62,854 bases of DNA from an uncultured archaeon (GCA_964508365.1 CAZDTP010000015.1:5285-68138), one strand, 5' to 3'; shown: positions 1 to 62,854, numbered from the stretch's first letter. A program made the numbers and translations. Notes: a model not told the origin generated them from the letters alone.

Positions 1-2
1 TA

Positions 3-377
3 AGGGAAGGAGACGAAGTAATTGAGAGTTTACTTGTTACTGACGATAATATAATTTTGACCTTAACTGAAAAAGGTTATGGACAAAGAACATTCCTCAA
101 GGAATATAGAAAAACAGGTCGTGCTGCAAAAGGCGTAAAGAATATAACATTAGATCCTATAAAAAAAGATAAAGTTATTGCGATAAAAATAGCAAAACTT
201 ATGGATATTTTGATTGGTACGGAGCAAGGACAAGTCATAAGGGTGCCTGTGGACTCGATAAGAATTACTCATAGAAAGGCTAAAGGAGTTAGAGTAATAA
301 AACTTTATGCTAAAGATTCAGTTGTCGCAATTGGTAAGTGCGCAACACAAATCGAAGATGGTGAAGAAGAAAAATAA
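3..377 (+). CDS. gyrA: DNA gyrase subunit A, C-terminal beta-pinwheel fragment (5' truncated by window edge)
   Basis: Frame is open from nt 3 (REGDEVIESLLVTDDNIILTLTEKGYGQR...). It has GyrA-CTD blade repeats (TEKGYGQR, RKTGRAAKGV, TEQGQVIR, THRKAKGVRVIKL) and an acidic tail EDGEEEK. Confidence 0.9.
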   Translation, partial: REGDEVIESLLVTDDNIILTLTEKGYGQRTFLKEYRKTGRAAKGVKNITLDPIKKDKVIAIKIAKLMDILIGTEQGQVIRVPVDSIRITHRKAKGVRVIKLYAKDSVVAIGKCATQIEDGEEEK

Positions 378-400
378 AGGATTTTAATCCTATTAAAATT

Positions 401-760
401 CTAATCACTAAGATAGGGAATTGAACATAAAAAAATAAAATCTTTTTTACCAAGATTTGCGATGCCATGCTTCTCATTTGGAGAAATATAAATCACATCT
501 CCATTTTCAACAATTTCCTCCGTTCCAGAATCATCGTAAAATTTACCTTTACCACTTAATATATAGATTTCATGGTCTTGAGGGTGACTATGAATAGGTA
601 CCTCAGTATTAGGTTTTACTTCAAATCGTCTCATAGCAAAATTTTTAGCTCCATCATGCTCATTATCAATTAACCATCTCACATTGACATCTTTGACAGG
701 AGTACCATCACTCAATACTGCAGGTTTATTCTCCACTTGCTTATAATTTTTAATTCTCAT
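401..760 (-). CDS. Cupin-2 domain protein
   Basis: Cupin metal motifs PIHSHPQDHEIYILSGKG and GDVIYISPNEKHGIAN. Confidence 0.9.
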   Translation of the reverse strand: MRIKNYKQVENKPAVLSDGTPVKDVNVRWLIDNEHDGAKNFAMRRFEVKPNTEVPIHSHPQDHEIYILSGKGKFYDDSGTEEIVENGDVIYISPNEKHGIANLGKKDFIFLCSIPYLSD

Positions 761-1177
761 AATTGAAATAATTTTTAATCTAATAAAATTTAATGAATAT
801 AATTTTTATTTTTGAATTTCATAATCATTAATAATATTCAAATATTTATTTTTGAGTGATTTAACAGAATATAAGAGATAGAATGATTTTAAATTTTTGA
901 ATCTTCATTATCTAAAAACAATGATAATTATAAGATAATTAATTTCCAATAAGAGTTTTTAATTTACATTTCAAAATTGTTAGATTTATTTTTGGACTCA
1001 ATTTTAAAGAAAATTTAACTTAAATAAACAATAATGTTAAAATGGAAAATTTGATTAAAAAAAAAGTGGACCCACTATGAATAGTGTTATAACTGAGATT
1101 ATGCATTATTATATTTGACTAAAGTGTAAATTTTAGTCACGATCTATAAATTTAAATTAAAAACAAAAAATTAGGAA

Positions 1178-1381
1178 ATGAAAAAGAATAAAAAAATCCC
1201 TGTTATGGTTGGATTAGTAGGTCTTCCAACTGCTATCATTATGGGGTTGATTTTCGATTTAATATTAGAAAGAGATCTACTAAAGGGTCTTATTTTCTCA
1301 ATATCATTTGGATTAGTATTTTCTATTACTTGGATGGTGATGGCTATCTGGAAAGGAAAAAAGCCGGTGCTTATTGTGTAA
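1178..1381 (+). CDS. Small hypothetical membrane protein (2 TM)
   Basis: ATG start, two hydrophobic segments, basic termini. Confidence 0.6.
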   Translation: MKKNKKIPVMVGLVGLPTAIIMGLIFDLILERDLLKGLIFSISFGLVFSITWMVMAIWKGKKPVLIV

Positions 1382-1455
1382 CTTTACTATCTTTATACTT
1401 TCAAACTAGAAGTATTTATATAATGTGTCAAATTTTTGGTTGTTGCTAACTATAT

Positions 1456-1977
1456 ATGCTAAAGAGGGTAGATTCTATGAATGATAATGAAAAGAATTCA
1501 AATAAAAGGAAATTGAAAGAAAAAATCAAAATTTTCGGGAAGAATCTTAATAAAAACTGGGTTTATGTTTATATTGGAGCTTATGGATCATGGATGATAT
1601 CATCTTGGGGGTTATTTTTTGTCGGGATTTACGATTTAGGACATGCTATCTTTTCAACAATCTTAGGTTTAGCATTTTTTCTTTTAATATATACTCTTAA
1701 ACGTATTAGAAATCTTAAACTCTTGAAGCTCATTACTGGAATAGTCTTAGTAAGTTTCGGTATATTTAGTCTCGGTGGTATCATGTGGTTTATTATTGGT
1801 TATGTACTTGTTCAAGCTCCTTGGGCTCCCTTACGAATTTTGATTGGAGATGCAGTAATAAGGGGGAGAATTAATCTCCTAATTCTATTATCTTCGTATG
1901 CAATTGGTGGTTATATAATGTATAGAATTGGCAAAAAAAGAAAATGGAGACCCCCTGCTCATTTTGAGATTGAATGA
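1456..1977 (+). CDS. Hypothetical membrane protein (about 4 TM)
   Basis: Four hydrophobic segments and a basic C-tail; no family recognised. Confidence 0.65.
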   Translation: MLKRVDSMNDNEKNSNKRKLKEKIKIFGKNLNKNWVYVYIGAYGSWMISSWGLFFVGIYDLGHAIFSTILGLAFFLLIYTLKRIRNLKLLKLITGIVLVSFGIFSLGGIMWFIIGYVLVQAPWAPLRILIGDAVIRGRINLLILLSSYAIGGYIMYRIGKKRKWRPPAHFEIE

Positions 1978-2068
1978 CTAATCTTAAATCAAAAAATTAC
2001 TTTTTTTTTAATTGAATAAGTTTAAAAAAATATAGAACTTTTAAAAATCATAGGTTTTAAAAAATCCA

Positions 2069-2413
2069 CTAATGTAATATAAGGATTTTGAATTTACATT
2101 CCAATACTATTAGATTTATTCTGTGGCTCAAATAAAACGATAAGATAAAAATATAAATTTTTTTGGTTGAGGGTTTTAGAGAATCAAACCACTCACTTTC
2201 CAATAAATTCAATATATCAGCTTTTTCTAATAGTTTTTCGTTGTTTTTACCCGTTATTGCGAATAAATTTTTTAAACAGACTAAATAATTGATCCGTGTT
2301 TTTATCTTTCGGTGTTTTACCTTTGTCAAATATTATTCTCTAATGTTATTCTGTTCTGTGGTAATTTCCCTAAGTAATGATTGGATTAGGGAAATCCATT
2401 TTTGAGGTTCCAT
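2069..2413 (-). pseudogene. Remnant resembling the N-terminal (SAM-like) part of an archaeal tyrosine recombinase/integrase
   Basis: ATG at 2413 reads MEPQKWISLIQSLLREITTEQNNIRE, then in-frame TAA (2335-2333), then YLTKVKHRKIKTRINYLVCLKNL...DILNLLESEWFDSLKPSTKKIYIFILSFYL. The pattern matches core-binding helices of XerA-like integrases; the catalytic domain is absent. Confidence 0.45.
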
Positions 2414-2519
2414 AATTAATTATATAATTCAAAATATATAAAAATTATGTTCCCTAAATTTTTAATCTAATAAAATTATATCATATATTAATTAATATTC
2501 ATCTCAAGGATGTTGACTT

Positions 2520-3446
2520 ATGAAAACGGAGTATAATATAGGGTTTGATAATTCTCACAAGAATAAATTGACGATTGAGGATCCTGGCTTTAATGATTTT
2601 ATAGAATACTTATTCAATTCAGATTTAAAATTGGGAAAAATTGAGGCAGGAATTACTTACGAAAAATTAGCAGAGTATAATTTGTTTATCATCGGAGTTC
2701 CAATTGCTGAAGCTTACCTAACCGTTGAAGAAATTGAGTTTTTAATTAATTATGTTAAAGATGGGGGATCTCTTCTTATTATTAATGATAAAGGAGGAGA
2801 AATCGAAAATAAAAATAATTTGAACGAACTAACAAAAAATTTCGGTATTAAATTCAATCCCGATCAGCTCTTTGATAATGAAAATTTCTCAAAGGACATT
2901 TCTCGACCAATAATCAAGGATTTTAAGAAACATTTTATCACACGAGATATCGCCCAAGTTATTCACTCTAATGGGTGTACTCTTATAATCGATGAATCTG
3001 TCGAGACCGAAGATATAGATGTGGCTGCAATTGGCTTCTCTTCTGGAGATTCAGCTTGGCATAAGATTTTTGATGGAGAGGAATGGGTTGAAGAACCTAT
3101 AGAAAATGCTCCTATAATCGCTATTGGTCATTATGGTTTAGGAAAAATCGTAGCTATTGGAAATTTATCTCTGTTTTCGGGATTTCACGCTTCATACGGT
3201 ATGCACGCTGCTGATAACTTTAAACTGATATCCAACATCATTTCTTGGTTAAGGAATAAAGCACATTCCAAAGAAGCACAGTTATCAAATCCTATATATT
3301 TGACCGTCCCTATTGAACAAGATTTATATTATTGGATGAAAGGTAAACTAGACGAAGAACGATGGAAAAGTGTGGAGGAAATCGTAAATTTTGCACTAAA
3401 AGTCGTTAAATTTAGGATAAGAAAGCAAGAAAATCAAGAAGAATAA
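2520..3446 (+). CDS. GldG/IFT52-like (GIFT/DUF4350-type) domain protein with C-terminal ribbon-helix-helix-like segment
   Basis: IGFDNSH...YNLFIIGVP...EEIEFLINYVKDGGSLLII...NLNELTKNFGIKFN, GLGKIVAIGN and DNFKLISNIISWL are typical of this fold. The tail IYLTVPIEQDLYYWMKGKLDEERWKSVEEIVNFALK is RHH-like. Confidence 0.7.
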   Translation: MKTEYNIGFDNSHKNKLTIEDPGFNDFIEYLFNSDLKLGKIEAGITYEKLAEYNLFIIGVPIAEAYLTVEEIEFLINYVKDGGSLLIINDKGGEIENKNNLNELTKNFGIKFNPDQLFDNENFSKDISRPIIKDFKKHFITRDIAQVIHSNGCTLIIDESVETEDIDVAAIGFSSGDSAWHKIFDGEEWVEEPIENAPIIAIGHYGLGKIVAIGNLSLFSGFHASYGMHAADNFKLISNIISWLRNKAHSKEAQLSNPIYLTVPIEQDLYYWMKGKLDEERWKSVEEIVNFALKVVKFRIRKQENQEE

Positions 3447-3495
3447 TTTTACATAATGGAAATTTGACTTACTCAAAATATTCAAGGTTTTTTGA

Positions 3496-4038
3496 ATGAT
3501 TCAAACGGATAAAGAGGAAATTTTAATCGGATTATTATCTGATACGCATGTCCCCCAAAGAACGGACAAACTACCAGATGTAGTGTTAGATGATTTTAAA
3601 AATCGAAATGTTGATTATGTTTTTCATTTAGGAGATTTCACCTCTTATAGGGTGTATAAGAAACTCATCGAAACTTTTGGGAAAGATAAATTTGTAGCAG
3701 TTCGGGGTAATATGGATTTTGATTCTAAATTAATAAAAGCTCTACCTGAAAAATTAGAATTGAAAATTTATAATTTTAAAGTCCTATTACTCCACGGAAT
3801 GGGTGGACCAAACATCATAATAAAAAGATTGATTAAAAACCTTGATTTACTTAATTCCGATTATGATGTTGTAATTTTTGGACACACTCATCGACCAGTT
3901 AATGAAAGAAGTAATGGAATATTATTTTTTAATCCAGGAACAACCACACCAATAGATAACAAATTCACTGTAACAAGTTCCTATGGCTATCTTAGAATTT
4001 CTAAAGATAAAATTGAACCTGAAATAATATATTTATGA
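3496..4038 (+). CDS. Metallophosphoesterase, MJ0936/YfcE/Vps29 family
   Basis: SDTH, HLGD, VRGNMD, LLHG, FGHTH and NPG motifs. Confidence 0.9.
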   Translation: MIQTDKEEILIGLLSDTHVPQRTDKLPDVVLDDFKNRNVDYVFHLGDFTSYRVYKKLIETFGKDKFVAVRGNMDFDSKLIKALPEKLELKIYNFKVLLLHGMGGPNIIIKRLIKNLDLLNSDYDVVIFGHTHRPVNERSNGILFFNPGTTTPIDNKFTVTSSYGYLRISKDKIEPEIIYL

Positions 4039-4102
4039 AATAATCTAAGATAAATTTAAATTTCTAAGAATCCATCTATCTATTAAATATTAAAATTTAA
4101 CT

Positions 4103-4369
4103 TTGGGGTCTAAAATTAAAGCTATATCAACAGTAAGTGAGAAGGGGTTAACAACTATTCCTAAAGAAATAAGGAAAAAGCTCAATATTAAAAAAGGAGA
4201 TAAAATTTATTGGATTGTTTGTGAAAAAGATAAATCAGAGCTAATCATTATACATGAACCTCTTAAATTTTTAAAAGGACGCCACACTAAATTTAATTTG
4301 AAATATGAAGAATTGGAACATAAAGCCGATAAATTGCTAGCTGATAAGGTGAATAATAAATCCCATTAA
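4103..4369 (+). CDS. AbrB/MazE/SpoVT-family DNA-binding antitoxin (VapB-like)
   Basis: TVSEKGLTTIPKEIRKKLNIKKGDKIYW swapped-hairpin motif; overlaps a downstream PIN gene. Confidence 0.85.
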   Translation: MGSKIKAISTVSEKGLTTIPKEIRKKLNIKKGDKIYWIVCEKDKSELIIIHEPLKFLKGRHTKFNLKYEELEHKADKLLADKVNNKSH

Positions 4370-4782
4370 TTGAATTAGACTTATTAATAGCCTTTATTTC
4401 TGCTGGAGATAAATTACATTCTATATCGGAAAAAATATTTGAGTTAATTGACTCTAATAAGCTTAAAAATATCTGCATTCCTTCGAGCGCTTATTTAGAA
4501 TACGAACTGATATTAAAAAGTAAAAGTATAGATGAATATGACATTCTAAAAGATCTAATCTTTTTCCAAAACATAAATAATATTGGAGAAATCCCATTGG
4601 ACTCGAAAATCATCGTAACTTCTATTAAAATAAGAGATAAATATCAGCTAACATATTTTGATTCATTGCATGCAGCAAGTTCAATGCATCTTGATTCAAT
4701 CATTCTAAGTTCTGATAAAGATTATCAAAAATTGCCACAAATAAAAACTATCGAACCTAAAGATTATCAATTATTGATATGA
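4360..4782 (+). CDS. PIN-domain ribonuclease toxin (VapC-like); probable ATC start, longer than the ORF-track call at 4597
   Basis: Frame is open from 4360 (IPLIELDLLIAFISAGDKLH...PSSAYLEYELIL...LTYFDSLHAAS...ILSSDKDY) and carries the PIN acidic residues. GGTGA lies 7 nt before ATC; there is no ATG/GTG/TTG until 4597. Confidence 0.8.
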   Translation: MPLIELDLLIAFISAGDKLHSISEKIFELIDSNKLKNICIPSSAYLEYELILKSKSIDEYDILKDLIFFQNINNIGEIPLDSKIIVTSIKIRDKYQLTYFDSLHAASSMHLDSIILSSDKDYQKLPQIKTIEPKDYQLLI

Positions 4783-4852
4783 TATTATTAGCCTTAAGTC
4801 TAAGTAAAAAATGAGATAACTCTAAATATTTGAAATCGAGATTTTATGAGGA

Positions 4853-5458
4853 TTATATTGCTTTACCCGATAGTTTCTTATAATGGTTAAGTACAGCTTG
4901 CCTAGCAGCGTAGACAAAAGCTCTTTTCACATTAACTCCCGTAATAGCTATAGTTTCGTAAATTAAGCAGTGGTTAAGTTTTGCAGTATCCAGTACTTGC
5001 CTTAACTTAGAAATCTCCACGATATCTTCTAAATCTCTTTTGTTTGCTAATACAACTATTGGTACTTCAGGTGGATCAAAAAGCGCTGGTGGAATTAATC
5101 TATCTCCATAGAACTTGAGTAATTCTTTAAGAGACCAAATATTCTCACCCCACTGATCTATTAGACTATCCCATGTAAATATCACAGCATCTGTACCCTT
5201 CAAAACTGTTTGACGTTGAAATTTATGTCTGCGTTGCCCTGCTACGGTGTAAACCTGAAAAACTACATTAGAAACTCTTGCTACTACACGATCAAAAAAC
5301 AAGGTTCGTCCAGTAGGGTCCTGAATTTGTTGCATATCCCCACTTGCAAGACCCTCTCGATTGTAAACCCATTCTAATGCCGTGGTTTTTCCCCCGAGAG
5401 AAGGGCCGTAAAAACAAATTTTGAAAACAAGAGTTCCGTCTCCTCGTCTACTTGGCAA
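4853..5458 (-). CDS. MglA-like small GTPase
   Basis: KICFYGPSLGGKTT, GRTLFFD (MglA signature with intrinsic Arg), YTVAGQ, NKRDL. GAGGT SD lies 8 nt before TTG. Confidence 0.85.
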   Translation of the reverse strand: MPSRRGDGTLVFKICFYGPSLGGKTTALEWVYNREGLASGDMQQIQDPTGRTLFFDRVVARVSNVVFQVYTVAGQRRHKFQRQTVLKGTDAVIFTWDSLIDQWGENIWSLKELLKFYGDRLIPPALFDPPEVPIVVLANKRDLEDIVEISKLRQVLDTAKLNHCLIYETIAITGVNVKRAFVYAARQAVLNHYKKLSGKAI

Positions 5459-5567
5459 TGGTTATGACCTCATTTAATAATTAAAGGCAAGTTTAATTTT
5501 ATAAACTAATAATAATAATTATTTATTAAACTTTGTAAATCAAAAAGTTTTTTCTTCTCAGTTAGGT

Positions 5568-6725
5568 TTAATAAAAAGGATTATGATAGCGACCCTCATC
5601 TTGCTTATCTTGGGAATCCAAAAATCTCTCTTTCAATTCTTTATCAATTAATCCCTCGATATGACAAAGATATTCGTATTCATCTTTAACACATAGTGTT
5701 ATAGCAACTCCGAGTTTATTCATACGGGATGTTCTTCCTATTCGGTGTACATAATTTTCTGGATATTTAGGAATATCGTAATTAAATACATGGGATATAT
5801 TATCGATATCTAAACCCCGTGCTGCCACATCAGTGGCGATTAGTAGATTAATTTTGTGGTCTTTAAATAAATTTAAAATCTTTTCTCTTTGAAATTGCGA
5901 TAAATCTCCCGAAATGAGATCTGCTCTATAAGCGAAATTATCGAGCGATTTCAACCTATTTCTTAACCAAGAAGCTGTTTTCTTGGTGTTTACGAAGACC
6001 AAAAGGTGCTTAGGTTTTTCTCTTCGTAGAATTTTCAAGAATGTTTTGAGTTTATCGCTATAATTATCTATCATGTAATAATATTGTCTCGTATTTCCAA
6101 CAGTCAAGTTATCTCTACTCAAATTGAGAAATTTGAATTGATTCTTTGAGTATTTCTTTACTAATTCTCTGATTCCGTTATCAAAAGTAGCAGAGAAAAG
6201 CATGAATTGATAATCCGTATGGATTTGATCTAAAATATATTTCACATCAGGAGTAAAACCCATATCAAACATTCTGTCGGCCTCGTCGACGACCGCGAAT
6301 TGTATATCGTTCAACCTTAACTTTTTTCTTTTGTATAAATCGATTATTCTCCCAGGAGTTCCAACGATGATGTTTATTCCCTTTTCCAATTTCGTTATTT
6401 GGTCATTGATAGACACCCCCCCATATATTGGAAGTGCCTTTACCTTTGAATTTCCGAGTTCTCTGATAACTTCGTAAACTTGAGTCGCCAACTCTCGCGT
6501 TGGGACTAAAATTAAAGCCTCATTGCGCTTATATTCCATACTTTCTAAAATTGGAAGAACAAAAGCTAAAGTTTTGCCACTACCCGTCCTCGCTTGAGCC
6601 ATAATATTTTGGCCCTTTAAAATTAAAGGTATAGACTTTTGTTGGACAGGTGTGGGATTTAAAATATTTATTTTTTTTAACGCATTAACGTTATATTCGT
6701 TAATTCCTAATTCTGTAAAATTCAC
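5568..6725 (-). CDS. DEAD-box RNA helicase (CshA/DeaD-like core)
   Basis: Q motif, GSGKT, PTRELA, GG, TPGR, DEAD, SAT, ARGLD, HRIGRT. Confidence 0.95.
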   Translation of the reverse strand: MNFTELGINEYNVNALKKINILNPTPVQQKSIPLILKGQNIMAQARTGSGKTLAFVLPILESMEYKRNEALILVPTRELATQVYEVIRELGNSKVKALPIYGGVSINDQITKLEKGINIIVGTPGRIIDLYKRKKLRLNDIQFAVVDEADRMFDMGFTPDVKYILDQIHTDYQFMLFSATFDNGIRELVKKYSKNQFKFLNLSRDNLTVGNTRQYYYMIDNYSDKLKTFLKILRREKPKHLLVFVNTKKTASWLRNRLKSLDNFAYRADLISGDLSQFQREKILNLFKDHKINLLIATDVAARGLDIDNISHVFNYDIPKYPENYVHRIGRTSRMNKLGVAITLCVKDEYEYLCHIEGLIDKELKERFLDSQDKQDEGRYHNPFY

Positions 6726-6856
6726 TTTATAAATTCAACTAAAAAATTCTTACTTTTTAACTCTTAATCAAATAAATAAAATATTTAAGAAAGATAAACT
6801 TTTGTATAATTCACTTCTTCGATATAAATAGTTCATCGGTTCGATTTAAACTTAAA

Positions 6857-9022
6857 TTATATCTGAAAAACGACTTGTTTCGTTAATATATCCAATTTTT
6901 TTAACTTTATGTTAATAAAAGTTCTAACTTTTTCAGATGTTATGTTTTTATTATTAAATACTAAATCTTGTACGATGGAGTGGTATTTTTGAGATTTTTT
7001 AGCTAATTTTCTGTGAATCTCATTGTCGTTATCATATAAAGGTATTGGGAAAGAGAATGGTCTTTTGTGAATGTGCCTACTTGATTTAATCACCTTAATA
7101 TTCTTTGATATAACTGGAGAATTGAAAATAGCTGATAAATAATGTGCCTCGTTTATTGAATTAGTAGAAAAATAATAATTTTCCGAACAAATAATAATGT
7201 TATGTTCTTCGTTATCAATAACAGCTGATTTTAGATGTGAGCCACTTGCGTTGTAAATAACAATATATTGTTCATTATTCGCTTGTTTAGTTAATTTGTT
7301 CCAATAATTTAAGTTTAAAAAGAGTGAATCAATATTGCTGGTTCCTTTTTTATTTTTTTTGTAGAAATTATTATTTTCAGTGTAAAAGCTTAGAGCTTTA
7401 GGATTATTATTTAAAAGTTTTTCATCCCACTGTAAGGAACGAGTTATGGGTAAAAAGACATTTTTAAATTCTTTGATGCAAAAAGGAATCAAATCTTTGT
7501 TTAAAAAAGACTTAAATCCAAATTTAGTTTCAATTTCTTTTTTTTGAAAGCTATACTTCCAGACCTTCTTAGACCGTATATTTATATTAGGATCGGAAGA
7601 TATTTCTAAGAAACTATCATATATTTTATCAATTTTAAAGAAAACGAGTGATCTAGGGACTAAAGTTGCTCCTTGAAAGAAGAGAGTTTTATAGGGGCTT
7701 ATTGAATGCATATCCAAGAATTTCAATTCTTTTTCGGGCAAAATGATTTTGGCTCCTCTTTCGTTATATTCAAAACTAGAATACATTGTTTCTTCTTGAA
7801 GTTCGAGATTACTATTAAATATTTTCGCTTTAATCGGATATTTTTCTGTAATCTTCAACTCCGATCTTGTACCTACATATTCAGCTTTCAAACAGATATG
7901 GTCAACATTAAAGAGATAGTTATTTGGGAAATCCCAAATTTCAATCTTGTAAAATATGGAGAAACTTCGGAACTTAAAGCAATGATCTCCATTTAACACG
8001 CTCTTGGGCATGACAAAGAATAAAATTCCCTTAATTTTTAGAAATTTTAGGGGTATTGTGAAGAAAAAAATTGATGCCAATTCAATGTGAGTAATATATT
8101 GGCTGGAAGGCTTAATCTCTAATAACTCTGATAATGTACGGATTTTTAATTGATACGATTTATTAGTAATGTCTTTATATGTTAGCCATGGGGGATTGCC
8201 AATAATTAAATCAAATGATTTGTAAAGCATTGATATCTCCCTTTCTATGTTTGGTTTGGATTGCTCAGGAAAGAGAGAATCGATTAAAAAGATATTAATT
8301 TTCGGCATTTTTCCAATTTCTCCATTAAAATAATCTAAAAATAACAATAAAAAATTCACCTTTGCTGTGAAGGTTGCTAAAGGATTGATATCAAACCCAT
8401 ATATGTTATCAATTGCTTCGGTTATTACCGATTCCTTATTATCAGAATTAAAAATTCGAACTATGAGTTTTATTAAAAAACTACCAGAACCACAAGAAGG
8501 ATCTAATGTTTTTAAACCAATTTTATATGATTCATTTATCATTTTTTCAACAAGGTTTGACGGCGTATAAAATTCACCGATTTTATGTCGTGTCACGACA
8601 TGAAACACATGTTGATATAATTCATGAAAATTATCTTGTCTAGCTAGCCTTGCTCCCCCGAAAAATTTTCTTATCTCAGAAATAAGTGCTTCATCCAATT
8701 TAGGACAGAAGAATAATTTAAGTTCATTTAAATTATAATGGTCGTAGATTGTTTTATTTTCGGATGTATTAGCATTTAATAATATTAATATTTTCAAAAT
8801 CGAAACATAATATGAATGTTTGAGAAAAAGAGATTGTTCGATTTCCTTGCCGTAAATTTTTTTAAACACCGATTCCCATAAACGAAACTTTTTTTGAAAA
8901 CCACTTTTATTCAATTCCGCTTGTCTTTTTAAAAAATTAGAGGTTTCTTTATAAAAATTTGTTCCCAATCCAAAGAATTCCACAAATTGTTTTGAACTTA
9001 TTACTTTTTTGTTTTCGACCAT
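6857..9022 (-). CDS. N6-adenine DNA methyltransferase with target-recognition region (Eco57I/type IIG-like MTase module)
   Basis: GEFYTP, DPSCGSGSFL, GFDINP and GNPPW motifs; no obvious N-terminal nuclease domain. Confidence 0.85.
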   Translation of the reverse strand: MVENKKVISSKQFVEFFGLGTNFYKETSNFLKRQAELNKSGFQKKFRLWESVFKKIYGKEIEQSLFLKHSYYVSILKILILLNANTSENKTIYDHYNLNELKLFFCPKLDEALISEIRKFFGGARLARQDNFHELYQHVFHVVTRHKIGEFYTPSNLVEKMINESYKIGLKTLDPSCGSGSFLIKLIVRIFNSDNKESVITEAIDNIYGFDINPLATFTAKVNFLLLFLDYFNGEIGKMPKINIFLIDSLFPEQSKPNIEREISMLYKSFDLIIGNPPWLTYKDITNKSYQLKIRTLSELLEIKPSSQYITHIELASIFFFTIPLKFLKIKGILFFVMPKSVLNGDHCFKFRSFSIFYKIEIWDFPNNYLFNVDHICLKAEYVGTRSELKITEKYPIKAKIFNSNLELQEETMYSSFEYNERGAKIILPEKELKFLDMHSISPYKTLFFQGATLVPRSLVFFKIDKIYDSFLEISSDPNINIRSKKVWKYSFQKKEIETKFGFKSFLNKDLIPFCIKEFKNVFLPITRSLQWDEKLLNNNPKALSFYTENNNFYKKNKKGTSNIDSLFLNLNYWNKLTKQANNEQYIVIYNASGSHLKSAVIDNEEHNIIICSENYYFSTNSINEAHYLSAIFNSPVISKNIKVIKSSRHIHKRPFSFPIPLYDNDNEIHRKLAKKSQKYHSIVQDLVFNNKNITSEKVRTFINIKLKKLDILTKQVVFQI

Positions 9023-9189
9023 TCTCTATCAAGTATAAAATCCCAATCAAATTTATTTTCAGAAATCGAGTAAGAGATATTGTCATCTGCTATAAAATTA
9101 GTCTCTTCTTTTTCTTCTGTATCCTCTGACTTCTCATATTTAGATTGATCTGTCATTTTTATTTTAACATTCCTCTTTTCTCCATTCAT
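9001..9189 (-). CDS. Small acidic hypothetical protein
   Basis: ATG start, co-oriented in an apparent operon, overlaps the MTase start by 22 nt. Confidence 0.45.
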   Translation of the reverse strand: MNGEKRNVKIKMTDQSKYEKSEDTEEKEETNFIADDNISYSISENKFDWDFILDREWSKTKK

Positions 9190-9256
9190 AGTTTTTATGA
9201 CGAGTGTAAAATTAATATTCTTATTTTTAGAAGCAAAATCATAAAAGTATTAATTA

Positions 9257-9793
9257 TTATCTCCTCATAAAGGATGGGAGCATTAAACTAAATATTTCAG
9301 CGATTTTTCTGAGTTTGGCGCTTTCCTTGATTTGTGTAACAATAAGAACAGATTTTTCTAGTTCTTCTTTATCTAATGAGCCACCCGAATAAATAGCTTC
9401 CTCAGTATTGAAAACTAACAGATACCTAACATTTGGGTTATTAATGATGCTTACTCCTGAAGTTTGTTTTAGATCGTCATAGATTTCTTGATATATTTTT
9501 GGAATATTTCCTCTATCGTTAGTAATGATAAGTATTGGAATTCCTTTCTCAGTTAGCTTTTTAAGTTCTATGCTGTAAAATTTATCAATTTTAGGTGAAA
9601 CTATATTAAGTTGAATGGATGTTGAAGTAATCAGAGTAATTAAATGCTCATTGAGAACATTCTTGCGTTCAGGACCTCCCGAAGATTCTAAATTAATCAT
9701 TCCTACTAATGATAATACCTTATTTTCTAAATTTTGTACCTCACTCTTGAGTCTGGTATTTTCAACACGGAGTTCAATAATCCTATCTGACAT
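9257..9793 (-). CDS. Coiled-coil plus PLD-like (Nuc/TrmB-type) fold protein lacking the HKD motif
   Basis: N-terminal heptads, then QLNIVSPKID...KGIPILIITND...NPNVRYLLVFNTEEAIYSGGSLD, which is PLD-fold order without HxK/GSxN. Confidence 0.55.
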   Translation of the reverse strand: MSDRIIELRVENTRLKSEVQNLENKVLSLVGMINLESSGGPERKNVLNEHLITLITSTSIQLNIVSPKIDKFYSIELKKLTEKGIPILIITNDRGNIPKIYQEIYDDLKQTSGVSIINNPNVRYLLVFNTEEAIYSGGSLDKEELEKSVLIVTQIKESAKLRKIAEIFSLMLPSFMRR

Positions 9794-9896
9794 ATTAGAC
9801 CAATATATGTTTCTAAATTTAATTTTCTAATATGAATACTTTTAATTAAGTTTAAGCAAAACGAAGGTATTACACTATAACTATAGATTCATTTTT

Positions 9897-12494
9897 CTAA
9901 CTTAATTTTTTCCACGGCTTTCCAAAAAGAATAAAGCTAGATATCGCTAGAGATCCTTCTAAATCAATGTTCTTTACTCCTTCCTCTGCGGATAAATCAT
10001 CAAATTTCTTTTCTACAAGTTTAGTCATTTTATTTGCCATACATGCTTGCCGTGCTTTCATAAGGGAAACCCCCTGACTAAGATCATTGAATAAGTTGAG
10101 ATAAAAGTTAGCGATTATTTCCTTTGTCTCGTTATTAAAAATCGGATAATTTCTGGACATTATCCCCGTAATTCTCTCATAATCGAAATATTCTACAATT
10201 TCTCCAAAAGTACGTAAAACATTCTTTAACTTTTTGCCTTCAATATCATAAATTTGAGAATTAAAAAATAAAAACGGTTTTTCTGCGTTAGGGTTCGCTT
10301 GTATTGACTTATTAATATCATTAAATGTTATTATTTTATCATCGTTGGTGAGGAAAAAGCTGTCCCGTGGATTCCACTTTGAATAAAAAATATTTCCAAC
10401 AAAATGGATGATATGATTCGATCCAGTTTCTATATGAGTTAGAATATTATATCGAGAAGAATTCGCCCCCATTAATATATTTATTTGATTTACTTCTTCG
10501 CGACCGTTGAAAAATTCAGTTATATAGTTAAATTCATTATTTCCCGATTCAAAAGGAAATATTAACTCTTTTGATTTAATTTCTTCGTTCCACCTTATAG
10601 GTCCTGAAGCATTTATAGAATCGATGATTAAGACATTGATTTTACCGTCTTTCGTTAGATTTCCTTCTTTTTCAGTTGAATCGTGCCCAAAAGTCACCCC
10701 TCCAAGAGGTGGTTCCCCAATGATATACCCAATGGAATATTTTAATAAGAAAAAATTATTGTCATATACTAGTTCGAAAGGAATCGTCATTTTATCTAAA
10801 ATAAAATAAATTTCAGGTGTAATATTTAAAGACTTAATCTCAAACTGCTCTAAAAAGGTGCGGATTTTAATAGGAAGAAATAAGTATAGCAATCTGCCGA
10901 ATTCATTTACGCTAAAGTCATATTTTTTTTCAAGATTATCTGAGAAAATGTCATTATAAATATCTATTATATGTGCATCGTTCCAATATTCGTTGAAAAT
11001 TGTTCCTTCCACTACATCATCATCAACAGATATCATTCGAATAGAAATTAAACCATCGGAGTTGATCCTAAAAATCATCTGTTTTATTACAAAACCTTCT
11101 TCAAATCCTGTAAAAAGTAAGTTTTCCTCTCCAAAAGAGTATATATCTCTTCTAAGTGCTTCAGTCTCGTTATATAAAAAAAGCGGATCGTCAATTGCAT
11201 TCAATAGATTTTTCTCTAAATATGGTAATATTTTTTGAGCGAGTTTAAAATCTTTTTGCTCATATAACACACGATAAAACATCATATGCCAAAAATCCTT
11301 TTGCTCTAAGGAGAAAAATAGAGACTTAAATTTCCATAAGAAATTACAAGTGTAAAAGAAGTGATACAATTGGGCATTAGTTTGAGGTATTTTCAAGTGT
11401 GTATTTAACTTTTCAATAGATTGTAAGAGATATTTCTTTTCCTTCATTTCTACGAATTTTTTGCATGCTTCAACCCAAAGTTCAATTAGAATATTATCAT
11501 ATCCAAGATCCGTCTGATATAAGAATAGGTCCTCGAGAAAATCGTAAATTTCAAATGCAATCTCAAATCTATTTCTCGTAATTGCAAAATCTATAAATTT
11601 CCTAATATACGTAACAGCGTCTCCATAAGAATGGTACACATGAATTTTAGAGAATAGATTTTTTATAACGGTTATTATCCATGTATGTTCTCCAATGTTG
11701 TTTAAGTAGTAAATTAATTCTTCTAAATCCCCCAAAATTATATTAAAATTTCGTTCATTAATTGAAATCTTACCTAAATTACTAAATTCGTTCTTTAAAT
11801 AACCAGGGATTCTATTCACTAAGATTTTAATCATTAACTTTACGAATTCTTCAGAATTCTCCATAAGTTGGAAGTTCACATTCACATTCTCAATAAAAAC
11901 ATAAAGAAATAAAGCCCGTTTCCCTGGTTCGAGTTTAAAAATTGTTCTACCTAAAACCTCCATACTTAGATGAAAAAATTCCTGAGGAAGAACAGTTTTC
12001 CTTAAAAACATCAAAACTAATTGCAATTCGATTAGCTTGATGTAATCATCCCTTTCAATTACTTTAACACAGAAAGAATTTATAAATTTTGTTATACCCG
12101 TTTGAGATAACGAATCCATTTTAGTAAATGATTTAAGCAAGTTAGTTGCAAAGTTGTTGAGTAGGTAAAAATCATCTAATTTAGACAAAAACGAGAAAAA
12201 GCGTTTGTATGCATCAATATATCTAATAAAATCTATATTAATACTTTCTTCGGTCCTACGAATCAAAGAATTGATATACATCCACCAAGAATTTGATATA
12301 ATCATTATTAATTGGTGCTTCTTTTGGATATCGAGCCACTCAGTTTTTTCGATATCAAAATATAAGTCGGTTAATAATCTATCTGCCCAAAGATGATTCG
12401 AAGAGTATAATAATTTTCTGCCTTGAATAATTTTCTGTTGGAATTCCTTTAAGAATTCTGATTGTGTGTTTAAATTAATAACCATCCTTTCCAC
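9897..12494 (-). CDS. Alpha-helical solenoid plus C-terminal CHAT (caspase-like) domain, catalytic dyad lost
   Basis: TIPFELV, IIHFVGN (cf. HFxGH), LFFNSQ (cf. FLNAC), IANFYLNL, SLMKARQ and SSFILFGKP (cf. AFVLYGDP). Confidence 0.75.
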   Translation of the reverse strand: MERMVINLNTQSEFLKEFQQKIIQGRKLLYSSNHLWADRLLTDLYFDIEKTEWLDIQKKHQLIMIISNSWWMYINSLIRRTEESINIDFIRYIDAYKRFFSFLSKLDDFYLLNNFATNLLKSFTKMDSLSQTGITKFINSFCVKVIERDDYIKLIELQLVLMFLRKTVLPQEFFHLSMEVLGRTIFKLEPGKRALFLYVFIENVNVNFQLMENSEEFVKLMIKILVNRIPGYLKNEFSNLGKISINERNFNIILGDLEELIYYLNNIGEHTWIITVIKNLFSKIHVYHSYGDAVTYIRKFIDFAITRNRFEIAFEIYDFLEDLFLYQTDLGYDNILIELWVEACKKFVEMKEKKYLLQSIEKLNTHLKIPQTNAQLYHFFYTCNFLWKFKSLFFSLEQKDFWHMMFYRVLYEQKDFKLAQKILPYLEKNLLNAIDDPLFLYNETEALRRDIYSFGEENLLFTGFEEGFVIKQMIFRINSDGLISIRMISVDDDVVEGTIFNEYWNDAHIIDIYNDIFSDNLEKKYDFSVNEFGRLLYLFLPIKIRTFLEQFEIKSLNITPEIYFILDKMTIPFELVYDNNFFLLKYSIGYIIGEPPLGGVTFGHDSTEKEGNLTKDGKINVLIIDSINASGPIRWNEEIKSKELIFPFESGNNEFNYITEFFNGREEVNQINILMGANSSRYNILTHIETGSNHIIHFVGNIFYSKWNPRDSFFLTNDDKIITFNDINKSIQANPNAEKPFLFFNSQIYDIEGKKLKNVLRTFGEIVEYFDYERITGIMSRNYPIFNNETKEIIANFYLNLFNDLSQGVSLMKARQACMANKMTKLVEKKFDDLSAEEGVKNIDLEGSLAISSFILFGKPWKKLS

Positions 12495-12528
12495 TACTTC
12501 TTATAATTTTAAAATTTTTTAAAATTGT

Positions 12529-13713
12529 TTAATCAATTTCTTGTTGCTCTAACTCCTGATGAGATGGATTTCTAATCCATCCTTTCTTTAGTTGATCTTT
12601 TGAAAATAGAACTGAAGCTCCAATCCAACCCATGTTTTCTCTTCCGGAGGCTGCTACTACTTTTATTATTGGTCTTAACTTTTCTGAAAAAAACCTCTGT
12701 AATTCTACTTCTAATCTTTCACTTAAACCTACAATCAAGCTACTTCCTCCTGAAAGTATAACATTTGAAAGGAGTTCCTCCCAATTTTCTCTGTCCCACG
12801 ACATTACTACTTTTGAAATAGCTTCAGCTAATCCCATATAATCGACATGAATGATCTTAGGATCAAATAGAGGTTCTGACAAGAGGAACCGCTCAGAGTT
12901 CAATTTTAATTTGCTACCATCGGGTAAATCAAGAATTCGATCGTATTTTGTTAAACCTCCTTTAACCTTTTTCTTTTCTTCAGTAGGATCGAGGATACAA
13001 AGGGATATCTTCTCTTTAATCTCCTTAGCAATCATTTTATCGAGATAAGTGTTTTTTGAGGAGCTAATCTTGCTTAAAATTAGATTTAGGAGATAATTAG
13101 TAATATTTTTTCCTGTTATAGGAAACATATCTCTCGCCATTATGTTAGTAAACCCATGAAAGATTGAAGAAATTGATGTATAAGATTCTCCTATATTCAC
13201 GATAATTCCGTTGGATTTTTGTAATGTCGACAGAATAGCTTGACTTTCGGGTAAAAACAAGATATAGGGGAAGTTAAAAGAATTAAAAAATACTTCTTGG
13301 AGTTTTGTCTTTTCTAATTCCGATTTATAGAAGGGAGTTATGATTATTAACGGTTGTTTAAAATGTGTATCCACTGGAATGTTTAATTGTTGGTAGTAAT
13401 GGAAAAAAAACTTGGAAAGAATCTTATAGTTTTTCTCTTTACTAAACTCCCGAATTTTCAAAATATTTTTATATTTAAGCGCATCAAAACCAACTAAATG
13501 AGTTTGATTATCCGTATCAAGAAATATTTCCTCTAATCCACTAATAGTTTCTGATCCACTGATATCAGAAGTAAAGAGATAATCAGTAATATCAACATAA
13601 ACACTAGGCACAATAATATCCGGAAAATCTCCTCCTGCCCATCCTAGTCTAAAATTATCGCTTCCAATATCGAGAACTAATGGAATTAGATAATTGTTTT
13701 CAGTATTTGCCAT
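12529..13713 (-). CDS. Actin family protein (divergent actin-related protein)
   Basis: LVLDIGSDNFRLGWAGGDFP, ESQAILS, IVNIGESYT, EIKEK, ERFLLSEPLFDP, ILSGGSSLIVGLSERL and WIGASVL align with actin motifs. Confidence 0.9.
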   Translation of the reverse strand: MANTENNYLIPLVLDIGSDNFRLGWAGGDFPDIIVPSVYVDITDYLFTSDISGSETISGLEEIFLDTDNQTHLVGFDALKYKNILKIREFSKEKNYKILSKFFFHYYQQLNIPVDTHFKQPLIIITPFYKSELEKTKLQEVFFNSFNFPYILFLPESQAILSTLQKSNGIIVNIGESYTSISSIFHGFTNIMARDMFPITGKNITNYLLNLILSKISSSKNTYLDKMIAKEIKEKISLCILDPTEEKKKVKGGLTKYDRILDLPDGSKLKLNSERFLLSEPLFDPKIIHVDYMGLAEAISKVVMSWDRENWEELLSNVILSGGSSLIVGLSERLEVELQRFFSEKLRPIIKVVAASGRENMGWIGASVLFSKDQLKKGWIRNPSHQELEQQEID

Positions 13714-13767
13714 GATTTTACTTATTAGATTTGTTAGTGTCAGGATTTTAAAAAAGAATAAATAATA

Positions 13768-14496
13768 TCAGAATGATTGTTGCTGATGAACATACTCATC
13801 TGATAACTTTTTTAATTGATATTCTTTCACTTGTAATTCTAATAATCCTAAAACTTTCTTAAATTCACTTGACATCGATTCAACATCTACATCGGTAATC
13901 TTTTCAACTTCATCTCTTTTTAATTTGAATTGATCAAGATTATAATGGATTTTTTCATAAATACCACTTATTGAGGTGACTAGCTCCTCTGTATTTTTCT
14001 TTGTTATCTTTCTCATTTTTCTAAGAATTGAGAGAATAGAGGATATAGAATTTTCCCACTGGTTATATCTATCTACATAACCATCAAATACATCCTCAAA
14101 AAAAATAGTTAATTTTTCGTATATGTTCTCTTCCTTTGAGAATGAGGGTGTTTTAGTAGTACTTGATGTTTGAGCATCAGCATTTTCTGAACTTTTTTCT
14201 TCTTCAGGAATATCTGAAATGGGGATTCTTTCCTTAAGGGGTGCTCTTTCTGAAAGAGGAACTTGTTCCATTACGTAATCTTCAGCAATTTGCTTTTTTG
14301 TTTCATATGAAAGTTGGGGGGCTATTTTTTCTTCTTCCTCATTTGGAGAGATAAAACTTTTTTCTTCGGTGACTACTTTAAGTAATCCATGTAAAGTAGA
14401 TTCGGTTTTCTTTGACGATTTTAATACATTATACATCTTTGGAGTAGAAGATTCTCCATTACTCTTTTCTTTATCTTTCTTTTTTTTCTTTGCCAT
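13768..14496 (-). CDS. Hypothetical protein: Lys-rich and disordered N-half, helical/coiled-coil C-half
   Basis: ATG ORF immediately upstream of the ARP; composition as stated. Confidence 0.7.
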   Translation of the reverse strand: MAKKKKKDKEKSNGESSTPKMYNVLKSSKKTESTLHGLLKVVTEEKSFISPNEEEEKIAPQLSYETKKQIAEDYVMEQVPLSERAPLKERIPISDIPEEEKSSENADAQTSSTTKTPSFSKEENIYEKLTIFFEDVFDGYVDRYNQWENSISSILSILRKMRKITKKNTEELVTSISGIYEKIHYNLDQFKLKRDEVEKITDVDVESMSSEFKKVLGLLELQVKEYQLKKLSDEYVHQQQSF

Positions 14497-14534
14497 TTGA
14501 TTTGCTCAACACTTCCTCTTTTGTTAATAATCAC

Positions 14535-14951
14535 TTATTCTAAAGAAAGGAACTCAACTTTGAGAGCTTCTCCTTTTTCTTTTAATATCTTTTCTAGCTC
14601 TTCTATGGGAAAACTTGGACTCTCCGAGATTACCGTCCATACCGCAGTTTTATTTTTTTCGACAATTACAGCTTCACTATACATCATACTAAGCTTTAAA
14701 TCTCCGAAAGCTGTTGCTAATTTAGCCAATGCTCCAGGAGTATCTCCCATAGATATTCTCAGTTTAATGAGATCGCTTTCACTTCGCAAACCCACTGGAG
14801 TAATCTTAATTTCTTTGGTTTCTGAGTCACTAATCATCATAAGTTGTGAATTTGTCGTAATTCCTAAAGATTTTCTTACAATTTGTGGAATTACAATCCT
14901 CCCTCGTTCGTCTATTGTAAGAATCTTGACTTCTTTCATTTTTCTGAACAC
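14535..14951 (-). CDS. AbrB-family regulator fused to ACT domain
   Basis: TIDERGRIVIPQIVRKSLGI (AbrB) plus DTPGALAKLATAFGDLKLSM (ACT). The likely start is ATG 14939. Confidence 0.85.
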   Translation of the reverse strand: MFRKMKEVKILTIDERGRIVIPQIVRKSLGITTNSQLMMISDSETKEIKITPVGLRSESDLIKLRISMGDTPGALAKLATAFGDLKLSMMYSEAVIVEKNKTAVWTVISESPSFPIEELEKILKEKGEALKVEFLSLE

Positions 14952-15055
14952 ATTTTGTACATTTTTAATTATAATTATTATTAAATTATAAGTATAAAAA
15001 TTTTATACAATATTCTCGTATCAAATAAAGATTTAAAAAAAAATATATTTAGTTC

Positions 15056-17230
15056 TTATTCAAGACGCTTTGCCTTCCCTATAATAGAAACATCCTTCAT
15101 AACTAATCCGTCTTTGTCAAAATTATATCCTGGTTGGCATCCACCGATCGATATAGTAACAATTCCTGGTTCTAGAAATCTTTCTCCATCTAAATTTACT
15201 ACTGAAAAATCTTTAGGCATTAGTTTAAATGAAACTTTTTCCTTTTGACCTTTTTTTAAGAAAACTCGCGTAAAACCTTTCAACTCTCTAATAGGTACTC
15301 TGAAATGAGTATTTTTTCTCGATACATAAAGTTGGATTACTTCCTCTCCTTTATATTCGCCTTTGTTTTCAATTTCAGCTTCCACCTCTAACGCCTCATT
15401 AACATTTATCTCTTCATTAGAAAAATTAAGATTAGAATAGCTAAATTTAGTATAACTGAGACCAAATCCAAAGGAATACAACGGAGTATCTTTAAAATAA
15501 CGATATGTTCTCCCTTCCATACTATAATTCCTAAACTCTGGTAATTGTTCAATAGATTTATAGAATGTAACCGGTAATCTTCCAGCAGGATTATAGTCGC
15601 CGAAAATTACGTCAGCTACAGCATTTCCCCCTTCTTCTCCAGGATACCATACAAACAATATTGCAGGTATGTGTTCTTTTGCAAAATTCACAGATATAGC
15701 GCTACCTCCTGTAAGTATTAGAATAATTGGCTTACCGATGGCATATACTTCCTTAAGAAGGTCTTCTTGAACTCCCGGTAAATCTATCTCTAACCTATCT
15801 CCGTGGAGATCAGACTGTGGTGCCTCACCTTCTTCACCCTCAAGTTGCGGTGAGATACCTAATATCAAAAATACAATATCGGAATTCTGAGCAATGGTTA
15901 TCGCTTCTTCAAAACCTTCTTTTGATTTATCTTTCAAAGGACAACCCTTTACAAATAAGATTTCAGTATCTGAGGAAGTTTTGTTCCTAATCCCTTCTAG
16001 TATTGTTGTGTATTCTGAAGGTTTTCCGTTATAATTTCCTAATAGAACTTCCAGACTATCTGCATTTGGCCCTATTACTGCTATTTTTTTTACATCTTTT
16101 CTCAAAGGTAGGATTCCGTCTTGATTCTTAAGAAGCACAATTGATTCTCTAGCAGCTTTTAAAGCAAGCCGGCGATGTTCTTTACAATCATTTTTTTCGT
16201 AGGGTATTTCCGTGTATTTTACCAGTTCTGGGGGATCAAACATACCAAGTAAAAACCTTGCTCGAAATAGATTTCTTAACGACTCGTTGAGTGTAGTCTC
16301 CTTGAGCAACCCTTTTACAATAGCATCCTTTAGCCATTTCCACCGTTCTCTTCGCGTTTTCCTTGTTATCCCCACTTTACAAATTAAATCTAAACCACTA
16401 TTAAATGCTAGAGCTGCGGCCTCTTCAGGAGTTTCGACCACTTTATGATTTTTAAATATGTCATATACTGCTCCACAGTCCGAAACAACATGACCTTCAA
16501 ATCCCCATTTATCTCTCAGTACTTCTTTTAGCAAAAACTTACTAGCACAACAAGGTTCGCTATTTACTCGGTTATAAGCCCCCATAATTGCCTCTGCTTG
16601 TCCTTCAACTATACATGCTTCAAACGCAGGCATATATGTTTCCCATAAATCTTTTTTGCTAACTTTAGCGTTAAAAAAGTGTCTTTCAGATTCTAAACCA
16701 CTATAGGCAACATAATGTTTGGGTGTAGCAACTAGCTTTAAATACCGAGGATCATCACCTTGTAAGTTTTGAATAAATGTTATTCCCATTTTCGAAGTTA
16801 AAAAAGGATCTTCTCCGTAAGTTTCTTGACCTCTTCCCCACCGAGGATCTCGAAAAATATTCACATTTGGAGACCAAAATGTTAATCCTTGAAAGATTTT
16901 TCTGCTATTGTTTCTCACAGCTTCGTGATGTTTAGCTCTTCCTTCGGTTGATATAGCATCAGCAACTTCTGCCATTAAATTTACATTAAAACTTGCTGCC
17001 AATCCAATTGCTTGTGGAAAAACAGTCGCTATACCGGCAAATCCTACTCCATGAAGAGCTTCACTCCACCAATTATATCTTGGAATATTTAATCGTTCGA
17101 TTCCTTCAGCATCGTTAATGACTTGTGAAATTTTTTCATCTAAGTTCATTCGAGATATTAAATCATCTATTCTAGCTTCAATAGGTTGAGAATGATCTAA
17201 ATACATCACATTCTGAGTTTTATTAACCAT
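15056..17230 (-). CDS. Glycoside hydrolase family 3 (beta-xylosidase/beta-glucosidase) with Fn3-like C-terminus
   Basis: WWSEALHG, WSPNVNIFRDPRWGRGQETYGEDP, KHY, VVSDC (nucleophile Asp), NPAGRLPVTFY, EVIQLYV. Confidence 0.95.
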   Translation of the reverse strand: MVNKTQNVMYLDHSQPIEARIDDLISRMNLDEKISQVINDAEGIERLNIPRYNWWSEALHGVGFAGIATVFPQAIGLAASFNVNLMAEVADAISTEGRAKHHEAVRNNSRKIFQGLTFWSPNVNIFRDPRWGRGQETYGEDPFLTSKMGITFIQNLQGDDPRYLKLVATPKHYVAYSGLESERHFFNAKVSKKDLWETYMPAFEACIVEGQAEAIMGAYNRVNSEPCCASKFLLKEVLRDKWGFEGHVVSDCGAVYDIFKNHKVVETPEEAAALAFNSGLDLICKVGITRKTRRERWKWLKDAIVKGLLKETTLNESLRNLFRARFLLGMFDPPELVKYTEIPYEKNDCKEHRRLALKAARESIVLLKNQDGILPLRKDVKKIAVIGPNADSLEVLLGNYNGKPSEYTTILEGIRNKTSSDTEILFVKGCPLKDKSKEGFEEAITIAQNSDIVFLILGISPQLEGEEGEAPQSDLHGDRLEIDLPGVQEDLLKEVYAIGKPIILILTGGSAISVNFAKEHIPAILFVWYPGEEGGNAVADVIFGDYNPAGRLPVTFYKSIEQLPEFRNYSMEGRTYRYFKDTPLYSFGFGLSYTKFSYSNLNFSNEEINVNEALEVEAEIENKGEYKGEEVIQLYVSRKNTHFRVPIRELKGFTRVFLKKGQKEKVSFKLMPKDFSVVNLDGERFLEPGIVTISIGGCQPGYNFDKDGLVMKDVSIIGKAKRLE

Positions 17231-17354
17231 TTTTCTTCGCTAATTATGAAATCTTTTCTGTAATATAGTTAAAACTCTTTATTAGAATTTTATTGATATT
17301 TTATCATTGCAATATTTTAAGAAAATTAGGTAAAACAAAAAAGAAAATAGGTTT

Positions 17355-19634
17355 TTATTCTTTATGAGCCTTCATTTTTACAGTTAAATCTCGAGCGCGT
17401 TTAGAATACCAAATTAGTAATTCTCCTGCATCATCTGGTTTGAAATACTCTCCACCACACAATGCAGCAGCTCTTGTCATCATTCCATCATCTGGATTTC
17501 CAAGACCGACTATATATATTACAACATTAGGATTTTCTGCGAAAATTTTAATTGTTTTGAGAAATTCATCTCCATCTGTTGGAATTCCATCTGTTAGGAG
17601 AATAATCATAGTAGGTTGGGGATTTCCAAGGCTAAGCTTATCAAATTCACTCAATACTTGATGTGCCTTGATCATTGCTTGTCCCATATTGGTCGATTGT
17701 CCATATGCATTTCCTATGCGATCTACTATCAAGCGTGCTGCTTCTTCTAATACTCCCTTCTTGCCACTAGCAGAATCCATATAATAGCTGTTTCCAAAAG
17801 GTAATATCTGAGCTTCGTCTGCAAATCTAATCACAGAAACTTTTTCTCCAAATCCACGTCCAACCTTTTCACTTAAGAATAGAACAGCTGCAAAAGCAGC
17901 AGATATTCTCCTTGGAATGTTGATACCTGCTTTAAAATGTTTTAAGAATTCTTGAATTTCCTTAGATTCCATTGCTGCTTTGATACCTTCAATAGCAGGC
18001 GCTATATTTTGAACGAGGACATCCCTAGCCATCATCGAACGGCTAATATCTATTATCAAAATAGCGTTAAAAGGGACTAACCCTGTTGGGCTTAGATTGA
18101 TTGCTGTATTTTCTGTAACTTGAGCTAAAATATCTCCTGTTAAATCTGGAGTAGTCGTTATAATTGAACATGCGATATTTACTGCGTTCCATCTAAGTTT
18201 AATTCCTTTAAAAATTACATAGTTTGCTAGCCAACCTTTCAAAGAATCTACATTTTGTCGAGCGGTGCTAATAATTTCCCACATATTTTCACCTGAGATT
18301 GGCGAAATGCCTAACGATATATTCTGCAAGGGAATGATTGGTCGTGGATTGTTATACACTTTTACTTCGAAGCTACCAATCCCTGATGCCTCTAAAATCT
18401 CGCTATCTATAATAATGGTGTTATCGGGAACAGATTCTAAAATCTCTACTTTGCCTGCTCCAATAGCTCCAGTAAGTTCGTCTTCAAACGCAAGTACGCT
18501 ATCGTGGACAATTGTGAGCGTATGCTGCGTTCGAGGGCTTACAAGAGCATAACCCATTAAATTAGGCTGTGATTGCACTTCTAACATAAGTTCAGAGGCT
18601 TTTTGGATAGGAGGTTCAGTAGAGTAAACAACAATTTGTTGACCATAAATGTTAGTATCTTCTTTCGTATCCCTACTCATTCGAATTTCAGTAGGTGTTA
18701 TCATTACTTGATCAATTCTAGCAGAACCTACAGCTCGCGTGAGAGGGTCTTCCCAACCAATAAGCATACCTTGTCCTAAACCTAACTGCTGAATTACCGC
18801 GCTACCTACTTGGACTCGTCCACCTTCAACAGAATCATCTATAATGGGAGTTAAAACTATACCGTTCTTTTGACTACTTAACATATTGACATCAATTCTA
18901 TTAGGATAAGGATCCACAGGAGTTGTTTGAACCTCAACTTCTTGTCCAGTACTGTGAAGAGGAACATGACCCGGGGTAGGTAGGATCGTCTGAGGAGGAG
19001 GAGCTTGTGGTAAGGGTGTTGGTGAAGGCGGTATGGGGGTAGGGCTTAATTGAGGAGTAGGTGTTTGTATAGATTGTGGTGTAGGAGCGGATATAGGAAT
19101 TGGTGTAGGAGGAGGACTTGGAGTAGGGGTTATCTGTGGTGGAGGAATTGGTTCGGGCATTCTAGTGGGAATTGGAATGTGTCCACTAACAGGTTGTTGT
19201 ATAGGTTCTGGTTGTCGAGTAGGAAGAGGTTGCGGGATTGGTTTTGGGGCTTGCATTTGAGTAGGTCTTGTTGGTAACGGTGTTAATGTAGGTTGCGTGG
19301 GTGTTGGAGGAGGGGGCGCAACTGGTTTGATACTAGGGACTTTTGGGATTTGTATCTTGGGCGTAAGTAACCCCGTACTACTCATTGGTCGAAGTAATAA
19401 TTCCACACCCTTAAATTCAAGAAAGTCGACTATATTTTTTGATACTTGACCAGCAAAATCTAATACCATATTCGAAATTTCAACTACAGCAGTCGTCGTT
19501 TTATTATTATCTAAATTTAACACTTCTATAGAATCGCCGTTTTTTATTCCTAGTTTATTGGCATTTTCTTGACAAATAACTATTTTATTTTGCAAACCTT
19601 CTATAATATCCACAAAAATTTTAATTTCAGACAT
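17355..19634 (-). CDS. Multidomain protein: CDC48-N-like double-psi barrel(s), Pro/Thr/Gln-rich linker, C-terminal vWA domain
   Basis: ICQENANKLGIKNGDSIEV (DPBB-like), about 150 aa Pro-rich tract, two further DPBB-like repeats, and MIDAS elements DISRSM, TNMGQAM, LLTDGIPT. Confidence 0.7.
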   Translation of the reverse strand: MSEIKIFVDIIEGLQNKIVICQENANKLGIKNGDSIEVLNLDNNKTTTAVVEISNMVLDFAGQVSKNIVDFLEFKGVELLLRPMSSTGLLTPKIQIPKVPSIKPVAPPPPTPTQPTLTPLPTRPTQMQAPKPIPQPLPTRQPEPIQQPVSGHIPIPTRMPEPIPPPQITPTPSPPPTPIPISAPTPQSIQTPTPQLSPTPIPPSPTPLPQAPPPQTILPTPGHVPLHSTGQEVEVQTTPVDPYPNRIDVNMLSSQKNGIVLTPIIDDSVEGGRVQVGSAVIQQLGLGQGMLIGWEDPLTRAVGSARIDQVMITPTEIRMSRDTKEDTNIYGQQIVVYSTEPPIQKASELMLEVQSQPNLMGYALVSPRTQHTLTIVHDSVLAFEDELTGAIGAGKVEILESVPDNTIIIDSEILEASGIGSFEVKVYNNPRPIIPLQNISLGISPISGENMWEIISTARQNVDSLKGWLANYVIFKGIKLRWNAVNIACSIITTTPDLTGDILAQVTENTAINLSPTGLVPFNAILIIDISRSMMARDVLVQNIAPAIEGIKAAMESKEIQEFLKHFKAGINIPRRISAAFAAVLFLSEKVGRGFGEKVSVIRFADEAQILPFGNSYYMDSASGKKGVLEEAARLIVDRIGNAYGQSTNMGQAMIKAHQVLSEFDKLSLGNPQPTMIILLTDGIPTDGDEFLKTIKIFAENPNVVIYIVGLGNPDDGMMTRAAALCGGEYFKPDDAGELLIWYSKRARDLTVKMKAHKE

Positions 19635-19700
19635 AAATAATCATTTTCATTATGTTTTTTTCATATTAAATATAAATTTTGAAAATTTTGCTCAGTACCA

Positions 19701-20090
19701 CTATTGAATTGGATACCTCCTTCCGATTTCGCCAGCGTAATATCTGAAAACTGTCACGATCTTTCCCAAGTCCTCAATCTTTCTGCTAGCACCCATTAAA
19801 AAGAATCTTCCAGCTCCACTTAAGATAATAAAGGCATTAATTCCCCTTAAAACTACTTCTAATAAATTATTATATCCTAAAGAGTCGATCGCATCATGTC
19901 CACTTTGCATTACTACAGCGCTTAAGCTTGAAAATAAATCGGGGTCAACATCGTAATCCGGTATACATGAAAAAGCAAGTCGTAGACCATCATTAGTAAC
20001 TAATGCAAGTGCTTCTAATTCGGTGTGTTCTGTAATATTTCCAAGAAATTTAGAAAGACTACTGGCTTGGTCTTGAGTTAAATCGCTCAT
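19701..20090 (-). CDS. Roadblock/LC7 (LAMTOR2/MglB-like) domain protein
   Basis: ALALVTNDGLRLA, DLFSSLSAVV, LLEVVLRGINAFIIL pattern; 129 aa. Confidence 0.8.
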   Translation of the reverse strand: MSDLTQDQASSLSKFLGNITEHTELEALALVTNDGLRLAFSCIPDYDVDPDLFSSLSAVVMQSGHDAIDSLGYNNLLEVVLRGINAFIILSGAGRFFLMGASRKIEDLGKIVTVFRYYAGEIGRRYPIQ

Positions 20091-20353
20091 TTGAATAATC
20101 TCTGACTTTTAATTGATGTGATAATTCTTCAATTATTAATATAAAATATAATTTTTGAACTTAAATATTTATATTTATAATATATTAGGGTAAATCGATT
20201 TAAAGTTTAGCTATGTTTAAGATACCATATTTTTAGGATGATCGTTTTATCTAAAACAATCGATTAACTCAAAAATATTATTCTTAATAGATAATTTTGT
20301 CGAAGGACTATAACAAAATTAGGATTTGAATGAATTAGGTAAAAATCTGTAGA

Positions 20354-21202
20354 TTATTTATTTTCCAACTGAGTTTTAATCTGGTCTTTTAGAATTTCCT
20401 TCTTAGATTTGAACTCTACCTTTGCATCCATTGGACCACTTATCCGTTTAAGAAATTCCACAGCTAAAATTTTTCCATTTTCACTTAGCACTCGAGGAGA
20501 GTATTCTTCAGCAAAAAAGACTCCTTCCGGAATAGCTCCAACCTTGGAAATTTCTTTGGAGACTTGTTTTTTACCCAAAAAAGTTTGAACTTTTTCAACG
20601 ACGGAATAGGCATGGTCTCCAATTATAATTAATTCTCTTTCGAAACCGTCTGGAATTTTAATTTCTTCTAATTTTTGCATAATTTCGTCAAAGTTAATGT
20701 GAGAATCTTCTTGAGTATATGCATCAAACGATTCCTTGCCGGTATACAAGGGACCCGTATTTTGAGAAATTCTATCTCTGGAACCCGCAATGTTCATACC
20801 TTGAGCGGGTTCTGGCACTCCGAATGGATCTTTATCTCTCAAAGGATGTATAGCTGGGGTGGTTACTTTTGCGGCTTTGGCTTCCATCTGAATCTCTTTA
20901 GCGATTCCACCTTCGGTTTTTCCACCGATAAGTTTTAAGAAATCTGGATCCTCTTCGCCTTCGTCAAGGGGTACTACTCCAAAATGCATACCAACTTGCC
21001 CGCGTATGTCTTGACTCCTTTTAGCTCCAATAAATTTGGATCTTACATTACTATTTACCCCTTTCCATAAAAACACTTTACGGTACTCGTCAGAGACTAC
21101 TACATAACATTCCTCAGAGCTAAGTATATCTTTAATAGGACCTTCTGATGCAATATTTGTTGTAGTACCATCGGGATTGATTTGAAATAATTGTGTGTGA
21201 AT
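20354..21202 (-). CDS. Gelsolin-domain protein (single gelsolin domain plus uncharacterised C-terminal domain); probable ATT start
   Basis: Frame extends 5' of the ORF call: IHTQLFQINPDG...ILSSEECYVVVSDEYRKVFLWKGVNSNVRSKFIGAKRSQ...LDEGEEDPDF is a gelsolin repeat. AAGGTG lies 8 nt before ATT at 21202; upstream in-frame TAA at 21217-21215. Confidence 0.8.
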   Translation of the reverse strand: MHTQLFQINPDGTTTNIASEGPIKDILSSEECYVVVSDEYRKVFLWKGVNSNVRSKFIGAKRSQDIRGQVGMHFGVVPLDEGEEDPDFLKLIGGKTEGGIAKEIQMEAKAAKVTTPAIHPLRDKDPFGVPEPAQGMNIAGSRDRISQNTGPLYTGKESFDAYTQEDSHINFDEIMQKLEEIKIPDGFERELIIIGDHAYSVVEKVQTFLGKKQVSKEISKVGAIPEGVFFAEEYSPRVLSENGKILAVEFLKRISGPMDAKVEFKSKKEILKDQIKTQLENK

Positions 21203-21379
21203 TTTTTGAACACCTTAACCTTTACACTAAGAATAAAAATTTATACTATTATAATAGAGTAAATGTTAATAAACTTTTATTAAAAAAAAAATAGCTCTAA
21301 AACGGGATAACTTATAACTAGATGAGAGTAATATAATGTTTTTAATTAATTATTCATAAAATAAGAGATGGGAAAAAGT

Positions 21380-22768
21380 TCAATTTTCTAATGTGTATTT
21401 CATTTTTTCGACAGGATTCCAGAGCTCTTCTGCCTTTATAACCCAATCATCAAACAAATCTATGTTTTCAGGAAAATCTTCGTAATGCTTACGGATTGCA
21501 TCCGATATTTTCATGTATTTAAGCATCGTTGACAAAGCCTTCCTAGAAAATTGCCGAGAGATTATTCCCCATAAGAACAAACCAACGATTTTTATCATTC
21601 TTCCAAAGTTCATATCCATCTCAAGATTTTGCCACATTGAAGTGAAATCTCTGCCGCTAAAAATAAAGCTTTTTTTAAATAAATAAGTAACATCTTTTTT
21701 CGTTGTGTTAGCAGCTCCTGGAATTTGGGCAAGTAAAGCAGCAAGTTTTGCTCCTTGATCACGAAAATAAAAAATGTTAATATCCCACATATTTTTCATA
21801 GTTAATGGAAGTTTTTCTTTCAAAAGTCTCTGTATTACATCAACTGCAATCAAACTTGCTGACCACGAGGACTCTATTGCTTCGCCACTGAACGATTTTG
21901 ACATACAAGCACTATCACCTATGCATAAAAATCCGTTCCCTACTAAAGAAAAAGGTGATCTTCGGTACGCTGTAGTTGCCCTGTGCTCCTCAAGAATAGT
22001 ATAGGGAGGAAAAGGTACATCTTTTAGGAAAATTTCAGCAGCTTTTTCAGCATTCTTATATCCTCCTGGCTGGCCTCCTCCAAATATATTAGCGTTAGGT
22101 GTAAAATGTGGGGCAACCCAAGTTTTATAATAAAGCCACGAAATTGATTCTTCATATTTATCGGTACCAGGGTGAGGTTCTTCGGGATTATTCCACTGAA
22201 TCACCCTTTGAATAACATACATTTTTTCGTCATCTTCAATTTTAAACTTCTCAACACCAATATCATCGGGGAGAGAACATCGGACGATGGCGGAAGTACC
22301 AGTAGAATCAACAATTAATTTTCCATAAAATTCTTTAATTTCACCATTTTTTTCAACTCGAACTCCTGTTAACATTCTATCCTTAATTATAACTTCACTA
22401 AACGAAGAAGAGAATTGAAATTCTACCCCTTCTGTTTCAGCCAATTTTGCTAGCCTTTGGATAAAAAATTGAAAACGCATAGCTGTAACTGGATAATTCA
22501 TAAGCTGTTGGTGTTTACCATAAGGACCATAGTAAGAAGTCCATTCGAAATTTGTAATGAATTCGTCAGTTCCTTCAACAGGAGCAGGTATTCCATATTT
22601 ATCGAACACCATAGACTCTAAGTGGAATTGATCCATTTTCGATCCAAGATTCTTTTTAGAATCTCGTTCGACGATTAAAACAGAATGGTTCTTTTTTGCG
22701 AGTAACATTCCAAAATAAATTCCAACTGGTCCAGCACCAACGATAACAACATCATATTGATTCATCAT
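21380..22768 (-). CDS. FAD-dependent oxidoreductase (geranylgeranyl reductase/FixC-like)
   Basis: DVVIVGAGPVG, IVDSTG, IGDSACMSKSFSGEAI. Confidence 0.8.
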   Translation of the reverse strand: MMNQYDVVIVGAGPVGIYFGMLLAKKNHSVLIVERDSKKNLGSKMDQFHLESMVFDKYGIPAPVEGTDEFITNFEWTSYYGPYGKHQQLMNYPVTAMRFQFFIQRLAKLAETEGVEFQFSSSFSEVIIKDRMLTGVRVEKNGEIKEFYGKLIVDSTGTSAIVRCSLPDDIGVEKFKIEDDEKMYVIQRVIQWNNPEEPHPGTDKYEESISWLYYKTWVAPHFTPNANIFGGGQPGGYKNAEKAAEIFLKDVPFPPYTILEEHRATTAYRRSPFSLVGNGFLCIGDSACMSKSFSGEAIESSWSASLIAVDVIQRLLKEKLPLTMKNMWDINIFYFRDQGAKLAALLAQIPGAANTTKKDVTYLFKKSFIFSGRDFTSMWQNLEMDMNFGRMIKIVGLFLWGIISRQFSRKALSTMLKYMKISDAIRKHYEDFPENIDLFDDWVIKAEELWNPVEKMKYTLEN

Positions 22769-22891
22769 ATTTTAGAAAAAAAAAGAGAGAATAAAAATGT
22801 TTTCAAGTTTGGAAAACTAACTTGGAATGAATTTCCCTATGTTTACCCCAATTGAAGATGGAAGAATTATGATATTGCTCCTTTTGATAAA

Positions 22892-24466
22892 TCAGAATTG
22901 TTTTTTTTCTATTAAGCTTTCAATTCCATCGTTTATACTAGTTATAATATCCATTGTCGTAAATCGAGGACCGATTGTTTTTTTGCAATATTCTCCTAAG
23001 TATCCGTTAAGGAAAGCGGCAGAAAATGCAGCTTGATACGGATTGCTTCCAGTTGTTAAAAAACTGGCACATAACCCAGCAAGTACGTCGCCTGTGCCTC
23101 CGATAGACATTTCTGGGCATCCAGTTTTGTTTATTTTAAGCATATTCCCGTTGCTTATATAGTCGAACGGTCCCTTAGCTAATAAAGTAATATCCAGTTT
23201 TTTTGCTATTTTGAAAACTTCTAATCCTCTTTTTTCTATTTTATCATAGGGAGCTAAAGTGGTATCTGTCATCATTTTAAGTTCTCCCTCGTGAGGTGTA
23301 AGTACAATATTTTTTCCTTTAATCAAGTTGAGGTGAGGTTTAACTAGTTTCAAGGCATCAGCATCGATAACTAAAGATTTGTCAGCAAAATTCCTGTTTT
23401 CTAACAATTTAACTAAAAGTTCTTCTGTTTTTGGATCTGTCCCTAAGCCAGGGCCTATAACAATCGCATTTGCCCAATCTATTAACCATAAAATTTCTTC
23501 CAAAGCTTTTATTGTTAAGCATTTTCCTGGACTTGTCTGTACAATCATATTTGGTGAATAACTGCGGATCACATCTCCTACAACTTCTGGAACATAGCTA
23601 ATAACTAAATCACACCCGAAATGAATGCATGCTAAGGACGCATACGCTGGAGCTCCGGAATAATTCTTTGAGCCACCAATAACTAAAACTTTACCGAATT
23701 CTCCTTTATGAGTATTTTTTTTTCTGGATTTTAGGTTCGGTAATAAATCTCCTCTTCCAACAAAAAAATTTGCTTCTTGTGGAATTCCAATAGATTTTTC
23801 AATTATCTGATATGTTTTGGTTTTTTTTAAACCTTTCTTGAATTTATGAAATGTAATGACTAAATCTGCATTAATAGCTTTGTCAAAAATTTCTCCCGTA
23901 TCAGGATCTAATCCAGAAGGTACATCAATTGATACAATTTTAAGACGGTCTCTTAACCTTTCTGTTAAATTGTTCATTGTGTCTATTGTAGAAGATATAG
24001 GTTCTCTTAATTTTCCACTTATTCCGGTTCCTAGTAAAGCATCCACGATCAATGAGATATGCTGATCTTTTTCAATTAGTTTTTCAATTTTAATTGCATC
24101 CGTTGAGTCCTTAATGAAATCAACCTTGATCGAGTATGTAAGGTTGTTATAAACAATATTCCAATTAATTTTAGCCTCTTCGGTTTTTATTTTATCGGGT
24201 GTGCCTACTAAAATAACCAAAACTTTCACACCATAAGAAGAAAGATGCCGAGCTACAACAAAACCATCGCCACCGTTATTACCCGTCCCACAGTATATAG
24301 CTACTTTAGATTTTTCATTTACTAATCCTTGCGCTATTATTTCCGTAGCAAAGGAATATCCTGCGCATTCCATTAAGTGACTCTTAGGGATTCCCAACCA
24401 TTCTGAATTATTGTCTAAAATAGCCAATTCTTCAGAAGAAATTTTATCTGAAATAAATCTCTCCAT
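22892..24466 (-). CDS. nnr: Bifunctional NAD(P)H-hydrate epimerase/dehydratase
   Basis: LMECAG, GTGNNGGDG, DALLGTG, SIDVPSG (epimerase); HKGEFG, GPGLG, DADAL, TPHEGE, GGTGDVLAG (dehydratase). Confidence 0.95.
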   Translation of the reverse strand: MERFISDKISSEELAILDNNSEWLGIPKSHLMECAGYSFATEIIAQGLVNEKSKVAIYCGTGNNGGDGFVVARHLSSYGVKVLVILVGTPDKIKTEEAKINWNIVYNNLTYSIKVDFIKDSTDAIKIEKLIEKDQHISLIVDALLGTGISGKLREPISSTIDTMNNLTERLRDRLKIVSIDVPSGLDPDTGEIFDKAINADLVITFHKFKKGLKKTKTYQIIEKSIGIPQEANFFVGRGDLLPNLKSRKKNTHKGEFGKVLVIGGSKNYSGAPAYASLACIHFGCDLVISYVPEVVGDVIRSYSPNMIVQTSPGKCLTIKALEEILWLIDWANAIVIGPGLGTDPKTEELLVKLLENRNFADKSLVIDADALKLVKPHLNLIKGKNIVLTPHEGELKMMTDTTLAPYDKIEKRGLEVFKIAKKLDITLLAKGPFDYISNGNMLKINKTGCPEMSIGGTGDVLAGLCASFLTTGSNPYQAAFSAAFLNGYLGEYCKKTIGPRFTTMDIITSINDGIESLIEKKQF

Positions 24467-24531
24467 GACAATTAATTTTAAGATAAGCTAAATTAAAAAC
24501 AATTTTAATACAGTAAAATAAATAATATCCT

Positions 24532-25332
24532 ATGAAACTGCATGATAAAAAAGTTCTTTTGGTTACTGGGAGCACTCATGGAATAGGAAAAGCAATCATT
24601 TTAGAACTCGCAAATTTAAACTTTTCTGTAGTGATTAATGGCGCAGCAACGAAAAGCTTAGCAGAGAATTATTACGCTGAACTAAGGAAAATTTATCAAG
24701 ATGAAATTGAGAATAATTTCTTATATGTACAGGCAGATATTAGTAAGAAAGAAGATCGAGAGATATTATTAAATAGAATTAAAAAAAAGTTTAATAGAAT
24801 CGATGTTCTAGTAAATAATGCAGGAGTTGCACCTAAAATAAGACGAGATATTTTAGAAACATCTGAAGAATCTTATGATCGTGTAATGTCAATTAATCTC
24901 AAGGGACCTTATTTTCTAACTCAAGCTATTTCTAAATGGATGATCCAATTGCGAGAAGAGTTAAAAGATACTTATCAACCCTATATCATTAATATATCTT
25001 CTATAAATCACTATACAGCATCTGTAAACAGAGGAGAATACTGTCTCTCAAAATCAGCGATGAACATGATGACAAAATTATTTGGAGAAAGGCTTGCTGA
25101 GTATGGAATACCTGTGTTTGAAATATCCCCCGGAATAATTGATACACCAATGACAGAGGATGTCCATCATAAATATGATGTCTTAATCAAGGAGGGTCTC
25201 ACGCCGATAAGGAGATGGGGGCAACCTATTGATATTGCAAAACCCGTTATTGCTATAGTCTCTGGACTCTTACCATTTTCAACGGGTTCGGTAATCGATA
25301 TCGATGGGGGATTCCACTTACATAGAATCTGA
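24532..25332 (+). CDS. Short-chain dehydrogenase/reductase (PRK12745-like '3-ketoacyl-ACP reductase' subfamily)
   Basis: TGSTHGIG, NNAGVAPKIRRD, NRGEYCLSK (YxxxK), DGGFHL. Confidence 0.85.
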   Translation: MKLHDKKVLLVTGSTHGIGKAIILELANLNFSVVINGAATKSLAENYYAELRKIYQDEIENNFLYVQADISKKEDREILLNRIKKKFNRIDVLVNNAGVAPKIRRDILETSEESYDRVMSINLKGPYFLTQAISKWMIQLREELKDTYQPYIINISSINHYTASVNRGEYCLSKSAMNMMTKLFGERLAEYGIPVFEISPGIIDTPMTEDVHHKYDVLIKEGLTPIRRWGQPIDIAKPVIAIVSGLLPFSTGSVIDIDGGFHLHRI

Positions 25333-27363
25333 GTGAGGAAAATGGAAAACATTAATTTAGGTATATTAGATGGTGAAGTATTAGAATACAACACAGTTAT
25401 TATAGGATCTGGAGCAGCAGGATTAAATTGTGCCATCCATTTAGTAGAAGAAGGGATAGCTCCTTGGCAAGTAGCACTTGTAACGGAAAAATTAGGAAGC
25501 GGAACATCCTTTAACGCTGGTTCTGATAAACAAACTTATTATAAAATGTCGATCATCGGAGATCAAGCCGATTCTCCTCTCGAAATGGCAAAAGATTTAT
25601 TTTCCGGTGGAGCTATGCACGGTGATATCGCTTTGGTTGAATCTACAAATTCTATTCGAGAATTTTTCCATTTAATTCATCTTGGTGTACCATTTCCTCA
25701 CGATAAATATGGTGGATTCGTAGGATATAAGACTGATAACGATCCCAAGCAACGAGCTACATCCATAGGCCCATACACATCACAGGAAATGTGTAAAAGA
25801 TTATTAGAAGTTGTAGATGAACTAGGAATTCATGTAATTGACAATTCTTATGCTGTTAAATTGTTAGTAGACGAAAAATCAGAAACTGAAGTAATTGGTT
25901 TGATTTGTATAGATATCAAATCATCTTCCAATAAGGAAGATTTAAAAGATTATATTAAATCGATTAAAATCTTCAAAACTAGAAATATTGTTATGGCTAC
26001 TGGAGGACCTTCCTTGTTATATAGAAATTCGGTGTATCCCACTTCACAGAAGGGAAGCACCTCTTTAGCAATAGAGGCGGGTTGTATATTACAAAATTTA
26101 ACTGAATCTCAATTCGGACTCGCTTCTACTCAGTTTCGGTGGAATGTTTCTGGATCATATCAACAAGTAATCCCACGTTACATATCTATTGGAAAAAATG
26201 GTGATTCTCGCGAATTCCTCAACGATTATTTTCCTTCTTTTAGAGAATTATCGAGAGCTACTTTTCTGAAAGGGTATCAGTGGCCTTTTAACTCAGATCG
26301 AGTTCAGACTTTAGGTTCTTCTCTAATCGATCTTGCTGTCTATTTTGAAACTGAAATAACGGAACGGAATGTATTTTTAGATTTTACAAGGAATCCTCAC
26401 GGATATGAATTTTCGAACATGGATCCAATTGCAAAACAATACCTCGAAAATTCTAAATCTGAAGAGGAATTACCATATAAAAGATTAAAATCTCTCAACA
26501 AAAGCGCTTTTTTGCATTATAAAAACCGTGGTATTGACTTGTCTAAAGATCCATTACAGATTGCTGTGTGCAACCAGCATTTAAATGGCGGCGTATCGTG
26601 TGATATATGGTGGGAATCGAATGTAAAACATCTATTTGTTATAGGAGAAATAAACGGAAGTCACGGAATTCATAGACCTGGTGGTGCTGCGTTAAATTCA
26701 GGTCAAGTGGGAGGTCTAAGAGCCGCTCAGAAGATTGCTAAATCCTACAATAATACACTTTCACTAAGTAACGAAGAATTTTATTTAATAATAGAGGAAC
26801 AGTTAAGCGTTTTCTTAGAAATTATAGCTATTTGTTTTGAGAAGTTAAAGAGTGATGATGGATTCTCTCCTGATGCAATTATTAAGATAATTCAAGATCG
26901 CATGGAAAAATATGCAGGAATAATTAGACCTGATGAGGGTTTAGAAGGAGAACTCAACAACATAATACTGCAAATGAAAAACCTGAATAATATAATTGCC
27001 CTTAAAAACAGTAAAGAAATAATTAATTATTTTCAAATAAGAGACTCTCTATTAACGCAACTATTATTCTTCTCTTCATTACTCGATTATCACCAGCGGT
27101 CTGGACAAAGTCGAGGTTCATTTTTAATCAATAGAAAAAGTCTTAACATTGAAACTCAAGAAAAACTCCTTTCTCTTCCAGCAAAATTATCTTCTCTTAA
27201 TTATATTAGAAGTAGTTTGGATTTGGCAGATCAAATCCAAACAATCTGCTTAAAAAATGGTAAAATAGAAGTAGAATGGGTGAAGGTTCGAAAAATCCCT
27301 GATTTTAATAATTGGTTTGAAAAGGTTTGGAAAGATTATAACCAGGGTAAAATAATTTCTTAG
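25333..27363 (+). CDS. FAD-binding protein of the succinate dehydrogenase/fumarate reductase flavoprotein superfamily
   Basis: IIGSGAAG, GSDKQTYYK, ATGG, NQHLNGG, GEINGSHG, GGAALNSGQVGG, SRGSF. No Fe-S or membrane subunits are adjacent. Confidence 0.8.
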   Translation: MRKMENINLGILDGEVLEYNTVIIGSGAAGLNCAIHLVEEGIAPWQVALVTEKLGSGTSFNAGSDKQTYYKMSIIGDQADSPLEMAKDLFSGGAMHGDIALVESTNSIREFFHLIHLGVPFPHDKYGGFVGYKTDNDPKQRATSIGPYTSQEMCKRLLEVVDELGIHVIDNSYAVKLLVDEKSETEVIGLICIDIKSSSNKEDLKDYIKSIKIFKTRNIVMATGGPSLLYRNSVYPTSQKGSTSLAIEAGCILQNLTESQFGLASTQFRWNVSGSYQQVIPRYISIGKNGDSREFLNDYFPSFRELSRATFLKGYQWPFNSDRVQTLGSSLIDLAVYFETEITERNVFLDFTRNPHGYEFSNMDPIAKQYLENSKSEEELPYKRLKSLNKSAFLHYKNRGIDLSKDPLQIAVCNQHLNGGVSCDIWWESNVKHLFVIGEINGSHGIHRPGGAALNSGQVGGLRAAQKIAKSYNNTLSLSNEEFYLIIEEQLSVFLEIIAICFEKLKSDDGFSPDAIIKIIQDRMEKYAGIIRPDEGLEGELNNIILQMKNLNNIIALKNSKEIINYFQIRDSLLTQLLFFSSLLDYHQRSGQSRGSFLINRKSLNIETQEKLLSLPAKLSSLNYIRSSLDLADQIQTICLKNGKIEVEWVKVRKIPDFNNWFEKVWKDYNQGKIIS

Positions 27364-27372
27364 GAATTTAAA

Positions 27373-28752
27373 CTATTTTCTATTTTTGTATTCAAAATCT
27401 CTTACTGCGCAACCTGTAGATTTTCCCTCTCTCATAAATTGCGAGCATTTCGAACATGTAATACATGTTTTATTCTTTTCTATTCCATTTTTTAGAAATA
27501 TTTGCTTCGCAAAACCTGGATTAGCAAAGGACATCCTGCCAAATCCACATATATCAGCCATATTATTTTGTATGACCCCTGATGCGAGATTACCTGCAAA
27601 TTGGCGGAAATAGGAATAACCCGATCCTACAATTATCATATCTCTAGGAACTAAGCTATTAATCACTGAAGTTAGATAAATCAACCTGTATACGCTAAAT
27701 AAGGGATGCTCTTTGGGAAATTTTCCTCCTTTTACTGGCACATCATATGGGCGTGTGATGTATGGCTTATAATGGGGATTACCTGCTGTGATGTTAAGAA
27801 GCTTTACATTGAGCTCGTATAAACTGTTAATTAAATCAATTGGTTCTCCAAGATCAACAGAAGCGGGATATTTCTCGTTTTCAATACTTTTTACTCCAAA
27901 ACCTGTAGGATAAGGATTCCCATCGTAAACTCCTAAGCGTGAAGTAATCATGAAATCATAATCTTTTCTAAAATTATTCTGTAGTTTAGTAATTATATCA
28001 AGTAATAATCTAGACCTATTCTTAAAACTCGTTCCTCCATACAAAGAATCCTTACGATTATGAGCAGATAATAATTCACCAATCAAATAGCCATGACATG
28101 CTTTAATATCTACGCCATCAAATCCTGCTTCTTTTGCTAAAATAGCTTTCTTAACCCAAACTTCCTCAATCTCTTTAAGTTCTTCATCTGAAATAATAAC
28201 ACCATCCTCTTTTTTTACGGAAATCGCATTATCTAATTCATCACTATCATAAGCTCTAATAGGATGTTTTTTTCCATTTCTCTTTGTATATCTTCCAGAG
28301 TGATTTAATTGAAGTATTAGACAACAACGATCTCTAAAGCCTAACGATTCCAAAGTACGATTAGACTGTGTTCTGATAAAAGATGTGAGCTCTTTAAAGT
28401 TTTTTACATTTTTTTCAGAGAGAATTAATTGATGATCGTTTGAACGACAGTCTTCTGAAATGGCAGTTGCTTCAAACCATATTAAACCAACGCCTCCTTT
28501 GGAATAACGCTTGTATCGCCGGAAAGTCATTTCACTCGGAGTACCATTAATTTTTGCGTCAAACCCTTCCATTGGTTGTATCGAAAGTCTGTTAGGAATC
28601 AAAAAATGTTTAGATTGAATTATATCCTTCAAATTTTCGGTACTAGAGCTTATAGGGAGAGGGATCATCAATCTATTTAACTCTGCTTTTAAATCCTTTA
28701 GAGTTTTATACTTAAAAGGCTCGAAAATATGAGAAGAAGGATGAACAAACAT
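27373..28752 (-). CDS. NADH:flavin oxidoreductase / Old Yellow Enzyme family
   Basis: NRLSIQPMEG, LQLNHSGR, AGFDGVDIKACHGYL, YGG, GFGRMSFANP, and a C-terminal CITCSKC...GCAVRD Cys cluster. Confidence 0.9.
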   Translation of the reverse strand: MFVHPSSHIFEPFKYKTLKDLKAELNRLMIPLPISSSTENLKDIIQSKHFLIPNRLSIQPMEGFDAKINGTPSEMTFRRYKRYSKGGVGLIWFEATAISEDCRSNDHQLILSEKNVKNFKELTSFIRTQSNRTLESLGFRDRCCLILQLNHSGRYTKRNGKKHPIRAYDSDELDNAISVKKEDGVIISDEELKEIEEVWVKKAILAKEAGFDGVDIKACHGYLIGELLSAHNRKDSLYGGTSFKNRSRLLLDIITKLQNNFRKDYDFMITSRLGVYDGNPYPTGFGVKSIENEKYPASVDLGEPIDLINSLYELNVKLLNITAGNPHYKPYITRPYDVPVKGGKFPKEHPLFSVYRLIYLTSVINSLVPRDMIIVGSGYSYFRQFAGNLASGVIQNNMADICGFGRMSFANPGFAKQIFLKNGIEKNKTCITCSKCSQFMREGKSTGCAVRDFEYKNRK

Positions 28753-28861
28753 ATTATTAAGTAAAACTCTCAGTAAAAAGAACTTTTCATTTTTTATCTG
28801 TATTTTATCCTAAAATAAAAAAAAGAATAATAATTATATTAATGAACTTTAAATGAAACGG

Positions 28862-29194
28862 CTATTCAGATGGCATCTCCAAACCTACTAGTGGGAAAGA
28901 TTCTACACCAGATAAGTAAGGTTGTACGTCAAATTTCATTCCTTCTATATCTGAATAAAACATCATTACTTCGTGACTCCGCTGAAATGCTTCTTGGAAC
29001 TTTCCTTCTTTAACCTCTGATATAGTTATAGAAACTACTTCGTCTCCAACAATTCTTGCGGCCATACGCAAAATTTGCTTATCGATTGTTCTATCAGGAG
29101 GAAATTTTTTTGATGCTTCAATAAACCTTTTACCCACTTCTTTACCTTTACTTACGGGAAATTTTGTGATTGAGACCATATACATTCCTTTCAC
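28862..29194 (-). CDS. Hypothetical protein (probable dimeric alpha/beta barrel); likely start ATG 29185
   Basis: GAGGTG SD before ATG 29185; ferredoxin-like alternating pattern. Confidence 0.6.
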   Translation of the reverse strand: MKGMYMVSITKFPVSKGKEVGKRFIEASKKFPPDRTIDKQILRMAARIVGDEVVSITISEVKEGKFQEAFQRSHEVMMFYSDIEGMKFDVQPYLSGVESFPLVGLEMPSE

Positions 29195-29303
29195 CTCTAT
29201 TTAAAATATTTTTGATGAATTTAAAGGTGAGAAATAAGAAGTTGAATTAACTTAAAAGGTTTTTACTATCTTGTCAAAAATCATATCTCTTTTCAAAAGG
29301 ATA

Positions 29304-29349
29304 AAAAGGTAAATTCAGAGTCTGATTTCAATGAAAATTCCTTTGAAAT
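29304..29349 (+). repeat. 46-bp direct repeat, copy A
   Basis: aaaaggtaaattcagagtctgatttcaatgaaaattcctttgaaat; 43/46 identical to 31584-31629. Confidence 0.9.
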
Positions 29350-29556
29350 TTTTGTAGAGGATCTGATAAGTTAAAAAACCGTTTCGGGATTTTTTAGTAT
29401 ATATAGAAACGCACTTCCCTTGCATACCACGCATGTTTTTAATTCATCATAAACAGAGATATTCTATTAAAATGTCAATATTTATATTTTCCAAACGATT
29501 AACATTTAATTACAACCTAAGTTAAATCCAAAAACAGAATAAGAAGGTGTATTTTA

Positions 29557-31374
29557 ATAGAACGAGAAGAAAATCACTTAGTTGATAAGGAGGTTGCATT
29601 TGAGCATGCTATTACAAGTCTATTAATACATATGCATACAGATCTTAAGATATGGGAAGGTTCAGAAGTTGTATGGGATGATTCAAATCCTTTAACGATT
29701 TATGATATTAACGATCAACCCCTATTTTATGAATTTGTTATAAAGAAAAAAGGCAAAGTAATTGGGAAGATAAAAACTGCTGCTAGTAAAGTGTTAGGAT
29801 CATCTGTTTTAACTATAGAAATTTTTCCTTCAGTTTCAGATAGGGAACATTTACTTGAGACTGTGATGCCTTTAAAAATTCCCGGGGATATTACTCAAAA
29901 AATTAAATCTATCATCGAGAAGGAGTATCCTGGAACTGAGATCAAATTAATGAACCGCCAGATTTGTTATGATTATCCGAATATAGGTTTGCTCATTATT
30001 CTTATTGACCCAAAAACCAAGGTGATAAAAGACAAAATATTAATCGATAGCTCAACATTAGAAAAAATACCAATAGATAAGCACAATACTTGGTCTATGT
30101 ATGACATGATAAAAAAAAGTGATAGAAAAGATAATATTGCTATATGGGAGCTTGATAATAAATTAGTTCAGTTATTAAAAAAAACATGTAAAATTAATGG
30201 GTTAGAATTTAAGAACAAAGGGACTCCCGATGGAAAATTTATGCAGATAGTCGAGGAAAGATTCAATATTAAAAACTATTTTAGAACTCAATCTCTTAAG
30301 GTTGATTATGATTGGGCAGTTCCTCCTAGTAAGAGGGAAGATGATGTTTCTATTGGTTTAGGAGGTATTAGTGATTATTCTATACCTACTTCCTTATATA
30401 TGATTTTTAGATCTCATGGGATCATGCCACCAAACCCAAATAGTATTCATAGTTTATGTGGTGCTAATACTCAGTATAATGTTAATGAAATTGAGGAAAA
30501 TTGGCCTCTTATTAGGGGACAAATTGACAGAACCCCCACATTTGAGGAGATAGTATTAGAAATTGATAAAGACAGACCTGTATTGAAAGTATTAGGTATT
30601 TCAGATAAAAATTATATAACTCAACCTGGTAGCGTGGTTTGTGGCTATACGGAATATGACTATACGGGAATAATTGATGAGATTGATATAAAACCAATAA
30701 GAGCTTCAAGAAATTTAAGGATTCTTGATCCTAAATTAAGGAGAAGGCAGGGCTGGATACAACCTTATGAGAGGTGGGAATCTTGGGATTTGTATACCTT
30801 AACACAAGAAAAAACTGTGGTAAATGTCTATATTACTAAACCAGATTTAGAACCGAAAATTACTATTGCTAGATTAAAATCTATGAACAATCCTAAGGAT
30901 ATCAGAAAATATTTAATAGAAAATAGAAGTCATTTACTTCGTCAAATAGGGACGACAAGAATAAGAAAAAAAAGCTACACCGGTGGAGAAACAGTAAAAC
31001 AAATAAACACTCTCTTTAATTTCGTTTTTAAATATCTGGATTATGAAGAAATATTTCGTTATTTAAAAAGTATACACCTTGGGGTGTATTATGACGATGA
31101 ACTCAAGAAAGGTTTTGAAATTGGGTTCTACAGTGACATATGCAATCTCATTTTAAATTATCATCAAACTGATATTGCTAAAAGATACTTAGAATACCAA
31201 ATTTTCCATTTATTTCCTCATTTTTTCGAGATCAAGGATAGAGACGAAGAAGTCCGTAGTGTTTTACTGAGAATAAAAAAGGCTTGGTTGCCTTATTGTA
31301 GAATGTTAGATAAAGATGACTTAAAGGCATTAAAAAGAATATTTGGAACCACCTTCTCTAAGGATTGGAGCTAA
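29557..31374 (+). CDS. C39-like (papain-fold) peptidase homolog with propeptide-like N-terminus, apparently inactive; probable ATA start
   Basis: IYDINDQPLFYEF...GKIKTAASKVLGSS N-domain; DYSIPTSLYMIFRSHG (Cys site is Ser), EIDKDRP, PGSVVCGY (His site absent), RILDP. Frame is open from 29521, with GGTG 7 nt before ATA 29557. Confidence 0.6.
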   Translation: MEREENHLVDKEVAFEHAITSLLIHMHTDLKIWEGSEVVWDDSNPLTIYDINDQPLFYEFVIKKKGKVIGKIKTAASKVLGSSVLTIEIFPSVSDREHLLETVMPLKIPGDITQKIKSIIEKEYPGTEIKLMNRQICYDYPNIGLLIILIDPKTKVIKDKILIDSSTLEKIPIDKHNTWSMYDMIKKSDRKDNIAIWELDNKLVQLLKKTCKINGLEFKNKGTPDGKFMQIVEERFNIKNYFRTQSLKVDYDWAVPPSKREDDVSIGLGGISDYSIPTSLYMIFRSHGIMPPNPNSIHSLCGANTQYNVNEIEENWPLIRGQIDRTPTFEEIVLEIDKDRPVLKVLGISDKNYITQPGSVVCGYTEYDYTGIIDEIDIKPIRASRNLRILDPKLRRRQGWIQPYERWESWDLYTLTQEKTVVNVYITKPDLEPKITIARLKSMNNPKDIRKYLIENRSHLLRQIGTTRIRKKSYTGGETVKQINTLFNFVFKYLDYEEIFRYLKSIHLGVYYDDELKKGFEIGFYSDICNLILNYHQTDIAKRYLEYQIFHLFPHFFEIKDRDEEVRSVLLRIKKAWLPYCRMLDKDDLKALKRIFGTTFSKDWS

Positions 31375-31504
31375 TTGAAGGACCAGAGTTATTGAGTGAG
31401 AGATTTAATGATGTTGTAAATGTTTATATCACTCGTGGAAATAACATTTTAAATTTGAGTTAATCATGTTATAGGAACTAAGCTAATAAGGCAGAAGTTT
31501 AGTG

Positions 31505-31605
31505 AAAGTCCATACTTTAAACAAACCAAGAGAAAATAAAAAGGATATCTAATGAGTTTAGCAGTTGATCCTGAATATCAAAGAAAAGGTAAATTCAGAG
31601 TTTGA
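31505..31605 (+). pseudogene. GNAT acetyltransferase remnant
   Basis: KVHTLNKPRENK, a frameshift in an A-run, then GYLMSLAVDPEYQRKG (acetyl-CoA motif A), cut off at repeat copy B. Confidence 0.55.
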
Positions 31606-31629
31606 TTTCCATAAAAATTCCTTTGAAAT
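31584..31629 (+). repeat. 46-bp direct repeat, copy B
   Basis: aaaaggtaaattcagagtttgatttccataaaaattcctttgaaat. Confidence 0.9.
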
Positions 31630-31776
31630 AAATTAGTTATTCTAAGTAATCAAAACTTAACATAGACATGTGGAAGAGTTTGCTTAGAACTTAAAGCAAA
31701 ACTCTTAATACTTTTACAAATAATAGTAAAAAATCTTAGACATAAAGTTATTATTTTTAAAAGCTTTATAGATCTC

Positions 31777-32193
31777 ATGGTTAAAATATATTCTATTTCT
31801 ACAATTAGGAAAAAAGTCAGAGAATACGGTAAAAGAATCAGCGCTCCAAGTCGTTTACTTACCATTCGTACTTCTAGTGATGGATTTGGTACTCCCCATA
31901 TAGAAATTGATGAGAAAGGGTATAATTATGTAGTCAGTGAGAGAGGTGAAGAATATGAGAGAAGACAGACAAAAGATATTAATAAACTATTATATTGGAT
32001 ATTCAAATCGATAGTATTTATAATGGCTAGTGATTACGAACTAGAAAATCGTAAAACTAATGAAGATTTTAGACGGCAGTTATTTGCCAAACAAATCGAA
32101 TTAATGGAAAAACTCGATTCGAAATTTGCACATTGGGATAAAGAGGAGCTCGATAAAATTCTTGAGGAATCTCCTTATGAAGATAATTTATAA
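31777..32193 (+). CDS. Imm63-family immunity protein
   Basis: DGFGTPHIEI, YNYVVSERGEEYERRQT, LLYWIF, EDFRRQLFAKQIELM. Confidence 0.8.
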   Translation: MVKIYSISTIRKKVREYGKRISAPSRLLTIRTSSDGFGTPHIEIDEKGYNYVVSERGEEYERRQTKDINKLLYWIFKSIVFIMASDYELENRKTNEDFRRQLFAKQIELMEKLDSKFAHWDKEELDKILEESPYEDNL

Positions 32194-32212
32194 GAAAAAA
32201 TAATTGATAAAT

Positions 32213-32638
32213 TCACGGAAATAATCGTTTTGCACGTGCACGTTCTAGCTCTCTTAGTTTCTTAATTGTGCTATCCATATTAGCGGTAGAAAAGAGCTGT
32301 TCGATTTTATCAAGATTAGTTTTTAAGAACTCTTCTTTCTCAGAATCCATCTCAGCTGAGGTTTCTATTTTGCCTGTCACCATCTGCTGGATAATATCGA
32401 TCGAAAACCAATTACTTTTGTGTTTTTTGCTTGTTGGCTGAAAATCAAGGAAGATTTGTCCTCGGTCTCTGACAAATTGCAAACGCAAATCCTCATGTTC
32501 GAGAACCAAGAATGCATTTCCAAAACTCTCAGATGAGCCAGAGTCAACAAATCGAAACAGATTCGGCGCATATAGAAAAGAACAGTGTTTCATTAAATAT
32601 CGAAGGATTTCCTCCATCTCAACAAGCATCAAAAACAA
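32213..32638 (-). CDS. Hypothetical protein, possibly immunity-type
   Basis: FGNAFLVLEHEDLRLQFVRDRGQIFLDF...WFSID pattern; convergent with Imm63; composition differs from neighbours. Confidence 0.5.
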   Translation of the reverse strand: MFLMLVEMEEILRYLMKHCSFLYAPNLFRFVDSGSSESFGNAFLVLEHEDLRLQFVRDRGQIFLDFQPTSKKHKSNWFSIDIIQQMVTGKIETSAEMDSEKEEFLKTNLDKIEQLFSTANMDSTIKKLRELERARAKRLFP

Positions 32639-32844
32639 AATTTTTCATTTAATGAGTAATAACGATGTTTGTATTTATATTTTTTCGATTCTATTTTCTT
32701 TATTTCTCTTCAATCTTTCATCTATAAATGAAAAAAAACATCATTGGTCGTTATAAAAATGAATATGTATTATGCATAACTTTTGTTAATTAAAAATAAG
32801 TTTTATACAAAAAATTATTATGTAATAAGTTAAGGTCTTAAATT

Positions 32845-33696
32845 ATGAATCATAAGAAAAATCAAAATCTTAATATAAATCAAAGCGAAAAAGAAAAGGA
32901 TAAGGTTTATAAACTCAGGATATTTATCCTCTTCTTAACAAGTGGGTTATTAATCTTTATTGTTCCAATTTTCATACAAGATATTATTAGAATTATATAT
33001 TTCATTGCACTACCCCTCATCTTTCTAATTGTCTCTATAATAATTTACAGGAATACTCAACTAAATAAGTTTTTTCCTGTTTTATTTGCTTTTTTTATTG
33101 CGTCTTTGGTTTTTTTTCTTCAAATGCCTTGGGCATCTGGTACAACGATTGAGAACATCATTTTCAACAAATTAATAAGTACATTGATAATTTTCGTTCC
33201 TATAATCCTTCTAACCAAGATTTCTAATAATGATATATCCTCATTATTTCTACAAAAAGGAAACACAAGATTAGGTCTAATTATCGGGTTGGCGACTTTT
33301 TCGATCTTTCTCCTAATAGCATTGCCTACTGCTGTTTATCTCTTTGGAGGTCAAAATATTCCTTTTGATAGACTGATCTATTTGTTGCCTTGGATTCTAA
33401 TATTCGTATTTTTGAATGGAATACGTGAAGAAATATTATTCAGGGGTCTTTTCTTGAAAAAGTACAATATCTTCCTCGGTGTTGATACTTCCAATGTATT
33501 GCAAGCAATTATCTTTTCATTAGCTCATCTCTCAGCGCAATTCACGCCCTTTGTATTCATTTATCTTATTCTTACATTCTTTTTAGGATTAGCATTTGGT
33601 GCTGTCATACAAAAGACTGACAGCTTACTTGGTGCGATTTTGTTTCATGCTGGAGCAGATATTCCTGTAATAATTGCAGTATTCTCCTTCCTATAG
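32845..33696 (+). CDS. CPBP (CAAX/Abi) family intramembrane metalloprotease
   Basis: REEILFRG, FSLAH and FHAGAD motifs; multiple TM helices. Confidence 0.9.
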   Translation: MNHKKNQNLNINQSEKEKDKVYKLRIFILFLTSGLLIFIVPIFIQDIIRIIYFIALPLIFLIVSIIIYRNTQLNKFFPVLFAFFIASLVFFLQMPWASGTTIENIIFNKLISTLIIFVPIILLTKISNNDISSLFLQKGNTRLGLIIGLATFSIFLLIALPTAVYLFGGQNIPFDRLIYLLPWILIFVFLNGIREEILFRGLFLKKYNIFLGVDTSNVLQAIIFSLAHLSAQFTPFVFIYLILTFFLGLAFGAVIQKTDSLLGAILFHAGADIPVIIAVFSFL

Positions 33697-34047
33697 TCAA
33701 TTTATCAAAAAAACAAATTATAGATGTGCTTTTAGAAAATTAATGGGCTTATTTATATAGACTCTGAATATTAAGCAGAAACTTCTCTCTTCCGATTTAG
33801 CCTACCACTCTCAACAGCACGAGTGTGTGGTGTTGGAAAAGGAACCACAAGGTTCAGGCTTAGAGCGTGAGGGTATAGGATGTATCTCGAGCGGTATGGT
33901 GATAGTTTGAGATGAGAGGGAACAGAATATGTTCTTGAGCAGAATCTTTAAATTTTTACCTAAATATTCAGTATTAGGTAAATGTTAAATTTTAATATTT
34001 GTAGTATTGATTATTATTAACTAATCATCCAAATAGGGTGTAGAATC

Positions 34048-34278
34048 ATATCAGATAAAGACCTAAAAAAGTTACGTAAATTATGTGATCAATGGGTGGA
34101 GCAGAATCGTTCTCATAAAGAGGATTATATGAGATGGCGCGAAATTATTAGACCAAAACATATGTCTCCTTTATTGAATGAATTGGTTTCGTTAATAGAG
34201 ATGACGAACAAATGTAATGAAATTATAGTAAATGCGACAAAGTTATTAGATAAAGCAGTTTTATCAGGAATGTTCTAA
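34048..34278 (+). CDS. Small helical hypothetical protein; probable ATA start
   Basis: Frame is open from 34021; GGGTG lies 7 nt before ATA, giving MSDKDLKKLRKLCDQW... Confidence 0.4.
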   Translation: MSDKDLKKLRKLCDQWVEQNRSHKEDYMRWREIIRPKHMSPLLNELVSLIEMTNKCNEIIVNATKLLDKAVLSGMF

Positions 34279-34470
34279 ATGAGGGTATAGAGCGCATGTG
34301 GAGGAGCGATGCGATTTGAGATATGGGATGGATGCATGGTTTTTGCATTGAAAAATTAGTTAAAAAGGCTTAAATAAAAGGATTTGCTCCAGAAACTTTG
34401 GACGGTTATTTATTTCAATAAAAATCCATTTAAAAAAACGAAATGCAAATTTTAAACTCTAGAAATTAAA

Positions 34471-35262
34471 TTAATCTCTTCTTAGATAATAATAACTGTA
34501 AATTTTTTTCATTCCTAAATTCTCATATAATTTCATGGCATTATTGTTTTGTAGTTCGACTTGAAGCCATATGTTTTTAGCGCCATTTATTTTTGCCCAT
34601 TCTTTTATTACAGTTTTGAGCATAGAACTCGCTATTTTTTGGCGTCTAAATTCTGGTACAACATACACATCAGCAATGTATACATATCCGTAAGGATTTA
34701 ATACACCCATTAAAGTCCCTATAGGCTCCCCTTCCAATTTAGCAATGATAAAACGTTTCTTTGGAACCACGATCCTACTAGTTATCTCCTTTATTATTTC
34801 TTGTTGATATTTGTCTCTTTTCGTAAATTTCGCTAATAATGAAGAGAAATCATCTACTCTATCATTGTAAATCTCGTAATTAAAATCCTTATTGATTTGT
34901 TTTAGCTCAAGATTATTAACTTGCATTAACAAGGCATTGGTGCGATCCTGCTCAATGTATCCTCGATTCCTTAAAGTTTCATCGAGTTCTTTTGGTTCAA
35001 AATAATCATGCATGGTGAATAAAGTTGGCAAATTAAACGATTTATACGCAGTTTCAGCCAGTTCAATATCAGATTCGATTGACTTTTTACTTCCAGTATA
35101 ATTAATTGGAATGACAGAATTTGCCCGGTAAGTAACTCCCTTAGTAAAGCGTAATATCCATCCATTCAGAAAATAATATTGTTCCGCTGGCCATGCGTTC
35201 ATTAAAAACTCTTGAAATCGCTTAACTTCCTTTAGAGCGGTCATTAGAATCAAAGGATACAA
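34471..35262 (-). CDS. GNAT family N-acetyltransferase
   Basis: NAWPA...GWILRF...RANSV N-domain; IADVYVVPEFRRQKIAS, WLQVELQNNNAMKLYENLG. Confidence 0.9.
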   Translation of the reverse strand: MYPLILMTALKEVKRFQEFLMNAWPAEQYYFLNGWILRFTKGVTYRANSVIPINYTGSKKSIESDIELAETAYKSFNLPTLFTMHDYFEPKELDETLRNRGYIEQDRTNALLMQVNNLELKQINKDFNYEIYNDRVDDFSSLLAKFTKRDKYQQEIIKEITSRIVVPKKRFIIAKLEGEPIGTLMGVLNPYGYVYIADVYVVPEFRRQKIASSMLKTVIKEWAKINGAKNIWLQVELQNNNAMKLYENLGMKKIYSYYYLRRD

Positions 35263-35322
35263 ATTAAAGAAATATCTTAAATTCTTCGAAATTATGAGTG
35301 TCTATTAAATATGTAAAAAAAA

Positions 35323-35438
35323 TGCCGGTGGTGGGATATGAGCCCACGAACCTCCAGATTATGAGTCCAGCACAATCAGTCTGACCCAATTTCATATGAA
35401 TGTGTGTCTGGCGCTATAACCAGCTAAGCCACACCGGC
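35323..35438 (-). tRNA. tRNA-Met(CAT), elongator type, 41-nt intron at 32/33 (35405-35365), aberrant T-loop
   Basis: GCCGGTG/CACCGGC acceptor stem, CCAGA-CTCATAA-TCTGG after splicing, CCAG/CTGG central helix with ACA/ACT bulges. T-loop reads CTCATAT and V-loop AGGTTC. Confidence 0.8.
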
Positions 35439-35465
35439 TAGGGTTAAAAGGCTTTTCTTGATTTG

Positions 35466-35472
35466 TTATAAA
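35466..35472 (-). promoter_or_regulatory. Putative TATA box of tRNA-Met
   Basis: TTTATAA about 28-34 nt upstream of G1, preceded by an A-rich BRE-like tract. Confidence 0.45.
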
Positions 35473-35525
35473 TTTTTGATTCTTATTATCTTTTTTGTTT
35501 TATCAAAAGAAATAAAAAGAAATGA

Positions 35526-35651
35526 TGGAGCCTCCGGCGGGAATTTCCGCAGAAAATCAATATTTTCTCGCTTTTGAACCCGCGACCTTTGCCTGTTTGG
35601 TTCATTTTTATGGATACCAAGGCAATGCTCTACCACCTAAGCCACGGAGGC
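35526..35651 (-). tRNA. tRNA-Thr(GGT) with two introns: 20 nt at 37/38 (35614-35595) and 30 nt at 59/60 (35572-35543); CCA encoded
   Basis: Removing both introns gives a 76-nt cloverleaf GCCTCCG...TTGCC-TTGGTAA-GGCAA-AGGTC-GCGGG-TTCAAAT-CCCGC-CGGAGGC-T-CCA. Both junctions form BHB-type structures. Confidence 0.92.
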
Positions 35652-35670
35652 AAGGCTTATTAGGGATATA

Positions 35671-35678
35671 TATATAAA
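35671..35678 (-). promoter_or_regulatory. Putative TATA box of tRNA-Thr
   Basis: TTTATATA 20-27 nt upstream of G1, with AAAAA upstream. Confidence 0.5.
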
Positions 35679-35792
35679 TTTTTAACTGTATAAATTATTT
35701 CTAAATTAAAAATTTTTTTACTCCTTTCTAAGGATAAGTTAGAAATTAATGAGATATTAATAAAATTAAGTTATAAATTTTCCACTATTCGT

Positions 35793-36737
35793 TCATTCTA
35801 TTTCATTTTTCTTATAAATAAGTGGAACATGAACTTTTATCTTAGGTACAAATATTTTTGGGATTTTTATTTTTGGAATCGAAATTGAATTACTATGAAA
35901 TCCTCCTGAGCCAATTTTATTAATGTTTAAAATTGTTATTTCATTAGGAATTTCTTCTAATTTATCGGTGATAGCAGATTCTTGATCATTTTGACTTTCA
36001 ATCAACTGTATATTTTCTCTATTAGCATTAAGATTTATAAGTTCCTTTCCTTCTAGTAGGACACCTTCACCAATAATCTCGTCTTGATTACTCTCTATAT
36101 AATCTATCAGTTCAATTTTTTTAGCTTGCAAGATTTTCCGATAATCCTTAATAAAGTTTTCATAATTTGAGTAGCGTCTTAATTCTTCGTCCGAGAAAAC
36201 CCAACCTGTATTGGGATCGTATAGCATTCCCGTAATTTTTATATCATTGGGGATCTCTCTCGCGTTTCTGAACTTCTGGACTTGATTCTCAATGTTCTTA
36301 ATTTCATCAGTAAAAGTTTTGAAAAATTTCTGCATCTCAAGGAAAATGTTCAACCCAGATCTTCCAATCTTTTTTATTGAATAATCAGTTAATTTAATCA
36401 TCAGATTATGTAAATCAATTTTTTTCATTCCGCAATCGAGATGTCCTAAAACTGCTATGTATTGAATATTATATTTATGTATGGCAATTAATACAGATCT
36501 TAAAATATCTTCAGTATACACATTTCCAGCGTTTCTTAAAACAAACACATCTCCGGGTTTTAATTGAAATATTCGGTATACATCAATCCTTGGGTCCATA
36601 CAAGTAAGAATCAAAACAGGATATCTTGGGATTTTATAGTCAATTTGATTAGACTCCTCTTCTTGTATAATTTTCCATTGATAATGTTTATTACCTTCTA
36701 CTAAATATTGTTCAATATCTTCAATTTTTCCATTCAA
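35793..36737 (-). CDS. Beta-class carbonic anhydrase with C-terminal extension
   Basis: LTCMDPR, LRNAGN, GHLDCG zinc motifs, GMLYDPNTG. Confidence 0.9.
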   Translation of the reverse strand: MNGKIEDIEQYLVEGNKHYQWKIIQEEESNQIDYKIPRYPVLILTCMDPRIDVYRIFQLKPGDVFVLRNAGNVYTEDILRSVLIAIHKYNIQYIAVLGHLDCGMKKIDLHNLMIKLTDYSIKKIGRSGLNIFLEMQKFFKTFTDEIKNIENQVQKFRNAREIPNDIKITGMLYDPNTGWVFSDEELRRYSNYENFIKDYRKILQAKKIELIDYIESNQDEIIGEGVLLEGKELINLNANRENIQLIESQNDQESAITDKLEEIPNEITILNINKIGSGGFHSNSISIPKIKIPKIFVPKIKVHVPLIYKKNEIE

Positions 36738-36865
36738 AATTGATTCACTTTAATTCTAATTATAACTATCATAAGAAATTTTGTATCTAATTCTTGTTCT
36801 TCCTTCCTTCTTTAAGTTTTACCAATAATAAAAAAAATTAATATTTATAAAAAAAAAATTTACAC

Positions 36866-38038
36866 CTATTTCTGGACTAATAATTCTTGAACTTTAGACT
36901 TTAAATCTCCGTTACCTAAGAAATTCTTTATCTTATCTGAATATTCAGGTAGTAACTGCAGAAATGGTAAAATAGCTTTTGAAAGCGAGCTAAATGCTTC
37001 ATCGCCGCTACCCATGATAAACATTTTATCAGGACTTAAGTTTTTAAAGATCTCCGGTAAAATATTAACTAATTGAACCGCTAAGAATCTCTGATCGGCA
37101 CCGCTCATAGCTTCTACTTGTTCTTGGAAACCTTCAGCTTGAGCGAGCATTTGTTGTCTTATACTTTCAGCTTCACCCTCAGCTTGAGCAATTAATTTTT
37201 GCTTTATAGCAGATGCTTGAGCGTTAGCTTCAATTACTATCTTTTGGCGTTCACCATCCGCCTCAATTAGTTTACGCTCGCGTTCTTTGTCAGCAATTGC
37301 GATTTCTTTCTCTTTTCTACGTAATTCAATTTCTCTCTGAACTAATTGTTCTTGAGTCCCTATCTCGTTTTTTACTTCTAATTCTCTTAATCTTGATTCT
37401 TGTTCAGCGTTGGCTTCTGATACTCGAGCTTTTTTAAATTCTTCTGCTTTTTTTGTTGCTTCCATATTTTTTTTTAGCTCTGGTTCTAGAATATTTACTT
37501 CTTTAATCTCAATTGATTCGATAATAACTCCCCAATCAGCAGTCAATTCATGTAATTCTTTGCTGACAAGTTCGATAATTTCACGCCGTTCCCGAATTAT
37601 TTTCTCAAGAGGCATGTTCGCACATGTTGTTCTGATAATTGCTTCAGCGGCATTCGTTAAGATTTTTTCTACATAATTCTCATCTCGATCAACCCATGAA
37701 ACTGCACTAAAAGCTTTTTCAGGATCTATAACCTTCCATATTAACATTCCTACTACTGAAATATTCTGATATTCCATAGATACAACTTGTTCGTGTGCTT
37801 CTAAAATTGTTTGATTACTCGTAGTTGGGATTACAACATATTCATCTATTAATGGTAATAACCATATACTACCACCTAATCCCGCATGTTTTACTTTACC
37901 GTTTCTCAAATGGATAACAAATAGGTTAGTTTTAAACTTTCTATATCTTGTAACCATGAAAATTACGATCATAAAGAAAATAATTACTCCCGCAATAATT
38001 AGACCGACTATCCCCCCAGATATTTCTTGAAATAACAT
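36866..38038 (-). CDS. SPFH/band-7 flotillin-like protein
   Basis: N-terminal TM, SPFH domain (IWKVIDP, EAIIRTTCANM, WGVIIESIEIKEV), EA-rich coiled coil (AQAEGEAES). Confidence 0.9.
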   Translation of the reverse strand: MLFQEISGGIVGLIIAGVIIFFMIVIFMVTRYRKFKTNLFVIHLRNGKVKHAGLGGSIWLLPLIDEYVVIPTTSNQTILEAHEQVVSMEYQNISVVGMLIWKVIDPEKAFSAVSWVDRDENYVEKILTNAAEAIIRTTCANMPLEKIIRERREIIELVSKELHELTADWGVIIESIEIKEVNILEPELKKNMEATKKAEEFKKARVSEANAEQESRLRELEVKNEIGTQEQLVQREIELRRKEKEIAIADKERERKLIEADGERQKIVIEANAQASAIKQKLIAQAEGEAESIRQQMLAQAEGFQEQVEAMSGADQRFLAVQLVNILPEIFKNLSPDKMFIMGSGDEAFSSLSKAILPFLQLLPEYSDKIKNFLGNGDLKSKVQELLVQK

Positions 38039-38175
38039 TTTTTCTTTTTTTCCTCCTTTATTTATAATTTATTTCATTCTTAATCCATTTTTTTTTAAAT
38101 TTGAAAAATATTTTAAATATCACACTTTTGGTGCTTTTAACAACAAATTTTTACAAATTTTATTTATCAAAAAAA

Positions 38176-38367
38176 TTAACCTCCTAATAATGCAAAAATT
38201 GCGATAGTAAGTGTTAATCCGATTATTATTGCTGCATTAGCCAAAATTACTGAAATTAGCGAATTTTTGCGATATGTTTTTTGCTGAGATTTTGCTGAAT
38301 TTACATCTTGTCCATGAAAATAAATAATTTTTTTAGTCATTTTTAATTCTTTCTCACTAAAACTCAA
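38176..38367 (-). CDS. Small membrane protein in flotillin operon
   Basis: Single C-terminal hydrophobic helix; sits between the YqiJ-like and flotillin genes. Confidence 0.5.
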   Translation of the reverse strand: MSFSEKELKMTKKIIYFHGQDVNSAKSQQKTYRKNSLISVILANAAIIIGLTLTIAIFALLGG

Positions 38368-38374
38368 TTTTGGT

Positions 38375-39181
38375 TCATTTCCTCCTCTTTATTGATTTTT
38401 TATCGGTATCTACTAATAAATAATCGCCTTGGATATCGCATATATAGACTTTCGTTCCACGCTCAAAAATATCTGATTCCTGATAGGGCTTTACATGCAA
38501 TTTTTCAAACTTTAAAGGTGTTTGGGAGGGTATTTTAATTACACCCCCTCTCTTATCGACACTTAGTATTACTTCACCTTCTTTCCCTATTTGATTAGTT
38601 GCTGAAGATATCACATAATATCTAGATTTAGCCATTTTTTTCCACCCTACAGAAATTAATTTCGTAATTGTGTAGGTTATAATTGGAGTAATTACGAATA
38701 ACGATAATCTAAAGAATCCTCCTATAAGATAATACAACAAGATACCTGTTATCCCAAAAATTAATAATGATGTAGAAAACAATAACATGAAAGGAGCAGG
38801 AGTAGTATCATCAATGTGACCAATATCTTTAGAAGTATCTGCATGATCGAACTTATCTAAATGGTCTATATGATCGGGATGATCCATGTGGTCAAAATAA
38901 TCCAAGTGATCTACATGATCGAAGTGATCAATATGGTCGATATGATCTACATGATCGAAGTGATCTACATGATCGAAGTGATCAAAATGGTCGATGTGAT
39001 CTACATGGTCGATGTGATCTATATGGTCGATGTGATCTACATGGTCGATGTGATCTACTTGACTTGATGCTGAAGAATCATGAGTTGAAAGTTCAGCGAG
39101 AATCATTGAGATTATTGACATAATAATCCCCCCTATAAACAATCCTAAACAAATGCTAAAAAAAATATCATAAATATCCAT
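38375..39181 (-). CDS. YqiJ/NfeD-like membrane protein with His-Asp tripeptide repeat insert
   Basis: TM helices, C-terminal OB-like NfeD region (IGKEGEVILSV...GVIKI...GTKVYICDIQG), upstream of the SPFH gene. Confidence 0.8.
   Translation of the reverse strand: MDIYDIFFSICLGLFIGGIIMSIISMILAELSTHDSSASSQVDHIDHVDHIDHIDHIDHVDHIDHFDHFDHVDHFDHVDHIDHIDHFDHVDHLDYFDHMDHPDHIDHLDKFDHADTSKDIGHIDDTTPAPFMLLFSTSLLIFGITGILLYYLIGGFFRLSLFVITPIITYTITKLISVGWKKMAKSRYYVISSATNQIGKEGEVILSVDKRGGVIKIPSQTPLKFEKLHVKPYQESDIFERGTKVYICDIQGDYLLVDTDKKSIKRRK
38843..39058 (-). repeat. 9-bp coding tandem repeat, 24 units encoding (hydrophobic-Asp-His)n
   Basis: VDH IDH VDH IDH IDH IDH VDH IDH FDH FDH VDH FDH VDH IDH IDH FDH VDH LDY FDH MDH PDH IDH LDK FDH. 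Confidence 0.95.
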
Positions 39182-39187
39182 TATTTC

Positions 39188-39613
39188 TTACTCGTTAAAT
39201 CTCTCCATCTTTGCTCCACATTGATGACAAAAAACACTCTCTCTCTCAATCCTAGTTCCACAAAATTGACAGAAGTTTGCCTTTGGTTTTTCAAGTTCAG
39301 CATCCTCAATATATATAGGTCGAACTACAGAACTATTCGAAGTCTTAACGATATATGGATTTGATCTCGGAACTTCCTGAGTATAATACTGATATTGATT
39401 ATGAGACTTCGATGAACAACAGCTTGAGCGTCTTGAGCTAGCTGACGCAGCCCCAACTATTCCTCCTATAATGATAATAACAAATATCATTGGAAAAAAC
39501 GGCATGATACTAAAGAAACTGAATGGACTTAAACCAAACAAAAAAAATACACCTAAACCTAAGAAAACTACTAATCCTATTATAGAACCTACTATCGAAT
39601 TATTTCTCGGCAT
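39188..39613 (-). CDS. Membrane protein with C-terminal zinc ribbon
   Basis: Two N-terminal TM helices; CQFCG...CHQCG. Confidence 0.8.
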   Translation of the reverse strand: MPRNNSIVGSIIGLVVFLGLGVFFLFGLSPFSFFSIMPFFPMIFVIIIIGGIVGAASASSRRSSCCSSKSHNQYQYYTQEVPRSNPYIVKTSNSSVVRPIYIEDAELEKPKANFCQFCGTRIERESVFCHQCGAKMERFNE

Positions 39614-40022
39614 TTTTTTTATAATATATTTATCTCTATTTTTCTATATTTTTTTATATTTTATCATAAATAATTATTGTATGCAACTATTTAAATGTTT
39701 CGCACCAAGCAAAGATATTATCAGAACTAGTCTTAAACTATCTTTTTCTTTTTAATTTAAAAATATATATAATTATATTAAACTGCAAGAAACTAACCAA
39801 GGTGATTAAGAAAATTTTTAATTTTTTCTCCTTAAAGATAAATATATTTTTAAATATTCATAAAAAAAAAAAAACCTAGTATGCTATTATTATAACCCAA
39901 ATTACATAAAAGCTTAAAATTTATTAGTCTAATTGATTTAATATATTCATATATAAAAATAAATATATAGTTTAGTGATTAGCTAGAAAATAGGTAACAA
40001 TTAATTTTTGGAGGTGTTTTTT

Positions 40023-40751
40023 ATAGCAAAAAATCCTGACTCGATCGATGAAGAGAAAGAAATCGAGTCAAAAGATAAACCGATATATGTTAAGGTTGAT
40101 GATTCAACACGCAGTATCATTGATAAATATAAGAACTTGGGAACAACAATTTCAAATCTTGTAAAAGATGCAGTTGAGATGTACGACGATTATAATTCAA
40201 TTTTACCCGATGTTAAGGCAATTATTGATACATATAAAGAAGACGATGAAAAGGTTATTTCCTTTTTAGAACGCGCAGTTCAGTATTATGGTCAACAAAA
40301 GAACCTTGATCGCGATTTATGGGTAAGAGCTCGGGAAGAAATGAAAATGATGCTTATAGGAAAAACCACATTCAACCAATTAATAGCGGCAGCAGAGGCT
40401 CCTGAAGACGCTTTAAAAAAACCTTTTAAGAGAAATGTGGCTTATGATTTAATACTCTGGTACACGGGTAAACCTCTTAAAAACCTCACTATTGAAGATT
40501 TAATTAGCACCGTCCAAAAGATTTGGGTTGTGGCTAATTATTTTTTTGACATTAATGTCCATTATGAAAAAGGTGAGTATCATCTCTTATTCAAGCACAG
40601 ACAAAATAAAAGGTATTCTCGGTATTGGCTTGGATATTTTACAGAATTGTTCTCATCAGAAAATTTATCCTTTAAGTGCATAACAGAAGGTCAAGTGTTC
40701 GACGAAACGCTTTCAATGACTATTAAAGTCATTAATAAAAAAAGCACATAA
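40023..40751 (+). CDS. Putative transcription regulator: ribbon-helix-helix N-terminus plus V4R/ligand-binding-like C-domain; probable ATA start (ORF track starts at 40008)
   Basis: IYVKVDDSTRSIIDKYKNLGTTISNLVKDAVEMY is RHH-like. GGAGGTG at 40010-40016 lies inside the ORF-track N-terminus, 6 nt before ATA. Confidence 0.55.
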   Translation: MAKNPDSIDEEKEIESKDKPIYVKVDDSTRSIIDKYKNLGTTISNLVKDAVEMYDDYNSILPDVKAIIDTYKEDDEKVISFLERAVQYYGQQKNLDRDLWVRAREEMKMMLIGKTTFNQLIAAAEAPEDALKKPFKRNVAYDLILWYTGKPLKNLTIEDLISTVQKIWVVANYFFDINVHYEKGEYHLLFKHRQNKRYSRYWLGYFTELFSSENLSFKCITEGQVFDETLSMTIKVINKKST

Positions 40752-40978
40752 GTTTTCTCAATCCAAATGATTATTTTCTTAATAGCATTAGAATTAAATA
40801 CACTGGGTAACCCAAATTCAGAAAATCAGAGTTTACTCCCAGCTTTTTGTTTTAAACTCAATATGAAATCAGGTTTAAATAAGCTTTGACTTTTTATGGC
40901 AGCTGATATAAAAATTATTAACTTTTGTTACTTTAATCACTAATCATCATTAGTTCCAAGTAAAAGAGGATAACTTTA

Positions 40979-42469
40979 TTGGTTATTATATCAACTAAAA
41001 ATGGGAAAATAGAAGGAACTCAAGGGGATGGATTTCAATCTTTTCTGGGCATTCCGTACGCAAAACCCCCAATTGGGGATTTACGGTTTAGAGAACCTCA
41101 ACCTTTAGAACCATGGAGTGATGTTAAAAACGCAACGAATTTTGCTTTTATCGCCCCCCAAAATATTCCAGATGACCCTCCCATTGAGCAAGTTCAGAAT
41201 GAAGATTGCTTATATCTTAATATTTGGACTCCGAAGGCTGATAATAATTCTCGTCCTGTGATGTTCTGGATTCATGGTGGAGGGTATATAATAGGCGCGG
41301 GTTCAAGACCACGCCTTCATGGGAAAAATCTCTCTGTTAGTGGGGAGGTAGCAGTTGTAACCATTAATTATCGCTTGGGTGCTTTAGGGTTTCTCAATTT
41401 TCCAAGTATTCCTCCGAATCTAGGAATTCAAGATCAATTAGCAGCATTACGATGGGTTAAAGAGAATATTCAAAATTTCGGTGGTGATCCTAATAACATT
41501 ACTATTTTTGGAGAATCTGCTGGTGGTATGTCAGTTGCAATTTTACTTGCTATTCCCTCTAGTAAGGGGCTTTTTCACAAGGCTATAATTGAGAGTGGAA
41601 ATACCAATTCCCGTGATTTAAATATGGAAAAATCGAAGAAAGGTTGCGCTAAATTCGTATTAAAACTTGGTATTCGAGATGGCAATGTCGATGAGTTGAG
41701 GAGAATTCCCTTTAATAAAATAATGAAGATACAAAAAAAGGTTGTTGGGGGCTTAATTAATTTGGGGGGTAGTCCGTTTTGGCCTTTTGTGGATGGAGAG
41801 GTTATACCTGAACAACCGATTGAAATTATCCGCAAGGGCAAGAATCATCAAGTTCCATTAATAATCGGATATAATGAAAATGAACTGGGTTTCTTAACAG
41901 AAATTTTAAACGAATCGGGTGTAGTAAAAAAGAGTCTCATCATGAAATTAGTGCGTTCGAAAATCGAAAAGAGCATAAAAAATAAAGAGAAATCAAATGA
42001 ATTGATTGGAACATATAAGAAAGAACTAAAAACGAAATTTCCTGATAAACCATTAATGTACTGGGAAGCAATACTGTCTGACTCAATGTTTAAAATACCA
42101 ATTGTTCGGCAACTCGAAGCACACACTAAACATCAATCGGACATTTATTGCTACATTTTTTCTTACAAATCTCCTAAATTTGGATTCGCACTTCATTCTT
42201 TCGAAATACCTTTCGTGTTTAATACCATCGACAAGGAAGATTTTGCAAAAGGAGCTATCGAAAACGATGAAAATGCAAAGACTATAACTAAGAAAGTGAT
42301 GGATACATGGATAACTTTTGCCCGAACGGGAAATCCTAACAATAAGAATATTCCTAATTGGCCAGAGTATGAATTAGATAATCGCTATACGATGATTTTA
42401 AGCGTGAATCCAGAGGTTATAAAAACAAGCGAGGATATCCTCAGAGAGATTTGGAATGGTATACTTTAA
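40979..42469 (+). CDS. Carboxylesterase type B
   Basis: FLGIPYAKPPIGDLRF, EDCLYLNIWTP, WIHGGG, FGESAG, HSFEIPFVF. Confidence 0.95.
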   Translation: MVIISTKNGKIEGTQGDGFQSFLGIPYAKPPIGDLRFREPQPLEPWSDVKNATNFAFIAPQNIPDDPPIEQVQNEDCLYLNIWTPKADNNSRPVMFWIHGGGYIIGAGSRPRLHGKNLSVSGEVAVVTINYRLGALGFLNFPSIPPNLGIQDQLAALRWVKENIQNFGGDPNNITIFGESAGGMSVAILLAIPSSKGLFHKAIIESGNTNSRDLNMEKSKKGCAKFVLKLGIRDGNVDELRRIPFNKIMKIQKKVVGGLINLGGSPFWPFVDGEVIPEQPIEIIRKGKNHQVPLIIGYNENELGFLTEILNESGVVKKSLIMKLVRSKIEKSIKNKEKSNELIGTYKKELKTKFPDKPLMYWEAILSDSMFKIPIVRQLEAHTKHQSDIYCYIFSYKSPKFGFALHSFEIPFVFNTIDKEDFAKGAIENDENAKTITKKVMDTWITFARTGNPNNKNIPNWPEYELDNRYTMILSVNPEVIKTSEDILREIWNGIL

Positions 42470-42495
42470 CCTAAAAATCAGCATAACTTTCTTGT

Positions 42496-43638
42496 TTATT
42501 CAGAGTTAATTGAATCCCAGACAGCTTTAATAAGTCTCCCAGTTCTAGGATCTTTTCCTTTCATATACATTTTATTCATAGCATATCCTATACTTAGCCT
42601 TTTTTCTAGATCCATAATACATAAAGAACCTCCAGCTCCACTCCAGTAAAAACTTCGAGGACCTAGCAATAAATCATCATTTAGCAAACCAAAACCAAGA
42701 CCAAATTTAGCTGGCGCATACATCATTACGACATCACGTCCACTTATTTGCGGCTCAATAGCTTTTTCAACTGTAGATAACTTAAATATCATCTTTTTAT
42801 CAAACTTTCCCCCACATGCTAGAATTGATCCAACTTGAGCAATCGATCTCGCGTTTCCGTGTCCATTCGAGGCGGGTATTTCTGCAGAGCGCCAAGCTCG
42901 ACTATTAAAATCGGTATTTTCTAAATTTGGATTGTAGTATACTTTTACAGTTTTTTTAAAAAACAACTTAGCTAGAATGATTAACCATTTAGAAAAAACC
43001 TCTTCAGGAATGATTATTTTTGCTACTCTGGAATCGTAATTTTCTGATAATCCAATGTGGAGATCTATATCAAGAGGAACAGCAATCTCATCTCGAAAGA
43101 ATTCACCTAAACTCTTACTAGTTACTCTTCGTACTAATTCACCTAACAAGTATCCAAAAGTGATCATATGATATCCAATCTTAGTACCTGATTTCCACCA
43201 TGGTTTTTGTGAAGCTAATAAACCTGTAATGCGATCCCAATCGTATAAAGCTTCAACAGGGATTTTTTCATCAAATCCAGGCAAACCTGCGCTGTGACTC
43301 ATAAGGTGCTTAACGAGAACATTTTCTTTCCCCGCTTGTGCAAATTCAGGCCAATATTTAGCGACGGGAGCGTCTACATCAATTAAATTCCTATCAACTA
43401 GCAAGTGTATACATAGTGCTGTCATAACCTTTGTAGTTGAGAAAATATTCACAATAGTATCCTTTTCCCATTTTTTTGTTTGAGATGAATCAGAAAATCC
43501 TCCCCAAATATCTACTACTAATTCACCGTTTAATGAAACAGCAAAAGAAGCGCCTATTTCTAATCCCAATTTAAAATTTTTTTCAAACGCGTTTTTTACT
43601 GAAATAAAGCGCTCATCACAATATCCATCAATTTTCAT
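42496..43638 (-). CDS. Serine hydrolase, beta-lactamase family (EstB-like)
   Basis: FSTTK (SxxK), LMSHSAGL, GYH, WSGAGG. Confidence 0.9.
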   Translation of the reverse strand: MKIDGYCDERFISVKNAFEKNFKLGLEIGASFAVSLNGELVVDIWGGFSDSSQTKKWEKDTIVNIFSTTKVMTALCIHLLVDRNLIDVDAPVAKYWPEFAQAGKENVLVKHLMSHSAGLPGFDEKIPVEALYDWDRITGLLASQKPWWKSGTKIGYHMITFGYLLGELVRRVTSKSLGEFFRDEIAVPLDIDLHIGLSENYDSRVAKIIIPEEVFSKWLIILAKLFFKKTVKVYYNPNLENTDFNSRAWRSAEIPASNGHGNARSIAQVGSILACGGKFDKKMIFKLSTVEKAIEPQISGRDVVMMYAPAKFGLGFGLLNDDLLLGPRSFYWSGAGGSLCIMDLEKRLSIGYAMNKMYMKGKDPRTGRLIKAVWDSINSE

Positions 43639-43848
43639 CGTTTATATCCCTATCAACTTAAAATTCGAATTAGTAATAAATCTTTATGAATTTTTCTCAA
43701 GTACTCTAGAAATAGAATATCAAAGGCAAACTGAAAATTTATTAACCCTAACTATTGAATCTGGGTTTTACGACTTCAAAATTATCAATACCTAAATCTA
43801 ATGATATCTTACTAGGATAGAAAAAAAAGAGTTAGTTTTGATTAATAC

Positions 43849-43995
43849 TCATTCTGCTGAATCATCTTCTTGCATTATTCCTAATTTATTCCCTTCCGTA
43901 TCTTTAAATATGTAGAAATAACCTACCCCGGGTATCGTTATTTTGGATGAATCTAAAGTTTCTCCGCTCTCTTCTATTTTTTTGCTAAATGTGTT
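43849..43995 (-). pseudogene. C-terminal remnant of a VOC/glyoxalase-family gene
   Basis: KKIEESGETLDSSKITIPGVGYFYIFKDTEGNKLGIMQED* with no start; in-frame TAA upstream at 43998-43996. Confidence 0.7.
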
Positions 43996-44059
43996 TTATA
44001 AAAGAAATGTGCGCAACGCATGAGTATTGCGAATATTAAAATAAAAAAAAATATATTAT

Positions 44060-45040
44060 TTAAGGCAAAAAATCGTCGAAAGCCCAATAATGCTCTTCTT
44101 CTTGTTGAATAATATCTTCAAAAAGTTTTTTCGTTTTTATATCTCCAAGTCGCGTTGCTTCCGTGATAACTTTTCTGTATAACACAATGGCGTAATTTTC
44201 CGCCTCTCTATCTAGTTTTATAAAATCATCAACTGAATTTCCGATTTCAGGTAATGGATCAACTGTAGCTATAGATTCTCGATCAATTTCATAGATTCGT
44301 TCCGAAATTTTTTCCATGTGCTCCATTTCTTCAAGGAATATTTCTTTAAGAACTCCTGACACGACGCTTGCTTTGTTTTTTCCAGTAACAACTTCTAAAG
44401 CATTTTTCTTACGCCTCATTCGTTCTAATCCTTCAGCTTTCTCGTGTTGCGTTGTATATTGAACAACTGCAGAAATTTCACTAGCGAGAGCCTTATTGAG
44501 TAGCGTAATATATTCTTGACCGAATATGGATCTCCATTCAGAATCAGGAGTTTCTCCTAAATCTGGTTCATTTTCCATCTCTGAATAATCTTGAAACTTC
44601 AATAAGTGTTCTTCTTCGTCACTATATATCTTTGAAAATAAAACCCATGTTTCTCGATCTCCAATATTTTTAGCAGCTTCGATTAACTGGCGATATAATT
44701 CCAAAGCTTCTTCTTCTGCTTTTAAATCTAATTCAGCAAATTCTCTCATCGAATTTCCGATACTAACTCTGTCGGGTTTAGTAGTCGCCTCTCCACCCAT
44801 TAAATAAATTCTCTCCATTATTTGAGCGAGATGTTTCATTTCTTCAATCGCTAATTCTTTCAATATCTTTCCAAACTCGTCGTATGCTGTACTCTCCAGT
44901 AAATAGTTTTCTTTGATCACTTTTCTCTTCAGTTTTTCCATTTTTGTGTGTTGTAGCATGTATTGTGCGGACACTTGAATTTCACGAGCAACTGCTCTGT
45001 TTAATAGTGCTAAATACTCATTAGTAGCTTTTACAATCAT
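44060..45040 (-). CDS. Tandem (two-domain) bacterioferritin/ferritin-like protein
   Basis: Two repeats, each with di-iron ligands: AREIQ/EEMKH/AEEEA/DEEEH and ASEIS/EEMEH/AENYA/QEEEH. Confidence 0.85.
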   Translation of the reverse strand: MIVKATNEYLALLNRAVAREIQVSAQYMLQHTKMEKLKRKVIKENYLLESTAYDEFGKILKELAIEEMKHLAQIMERIYLMGGEATTKPDRVSIGNSMREFAELDLKAEEEALELYRQLIEAAKNIGDRETWVLFSKIYSDEEEHLLKFQDYSEMENEPDLGETPDSEWRSIFGQEYITLLNKALASEISAVVQYTTQHEKAEGLERMRRKKNALEVVTGKNKASVVSGVLKEIFLEEMEHMEKISERIYEIDRESIATVDPLPEIGNSVDDFIKLDREAENYAIVLYRKVITEATRLGDIKTKKLFEDIIQQEEEHYWAFDDFLP

Positions 45041-45180
45041 TTTAGATTCCTCTTCATAAAATTTACAATAAATAATGTTAGGATACTATTAAAAAGTTTA
45101 TTATAAAAAATTATAATACTGTGAGGAAAAGTTCGATCTTAACAGAAAAGTCTTTTAGCCAGAACATTTTAATTTAGAGT

Positions 45181-46248
45181 ATGAACTACTTTACTAAAGA
45201 ATCATTACTATCTAATAACAACGATATTGGAAATATTGTCGAATTAAACTTCAATAACGAAAGTTCCGCAATTATCTCTGAATATGGAGGGCGACTTTTA
45301 GGACTTTTCCCTAAGAATGATAATTATAGCTTATTATGGATTAATCCCGACATAAAAAAAAAAGTGAAAAGTAGGCAGTGGGATATTGGTGGAGATAGAT
45401 ATTGGATTAGCCCTGAAAGAGAATTCTTTTATGAAAATCCTCAAAAATGGGAAAAATGGTTTTGTCCTCAAGGATTAGACCCCGCTTATTACGATATTTT
45501 AGCAGAAACTTCAATTTCATGCACACTATCGAGTCCGGTAACAGTAGAATCACAAACTTTGAAACAGATTTATAACGGAGAAATAACACGCCAACTCACA
45601 TTAAAAAAAGAACCAATTTCAACCGGATTAAGTTATTGCGGTGTCGAATTCGTAGATGATTGTGTTTTCTTCCAACCGGGATTGAACATTAATGGGTGGT
45701 CTTTGGCTTGCATAATAAGCGGTGGACCTTCAAATCCCGGAACAGTTTTGATTCCAACTAAATCTGATGCAAAACCACTATCATATTTCAGAGATATTCC
45801 ACAAAATCGTTTGGAAATGGGACCGAATTATGTTGCTTTTAAAATAGATGTTGCAGATATTTACAAATTAGCCATAAGACCTGAAGATATCGACTTTACG
45901 CGACCAGCTAAAATTGGATATATTCTTAAAATTCCAGATACTGATGATTTCGGATTTTTGGTTAAAATTTCAAATGATATTCCAAAATCGCAAGCAGATT
46001 GTTTTGATGTGGCTCGGGATCATCCTAATTGTGAAGTCGGAGTGATTCAATCGTATAATTCTAAGTCTCCAGATTTAACCCACTTGAATTTTGGAGAAAT
46101 TGAACTGCAATTAAACCAATTTGAAACAATTGATAACGCGTCTTTAGGTAAAGCTAAACATCAAATCTTTGGGTATATCGGTTCTAAAGAAGAAATTATA
46201 AATGTTATGGAGAAATATCTGGGATTAAAGCACCCGATATTATACTAA
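45181..46248 (+). CDS. DUF6786-like beta-sandwich (galactose-mutarotase-like) protein
   Basis: YGGRLLG, LLWINP, GGDRYWISPE, FGEIE motifs; function unknown. Confidence 0.55.
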   Translation: MNYFTKESLLSNNNDIGNIVELNFNNESSAIISEYGGRLLGLFPKNDNYSLLWINPDIKKKVKSRQWDIGGDRYWISPEREFFYENPQKWEKWFCPQGLDPAYYDILAETSISCTLSSPVTVESQTLKQIYNGEITRQLTLKKEPISTGLSYCGVEFVDDCVFFQPGLNINGWSLACIISGGPSNPGTVLIPTKSDAKPLSYFRDIPQNRLEMGPNYVAFKIDVADIYKLAIRPEDIDFTRPAKIGYILKIPDTDDFGFLVKISNDIPKSQADCFDVARDHPNCEVGVIQSYNSKSPDLTHLNFGEIELQLNQFETIDNASLGKAKHQIFGYIGSKEEIINVMEKYLGLKHPILY

Positions 46249-46313
46249 GTGTAAAATTATCTATAAATGTCTTAGGTTTATTAATACTGATAATTTAATT
46301 TGAAAAAAGAAGA

Positions 46314-46853
46314 TTATAAAAGTCCGGAAGATTCTAGCATTTTTAAAGCTATCTTATAGAAAATCAACTCTACATTTTCTCCTGTTTTTGAAGAGCACTC
46401 GATATAATCAAAAACCCCATATTTCTTTCCTTGCTCAGAAGCATAATCTTCTTCGATCGATCTCTTTCCTTCTAATGCGAGATCTTTTTTACCCCCAACT
46501 AATAGAATAGGTAATTTTTTTTCTTGTCTATCGGGTGCTTTATTCAATAGATTGAGCCAGTCTTCAAGATGTGTCAAACTATAAAATCTACTAATATCGT
46601 ACATGAAGATCCCTCCTGTAGCACCTATTACATAATTCGGTAATAGGTTTTTAAATTGATGCTCCCCTGCAAAATCCCAAATTTGTAAGTTAACTCTTAT
46701 ACCTTGTACTTCTATGCTTTTCGTATAGAAATCTACTCCAATTGTCATTCTAAAATCTTCTGAATATTTACCAGAGATGTAGCGATTTATTAAAGTGGTT
46801 TTTCCTACACCTCCATCGCCAAAAATGCACATCTTATATCGAGCATACGACAT
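46314..46853 (-). CDS. Rab/Ras-like small GTPase
   Basis: GDGGVGKTT, TIGVDF, LQIWDFAGE, GGKKD, CSSKTGENV. Confidence 0.92.
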   Translation of the reverse strand: MSYARYKMCIFGDGGVGKTTLINRYISGKYSEDFRMTIGVDFYTKSIEVQGIRVNLQIWDFAGEHQFKNLLPNYVIGATGGIFMYDISRFYSLTHLEDWLNLLNKAPDRQEKKLPILLVGGKKDLALEGKRSIEEDYASEQGKKYGVFDYIECSSKTGENVELIFYKIALKMLESSGLL

Positions 46854-46913
46854 TTTATATCATTCTTCTTAATTTTCTTAATTATAACGATTCCTTATAA
46901 TATATTTTTTGGT

Positions 46914-47258
46914 TTATTTTACCTTCTTCGTCTCTTTTTTTAATTTTAATCGTAATTCTTCGTTTTCATTACGAAGTTCTTCAATCTCTTTTACTAATGT
47001 CGAGGTTATTGAAACTACTTGTTCTTTAGAGAATATATCATCATCTGTTAGCTTTTGTACATCTACACCTCGAATTTCCAGATGTCTATCTAAATAAAGC
47101 GTTGTTAAAATATTTTTTAAATCTCCATGTAAAAAAAAGTAAGAAAAAGGAAATTTAGATTGATTTTTAATAATTTTTTTCTGTAAACTAACTTCATGAG
47201 TGGTATCACAGACTCTGCAATGATAGGACCTAATTACTTTTTCACTGTCTTTACTCAT
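46914..47258 (-). CDS. Hypothetical protein with CxxC/His putative metal site and C-terminal coiled coil
   Basis: YHCRVCDTTH...FLHGD...IEELRNENEELRLKL; directly upstream of the GTPase. Confidence 0.7.
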   Translation of the reverse strand: MSKDSEKVIRSYHCRVCDTTHEVSLQKKIIKNQSKFPFSYFFLHGDLKNILTTLYLDRHLEIRGVDVQKLTDDDIFSKEQVVSITSTLVKEIEELRNENEELRLKLKKETKKVK

Positions 47259-47465
47259 AAAACTCTAATAAATTAGATAGTTATAAAATTTCTTATTTTT
47301 TCTGTTTAAAATATATTTTTAATAATATCCCCAACAATCCTAATATATATATACTAAAACATTTCTAACGAAAATGAATTAATTTCCCAAAAATAGTAAC
47401 ATTATAAACAAAACTTAGACATTGATTACTTAATTCTAAAAAAAATTATCATTAGGTTATAAAAA

Positions 47466-48413
47466 ATGAAAAGTTCTACTTTTACTTTTAAAGATAAAGA
47501 CAATATTGATATATTCGTATACAAATGGGAACCGGATATTCCCCCTAAAGCAGTTGTACAAATCGTTCACGGTTTAGCTGAACATGCTAAGCGATACGCT
47601 CGAGTAGCTGAAGCTTTATGCAACGAAGGTTATGTGTGTTATGCCAACGATGCGCGCGGTCATGGGAGAACTGCTGGTGATTTGACCGAAAAAACTTTAG
47701 AGGGTAACGCTGGAGTTTTAGGGCCAAATGGATGGAGAGGTGTAGTAAACGATCTTCACGAATTAACGAACTTAATTAAAAAAGCACATCCTGATTTACC
47801 GATATTTTTATTAGGTCATTCCTGGGGTGCTATGCTAACGCAGGATTACATTCAGGATTGGGGAAATGAACTTAAAGGTGTTATCTTAAGTGGCACTAAT
47901 GGAAAAGTGAGAGCTTTAGTCGTTAAAGCGGGTAAACTCTTACTTAAAAGCGAGATCAAAAAACGCGGTCCTACCGAACCAAGCCAAAAAATGCACGAGA
48001 TGAACTTTGCTTCCAACAACCATGATTGGGATAACGATGAAGGCGCAACTGGTTTTGAGTGGTTGAGTAGAGACAAAGACGAAGTTCAGAAATACATTGA
48101 CGATCCTTGGTGCGGATTTGTGAGTCCTGCTAACCTTTGGCTAGAATTTCTTCACGGATTTGAGAAAATTTATGACTCGAAACAAGAACAAAATATTTCA
48201 AAAGATTTACCTATCCATTTCATCTCTGGTTCGTTATGCGTTATAGGTAACAAGACCAAGGGAGTTACCGCCATGATTGATCGCCTTAAAAAATACGGCA
48301 TAAAGGATGTAACCTTTAAATTTTACCAAGATGCTCGACACGAAATTTTTAACGAAATTAACCGCGATGAAGTTTATCAGGACATAATTAATTGGTTTAA
48401 TTCACATCTGTGA
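47466..48413 (+). CDS. Alpha/beta hydrolase (lysophospholipase/monoacylglycerol lipase-like)
   Basis: VHGLAEH, DARGHG, GHSWG, RHEIFNE. Confidence 0.92.
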   Translation: MKSSTFTFKDKDNIDIFVYKWEPDIPPKAVVQIVHGLAEHAKRYARVAEALCNEGYVCYANDARGHGRTAGDLTEKTLEGNAGVLGPNGWRGVVNDLHELTNLIKKAHPDLPIFLLGHSWGAMLTQDYIQDWGNELKGVILSGTNGKVRALVVKAGKLLLKSEIKKRGPTEPSQKMHEMNFASNNHDWDNDEGATGFEWLSRDKDEVQKYIDDPWCGFVSPANLWLEFLHGFEKIYDSKQEQNISKDLPIHFISGSLCVIGNKTKGVTAMIDRLKKYGIKDVTFKFYQDARHEIFNEINRDEVYQDIINWFNSHL

Positions 48414-48444
48414 AATTGAAAACTTCTAATTCCACCTTTTTTTT

Positions 48445-48933
48445 TTAATTGAAAATATAAAATACCAAAAATATAATTATAATTATAAGGAGAACACAAA
48501 ATTCGTGCCGAATGTATAATTTGCCTATTTTAGGAATATAAATTCTAAAACCCCGAGAGCTAATGTATACTTTCATGTGCTTTTTTATTCTGGGAATCCC
48601 GCTTTCTTGATGATATCGTTCATGACAATCGTGATGGACTAAATCAATGTATTTTGGGTCGAACAATTTTTTATTATCGTAGTAGATGTGGTGTAGAGTA
48701 GAATAATATGGGTCTAATACATTACTACAAATCGGACATGTAAATATTTCATTTTCAAGAGAAAAATACTCTATCAATAATGCTTTTGCCTCAGTCCAAG
48801 CCTTTGACTTTTGAAAGTTATTGTATGCTATTTTAAAATCAAGATAATTATTCCTAAGATAAATTTTCGCAAACTTGCTATACTTTTCTAGTTCTTTCAG
48901 AATTTTTTTATGCCTGTTTGTTTTACGTGACAC
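48445..48933 (-). CDS. HNH endonuclease-like protein with C-terminal transmembrane helix
   Basis: CPIC...LHHIYY...LVHHDCHERYH; C-terminus FCVLLIIIIIFLVFYIFN; GGAG SD 7 nt before GTG. Confidence 0.65.
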   Translation of the reverse strand: MSRKTNRHKKILKELEKYSKFAKIYLRNNYLDFKIAYNNFQKSKAWTEAKALLIEYFSLENEIFTCPICSNVLDPYYSTLHHIYYDNKKLFDPKYIDLVHHDCHERYHQESGIPRIKKHMKVYISSRGFRIYIPKIGKLYIRHEFCVLLIIIIIFLVFYIFN

Positions 48934-49241
48934 ATTAACTCTCCATTATTATGATTATAACTTACCAAAAATGACTTATTCTAATCAAGAAGTATTGGGA
49001 ATATATTTATTATCCTATAAAAAAAAAAAAATGCAAATTTAAGTGACCAATGTGTTGAATTTTTCAGATTTAGAAGACTCGAGGCTTGTAAGCAAGTTTA
49101 AAATAGAATATAACAATTTTGATACATAATCAATACACACGATCTACACAACATTTATATATGATTGTGATTATATAATAAGTAGAAACAAAAAAATAAA
49201 TATTAAAAAAAAACAAAAAAAACAAATTGGAGGAAAAAATC

Positions 49242-49328
49242 ATGACTTACAATAAAAAAATTGAATTAGACGACATCAAATGTAAAATATATTCCCAGGT
49301 TTTAACAAGTTCTTTTGTTAGCCGTTAA
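49242..49328 (+). CDS. Small ORF (28 aa), not in ORF track
   Basis: GGAGG SD 8 nt upstream; MTYNKKIELDDIKCKIYSQVLTSSFVSR*. Confidence 0.45.
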   Translation: MTYNKKIELDDIKCKIYSQVLTSSFVSR

Positions 49329-49472
49329 ATTTTAAATAATTTTTTTAACTTTTAGAAGTGTGTACAAAATACATAAAAAATCACGATAATAAAAATACAT
49401 AAAAAACTGCTAAAAATATTTCAAATCTACAAAAAACTAAATAAAAAAAACATGAATAAGGAGGTAAAAAAG

Positions 49473-49586
49473 ATGGATATAATAAAAAAGGCGGATTTAA
49501 ATCCAAGGTATTTTGAAGAGGTTAAAGATTTAAAAAGAAAATGCCAATCATGGCAAGATTATAACACGAGATATTTATTTACTTAG
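49473..49586 (+). CDS. Small ORF (37 aa), not in ORF track
   Basis: AGGAGGT SD 7 nt upstream; MDIIKKADLNPRYFEEVKDLKRKCQSWQDYNTRYLFT*. Confidence 0.5.
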   Translation: MDIIKKADLNPRYFEEVKDLKRKCQSWQDYNTRYLFT

Positions 49587-49667
49587 ATATTAACCAAATT
49601 TAACTATTAGTTAGATAAATAACCATATAGTAAAAAAGAAAAGAAAAAATGGAGGAGAAAAAATAAA

Positions 49668-50363
49668 ATGAAAATATCAGGATCAGGAAGTCTTTCGGGA
49701 ATGAAATTAAACGATACTTTAGTTGTGTCAGGTTCCGCTAAAATCGATGGAAATTTTGAATGCGAAGGGTTTAGATCATCTGGTTCAATGAGAGGAGAAG
49801 GTGATTTAACTGTCCACGGCGATGTTAAAAGTTCTGGTTCATTCAGATTAAGCGGAAACCTTAAAGCTGAAGGAAACGCGAAATTTTCAGGTTCAACTAC
49901 GATTGGTCAAGGGATCAAAATTGATGGAGCGTTTGGAAATTCAGGTTCGTTAAGGGCTGGAGACAAAGTCGAAGCAGATCAAGGAATAAGGCTTTCAGGC
50001 TCAACGAGAGTTGATGGTGGTTTATTTTCACAAGAAACCATCGAAATAGAGGGTTCTACAACGATTAATGGAGATCTTAATGCTAAAGAAGTGTTGATCG
50101 GCACCCAAACCGCCATTAGGAGTAAATATATCGCTAAACATCCATACATTGTTTCTGGAAGTATTTATGGGGTGGATACAGTTGACATTAGCCACACTCT
50201 TGTTGATGGAGATGTAAAAGGACGTCATGTTATTATCGGAAAACGAACTGAAGTTGGTGGAAATGTTTATTATATAGACAGTATTAAAGTAGACGATAAA
50301 GCGGTATTGGCAAATGAGCCAATTCAAATTTCCGAAATAGATGAAGGTAGAATAGGAAAATAA
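49668..50363 (+). CDS. Polymer-forming cytoskeletal (bactofilin-like, YhbE/YhbF-type) protein
   Basis: Repeating beta-helix units (KISGSGS, VVSGSAKIDG, FSGSTTIG, LSGSTRVDG, IEGSTTING); GGAGGAG SD. Confidence 0.8.
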   Translation: MKISGSGSLSGMKLNDTLVVSGSAKIDGNFECEGFRSSGSMRGEGDLTVHGDVKSSGSFRLSGNLKAEGNAKFSGSTTIGQGIKIDGAFGNSGSLRAGDKVEADQGIRLSGSTRVDGGLFSQETIEIEGSTTINGDLNAKEVLIGTQTAIRSKYIAKHPYIVSGSIYGVDTVDISHTLVDGDVKGRHVIIGKRTEVGGNVYYIDSIKVDDKAVLANEPIQISEIDEGRIGK

Positions 50364-50444
50364 AAATATGTTTTTTTAGAATAAATTTAACTTTATAAAA
50401 TTAAAAATTATGAATTATCCATTAAATTGGATGGAGGAATGAAT

Positions 50445-51368
50445 ATGTATAAAGAAACAGAAAATGATGATAGAGAGGATCGAGAAAATCGTGATATTGA
50501 AAAGATCAAGAATAAAATAAAATGGGAGCTGGAGGATATCAAAGACGATCTTATGGAAGAGTTAGAGGACTTACACGAAGACTTCGAAGATGAAATAGAA
50601 GATTTGAAAGACACAAAAGAAGAGATAAAAGAGGAACTTTTAGAAGAATTAGAGGATTTACAGGACGAGAGAGATTACATTATACACGAAATCGAAGATA
50701 CAAAAGATGGATTGAACGAAATAAAAGAAAACGCAAGAGAGCAAATTGAGGAAGCTAAAGTAAGGTTAGAACATGTAAAAGCTAAAATGGAAAAACATAG
50801 AGAGAAATATCTTGACAAAATCCAAAAAAGAATAGAAAAAGCTCAGAAGAAAGTTGCAAAACGTATAAATATTTCAGTTGATTCCGAGACGAGCGATGAA
50901 TGGAGGGATTGGTCTGAAGAGTTAGGATCATCCGTATCAGAGCTAATTAGAAAATCTATGAGGTTTGTTAAGAATAACATAGGGGATCTATCAAAATTAG
51001 AGGAATTGGGAGAGAATATTGAACGTGCAGTTAAAGAATCAGGAATAGAGGATCTAGCAAGTGAAATCGAGCGCGAGGTTGAAGGAAAAAAGAAAAAGTC
51101 TAAAATTAAAATTGATCTTTCGAGTTCAAGTTCAAGCGATAAAGATCGAATAAAAAAGAGAGTCAGGGGTTTAATCAAGCTTCAAAAAAGTTTACCGATT
51201 GAAAAACTGGCTCAAGCACTTAACCGAGCAAACGAGGACGCTGAAAATCTTATTTACGAATTAGTCGACGAGGGTATTGAAGGTTCATTGGAGAAAGGAG
51301 TGTTTAAATTCACGAGCGCTCCTGAAGAAGTGATTTCAAAAATTAACGAATTGATTGACAACATGTAA
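50445..51368 (+). CDS. Acidic coiled-coil plus RHH plus C-terminal winged-helix (PCI-like) protein
   Basis: E/D-rich heptads; RINISVDSETSDEWRDWSEELGSSVSELIRKSM (RHH); LPIEKLAQALNRANEDAENLIYELVDEGIEG (wHTH). GGAGGA lies 6 nt before ATG 50445. Confidence 0.65.
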   Translation: MYKETENDDREDRENRDIEKIKNKIKWELEDIKDDLMEELEDLHEDFEDEIEDLKDTKEEIKEELLEELEDLQDERDYIIHEIEDTKDGLNEIKENAREQIEEAKVRLEHVKAKMEKHREKYLDKIQKRIEKAQKKVAKRINISVDSETSDEWRDWSEELGSSVSELIRKSMRFVKNNIGDLSKLEELGENIERAVKESGIEDLASEIEREVEGKKKKSKIKIDLSSSSSSDKDRIKKRVRGLIKLQKSLPIEKLAQALNRANEDAENLIYELVDEGIEGSLEKGVFKFTSAPEEVISKINELIDNM

Positions 51369-51599
51369 ATACGGCTCATTGTAGGGATAAAAACCTAAAC
51401 CAGATAAATCAAATTAAAGGGAATTAGAGGATATTGAAAAAGTGAATTAAAAAATCAAAAAGTGTCATTTAACAAAGAAATAAATAAAATTAATAGTTTT
51501 TTGAGAGATAATTTACCACGTGAAAGTAAATTGAAAGAAGAGATGTAGAAAATAGAAAAATTAAAAAAAAAAAACTGAAAAGAAAGATGTGAAAATGAA

Positions 51600-52877
51600 A
51601 TGGAGGAATTAGCAAATAAGAACTCATTTAGAAGTTATATGTATTTTTGGTCGGGACAATTATTTTCTCTTTTTGGATCAATGGTTGTCTACTTTGTAAT
51701 AATATGGTGGGTTACCGTGGAAACTCAGAGCCCAGTATATTTAGCTATCGCTTCATTTTTGTTTATTCTTTGTCAAGTGATCTTTATGCCAATAGCGGGA
51801 GTTCTTGCTGACAGATTGAACAGAAAAGTAATAATTGTTGTTGCTGATTCTCTCCAAGCAGTTGCAACTCTAATTTTACTTGTTTTGTTTCAGATGAATC
51901 TTGCTAATATATGGATTGTCTTAATATTCATAAGTATCCGCAGTATTTTTCAAGCGTTTCATTTACCAGCAGTGAATTCTATTATACCCGCTATGGTTCC
52001 AAAAGAAAATTTGTCCAGAATTAACGGGATTAATTTCTTATTTACTGGAGTGGTTCAAATTATTGCGCCATTAATAGGGGCAACTTTAATGATTATCTTT
52101 CCAATAAACACGATTCTTTGGGTCGATGTCATAACATTTCTTATAGCTTTAATCCCGCTAGTGCTCATCCAGATTCCATCAGTCGAGAATCATGGAGAAA
52201 ATGTTGATAAGAAATCTTTCTTTAGGGAATTTAAACTTGGCCTTCATACTATTAAAGTTATACCTGGATTAATTACAATAATTTTTCTATCGATGTTACT
52301 CAATTTTTTAATAAGACCTTTTGATACCTTGATGCCTTATTATATTAATGTTTTTCATGGTGGTTCTGCTACAGATTTAGCAATAGTATTAGTGTTTTTT
52401 CAAGGTGGTATGATTTTTGGTGCCCTTTTAACTTCAATCAAAAAAACCTGGAATAGTAAGATGAAAGTAATTTTCGGTTGTATTACTATTCTTATGATGG
52501 GATATGGGATTATGGCTCTGGCTCCTCCAGGAGGATACTTAGTAATAGGTATAGGTGGTGTTGTGATGGGCTTAACATTGCCAATTATAAATTCCTTATA
52601 TCAAACATTTATACAAACGGTTGTTCCAACGGATAAGATGGGGAGGATTACTTCCATCGATAGTTCCTTATCCATGTCAATCTCTCCAATCGGAACTTTA
52701 ATCTCTGGCCCTTTAGCGGAAATGTTTGGAGTTGGTAACCTGTTTCTCTATTGTGCTATTCTCGGAATGATTGTCACTATTTTAGTTTGGAGTTTTACAG
52801 GTATTAAGAATATAGATTATGACAATAAAAGTCAATTAGGAATGATCAAAGACAATGTAAACAGTTTAAAAAATTAA
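51600..52877 (+). CDS. MFS transporter (MefA/DHA3-like)
   Basis: WSGQLFSLFGS, AGVLADRLNRK, MGRITS; about 12 TM. Confidence 0.9.
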   Translation: MEELANKNSFRSYMYFWSGQLFSLFGSMVVYFVIIWWVTVETQSPVYLAIASFLFILCQVIFMPIAGVLADRLNRKVIIVVADSLQAVATLILLVLFQMNLANIWIVLIFISIRSIFQAFHLPAVNSIIPAMVPKENLSRINGINFLFTGVVQIIAPLIGATLMIIFPINTILWVDVITFLIALIPLVLIQIPSVENHGENVDKKSFFREFKLGLHTIKVIPGLITIIFLSMLLNFLIRPFDTLMPYYINVFHGGSATDLAIVLVFFQGGMIFGALLTSIKKTWNSKMKVIFGCITILMMGYGIMALAPPGGYLVIGIGGVVMGLTLPIINSLYQTFIQTVVPTDKMGRITSIDSSLSMSISPIGTLISGPLAEMFGVGNLFLYCAILGMIVTILVWSFTGIKNIDYDNKSQLGMIKDNVNSLKN

Positions 52878-53055
52878 TTTTTTTTATTTTTAAATTACTC
52901 TGGTTACCAGTTTTGATACCTAAATACCTAGATGTGTATATGTTCCTAAGCAAATATACAATATGTGTAATAATCCACTATTTTAAATGTTCATTTCATA
53001 AAATTATAATAACCCTTACTGGAATATTGATGTGATATTTTAGGTATAAATTGAT

Positions 53056-53859
53056 TTATAGTGAATTTTTTACAAATCCCCCATCAACTTGAATTACTGT
53101 TCCAGTAATATAACTAGCTTTATCGGAGGCTAAAAAAACTACGAGATTTGCTAACTCTTGAGGGCGACCTAATCTCCCTAAAGGGATGTTTTCTATCCAT
53201 TCCTTCATTATTTCTTGTCTTGATTTCCCTAAATTATTCATTTGAGTTTTTATTAGTTCTTCCATTCGATTGGTTAATGTTGGTCCAGGACAGACAACAT
53301 TAACTAAGATATTATCTTTTGCATATTCGTTAGATAAGGTTTTTGCGAAACCTACAACTCCAAGGCGGGTTGTATTTGACAAGATCAAATTATTTAGTGG
53401 TTGTTTAACAGATACTGAAGTTATCGCAATAATCCTACCAAACTCTTGCTTCTGCATTATTGGTAATGCTAACTTAGAAATGTGAATAAAGGAAATTAGG
53501 TTTAATTTTATAGATTTTTCCCAATCATCTCTGCTTATTTCACTAAATGGAGCTGATGGTGGACCACCTGCGTTATGCACTAATATGTCTATACACTTAA
53601 ACTCAGTTAATGTAGTTTCAATTAGTGTTTGAATCTGGCTTTCATCATTTAAATCGGTAATAACCCCAAGAATTCTATTATTATTAGTAGAGGGTTTAAA
53701 CTTGCTAATCTCTTCTTTCGCCAGCTCTATATTGTCTTTAGAACGACTACAGATAATTACATGTGCTCCTTCGCTATAAAATGCTTTAGCACATGCCAAA
53801 CCTAATCCTTTACTTGAAGCGAGAATTAGTGCAACTTTATCTTTCAACCCTAAATCCAT
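53056..53859 (-). CDS. Short-chain dehydrogenase/reductase
   Basis: LASSKGLG, HNAGGP, LSNTTR, NVVCPG, VDGG; GGTGA SD 7 nt before ATG. Confidence 0.9.
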   Translation of the reverse strand: MDLGLKDKVALILASSKGLGLACAKAFYSEGAHVIICSRSKDNIELAKEEISKFKPSTNNNRILGVITDLNDESQIQTLIETTLTEFKCIDILVHNAGGPPSAPFSEISRDDWEKSIKLNLISFIHISKLALPIMQKQEFGRIIAITSVSVKQPLNNLILSNTTRLGVVGFAKTLSNEYAKDNILVNVVCPGPTLTNRMEELIKTQMNNLGKSRQEIMKEWIENIPLGRLGRPQELANLVVFLASDKASYITGTVIQVDGGFVKNSL

Positions 53860-53920
53860 ATGGATATCACCTATTCTTTTGAGTTGTGAATTAATTAAAA
53901 TACTCCCTTACTATTTAACC

Positions 53921-54802
53921 CTAAATTTCATTTTTTTGGTTTAAATTAGAAAATATATAAACTGATTCGAGAATTTTATTAATTTTAGTTGCCTTCTCAT
54001 CAATTTCTTCTGATTTTAGACCTATTTTAAAAAAGTCTGCTCGTTCTGTCAACTTAAAATTATGTGAATTTTCCAAGAACTCTAGGAAACCTAATTTCTT
54101 TAATCTTTTTAAGTGTAGCGTAGCATCTTTACTCGATAAATCTAGATCGTAGAAAAGATCAATCATCTTATGTTCCTTTAGATCACAATATTGTACAATA
54201 ATCTGCAAATCTAATTTAAAATCTTGAAAGCCTTTTTCATCTTTGAATCCTGTTTTATAATCACATAGATTAGAGAAAAGTTGGGATATAATGTCATATG
54301 TTTTTAAAAAATATTTTTTTGTTATTGATGTTGGATAAATTTGGGAACTCATTTCCTGCTTCTTTTCATTCATTAGGTAGTCGTTGATAGCCTTCAATTT
54401 TTGTTGTAGATAATGTGATTCAATTAAATCTATTTTATGTAATAGTATCGCAATTGAACAGTTGCTTAATTTCAAGTCATTTTGTATCTTGATAACATCA
54501 CCGATGAATTCTATATTCTCTCCAAGGTATCTATTAATGTCTAGAACACATATGATCAAATTTGTGTGTTTAAAAATATTACTATCTTTACTAAACCAAT
54601 CTTTATTTTCTTGACCAGCTAAATCGAAAACACCTAAATCTTGTTCGAAAAATGAATAGATACTTGAGTTTATACCTCTAGTAGGATCCAAGGTGTTTTT
54701 TAATAGTTTAAGGGGACTTTCCATTTCAAAAAATATGTTTTTGATCGTAGTTTTTCCTGTACCAGGGGGACCAATGAATAATATTTTCTTCGTCTCAACC
54801 AT
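53921..54802 (-). CDS. Rag/Gtr1-like small GTPase fused to C-terminal winged-helix domain
   Basis: GPPGTGKTT, LDPTRG, DLAGQE, HKID (Rag-type G4); MIDLFYDLDLSSKDATLHLKRLKKLGFL...FKLTERA (wHTH). Confidence 0.8.
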   Translation of the reverse strand: MVETKKILFIGPPGTGKTTIKNIFFEMESPLKLLKNTLDPTRGINSSIYSFFEQDLGVFDLAGQENKDWFSKDSNIFKHTNLIICVLDINRYLGENIEFIGDVIKIQNDLKLSNCSIAILLHKIDLIESHYLQQKLKAINDYLMNEKKQEMSSQIYPTSITKKYFLKTYDIISQLFSNLCDYKTGFKDEKGFQDFKLDLQIIVQYCDLKEHKMIDLFYDLDLSSKDATLHLKRLKKLGFLEFLENSHNFKLTERADFFKIGLKSEEIDEKATKINKILESVYIFSNLNQKNEI

Positions 54803-55058
54803 GCTATTATATAAGAATTGGTCTATCTATAAAAATTTAAATCATGAGGATTTAGTTTTTAATTTTAAGTACATATTACACTTCATAAAGAATTCATTAC
54901 ACCTCGGACAGCTTTCAGCTTTATCGCAAACTAATACATAATTACATCTTATTCCATTCAAGGAAAAAAGGTTTATTTTAACTCTATGCAGTCTATTTTC
55001 AATTTCAGAACGCAATCTTAGTCCCTCCTAAATCGACATCGTTTTTAACACAAAAAAT

Positions 55059-55349
55059 TTAATCAAGAATGAAATGCGGCTTTTCATTATTTTTGAAATA
55101 ATTACCTTTAAGAAGAAGGTCTATTTCTGATATCAACCAGCATATCACATCATAAGGGGGGGAAGTTTGATATATTTTAGTTGCTCGTTGCTTAATGAAA
55201 TTCTGTTCTACTTTTTGGAAGTTATTTTGTAGATAAAGTTGCCTTTCCGCTAGCATCCAGCATAAACTATCATAAGTTATTTCTTTTTCTGCAAGAAAAT
55301 AGGCTGCAACGCTAATATCATGTTTAATATCGTTATTATAATCGAACAT
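55059..55349 (-). CDS. Small protein with two DUF2934-like repeats
   Basis: ISVAAYFLAE...YDSLCWMLAERQL and IKQRATKIYQ...YDVICWLISEIDL. Confidence 0.55.
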   Translation of the reverse strand: MFDYNNDIKHDISVAAYFLAEKEITYDSLCWMLAERQLYLQNNFQKVEQNFIKQRATKIYQTSPPYDVICWLISEIDLLLKGNYFKNNEKPHFILD

Positions 55350-55493
55350 TAATCATCAAAGCTATTATAGATACTTTTAGTAAAAAATATGATCATAAAA
55401 ATTTAGCCATTCAAGAATCAACCTGTGTCAAAATCAACATAAAAGCATAAAAACTGATCTAAACGAAAATAAGGAAAAGCTATTAAATGGGTA

Positions 55494-55949
55494 TTAATCC
55501 GGGGTTAATTCATCTAAATCGCTTAGATCAAGTCCAGAATCCAAAGATTCAGGGATATCTGATAAGAATTCGTCTAAAATCTCTTTTAATTCGTCTCCTG
55601 AACGTTTAAGAATCAACCTAATTAAACCAATATTTATATCTGGGTCAGAGATAAGTGTAAGTACCCCTTTAGGGCCACAACTCGACGCAAAAATTTTCCC
55701 TCCTATGAATTCACTGGTAACAATTTCTAAATCACCAAGCTCTAGATTCTTTCCTTGTTCCTCACTTGCGCAAAAAACAGCTGATGCAATTGCGCCAATA
55801 CCGTCGACATCGGCAGGGAAGTAGGAAAATTTCGATACACTTGCTATAGTCAATCCTGTTCGATCAACTAAAATTACTTTTTTGATTCCACTCTCGGATT
55901 TTATTATCTTCGAAAGAATATTATCAAAACTTTTTGTATCAATTGACAA
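55494..55949 (-). CDS. Roadblock/LC7 (LAMTOR2/MglB-like) protein with acidic tail
   Basis: VILVDRTGLTIA, IGAIASAVF, GDLEIVTSEFIGG, NIGLIRL. Confidence 0.9.
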   Translation of the reverse strand: MSIDTKSFDNILSKIIKSESGIKKVILVDRTGLTIASVSKFSYFPADVDGIGAIASAVFCASEEQGKNLELGDLEIVTSEFIGGKIFASSCGPKGVLTLISDPDINIGLIRLILKRSGDELKEILDEFLSDIPESLDSGLDLSDLDELTPD

Positions 55950-56137
55950 TTCTTACATCACTCTTATTTTACTAACCTATAGTATATATTAGATTTTTAG
56001 ATATAAAATTGTTATTATAAATAAAAAAGTATACGTATATAAAAATATGTTTTTCCTAATCAATTTCAATTAAAGCAAGGGAAAATTAGGAAAACCTATA
56101 AACAACATCATTCTTAAAAAATTAAATAGACAGTTTT

Positions 56138-57364
56138 TTAAAGAAGATTCTTCTCTTTTACGATTTTTTTATAGTGATCTTTTTCTCTTCTGAGAATTTT
56201 AATTTCTTTTTTGAGATCTAAAATTTGATCCTTGATCGTTTCTTTTTCATTTTCTTTTGTTTTAACCTCATTTTTAAGATTTTTTATGTCTTGTTTTAGT
56301 GTTGTTATAGAATCGATGTGAACCGAATTTTGATTCTTTAATTTATCAATTTCACTTAACAATCTTTTTTGTGTATTTTCAGATTTTTCAAGCTCAGAGT
56401 TCAAACCTATGTTAATATTTTTTATATCCTCTTTTTCTTGAAGAATCTTCTCAGCCTCTACTTCTAGTTCTTCTACTCCTGTTAGCTTACTTGAAATCAT
56501 CTCAATGCTTTTCTCCTTTTCTTTTATAAATTCATCTCTTTCAAATAACTTTTGGTTTAGAATCTTCAAGTCATCTATTAATTTAGCATTGTTTTGATTC
56601 AGATCTGCCATCTGTTGACTCCATTTCTCCAATTTTATATATTGTTCACTTATTTCATCTTTAAGCAATTGAATCTCCTCTTCATATTCTGCATTTTCAG
56701 ATACAACCTCTGTGTATTTTCTTGTTAATTCTCTAATTTTGCTTTTCTTTTCCCCTAAAAGGTCTTCGAGCTCGCGATTTTTACTTTTAATTTCATTATA
56801 TTCATCACTCATTAGTAGATATTCTTCTCCTACTATTTGATTTCTTTTTTCACTCTTATCTACCACTTCATTCACGCTTTTAATTTGTTTTTCTCCTTCT
56901 GTTTTATTTACTTCTACTATACTTGTCTCTCCCTCAATAATCTCTTCCCAGTAGGTAGATATTTCATCTTTTTTAAGCATATCATAATATTGTCCTAAAA
57001 TATCATCAAAATTGAGAGCCTCTCTCTTAGGTAACAGCTCGTGAGCTATCCTTCTCAACCGTCCTTCTAATTCTGTGTTACTCACATCTTCTTGAGACAG
57101 GAAAACGCAAATCGCGAAATTCGGTTTTCCCACATAGTGTCTAAATGAAAATCCTGAATAAAAGCTCGCAACATTAACATCATTGTTGAGTAAAACTTCA
57201 ACAAAGTTGGGCTCCATCTTCTTTTCCATGTGAACCTTAACCAACATTTTTAAAACTTCTGATGTAATTCCTAAAAACTCGCAGATATTACTTGGAAATT
57301 GTGTTTCAATATGAGTTTCGGATTTATTATTAAATCCTAACACGGTTATACCTTTCAATCTCAC
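56138..57364 (-). CDS. uDENN/longin-like N-terminal domain plus long coiled coil
   Basis: ITVLGFNNKSETHIETQFP...VASFYSG...AICVFL N-domain; about 230 aa of heptad repeats. Confidence 0.55.
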   Translation of the reverse strand: MRLKGITVLGFNNKSETHIETQFPSNICEFLGITSEVLKMLVKVHMEKKMEPNFVEVLLNNDVNVASFYSGFSFRHYVGKPNFAICVFLSQEDVSNTELEGRLRRIAHELLPKREALNFDDILGQYYDMLKKDEISTYWEEIIEGETSIVEVNKTEGEKQIKSVNEVVDKSEKRNQIVGEEYLLMSDEYNEIKSKNRELEDLLGEKKSKIRELTRKYTEVVSENAEYEEEIQLLKDEISEQYIKLEKWSQQMADLNQNNAKLIDDLKILNQKLFERDEFIKEKEKSIEMISSKLTGVEELEVEAEKILQEKEDIKNINIGLNSELEKSENTQKRLLSEIDKLKNQNSVHIDSITTLKQDIKNLKNEVKTKENEKETIKDQILDLKKEIKILRREKDHYKKIVKEKNLL

Positions 57365-57540
57365 TCAACGCAATTGATTAAATTTTGCAGTCTTATCACT
57401 AATAAGTTAGCAACATTTATGTATATTGATTAATTTTAAAATCCCTTCATTTATAAATTCCTTAAAGTTTCTCTCAATTATTTGTAAATTTACACTCTCT
57501 CCTTTATTATTAGCTTGTTTTTCTATTGAAAGACATAGGG

Positions 57541-58731
57541 ATGAGACTTTCCGAACAAATCAAAATAAAGAAGACAGCATACCTCTCGTACTTATGCCAT
57601 TTATCCAAAAACATCTATAACTTGGCAAATTATTACATCAGGCAAGAATTTTTTTATTTAGGAACCTGGCTAAGATACTACGATTTATGGTATATGTTAA
57701 AAGATAAAGATGTGTATCAAAAACTTCCATCGCAAACATCTCAACAGATATTAAGAGTAGTGGATAAGAACTGGAAATCTTTTTTTAATATCTTTAAAAA
57801 ATGGAGGGCACAACCAAGAAAATATCAAAGCCACCCTAAACCTCCGAAGTATAAGAAGAAAAACGGAGAGTTTGTGCTTATTTTTACTAATCAGCAATGC
57901 CGAATCAAGGAGGGGTACTTACATTTTCCTGAAAAATTGGCCATATCTCCAATAAAAACGCGCGTTACAAACCAATTACATCAGGTAAGGATCGTTCCTA
58001 AGGGATTATGCTATATTGTAGAGATTATATATGAGCAAGAGATAAAAAGTCTAAAAGTAGATAAAACAAGAATTGTAGGGATTGATTTAGGATTAACTAA
58101 TATCGTAACTATGGTAAATAACGCAGGAATACAACCTGTAATTATTAAAGGCGGTATTGCAAAGTCCACTAATCAATTCTATAACAAACAATTAGCAAAA
58201 TATAAAAGCGTTAAAGATAAGCAGGGGATCGCGTTTGAAACGAGGATAATGTATAAGCTTACTCAAAGACGAAATAACAAAATTAACGACCAGTTTCACA
58301 AAATTTCAAGAAAAATTATTAATTATTGCGTCGACAACGATTTTGGAACGATAATTATCGGGTATAATCGGTTCTGGAAGCAAAAAATTAACATGGGGCG
58401 GAGAAATAATCAAAATTTCGTACAACTTCCCTATTTCAAATTGATTTCTCAAATTCAATATAAATCCAAATTAGTAGGAATTGATGTTATCTTAGAAAAG
58501 GAATCTTATACCTCTAAATGCAGTTTTTTAGATAACGAATCGATTCAAAAACACAAAACATATGCTGGAAAGCGAATTAACAGAGGGTTATTTCGAAGTA
58601 AGAAAGGAATCATTATAAATGCCGATGTCAACGCGGGATATAATATCATTAAGAAAGTAATCCCAAATGCCGTATTGGTTGATGGGATAGAGGGTGTAGG
58701 GTTATATCCATATTCTATTACTATTTCGTAA
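57541..58731 (+). mobile_element. tnpB: IS200/IS605/IS607-family TnpB (RNA-guided endonuclease), no TnpA adjacent
   Basis: GIDLG (RuvC-I), IIIGYNRFWKQ, KESYTSKCSFLD, INADVNAG (RuvC-III), C-terminal DGIEGVGL. Likely start is ATG 57541; element ends were not determined. Confidence 0.92.
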
Positions 58732-58922
58732 ATAGAGCACTCAATAGAATAAAATTTAACTTCCATGAAGGGAAATTAAAAATAACCTGTATATTTCAAT
58801 CGAAATTAAACAATATCATCTTTCGAGATCTATCTCAAAATACGAGGATACGATTTTAAAATAGTAGGATATCGTTAAAAAGGTTATAAATTAGGCTTCC
58901 AAAAGGACTCTGATTTAGTCAT

Positions 58923-59288
58923 CTACGCTAAAAGATTTTTAACCAGATCTCTAAATTCTTGGACTTTGATCGGTTTGGACACATAATGATTAAATCCTGC
59001 TGATAAAATTCTCTCTTTATCGCCCTTCATCGCAAAGGAAGTAACAGCAATGAAAGGAATATCATTAAATTTATCAATTTTTTTTAATTCGGAACAGATT
59101 TCTATTCCATTCATCTCTGGTAATTGTATATCTAAAATTATTAAATCTGGATTACCCGATTTTATTAGTTCAAAGCCCAAATCACCTCGAGTTTCCTCAT
59201 AAATAGTAATATCTGGTACTAGTTTTAATATCGCTCTAAATAATTTCATATTTTTTTCATTATCTTCTACAACATATACATTCTTCAT
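58923..59288 (-). CDS. Single-domain response regulator (CheY/DivK-like receiver)
   Basis: VEDN, LDIQLPEMNG (phospho-Asp), VTSFAMKGD, SKP. Confidence 0.95.
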   Translation of the reverse strand: MKNVYVVEDNEKNMKLFRAILKLVPDITIYEETRGDLGFELIKSGNPDLIILDIQLPEMNGIEICSELKKIDKFNDIPFIAVTSFAMKGDKERILSAGFNHYVSKPIKVQEFRDLVKNLLA

Positions 59289-59460
59289 GACTTCACTTCT
59301 TTTCTAATATTAGATTTCTATAATAAATAAGGGTAAAGAGTTAATAGTTTTTTTTCTAACTTTCTTTTAGATATGTTTATATATATCATTTTTTATAAAT
59401 TATTTAAATTTATTTTTTAGCAAAAATCGTTAAACTTCTTACTCAACCACGGTTTTTAAT

Positions 59461-60768
59461 ATGGTTATTGGAATAGCTTTATTTAGTTGGGATCAAAAGA
59501 TTGGAGCAGTAATTGATGTTAAATACCCTGAAAAACTCGCCTTAAGCGATGATTTAATAAATAAAATCTATATGACTTTTTCTTATAGCGAAGATTTCGA
59601 TAAAGACGAACTAATTGAAACAAGTTACAAAAATCAAGAGATATTATCCTATTGTGATAAAACAAGAGTAGCAGAAGTAGGTTACGAGATTATAACGCTT
59701 ATTTTGGAGGAAAAAGAAAAAGTTAATATTTTTAAGATTAAGTCTCAGCTTCTTGAGTTCGGTAAAGAAACATTTAAAAAAGAAAAAAGCGAACGTAACA
59801 ATTACTTTTTGGAGAATATAAGTATTTTCTTTGAGAGCAGTTCAGCTAAGAAAATCTTATTATTAGGAAGGGCAGGAACCGGAAAAACAAGTATTAAAAA
59901 AATTATATTTGAAGGTTTGAATCCGAAAGATTTGTTGTATAATCCTCTCGAACCAACTCGCGGTATTGCTGCTACCGTTTATTCTTGGCTAGATTTGAAA
60001 TTGGGATTGTTTGATTCCTCAGGACAAGAATTAAGTTATCTTTTAAATAATGAAACTGATAGCGAGCATGCTTTAGCATTTGAAAATACTGATTTCGTAA
60101 TATATTTGCTCGATTACACTGGCTGGATTTCTCAGTCTGAAGAAATCATAAACGAGATTAAAAAAATCCAAGAAATAATGGGAAAAAAATCACAATCAAC
60201 AAAGTTGCTCTTATTTTTCCATAAAATAGACTTACTTGGAAAAGTAGTAGATAGCAAAGATTTGGATAAAATAGAGGTTAATTTAAAACAACAATTTAAC
60301 TTGCCTATATATTTTACGAGCATACATCCCGATTTGATTTATAGTTTATATAATGCGTTTTATGAAATCTTAAGTAGTTCATCTGCAGAAAATACAAAAT
60401 TAAGAGAAATTCTAGAGCGCGAAGTAAAATTTCATTCTAAATCCATGTTCTTTATTACTAACAAATTTAATAGTATCGTTGTACAGGCAATGTCAACAGA
60501 TTTCAATACTGTTATAATAAATCATTCCCATAAACTTATTGCACAATTAAATCAAACCTTTGAAGATATGACAAAAAGTGGCAACATAGATCACTTAATT
60601 CTTTCCAGCTATGATAATTTAAATATTATTATGAACAACACTAATTTACCTAAATTTAGCTTGAAGTATCTAATTTGTATTTCTGAAACAATAACGGTGA
60701 ACAAGTTAATTTGGTTAGTTGGTCAAATAAGAGCAAAACTTAAGGATTTTTACTATTTGAATAAATAG
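59461..60768 (+). CDS. uDENN/longin-like, Rag-like GTPase and roadblock fusion
   Basis: IALFSWDQKIGAVIDVKYP N-domain; GRAGTGKTS, LEPTRG, DSSGQE, HKID; C-terminal roadblock-like alpha-beta-beta-alpha-beta-beta-beta-alpha pattern. Confidence 0.7.
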   Translation: MVIGIALFSWDQKIGAVIDVKYPEKLALSDDLINKIYMTFSYSEDFDKDELIETSYKNQEILSYCDKTRVAEVGYEIITLILEEKEKVNIFKIKSQLLEFGKETFKKEKSERNNYFLENISIFFESSSAKKILLLGRAGTGKTSIKKIIFEGLNPKDLLYNPLEPTRGIAATVYSWLDLKLGLFDSSGQELSYLLNNETDSEHALAFENTDFVIYLLDYTGWISQSEEIINEIKKIQEIMGKKSQSTKLLLFFHKIDLLGKVVDSKDLDKIEVNLKQQFNLPIYFTSIHPDLIYSLYNAFYEILSSSSAENTKLREILEREVKFHSKSMFFITNKFNSIVVQAMSTDFNTVIINHSHKLIAQLNQTFEDMTKSGNIDHLILSSYDNLNIIMNNTNLPKFSLKYLICISETITVNKLIWLVGQIRAKLKDFYYLNK

Positions 60769-60806
60769 TTTTACAATTAGAAAAGGTAGAAATAAGCAGC
60801 TAAATT

Positions 60807-62345
60807 ATGTCTAAAAAAGTTATTTTTGTAGGTCCAAGCGGAGCAGGTAAAACTACTTTACGCAAAATCTTTTTTGAAGGCGAAAATGCCTCAAAATTGT
60901 TAGAATACGCTTTAGAGCCTACATACGGTGAAGAATCGTTAATTCTTCGTTTACCGGGTCTAAATGAAGATGTCGGAGTTTTCGACTTAGCTGGTCAAGA
61001 GAATCATAGATGGCTTGAATCCGAGGATAAATCTATCTTTATCGACGCTAAAGTAATAATGATAATCATTGATATTACTGCTGAGTTCGAAATAATTCTT
61101 GATTTTATTAGAAAAGTTATTGATATAAGAAACGATATAACCCCGGATTCATTTATTTATGTTTTGATGCATAAAATCGATTTAGTTGGCCATAAAAAAA
61201 TAAGGGATTTAAGAACAGGAGTTAAAAGTTCTTTTCCCAACGAAAAGTCAATAAAAATTCTTTTTACCAGTTTAAAGAAGCAATTTATGACTCAAACATT
61301 TTCATATTTCATTGAAATTCTCAAAAAATGTTTGCAGGACGAAACCCATGATGACAACTTAATGTTTAATGTAATTGATGAGTCTGTAAAATTAGTAAAT
61401 ATCATCGATAATGAGATCACCATCACTAAAAAAGTGCTTGAAGAAAAGCTTAATCGACCAAGTAAATTAGTTGAGTACTTAATAGAAAGTTTAATTAATA
61501 AAAAGCATATTGAAAGAAAAATTGTAAATAATCAAGAAGTGCTAAGTTTAACGGATAAAGGTAAAACTAGTTTTAAGGAAATATTAAAAACATTTTCAGC
61601 AGAATATGTCAATGAAACAGAAACCGATGGGCTTATAACAGAGTTTTTTTACGAAGAAAAAATACCATCCTTTCTTGGAGCTTTTATAGCAGACAAAGAT
61701 GGGAGAACATTATTGACAATAGAATTATTTGAAAACGCACTCAAAAAATTTATTTTAGGCTCCGCTAGAACTGATGAAGGTGTCGTTCCAGTTGATCTTG
61801 ATCTAATACCTATGTTTATAAGTGCTTTAGAGAAATTTTCTTTGGAGTTAAATATTCAAGATTTAACTGGCTTTAGCTTAGAAGGAAGTAATTTAAAATT
61901 ACATATTTTTGGTTATGATAATTATACTGTTACTTTCTTTATGAATCCCGACATAAACATGAATCCCATTCAAACCAAAATTTACAACTATTTTAACAAT
62001 ATGTTTGAAGAAAACAAAGATGACTTTGAAGAATCACTTACTACTGGACAAATTGACAATCTCTTTCCATTGGTGGAAAAAGGTAGAAAATGGCTTGAGA
62101 AATTAAACGACTATTATGAAAACATGATTATAAATTTAGAAATTTACGATACCGAACACGCTAAAATTCTATACAATAAGATGGACGAACTTTACCAAAG
62201 AGTTAATGTGAAATACTCCCTAGCTCTTGAAAAGATTAAGAAATTGAAGGTTAATTTAATGCAAGCGATAATTGAGGAAGATTTTGAGGAACTTAGGAAA
62301 ATTGCGGAATTAGCAAAAGAATTAAGCGCTACCTACACTATCTAA
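60807..62345 (+). CDS. Rag-like GTPase, winged-helix, longin-like and coiled-coil fusion
   Basis: GPSGAGKTT, LEPTYG, DLAGQE, HKID; LEEKLNRPSKLVEYLIESLINKKHI...LSLTDKG (wHTH); FIADKDGRTL...LIPMFISALEKFS (longin-like). Confidence 0.7.
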   Translation: MSKKVIFVGPSGAGKTTLRKIFFEGENASKLLEYALEPTYGEESLILRLPGLNEDVGVFDLAGQENHRWLESEDKSIFIDAKVIMIIIDITAEFEIILDFIRKVIDIRNDITPDSFIYVLMHKIDLVGHKKIRDLRTGVKSSFPNEKSIKILFTSLKKQFMTQTFSYFIEILKKCLQDETHDDNLMFNVIDESVKLVNIIDNEITITKKVLEEKLNRPSKLVEYLIESLINKKHIERKIVNNQEVLSLTDKGKTSFKEILKTFSAEYVNETETDGLITEFFYEEKIPSFLGAFIADKDGRTLLTIELFENALKKFILGSARTDEGVVPVDLDLIPMFISALEKFSLELNIQDLTGFSLEGSNLKLHIFGYDNYTVTFFMNPDINMNPIQTKIYNYFNNMFEENKDDFEESLTTGQIDNLFPLVEKGRKWLEKLNDYYENMIINLEIYDTEHAKILYNKMDELYQRVNVKYSLALEKIKKLKVNLMQAIIEEDFEELRKIAELAKELSATYTI

Positions 62346-62352
62346 AAAACTA

Positions 62353-62853
62353 TTACTTCACTTTGTTTGCTAATTTTTTTGGTAAATTAAAAGTGAAAGT
62401 CGTACCTACTCCTAGCACGCTAAAAAATGAGATTTCTCCGCCATGTAATTCAATTAATCGTTTTGTTAAAGATAAACCTAAACCGGTGCCTGGCGTGGAT
62501 TGAACATATGTAGATTCAACTCTATTAAATTCTTTAAAGATCAAAGAAAAATCTTTATTAGCAATTCCAATCCCTGTATCTCTCACTCGAAATATCCAAT
62601 TATAATAATCTTCTTTAAACAAGAGCGTTATTTTTCCATCTATCGTAAATTTTATAGCATTACTTATTAAGTTTATAAGAATTTCTTTAAATCTGATAGG
62701 ATCAGCAGTAATAAAAACTTCCTCATCAAGACCTTTTACTTTAAACTTGATTTCTTTATTCGAATAAAGAGGTTTAAGATTTGATCTGATCTGTTCAATA
62801 GTAGAATTCAAGGAAAATCTTTGAATATTTAAAGATACTTGACCAGATTCAAT
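62353..62853 (-). CDS. Sensor histidine kinase, C-terminal HATPase part (5' truncated by window edge)
   Basis: Open to the window end (IESGQVSLNIQRFSLNS...); NLISNAIKFT (N), DTGIGI (G1), FKEF (F), GTGLGL (G2), GTTF. Confidence 0.95.
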   Translation of the reverse strand: MESGQVSLNIQRFSLNSTIEQIRSNLKPLYSNKEIKFKVKGLDEEVFITADPIRFKEILINLISNAIKFTIDGKITLLFKEDYYNWIFRVRDTGIGIANKDFSLIFKEFNRVESTYVQSTPGTGLGLSLTKRLIELHGGEISFFSVLGVGTTFTFNLPKKLANKVK

Positions 62854-62854
62854 T

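Follow-up and report, generated by a model that had tools for sequence, protein, structure and literature searches.

A conserved gene cluster uniting a divergent actin-related protein with a predicted caspase-fold protein in one order of Asgard archaea

Introduction

Eukaryotic complexes of actin-related proteins (ARPs) combine an actin-fold protein with dedicated non-actin partners, and the ARPs of Asgard archaea are frequently invoked as signs of a cytoskeleton that is regulated and eukaryote-like. A described relative of the ARP examined here, UYP47647.1 of Ca. Lokiarchaeum ossiferum, was placed among Asgard and eukaryotic ARPs, and its transcripts were assayed by RT-qPCR with those of the other actin homologues of this organism, Lokiactin transcripts being the highest (Rodrigues-Oliveira et al. 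2022, PMC9834061). In that study, UYP47647.1 appears only as one leaf of a tree and as an assayed transcript, and no mention of its neighbours, partners or function was found there or elsewhere in the literature; likewise, no function or partner was found described for any Asgard ARP. The other systems closest to this locus are Csx29, the TPR-CHAT protease of the type III-E Craspase, and separase, both with a caspase-fold domain placed after a helical solenoid, together with the nucleases and non-catalytic proteins that have the PLD alpha/beta sandwich.

Organization of the Gene Cluster

The window, that is, the whole stretch of 62,854 nt analysed here, comes from an uncultured archaeon (GCA_964508365.1 CAZDTP010000015.1:5285-68138). 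Six closely spaced ORFs described in the initial annotation were found in it, all on the same strand and with successive gaps of 38, 54, 34, 103 and 67 bp (Table 1). The proposed six-gene cluster is reduced here to five genes, spaced by 34-103 bp, each single-copy in the genome of the window and all under purifying selection (dN/dS 0.03-0.18; 0.03 for the AbrB-ACT gene). The remaining ORF, acid62, is probably not a gene. It sits in the 234-bp spacer ahead of a methyltransferase (MTase) gene and overlaps the start of the latter by 22 bp, it is missing from L003 and L004, two loci with neighbouring genes at about 90% identity, it is elsewhere conserved only in part next to the MTase start, and its dN/dS is 0.46-0.77. 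The overlap, the absences and the dN/dS led us to reject acid62 as a cluster member, and its earlier listing as an acidic peptide of the operon is therefore unsupported. A metabolic signature was absent, in line with the earlier view that this is not a metabolic operon. None of the five cluster proteins matched the PADLOC-DB 2.0 models, the downstream MTase alone matching type II/IIG models.

Table 1. Features of the cluster, in window coordinates
Feature	Description	Position	Strand	Basis
acid62	doubtful 62-aa acidic ORF	9001..9189	-	ORF only; no Pfam hit
PLD178	N-terminal coiled-coil helix and PLD fold, 178 aa	9257..9793	-	AF2, structure search
CHAT865	TPR-like solenoid and CHAT fold, 865 aa	9897..12494	-	AF2 model, structure searches
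ARP394	divergent actin-related protein	12529..13713	-	Pfam Actin 6e-51
hel242	lineage-specific basic/helical protein	13768..14496	-	alignments, profile search
AbrB-ACT	fusion of AbrB/SpoVT-type DNA-binding domain and ACT domain	14535..14951	-	Pfam, NCBIfam

Predicted Proteins of the Cluster

Judged from its sequence, ARP394 is a fast-evolving actin relative. It is a full-length member of the Pfam Actin family (PF00022; score 173.8 bits over residues 11-387, cut-off 27) and matches PDB actins over its full length at about 1e-35, the top matches being conventional actins and not an Arp. In a FastTree phylogeny it belongs to a long-branch clade that is distinct from Lokiactin and from two further clades of paralogues, and an assignment as Lokiactin was rejected on its position outside the short-branch Lokiactin clade. 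Identity to the other actin homologues of the same genome is 27-30%, and UYP47647.1 of L. ossiferum, in the same clade and at the syntenic position, is its orthologue. The phosphate-2 loop of ARP394 has degenerated, with NIGES replacing DIGDG (motif DxGDG), the equivalent of His161 is replaced, and the phosphate-1 and adenosine GG motifs are retained in family f1, leaving the canonical set of nucleotide-site motifs (phosphate-1 DxGS/T, phosphate-2 DxGxG, GG) incomplete.

The AF2 model of CHAT865 (pLDDT 83, pTM 0.72) comprises a helical solenoid (residues 8-450), a beta-rich domain (about 470-600) and a CHAT domain (about 617-865) with the caspase-hemoglobinase fold. Csx29 was matched both by Foldseek (1.4e-10), along with separase, DdvA and SAVED-CHAT, and by VIA (Z 18.7), followed by SAVED-CHAT (Z 16.5; 186 aa, 3.2 A) and the protease region of separase (Z 15.3; 290 aa, 4.0 A); further fold matches include metacaspase, caspase-7 and gingipain. 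The separase match covers residues 469-865, yet CHAT865 has no match among PDB chains at the sequence level and lacks the catalytic dyad. The Pfam CHAT match (PF12770) stays under the cut-off (4.5e-4, 20.2 bits against 24), the same family is precomputed on many orthologues, and database names of the relatives are 'hypothetical' or 'CHAT domain-containing'. The alignment confirms that the catalytic His-Cys dyad is missing from every orthologue: the His column holds N in 15 of the 16 and I in the other, and the Cys column holds Q, K, V, H or R, whereas five Asgard CHAT paralogues in the same profile alignment keep both residues (HxAGH, NACE).

PLD178 consists of a helix (residues 2-29), a PLD-fold domain and an invariant C-terminal LPxFMR tail (AF2 model, pLDDT 83). 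The predicted structure has the PLD fold, with VIA matches to NucT (Z 19.0; 141 aa, 2.3 A), Nuc (17.1), the DUF1669 domain of FAM83 (16.4), the TrmB sensor domain (13.9) and MITD1 (8.6); Foldseek returned the same families and, across the whole length, TrmBL2. These closest structures, nucleases and an archaeal chromatin protein, would fit a DNA-linked role equally well, an observation that was counted against the reading preferred below. At the sequence level, the profile matched NucT at E 0.0045, and Pfam PLDc_2 fell under its cut-off (0.033) in PLD178 itself; among the 17 orthologues, PLDc_2 was matched in 14, FilR1_middle in six and Regulator_TrmB in one, and UniRef names them 'TrmB C-terminal domain-containing'. 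No His or Lys is invariant among these orthologues, and the HxK(x)4D motif is missing. The invariant N121 appears to occupy the position of the HKD His, as placed by motif pattern and not by residue-level superposition. A complete TrmB/FilR1 regulator was rejected: the protein starts at the coiled-coil helix, without an N-terminal wHTH. Because it is without the HKD motif and resembles TrmB/FilR1-type sensor domains, from which it possibly derives, PLD178 may never have been an enzyme.

The protein hel242 starts with a polybasic N-terminal stretch (MAKKKKK), continues as an acidic, Pro-rich, disordered linker and ends in a conserved helical domain of some 115 aa, which is basic in the alignment. 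Its profile gave 81 matches in total among 1.84 billion representatives. All but four of them align along a large part or the whole of the profile and carry the domain at their C-terminal end; the four are weak, fragmentary matches at the bottom of the ranking, the weakest being a 1201-aa protein aligned in nine short stretches. No Pfam or NCBIfam family was matched, and neither HSA nor another family showed detectable similarity in profile searches. The 38-bp gap upstream of hel242 contains the SD-like sequence GAGGAAGTG. On the other side of this gap, the AbrB-ACT gene, a likely regulator of the cluster, matches Pfam MazE_antitoxin (AbrB/MazE; 2.1e-5, 24.8 bits against a cut-off of 24.7), Pfam ACT under the cut-off (7.4e-4, 19.7 bits against 27) and, over its full length, NCBIfam PRK08577 (1.6e-24; 86.5 bits, short of the equivalog cut-off of 140). 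Translation of this gene probably begins at the ATG at 14939 (MKEVKIL, matching orthologues).

The initial annotation had thus recognized a divergent ARP, an 865-aa solenoid with a dead CHAT domain, a basic/helical protein, which belongs to an orphan family, and an AbrB-ACT regulator, and these four assignments are borne out, the regulatory role of the last as a likely one. Its further claim of two enzyme folds stripped of catalytic residues holds for CHAT865; for PLD178, the coiled coil with a PLD fold and the loss of the HKD motif stand, and the descent from an enzyme is doubtful given the likeness to TrmB/FilR1.

Conservation and Co-inheritance of the Cluster

The order hel-ARP-CHAT-PLD was found in 16 fetched loci with all four genes (22-96% identity), which span three families (f1, f2 and f3) of one Loki-type Asgard order and include the two cultured species, Ca. 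Lokiarchaeum ossiferum and Promethearchaeum syntrophicum MK-D1. Neighbourhood conservation, which the initial annotation had named as a check, therefore shows an arrangement not unique to one genome. With the gene order retained at 22-45% protein identity in the other families, the arrangement is, on this comparison of loci, far beyond chance. The ARP gene is next to the CHAT gene at every locus that has them, and the distance between the two ranges from an overlap of 4 bp to 87 bp, MK-D1-type loci having 3-6 bp (start codons approximate). The hel242 gene is single-copy in 117 of the 134 f1 genomes, 11 of the 13 of f2 and the single genome of f3, and is present in 38/40 high-quality genomes of the class sample; it was not found in f4 or in other orders. 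The CHAT865 profile also matched 117 of the 134 f1 genomes, mostly at full length and with some fragments at contig ends, and no full-length relative was found outside the order.

The hel-PLD pair forms a near-universal, single-copy backbone in three lokiarchaeal families, with the ARP-CHAT pair nested between its two genes. In Ca. Harpocratesius (closed genome G032) and in genomes G025 and G030, hel and PLD are direct neighbours; the CHAT profile had no match in five genomes of Ca. Harpocratesius and genus g5, and the ARP clade of the cluster is absent from G032 and G030, the two sampled in the actin tree. This clade is restricted to genomes carrying the CHAT865 gene. The existence of hel-PLD neighbours without the ARP clade and CHAT in these two genera shows that ARP and CHAT are kept or lost as a pair; the two genes seem to be a module that is retained or lost jointly and sits inside a hel-PLD pair of greater age.

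The genes neighbouring CHAT865 at its locus are those for the ARP, PLD-fold and hel242 proteins, AbrB-ACT, MTase, GH3 and vWA. AbrB-ACT adjoins hel242 on its upstream side in f1, f3 (L014) and genus g5 (L027), and the loci of MK-D1, L. ossiferum and Harpocratesius lack it. Flanking genes differ by family. Those of f1 include vWA and a DNA-MTase-like gene, with vWA, roadblock and gelsolin genes at a distance of 3-6 kb from the cluster, and those of f2 encode Hef, PHP and a membrane protein; in the genome of the window, Hef and PHP are on other contigs. Since the flanks vary between families, the context fixes no process.

Possible Roles of the Cluster

We read the cluster as an operon specific to this order and passed on vertically, whose products most likely make up a protein assembly without enzymatic activity (probability about 0.55). 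Against this explanation, internal archaeal promoters could lie in the AT-rich spacers of 54 and 103 bp. In such an assembly, the ARP would not form filaments alone; the scaffold, shaped like separase and Csx29, would bind it as a stoichiometric partner, its solenoid and its dead substrate groove providing the binding surfaces. The proteins hel242 and PLD178 might associate by way of their helices and, with the polybasic N-terminus, anchor the assembly on a polyanionic surface, either membrane or nucleic acid, and AbrB-ACT, where present, would set transcription in response to a small-ligand signal. The initial annotation proposed a scaffolded complex built around the ARP. The co-occurring, adjacent ARP and CHAT genes agree with the scaffold, whereas the occurrence of the hel-PLD pair without the ARP in Harpocratesius and g5 means that the complex is not simply built around it; as the pair persists without ARP and CHAT in two genera, the ARP may be peripheral. 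As to the process, we lean towards the organisation of the cytoskeleton or of membranes, with Lokiactin either acted upon or working alongside. A bolder version, which we offer as speculation with the odds well against it, assigns the ARP to an archaeal ARP complex of its own with the pseudo-protease of separase shape; tethered by hel242 and the PLD-fold protein, this complex would cap, nucleate or anchor filaments of Lokiactin. On that view, an 'ARP plus scaffold' machine would have been invented independently at a pre-eukaryotic stage, and the TPR-CHAT lineage seen here might be distantly related to separase by descent.

A DNA- or chromatin-associated module, in which hel242 and the PLD fold would bind DNA and the ARP and scaffold would modulate this binding, much as nuclear Arps dock on a basic helical (HSA-type) segment, would be consistent with the closeness of PLD178 to Nuc, NucT and Zucchini nucleases, its match to the chromatin protein TrmBL2, the polybasic N-terminus and basic helical domain of hel242, and the Hef nuclease-helicase, PHP and DNA-methyltransferase-like neighbours. 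However, these neighbours are family-specific, not conserved with the core and, for Hef and PHP, on other contigs here; PLD178 has neither a wHTH or other DNA-binding domain nor nuclease residues, and hel242 has no detectable similarity to HSA or other families, so we hold this role to be rather unlikely. Also unlikely, in our view, is a ligand-sensing regulatory switch in which PLD178 would be a TrmB/FilR1-type sensor lacking the DNA-binding head and forming a signalling unit with AbrB-ACT, and the pseudo-CHAT, in the manner of the CHAT-containing anti-sigma factor DdvA, would be the partner that sequesters. The FilR1_middle and Regulator_TrmB matches of orthologues, the structural matches to TrmB and TrmBL2, the presence of DdvA among the fold matches of CHAT865 and the AbrB-ACT gene conserved upstream in f1, f3 and g5 point to it, but this gene is missing from three of the loci named above, the TrmB matches are weaker than the Nuc-type ones (Z 13.9 vs 19.0), and the ARP is left without a role.

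That the genes are neighbours by descent only, without shared function, would accord with evidence made up of adjacency and co-occurrence and with AT-rich spacers that may hold separate promoters; the order retained at 22-30% identity though both flanks were replaced, the joint loss of ARP and CHAT and their spacing of a few bases or an overlap make it very unlikely. A domesticated or decayed defence island (Craspase-like TPR-CHAT, PLD nuclease and methyltransferase), now with an abortive-infection or sensor role or none, is highly improbable. Csx29 is the best structural match of CHAT865, CHAT, PLD and Eco57I-type MTases are frequent in defence loci, and the MTase is syntenic downstream in f1. 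Nevertheless, this MTase linkage is confined to f1, the five proteins have no PADLOC match, cas or CRISPR genes do not adjoin, the cluster is single-copy and near-universal with an inheritance that tracks taxonomy, the genes are under strong purifying selection, and no orthologue has the catalytic residues.

The cluster supplies one clade of ARPs with three or four specific proteins as candidate partners. Both cultured lokiarchaea carry the cluster, and genomes naturally lacking ARP and CHAT give a comparison, which makes the question of ARP function directly testable.

Comparison with Known Systems

CHAT865 has the solenoid and caspase-fold layout of Csx29 and separase; it differs from them in being without the His-Cys dyad, Cas7-11 or CRISPR context, and in having a partner gene that encodes an actin fold. 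A type III-E Craspase was rejected, as neither Cas7-11/gRAMP nor a CRISPR array is at the locus and PADLOC gave no match. PLD178 has the same PLD alpha/beta sandwich as Nuc, NucT and Zucchini and the non-catalytic FAM83 DUF1669, MITD1 and TrmB/TrmBL2/FilR1 proteins, and, as in TrmB-family proteins, a leading helix precedes the domain; unlike them, it has no HKD motif, wHTH head or MIT domain. To our knowledge, its LPxFMR tail is not known from any of these families.

No paper describing the cluster partners of ARP394 was found, in agreement with the initial statement that no function is described for this gene combination, and ARP394 falls in one clade with UYP47647.1 of L. ossiferum. With respect to eukaryotic ARP complexes, the TPR-CHAT, PLD and hel242 folds match no subunit of Arp2/3, dynactin or the HSA-Arp modules of INO80/SWR1. 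As no partner resembles a known subunit, the likeness proposed initially is an analogy only, and the part of it that stands is a logic that the two may share, namely an actin fold with impaired motifs accompanied by dedicated non-actin partners.

Organization of the Gene Cluster

The cluster, which includes a gene for an actin-related protein (ARP), comprises six co-oriented minus-strand ORFs separated by 38, 54, 34, 103, and 67 bp, in a region of about 30% G+C flanked upstream by a GH3 glycosidase and a vWA protein and downstream by an Eco57I/N6-type methyltransferase. Every cluster gene is single-copy in the 4.07-Mb genome, and the five larger genes showed dN/dS values of 0.03-0.18 against relatives at 78-96% protein identity. 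The six-gene cluster of the initial annotation is thus upheld in its coordinates, strand, and gaps, and in purifying selection on the five larger genes, with the exception of acid62, a 62-aa acidic ORF. This ORF had a dN/dS of 0.46-0.77, runs 22 bp into the start of the methyltransferase gene, and is missing from two relatives whose neighboring genes are ~90% identical; in other relatives its conservation is restricted to the part adjoining the methyltransferase start. For these reasons, it was not counted as a cluster member.

Genes of the cluster and its surroundings in the window
Gene	Position	Strand	Pfam result or description
DEAD-box helicase	5568-6725	-	
Small GTPase	4853-5458	-	Arf/Ras-like
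Methyltransferase	6857-9022	-	Eco57I/N6-type, 721 aa
acid62	9001-9189	-	No Pfam match
PLD178	9257-9793	-	PLDc_2, sub-threshold
CHAT865	9897-12494	-	CHAT, sub-threshold
ARP	12529-13713	-	Actin, 6e-51
hel242	13768-14496	-	No credible match
AbrB-ACT	14535-14951	-	AbrB/MazE + ACT
GH3 glycosidase	15056-17230		GH3
vWA759	17355-19634	-	vWA, long Pro-rich tract
Roadblock/LC7	19701-20090	-	
Gelsolin	20354-21202	-	So called in the initial annotation, from sequence alone

Judging from the nucleotide sequence, co-transcription of the cluster is favored by the short gaps, by overlapping or near-abutting genes in other genomes, by a T9 run following GH3 upstream of the cluster, and by the SD-like GAGGAAGTG ahead of hel242; the AT-rich spacers of 54 and 103 bp could hold internal promoters. 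Upstream, vWA759 is syntenic beside AbrB-ACT in genomes of the window's family, and the GH3 gene sits between them in some genomes only. The methyltransferase retains intact DPSCGSG and NPPW motifs, and its C-terminal part is specificity-like. Its alignment to 1100-aa type IIG enzymes is confined to their methyltransferase portion, which indicates that the protein has no nuclease domain.

Conservation and Gene Order

The order to which the window belongs includes four families, here f1 (the window's own) to f4. A CHAT865 profile matched 117 of 134 genomes of f1, the single f3 genome (1/1), and 6 of 13 of f2, mostly over the full length, with some matches reduced to fragments where a contig ends. 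Matches outside the order were all partial and confined to the CHAT domain, in proteins of other sizes. The hel242 domain was present in 117/134, 11/13, and 1/1 genomes of f1, f2, and f3, respectively, and in 38 of 40 high-quality genomes, and was found in none of four f4 genomes (63-88% complete) and none of seven genomes of the class's other orders. All 16 fetched loci carrying the four genes keep the order hel-ARP-CHAT-PLD, down to 22-45% identity, so that the neighborhood, when checked across Asgard genomes, is not unique to this one. The spacing from ARP to CHAT ranges from a 4-bp overlap to 87 bp (start codons being approximate); an apparent ARP-CHAT fusion at one locus (L019) was ruled out, as translation of the junction showed the two frames to be separated by a stop codon and 27 bp. 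Exact-sequence look-up placed UYP47645.1 (PLD), UYP47647.1 (ARP), and UYP47648.1 (hel) in the cluster of Ca. Lokiarchaeum ossiferum, and QEE15654.1 (PLD) in that of Promethearchaeum syntrophicum MK-D1.

The hel and PLD genes are direct neighbors in the closed genome of Ca. Harpocratesius repetitus, in a second Harpocratesius genome, and in a further genus (g5). No CHAT865 profile match occurred in five genomes of Harpocratesius and g5, and the single clade formed by the cluster ARPs in a midpoint-rooted FastTree phylogeny of the actin family, read without branch support values, has no member from the two genomes of these genera sampled (G032 and G030). Harpocratesius and g5 are placed in f2; as the four genes occur together in the remaining f2 genera and in both f1 and f3, the simplest reading is that ARP and CHAT were lost jointly.

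The surroundings of the cluster differ by family, and AbrB-ACT lies upstream of hel only in f1, f3, and g5. In f1 the flanks are the vWA gene and, directly downstream, the methyltransferase (50-67% identity), which neither f2 nor f3 has at this position. In f2 (MK-D1, L. ossiferum, and Harpocratesius), genes for a Hef helicase-ERCC4 nuclease and a PHP-domain protein lie upstream, and the downstream flank encodes a 405-aa polytopic membrane protein with no homologue in the window's genome (flanks at L016:3092-6412 and 11436-12653; L025; L066); in MK-D1, the gaps are tight, at 24-36 bp. In a rearranged variant (L067, G327:C113, 3035-9236, minus strand), a divergent CHAT865-like gene that is truncated where the contig stops precedes a hel-like gene, which is followed by a gene for an 834-aa protein without Pfam match, which proved unrelated to CHAT865; no PLD-fold gene was seen at this locus.

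Features of the Encoded Proteins

The AF2 model of CHAT865 (865 aa; pLDDT 83, pTM 0.72) predicts a helical solenoid at residues 8-450, then a beta-rich domain, and at the C-terminal end an alpha/beta domain of the caspase type. Foldseek ranked Csx29 TPR-CHAT first (1.4e-10), followed by separase, the anti-sigma factor DdvA, SAVED-CHAT, and gingipain. VIA-align gave Z scores of 18.7 with Csx29, 16.5 with SAVED-CHAT (186 residues, 3.2 A), and 15.3 with the separase protease region (290 residues, 4.0 A, model residues 469-865); the CHAT865 profile had no match among PDB sequences. When five CHAT paralogues from other Asgard genomes were aligned to a profile of the C-terminal half, their dyad positions read H(F/Y)AGH and NACE, whereas the 16 CHAT865 orthologues carry N (I once) and Q/K/V/H/R. 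These replacements, at positions kept in the paralogues, show that the protease site is lost across the whole family, in agreement with the dead CHAT domain originally proposed.

The model of PLD178 (178 aa; pLDDT 83) opens with a 28-residue helix that leads into a PLD fold, closest to NucT (VIA-align Z 19.0, 141 residues, 2.3 A), then Nuc (17.1), FAM83 DUF1669 (16.4), and Zucchini (15.5), with lower scores for the TrmB sensor domain (13.9), TrmBL2 (13.3), and MITD1 (8.6). No His or Lys is invariant among 17 orthologues, and an invariant Asn occupies the position of the HKD His, as inferred from the motif pattern. Pfam matches among them were PLDc_2 (14/17), FilR1_middle (6/17), and Regulator_TrmB (1/17), and UniRef names these proteins 'TrmB C-terminal domain-containing'. 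The helix and PLD fold annotated initially therefore stand, but the term "dead" may not apply, as PLD178 may be a sensor/dimerisation-type fold that was never an enzyme. Docking of its invariant LPxFMR tail into the TPR solenoid became a less likely proposal, since the tail is also conserved in genomes that lack CHAT865.

The hel242 protein begins with MAKKKKK and continues through a variable linker, acidic and Pro-rich, to a conserved helical domain of ~115 residues. Searched against 1.84 billion representatives, the domain profile retrieved 81 proteins, all of its own family, which matched much or all of the profile in a C-terminal placement, except for the four lowest-ranked, weak and fragmentary matches; an Atlas feature search returned its own cluster alone. 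The UniRef name 'FlaD/E domain' of the L. ossiferum orthologue found no support when 17 orthologues were scanned with Pfam, and Forkhead, PBC, and MbeD matches were weak, below cut-offs, and taken as helical noise. Orthologues from f1 share LDxALKSSKKTE(T/S)xLxxLLK near the N-terminus (window ~14380-14440, residues ~20-40), recalling the LKKTET actin-binding motif of thymosin/WH2. The motif is missing where f2 orthologues co-occur with the ARP, and with so Lys-rich a protein the resemblance may be fortuitous.

The ARP aligns to actin along its full length and was rightly described as atypical: NIGES replaces DIGDG in the phosphate-2 loop, the His161 equivalent is lost, the subdomain-2 loop is longer, and the actin C-terminal helix is missing; the phosphate-1 and adenosine GG motifs are retained in f1. 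Five further actin-family genes occur in the window's genome (contigs C22, C60, C90, C23, and C1). Those on C22 and C60 fall in the Lokiactin clade, and that on C1 (508 aa) in a long-insert clade (~510-560 aa) found in all sampled relatives. The L. ossiferum frame (L066:9700-10815, minus strand) has no ATG, GTG, or TTG ahead of its phosphate-1 motif (DILVELGS), and its annotation differs between GenBank (UYP47647.1, 307 aa from an internal Met) and RefSeq (362 aa). These observations point either to a non-canonical start or to truncation of the published sequence. PMC9834061 counts UYP47647.1 among three non-Lokiactin homologues in L. ossiferum and assayed its transcripts by RT-qPCR.

Possible Role of the Cluster

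The cluster is real and conserved, being vertically inherited, near-universal, single-copy, and under purifying selection. It consists of a backbone pair, hel and PLD, and a nested pair, ARP and pseudo-CHAT, that is jointly retained or lost; two of its products have enzyme-like folds without an intact catalytic site, and the ATPase loop of the ARP is degenerate. Its products most likely form an assembly that is stoichiometric and non-enzymatic, where the solenoid/pseudo-protease would hold the ARP and the helical pair of hel242 and PLD178 would act as a tether through the polybasic segment.

We favor a cytoskeletal or membrane role on the basis of the vWA, roadblock, and gelsolin neighbors in f1 and the identity of the ARP. 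A role linked to DNA is a live alternative, consistent with the nuclease- and TrmBL2-like structure matches of PLD178 and with DNA-related neighboring genes, although these vary by family. An origin in defence is unlikely, given that PADLOC returned no match for any cluster protein and that the cluster is distributed like core genes. Searches of a literature collection on the neighbors of UYP47647.1, on Asgard with CHAT or separase, and on locus tags returned nothing beyond the ARP entry of PMC9834061, in line with the earlier statement that no described function is known for this combination; to our knowledge, the ARP-CHAT-PLD-hel partnership is undescribed in print. The cluster is made of known folds, in a combination that matches no known ARP complex and no known CHAT or PLD system.
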